The position numbers and the translations under genes were made by a program. Shown piece after piece: positions 1 through 6,885 of a DNA stretch of 6,885 nt (the first letter of the stretch is position 1; each line of letters starts with the position of its first letter). Source of the stretch: a virus (lineage: Duplodnaviria > Heunggongvirae > Uroviricota > Caudoviricetes); IMG/VR virus record IMGVR_UViG_2541047122_000022; one strand, 5' to 3'. The notes under the pieces are model-generated. The model saw nothing but the letters and a program-made list of their open reading frames with translations, was not told where the DNA came from and did no database searches.

Positions 1-6053: not shown

Positions 6054-6077
6054 CCGATATGGGAATTCCCATATCGG
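6054..6077. repeat. Perfect 24-bp palindrome CCGATATGGGAATTCCCATATCGG upstream of the hok promoter region
   Basis: Direct reading: 6054-6065 is the reverse complement of 6066-6077. No T-run on either side, so it is unlikely to be a terminator. Confidence 0.5.
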
Positions 6078-6184
6078 GCGAAAACGGTTTGCTGTAACGG
6101 CAGAGTTAAGTAGGATTGCTGCGGGTGCTTGAGGCTATCTGCCTCGGGCATGAACACCAACGGCAGATAGATAAAAGCCCCACC

Positions 6185-6265
6185 CGACTATAAATCGAAG
6201 TGAGGCCCCTATATGCTCGTCACATATAGATTGCCTCTTACGGACCGAAAGGTCAAGGAGAAGCA
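6185..6265 (-). ncRNA. Predicted Sok-like antisense RNA (approximate placement)
   Basis: Inferred from hok/sok family organisation: the antisense RNA overlaps the mok translation-initiation region. A candidate -35 TTAACA on the minus strand (rc of 6288-6293) was seen, but the -10 is unclear and the ends could not be fixed. Confidence 0.25.
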
Positions 6266-6425
6266 GGCTATGAAGCAGCAAAAGGCGATGTTAATCGCCC
6301 TGATCGTCATCTGTTTAATCGTCATAGTGACGGCACTGGTAACGAGGAAAGACCTCTGCGAGGTACGAATCCGAACCGGCCAGACGGAGGTCGCTGTCTT
6401 CACAGCTTACGAACCTGAGGAGTAA
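6213..6425 (+). CDS. Mok-like reading frame: in-frame upstream extension of hok (70 aa)
   Basis: ATG 6213 is in the same frame as hok and 57 nt upstream of its ATG; a GAGG lies upstream. This matches how chromosomal mok/hok pairs are annotated, as I recall. Confidence 0.4.
   Translation: MLVTYRLPLTDRKVKEKQAMKQQKAMLIALIVICLIVIVTALVTRKDLCEVRIRTGQTEVAVFTAYEPEE
6270..6425 (+). CDS. hokD: Hok/Gef-family type I toxin (small membrane peptide), 51 aa, HokD(RelF)-like
   Basis: MKQQKAMLIALIVICLIVIVTALVTRKDLCEVRIRTGQTEVAVFTAYEPEE is unmistakably Hok/Gef family. RBS AAGGAG 9 nt upstream. The hokD assignment rests on memory and on synteny with a dicA/dicC prophage. Confidence 0.9.
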   Translation: MKQQKAMLIALIVICLIVIVTALVTRKDLCEVRIRTGQTEVAVFTAYEPEE

Positions 6426-6493
6426 GAGACCAGGCGGGGGAGAAATCCCTCGCCACCTCTGATGTGTCAGGCATCCTCAACGCACCCGCACTT

Positions 6494-6521
6494 AACCCGC
6501 TTCGGCGGGTTTTTGTTTTTT
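6494..6521 (+). terminator. Rho-independent terminator at the 3' end of the hok mRNA
   Basis: Stem AACCCGC / GCGGGTT with loop TTCG, followed by TTTTGTTTTTT. Confidence 0.7.
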
Positions 6522-6591
6522 CCTGGCATTCTGGTTTACAATCCACGCCAGCCTGAACAACTGGCACCTGCTGCGCCAGCAGAGAAAACAG

Positions 6592-6870
6592 ATGGCGCAC
6601 GATACCAAATTATACAATTCTGATGATTCTGCCGTCTTTGCCAGCAGGCGCGGACGGTGTTTTCACGCATTCAAATCTGACTGGTACCAGCATCCCCCAT
6701 GCACTGAAGAACAGGCCGAATGGCTCATTCAGTGTTACCGCAGGCGCGGATGCGAGGTTAAAAAAGCCCTTAGCCTCGACTACCGTCACTGGATAATCTC
6801 CGTCAGGCTCCCTTACTCCGAACGGCCACCGCGTCCGTCCCGCACATTCCAGCAACGGATCTGGAGGTAA
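6592..6870 (+). CDS. Hypothetical small protein, 92 aa, with 4 Cys and 4 His; positionally like the gene that follows hokD in Qin-type prophages
   Basis: ORF track 6592..6870 (+); ATG start with only a weak RBS. No family recognised. An antisense ORF (6610..6855) starts with TTG and is considered less likely. Confidence 0.4.
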   Translation: MAHDTKLYNSDDSAVFASRRGRCFHAFKSDWYQHPPCTEEQAEWLIQCYRRRGCEVKKALSLDYRHWIISVRLPYSERPPRPSRTFQQRIWR

Positions 6871-6885
6871 TGTGCGGGTATTACT

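What the first reader, a model, noticed from the sequence alone, without database searches (positions are those of the whole stretch)
6121..6521. Apparently intact hokD-type hok/mok/sok module within a prophage, with 5'/3' fold-back complementarity and no relBE
The toxin ORF is canonical. The sequence from about 6123 (GGGTGCTTGAGGCTATCTGCCTC) resembles the 5' end of plasmid R1 hok mRNA as I recall it. The 3' region contains CCTCAA-c-GCACCC (6475-6487), complementary to GGGTGCTTGAGG at 6123-6134, which is the long-range pairing expected for the hok translational-activation/fold-back elements. A terminator follows at 6494-6521. In E. coli K-12, as I remember, hokD sits behind relB-relE and lacks these elements, so this locus looks like an autonomous, probably functional version. 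Plasmid hok/sok is reported to exclude phage T4, so a phage-exclusion role in a lysogen is plausible.
Basis: partly seen in the sequence, partly recalled or inferred. Interest (0 to 1): 0.5.

Follow-up and report, generated by a model that had tools for sequence, protein, structure and literature searches.

The report
Intact prophage hok/mok/sok toxin-antitoxin module
This is a complete copy of the well-known hok/sok RNA-controlled toxin-antitoxin cassette sitting in a lambda-like prophage of an O157:H7-type E. coli; it is real and looks functional, but it is an ordinary, already described kind of element.

Summary
Window 6123-6521 is a full-length hok mRNA unit. It has the 5' tac element (6123-6134), an in-frame mok ORF (6213-6425), hok (6270-6425, 51 aa, Pfam HOK_GEF E 7e-22), the fbi element (6475-6487) and a terminator (6494-6521).

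By homology to the annotated sokC and sokW RNAs, a cis-antisense Sok RNA runs on the minus strand from 6221 to about 6167. Rfam RF01794 scores 103.9 bits against a gathering score of 59.

The 5'/3' pairing is the predicted minimum-energy fold. Shuffled controls matched it in only 2 of 2000 trials. It covaries across 25 loci from six genera (U-A in 15, C-G in 8).

K-12 Qin hokD is identical from about 6257 to 6520, so it keeps fbi and the terminator. Its whole 5' control region is replaced by relBE.

This is not new. Full-length hok/sok-type modules occur in 3725 of 5426 complete E. coli genomes. O157:H7 was reported to carry 13 hok genes in 2006. [quoted passage not shown] A phage-exclusion role here is untested.

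Novelty: already known. Interest: low.

The parts
6089..6116 (+). Putative weak sigma-70 hok promoter: -35 TTGCTG (6089-6094), 16-nt spacer, -10 TAGGAT (6111-6116), 6 nt before the mRNA start at 6123.
   Evidence: Read from the sequence. It aligns with TAGAAT of 933W hokW and TATAAT of K-12 hokC at the same distance from GGGTGC. The consensus scan did not call it, which fits a weak promoter. No transcription start site was mapped here.
6123..6519 (+). Full-length hok mRNA, about 397 nt.
   Evidence: Rfam RF01794 match starts at 6123 with model position 1. The terminator lies at 6494-6511 plus a T run. The fold has z = -6.8.
6123..6134 (+). tac (translational activator) element GGGTGCTTGAGG.
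   Evidence: It pairs with 6475-6487 in the full-length fold and with 6175-6181 in the 3'-truncated fold. Positions 4 and 12 covary with fbi.
6125..6151 (+). Metastable 5' hairpin of the nascent transcript (6125-6135 pairs with 6141-6151).
   Evidence: The first 30-50 nt fold into this hairpin at -18.8 kcal/mol. It gives way once 56 nt or more are present. The same kind of structure is described for R1 (PMC9841398).
6135..6170 (+). Stable 5' stem-loop (CTATCTGCC / GGCAGATAG).
   Evidence: Seen in the folds. Consensus pairs at alignment columns 13-21 and 59-66 carry compensatory changes.
6175..6183 (+). ucb / anti-SD box AAGCCCCAC.
   Evidence: It pairs with the mok SD region 6200-6206 in the full-length fold and with tac in the truncated fold. 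AGCCCC is invariant in 25 of 25 loci.
6202..6205 (+). mok Shine-Dalgarno sequence GAGG.
   Evidence: It lies 7 nt upstream of ATG 6213. GAGGC is conserved across the alignment.
6213..6425 (+). mok ORF, 70 aa, in the same frame as hok (an N-terminally extended Hok).
   Evidence: ORF list. mokC/hokC of K-12 and mokW/hokW of 933W share a stop coordinate in the same way. Translation shown.
6209..6229 (+). Sok-target hairpin (stem CTATATG/CATATAG, loop CTCGTCA beginning with a YUNR motif CUCG) that contains the mok start codon.
   Evidence: Seen in the folds. The role of the YUNR loop in R1 is from my own knowledge (Franch et al. 1999).
6167..6221 (-). Predicted Sok antisense RNA, 49-55 nt: 5' GACGAGCAUAUAGGGGCCUCACUUCGAUUUAUAGUCGGGUGGGGCUUUU(AUCUAU).
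   Evidence: The 5' ends of the annotated K-12 sokC and 933W sokW both map to 6221, and their 3' ends to 6167 and 6173. The hairpin plus U run folds at -17.6 kcal/mol on the antisense strand against -8.3 on the sense strand. No expression data exist for this copy.
6228..6256 (-). sok promoter: -35 TTGACC (6256->6251), 17-nt spacer, -10 CAATCT (6233->6228), transcription start 7 nt downstream at 6221.
   Evidence: Read from the sequence. TTG of the -35 and A(-11)/T(-7) of the -10 are invariant in 25 of 25 loci, R1 type included. K-12 sokC has the same architecture (TTGACC, 17 nt, CACTCT). It falls below the threshold of the consensus scan.
6256..6260 (+). hok Shine-Dalgarno sequence AGGAG.
   Evidence: Read from the sequence. 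It is partly paired with 6236-6239 in both folds.
6270..6425 (+). hok toxin gene, 51 aa: MKQQKAMLIALIVICLIVIVTALVTRKDLCEVRIRTGQTEVAVFTAYEPEE.
   Evidence: Pfam PF01848 at E 7.1e-22. Identical residues: 50 of 51 with K-12 HokD, 46 of 51 with HokW, 25 of 51 with R1-type Hok.
6266..6407 (+). Long-range helix that sequesters the hok start region (6266-6278 pairs with 6395-6407).
   Evidence: Seen in the folds. Consensus pairs at columns 190-200 and 319-330 have compensatory changes in 3 pairs.
6433..6454 (+). G+C-rich 3' stem-loop GGCGGGGGAGAAATCCCTCGCC, expected to be the 3' end protector of the processed mRNA.
   Evidence: Seen in the fold. Conserved with compensatory changes. An equivalent R1 stem-loop is needed for stability of the truncated mRNA (PMC9841398).
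6475..6487 (+). fbi (fold-back inhibitory) element CCTCAAcGCACCC.
   Evidence: It pairs with tac. It lies 45-56 nt after the stop codon in all intact homologues. Covariation shown.
6494..6521 (+). Rho-independent terminator AACCCGCTTCGGCGGGTT + TTTGTTTTTT.
   Evidence: Terminator scan. Identical in K-12 hokD.

Best explanation
The region is a complete hok/mok/sok type I toxin-antitoxin cassette of the hokD/hokW subfamily. It is carried as an accessory gene ('moron') in the early-right (nin) region of a lambdoid prophage of an O157:H7-type E. coli.

Most likely mechanism, as established for plasmid R1:
1. A weak promoter makes a stable mRNA of about 397 nt.
2. While the mRNA is being made, a 5' metastable hairpin hides tac.
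3. In the finished mRNA, the 5' tac pairs with the 3' fbi. The ucb box then covers the mok ribosome-binding site, so the RNA can neither be translated nor bound by Sok.
4. Slow 3' trimming removes fbi. tac then captures ucb, which frees the mok ribosome-binding site and exposes the target hairpin.
5. As long as the short-lived antisense Sok RNA (minus strand, 6221->about 6167) is being made, it pairs across the mok start. The duplex is then destroyed by RNase III.
6. If Sok synthesis stops, mok is translated, hok translation is coupled to it, and the 51-aa membrane peptide depolarises and kills or lyses the cell.

What is shown here: the presence, position and conservation or covariation of all these elements, and the predicted alternative folds.

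What is inferred from tested homologues: transcription of both RNAs, 3' processing, toxicity and the antidote effect.

By analogy with the 89%-identical hokW-sokW of Sp5/933W, the biological role is most likely to hasten growth arrest and lysis after prophage induction. Maintenance or exclusion roles remain possible.
For: - Family signatures: Rfam RF01794 at 103.9 bits against a gathering score of 59; Pfam HOK_GEF at E 7e-22.
- Full-length fold: it pairs 6123-6134 with 6475-6487 and 6177-6183 with the mok SD region. The truncated fold switches tac to 6175-6181. The metastable hairpin appears. These are exactly the states described for R1 in PMC9841398.
- tac/fbi pairing is not chance: 2 of 2000 shuffles reach the observed energy. 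90.3% of cells are paired, against 32-57% in the slid controls. Pair 4 is U-A in 15 loci and C-G in 8. Per-locus duplexes of -18 to -25 kcal/mol sit at a constant 45-56 nt after the stop codon in Escherichia, Kluyvera, Pseudocitrobacter, Photorhabdus, Pantoea and Erwinia.
- Sok: the ends of the annotated sokC and sokW map to 6221 and 6167-6173. The hairpin is twice as stable on the antisense strand. The key promoter bases are invariant in 25 of 25 loci.
- Context: near-identical loci are annotated as hokD inside prophages.
- Tested homologue: hokW-sokW is toxic, is neutralised by sokW from its own promoter, and promotes lysis and phage release after mitomycin C (PMC8621323).
Against: - There are no expression, processing or toxicity data for this copy.
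- Both promoters are weak by consensus (hok -10 TAGGAT; sok -10 CAATCT), and the promoter scan called neither.
- In the thermodynamic predictions the mok SD becomes only slightly more accessible after truncation (P unpaired 0.25 -> 0.31).
- Intact chromosomal hokA, hokB and hokC loci did not give post-segregational killing or rifampicin-induced killing in earlier work (summarised).
- The Sok hairpin here is a short variant, 22 nt shorter than in hokW and most hokD-type loci, and it has not been tested.
Confidence: 0.88

Rival explanations
1. The cassette is structurally intact but physiologically silent. On this view it is a selfish or decaying passenger of the prophage that is never activated, as was concluded for several chromosomal hok/sok loci.
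For: [quoted passage not shown]
- Both promoters here are weak by consensus.
- hok copies are often inactivated by IS elements or rearrangement: K-12 hokC by IS186, K-12 hokD by relBE, and a frameshifted Shigella copy, L033.
Against: - Every regulatory element is preserved. The paired positions are under visible purifying or compensatory selection across genera.
- The same sequence is kept at 99% identity or more in 552 records.
- The closest tested prophage copy is active and has a phenotype (PMC8621323).
Confidence: 0.15
2. The main role is abortive infection or exclusion of superinfecting lytic phages such as T4. Host transcription shut-off by the invader would stop Sok synthesis and release Hok.
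For: - R1 hok/sok on a high-copy plasmid reduced T4 efficiency of plating by 42% and plaque size by about 85% (Pecota and Wood 1996, as quoted in PMC8621323).
- The differential-stability design would respond to a transcription shut-off.
Against: - The effect was modest and was obtained only with a multicopy plasmid.
- hok genes are not enriched next to defence systems (bioRxiv 10.1101/2025.08.07.668861).
- The only prophage copy studied acts in favour of its own phage.
- Nothing in the window bears on exclusion.
Confidence: 0.15
3. The 5'/3' complementarity is a chance match and the locus is just a hok ORF with a terminator.
For: None, beyond the short length of the match (12 bp).
Against: - Only 2 of 2000 shuffles reach the observed energy.
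- The partner sits at a constant position in 23 other intact loci, with compensatory U-A to C-G and G-C to A-U changes.
- The pairing is part of the minimum-energy and centroid folds.
Confidence: 0.01

Closest known systems
hokW-mokW-sokW of Stx2 phage 933W / Sakai prophage Sp5 (Plunkett 1999 annotation; Takada et al. 2021, PMC8621323)
   Same: - It is a prophage-borne cassette with a 51-aa Hok (46 of 51 residues identical) and a 70-aa in-frame Mok.
- The tac, ucb and fbi sequences are the same.
- The DNA is 89% identical over 6081-6495.
- The annotated Sok 5' end maps to the same base.
   Different: - The window has a Sok hairpin 22 nt shorter.
- Its mok leader and sok promoter are hokC-like (TTGACC/CAATCT rather than TTGCCT/TAACCT).
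- It has a K-12 hokD-type terminator, which 933W lacks.
- It lies in the early-right (nin) region rather than near attR.
hokD (relF) of the K-12 Qin cryptic prophage
   Same: - The DNA is identical apart from 3 substitutions from about 6257 to 6520: hok SD, coding region (50 of 51 aa), 3' stem-loop, fbi and terminator.
- It occupies the same slot between the immunity/replication genes and ydfU/Q, in the same orientation.
   Different: In K-12 everything upstream of the hok SD is replaced by relB-relE: the promoter, tac, ucb, the mok start, the Sok RNA and the sok -10. hokD there is the third gene of the relBE operon and has an orphan fbi. The window copy is autonomous and complete.
hok/mok/sok (parB) of plasmid R1, the type system
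   Same: - The order and spacing of all elements are the same.
- The mRNA has the same length (about 397 nt).
- The 5' end is nearly the same (GGCGCTTGAGGCTTTCTGCCTC).
- The alternative folds are the same.
   Different: - Hok is only 25 of 51 residues identical.
- R1 mok is in a different frame from hok, whereas here it is in frame.
- R1 is on a plasmid, where it gives post-segregational killing.
hokC(gef)-mokC-sokC of the E. coli chromosome
   Same: - The leader and coding region are 86% identical.
- mok is in frame.
- The sok -35, the spacer length and the Sok 5' end are identical.
   Different: - Hok is 40 of 51 residues identical.
- The K-12 copy is cut off from its fbi by IS186, 20 nt after the stop codon.
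- It is chromosomal, not in a prophage.

Membership tests
[quoted passage not shown] | Small (about 50 aa) hydrophobic Hok/Gef toxin ORF. | tested here: met
   PF01848 at E 7.1e-22, 77 bits against a cut-off of 22. 50 of 51 residues identical to HokD.
[quoted passage not shown] | Conserved structured hok mRNA leader. | tested here: met
   The RF01794 covariance model scores 103.9 bits against a gathering score of 59, covering model positions 1-157 over 6123-6272.
[quoted passage not shown] | An overlapping mok reading frame with its own SD, starting upstream of hok. | tested here: met
   A 70-aa ORF from ATG 6213, preceded by GAGG at 6202-6205. It is in frame with hok, as are the annotated mokC and mokW. 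Translational coupling itself cannot be tested here.
[quoted passage not shown] | Long-range tac/fbi pairing of the mRNA 5' and 3' ends. | tested here: met
   Present in the minimum-energy and centroid folds. 2 of 2000 shuffles match it. Covariation across 25 loci.
[quoted passage not shown] | ucb (anti-SD) pairs with the mok SD in full-length RNA and with tac in 3'-truncated RNA; the nascent RNA forms a metastable 5' hairpin. | tested here: met
   All three states were predicted and match the R1 description. This is thermodynamic prediction only; no structure probing was done.
[quoted passage not shown] | A cis-encoded antisense Sok RNA with its own promoter and terminator hairpin, complementary to the mok translation-initiation region. 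| tested here: met
   Met at the sequence level. The ends map from the annotated sokC and sokW. The hairpin is stable specifically on the antisense strand and is followed by a U run. The promoter core bases are invariant. Transcription was not tested.
[quoted passage not shown] | Hok is toxic and Sok neutralises it; the mRNA is stable and Sok is unstable; the mRNA is processed at its 3' end. | not testable with these tools
   Shown only for the homologues R1 hok/sok and hokW-sokW.
relBE-hokD (relBEF) operon arrangement of K-12 Qin | hokD lies immediately downstream of relB-relE, without its own leader. | tested here: not met
   There is no relBE in the window. Upstream is paa and then a complete hok leader.
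Abortive-infection / phage-exclusion systems | Reduces productive infection by heterologous phages. | not testable with these tools
   The only data are in the literature, for R1 hok/sok on a multicopy plasmid.

The most novel reading that the evidence does not exclude
In six lambdoid contexts the hok cassette lies between the replication genes and rusA/Q, always in the sense direction of the antiterminated early-right operon. These are the window and its O157:H7 relatives, strain AMSHJX01, mEp460, Evi, vB_EcoM-606R7 and K-12 Qin.

In 933W it lies just beyond attP, downstream of and co-directional with the early-left operon once the genome has circularised.

This placement may be functional. 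After induction, read-through transcription would collide with and silence the convergent sok promoter. It would also make 5'-extended hok RNAs that lack a free tac end. Together these effects would turn the cassette into an induction-triggered auxiliary lysis timer, rather than a maintenance or defence module. That would give a mechanism for the unexplained RecA-dependent loss of sokW RNA reported by Takada et al.
Probability: 0.2. Interest if true: 0.4.

Novelty: already known. Interest (0 to 1): 0.1.

Why it matters
It matters little as a discovery.
- hok/sok cassettes in lambdoid prophages have been annotated since the 933W genome.
- They were counted in O157:H7 in 2006 (13 copies).
- They were characterised functionally in 2021.
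- They were shown to be enriched in prophages in 2025.

The value here is as annotation and as a reference point. This copy shows what the rearranged K-12 hokD looked like before relBE replaced its control region. It also adds a clean example of tac/fbi covariation and of the invariant dual-partner bases of tac.

If the orientation hypothesis in the novel case were true, it would link prophage induction mechanistically to activation of a type I toxin.

Tried and rejected
- **Chance complementarity.** Rejected by shuffles and covariation.
- **The Rfam 'sok' hit as evidence for the antisense RNA.** Rejected. The hit is on the hok-sense strand and ends on the hok AUG, so it identifies the hok leader and not Sok. 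Sok was placed instead by homology to the annotated sokC and sokW.
- **The sigma-70 consensus scan.** It found no promoter on either strand. Promoters were therefore assigned only by alignment to homologues and by invariant bases.
- **hokW in the nin region of 933W.** I looked for it there and found nothing. It is near attR.
- **The 24-bp palindrome at 6054-6077 as a possible hok control element.** Rejected. It is absent from all other hok loci and travels only with the paa segment.
- **Helix counting over the distal half of tac/fbi.** This is blurred by a one-base register shift, because some loci have the bulged C and others do not. Per-sequence duplexes were used instead.
- **L014 and L033.** These two loci (IS-disrupted or frameshifted hokC) lack fbi and were left out of the alignment.

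Full report
**Observation.**
- The window reads GGGTGCTTGAGGCTATCTGCCTC from 6123 and CCTCAAcGCACCC at 6475-6487.
- A 7-bp G+C-rich hairpin followed by TTTGTTTTTT lies at 6494-6521.
- The ORF 6270-6425 encodes a 51-aa peptide. It matches Pfam HOK_GEF at E 7.1e-22 and differs from K-12 HokD at one residue, I17 for T17.
- A gathering-threshold Rfam scan of the whole window gave a single hit: RF01794 'sok', 103.9 bits against a gathering score of 59, over 6123-6272 on the plus strand.
- That hit is on the hok-sense strand, and its last three consensus positions are the hok AUG. The model therefore recognises the hok leader, not the antisense RNA itself.

**Is the 5'/3' complementarity more than chance?** Yes.
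- The minimum-energy and centroid folds of 6123-6519 pair 6123-6128 with 6482-6487 and 6129-6134 with 6475-6480, leaving one bulged C. The fold energy is -163.8 kcal/mol against -122.5 +/- 6.1 for shuffles, z = -6.8.
- The isolated duplex is -21.1 kcal/mol. Only 2 of 2000 dinucleotide shuffles of the 110 nt after the stop codon did as well. Within the whole window the only better partner is the element's own reverse complement.
- I fetched 34 loci encoding Hok relatives from one-genome-per-species contigs, plus an R1-type plasmid locus.
- In every intact locus the 5' 12-mer finds a complement of -18 to -25 kcal/mol, 45-56 nt after the stop codon. The changes are compensatory: GGGTGC/GCACCC in Escherichia and Kluyvera becomes GGGCGC/GCGCCC in Photorhabdus and Pantoea, and GAGG/CCTC becomes GAGA/TCTC.
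- On a 25-sequence alignment, RNAalifold recovers the helix.
- The pair count gives 90.3% of cells paired against 32-57% for partners slid by 1-3 columns. Pair 4 is U-A in 15 loci and C-G in 8.

**Anatomy.** Coordinates were checked.
- Putative hok promoter: TTGCTG, 16 nt, TAGGAT at 6089-6116.
- mRNA start at 6123; tac at 6123-6134.
- Stable stem-loop at 6135-6170.
- ucb (anti-SD) AAGCCCCAC at 6175-6183.
- mok SD GAGG at 6202-6205; mok ATG at 6213.
- Target hairpin at 6209-6229.
- hok SD AGGAG at 6256-6260; hok at 6270-6425.
- A conserved long-range helix covers the hok start (6266-6278 with 6395-6407), with compensatory changes in three pairs.
- 3' stem-loop at 6433-6454; fbi at 6475-6487; terminator at 6494-6521.

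mok is in the same frame as hok, giving a 70-aa extended Hok. The annotated mokC/hokC of K-12 and mokW/hokW of 933W likewise share their stop codon. In R1, by contrast, mok is in a shifted frame.

**Sok.**
- Aligning the window with K-12 hokC-sokC and 933W hokW-sokW and transferring the annotated RNA ends puts the Sok 5' end at 6221 from both references. The 3' end falls at 6167 (sokC) or 6173 (sokW), on the minus strand.
- The predicted RNA of 49-55 nt has a single-stranded 5' tail of 9-11 nt. That tail is complementary to the loop and stem that carry the mok start. It is followed by a hairpin and UUUU.
- The hairpin folds at -17.6 kcal/mol on the antisense strand but only -8.3 on the sense strand. 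Several pairs are G-U only in the antisense orientation.
- Upstream on the minus strand are TTGACC (6256->6251), a 17-nt spacer and CAATCT (6233->6228), with the start 7 nt further on.
- The consensus scan does not call this promoter. However, it has the same architecture as K-12 sokC (TTGACC, 17 nt, CACTCT). TTG of the -35 and the A(-11) and T(-7) of the -10 are invariant in all 25 loci, including the R1 type.
- These bases also belong to conserved hok mRNA structure, so their invariance is not proof of promoter function.

**Predicted switching.** All three states correspond to the scheme described for R1 in PMC9841398.

| RNA state | Predicted pairing |
|---|---|
| Full-length | tac pairs with fbi; 6177-6183 (ucb) pairs with 6200-6206 (mok SD) |
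| 3'-truncated (fbi removed, 6123-6474) | tac 6123-6130 pairs with 6175-6181 (ucb) |
| Nascent, first 30-50 nt | metastable hairpin, 6125-6135 with 6141-6151, at -18.8 kcal/mol; it resolves once 56 nt or more exist |

- One detail stands out. The tac bases that must pair with both fbi and ucb are invariant. The two tac positions that covary with fbi (4 and 12) are unpaired in, or lie outside, the tac/ucb helix.
- The predicted gain in mok SD accessibility after truncation is small (0.25 to 0.31). The switch is therefore supported by homology and architecture more than by the energy model.

**Context.**
- The whole window matches O157:H7-type chromosomes at 99%. It also matches 'PPompW' prophages deposited as phage records, where the gene is called gef, 'phage maintenance protein'.
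- In near-identical loci the gene order is: cI-like repressor, cro, ydaT, DnaT-like replication gene, P, DUF1627, a fimbrial pseudogene, paa, hokD, then DUF968/ydfU, rusA and Q.
- The hok module homology begins at about 6080 and ends at about 6520.
- In the five further contexts examined, hok sits between the replication genes and rusA/Q, co-directional with the early-right operon. These contexts are strain AMSHJX01, mEp460, Evi, vB_EcoM-606R7 and K-12 Qin.

**Comparison with K-12 hokD.**
- The Qin copy is identical to the window, apart from three substitutions, from about 6257 (the hok SD) to about 6520.
- It has therefore kept the 3' stem-loop, fbi and the terminator.
- Upstream of the SD the sequence is unrelated and encodes relB-relE. 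The breakpoint lies inside the sok -35 region.

**What is known.**
- Faridani et al. 2006 (PMC1635323) counted 13 hok genes in each O157:H7 genome against 5 in K-12.
- The 933W genome annotation already lists mokW, hokW and a 71-nt sokW.
- Takada et al. 2021 (PMC8621323) reported four things:
  - HokW is toxic.
  - sokW expressed from its own promoter neutralises it, partly through RNase III and Hfq.
  - sokW disappears and HokW appears after mitomycin C in a RecA-dependent way.
  - Deleting the locus delays growth arrest by about 40 min and halves phage release.
- A 2025-26 survey found hok about four-fold enriched in prophages and not enriched near defence systems. It also recalls that intact chromosomal hokA, hokB and hokC loci failed to give post-segregational killing (bioRxiv 10.1101/2025.08.07.668861).
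- In the collection searched here, 4721 of 5426 complete E. coli genomes match the 511-nt query. Of these, 3725 have a place covering at least 80% of it, which requires the leader. 552 records are at least 99% identical.

**Verdict.**
[quoted passage not shown] It is closest to K-12 hokD in its coding and 3' parts, to hokW in its 5' leader, and to hokC in its mok leader and sok promoter.
- The mechanism is almost certainly that of R1. The physiological role is unproven.
- The best-supported guess is the induction-linked lysis aid shown for hokW-sokW. Phage exclusion and prophage maintenance are less supported alternatives, and silence is a real possibility.
- The finding is already known in kind and in near-identical sequence, so interest is low.
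- The only mildly new idea that the data leave open is that the constant sense orientation within antiterminated early operons is what couples prophage induction to loss of Sok.

Noticed in passing
window 6054-6077: A perfect 24-bp palindrome, CCGATATGGGAATTCCCATATCGG, with an EcoRI site at its centre. It sits exactly at the left boundary of hok-module homology, between paa and the hok promoter. It is absent from all other hok loci fetched. It is found as a single copy in 580 E. coli genomes, always with this paa-hok intergenic segment. Its function is unknown; it could be a hairpin at the end of the paa moron or a protein-binding site.
   Followed up: partly
window 6408-6410 (hok codon 47, TAC, within CTTACGAAC): TACGAA is invariant in all 25 aligned loci. 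[quoted passage not shown] The toxin made from this prophage copy may therefore also depend on RNA editing for its second cysteine.
   Followed up: partly
window 6123-6272, plus strand: The Rfam family RF01794, named 'sok antitoxin', matches the hok-sense strand and ends at the hok start codon. It therefore models the hok mRNA leader rather than the antisense Sok RNA. Strand-specific expression tables that use this model (for example the 'sok_n' entries for EDL933 in PMC5331693) probably report hok leaders.
   Followed up: partly
window 6177-6206, compared with L005, L006, L011 and 933W (L041): The Sok terminator hairpin comes in two forms. A short form occurs here, in hokC, Photorhabdus and Erwinia. 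A form 22 nt longer occurs in most hokD/hokW-type loci. The window is a mosaic: its 5' leader is hokW-like, its mok leader and sok promoter are hokC-like, and its coding region and terminator are hokD-like.
   Followed up: partly
window 5176-5934: paa (AcfC-family adhesin Paa; Pfam SBP_bac_11 at E 5e-34), a virulence-associated moron, lies directly upstream of hok. It has its own short terminator-like hairpin at 5941-5954.
   Followed up: partly
window about 4446-5000: A fimbrial-protein gene remnant lies here. The equivalent region is annotated as frameshifted, with an internal stop, in near-identical genomes (L001 6433-6966).
   Followed up: no
window 1982-3548 versus L001 2693-5045: The DnaT-like replication gene is uninterrupted in the window. 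In O157:H7 strain PV15-279 it is split by an IS1203 insertion. Most O157:H7 matches also carry about 380 extra bases relative to the window (an extra small ORF after hok), so the window's hok-downstream junction resembles that of non-O157 strain AMSHJX01.
   Followed up: no
window 6592-6870: A 92-aa ORF directly after the hok terminator has no Pfam match. It is conserved as a 'hypothetical protein' upstream of the DUF968/ydfU gene in related prophages.
   Followed up: no
L013 (Acinetobacter idrijaensis, 275-bp contig), L017 (Xanthomonas pisi, 431-bp contig), L038 (MAG, 2995-bp contig): E. coli-type hokD sequences, 93-98% identical at the protein level, appear on tiny contigs of unrelated genera. 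These are most likely assembly contamination rather than horizontal transfer.
   Followed up: no
L021 (Kluyvera sp. CHPC 1.2972), upstream of hok: A Kluyvera genome carries the K-12-type relE-hok junction, with the same upstream sequence as Qin, next to a diverged hok (68% identity). The relBE-hok rearrangement is therefore not confined to E. coli K-12.
   Followed up: no
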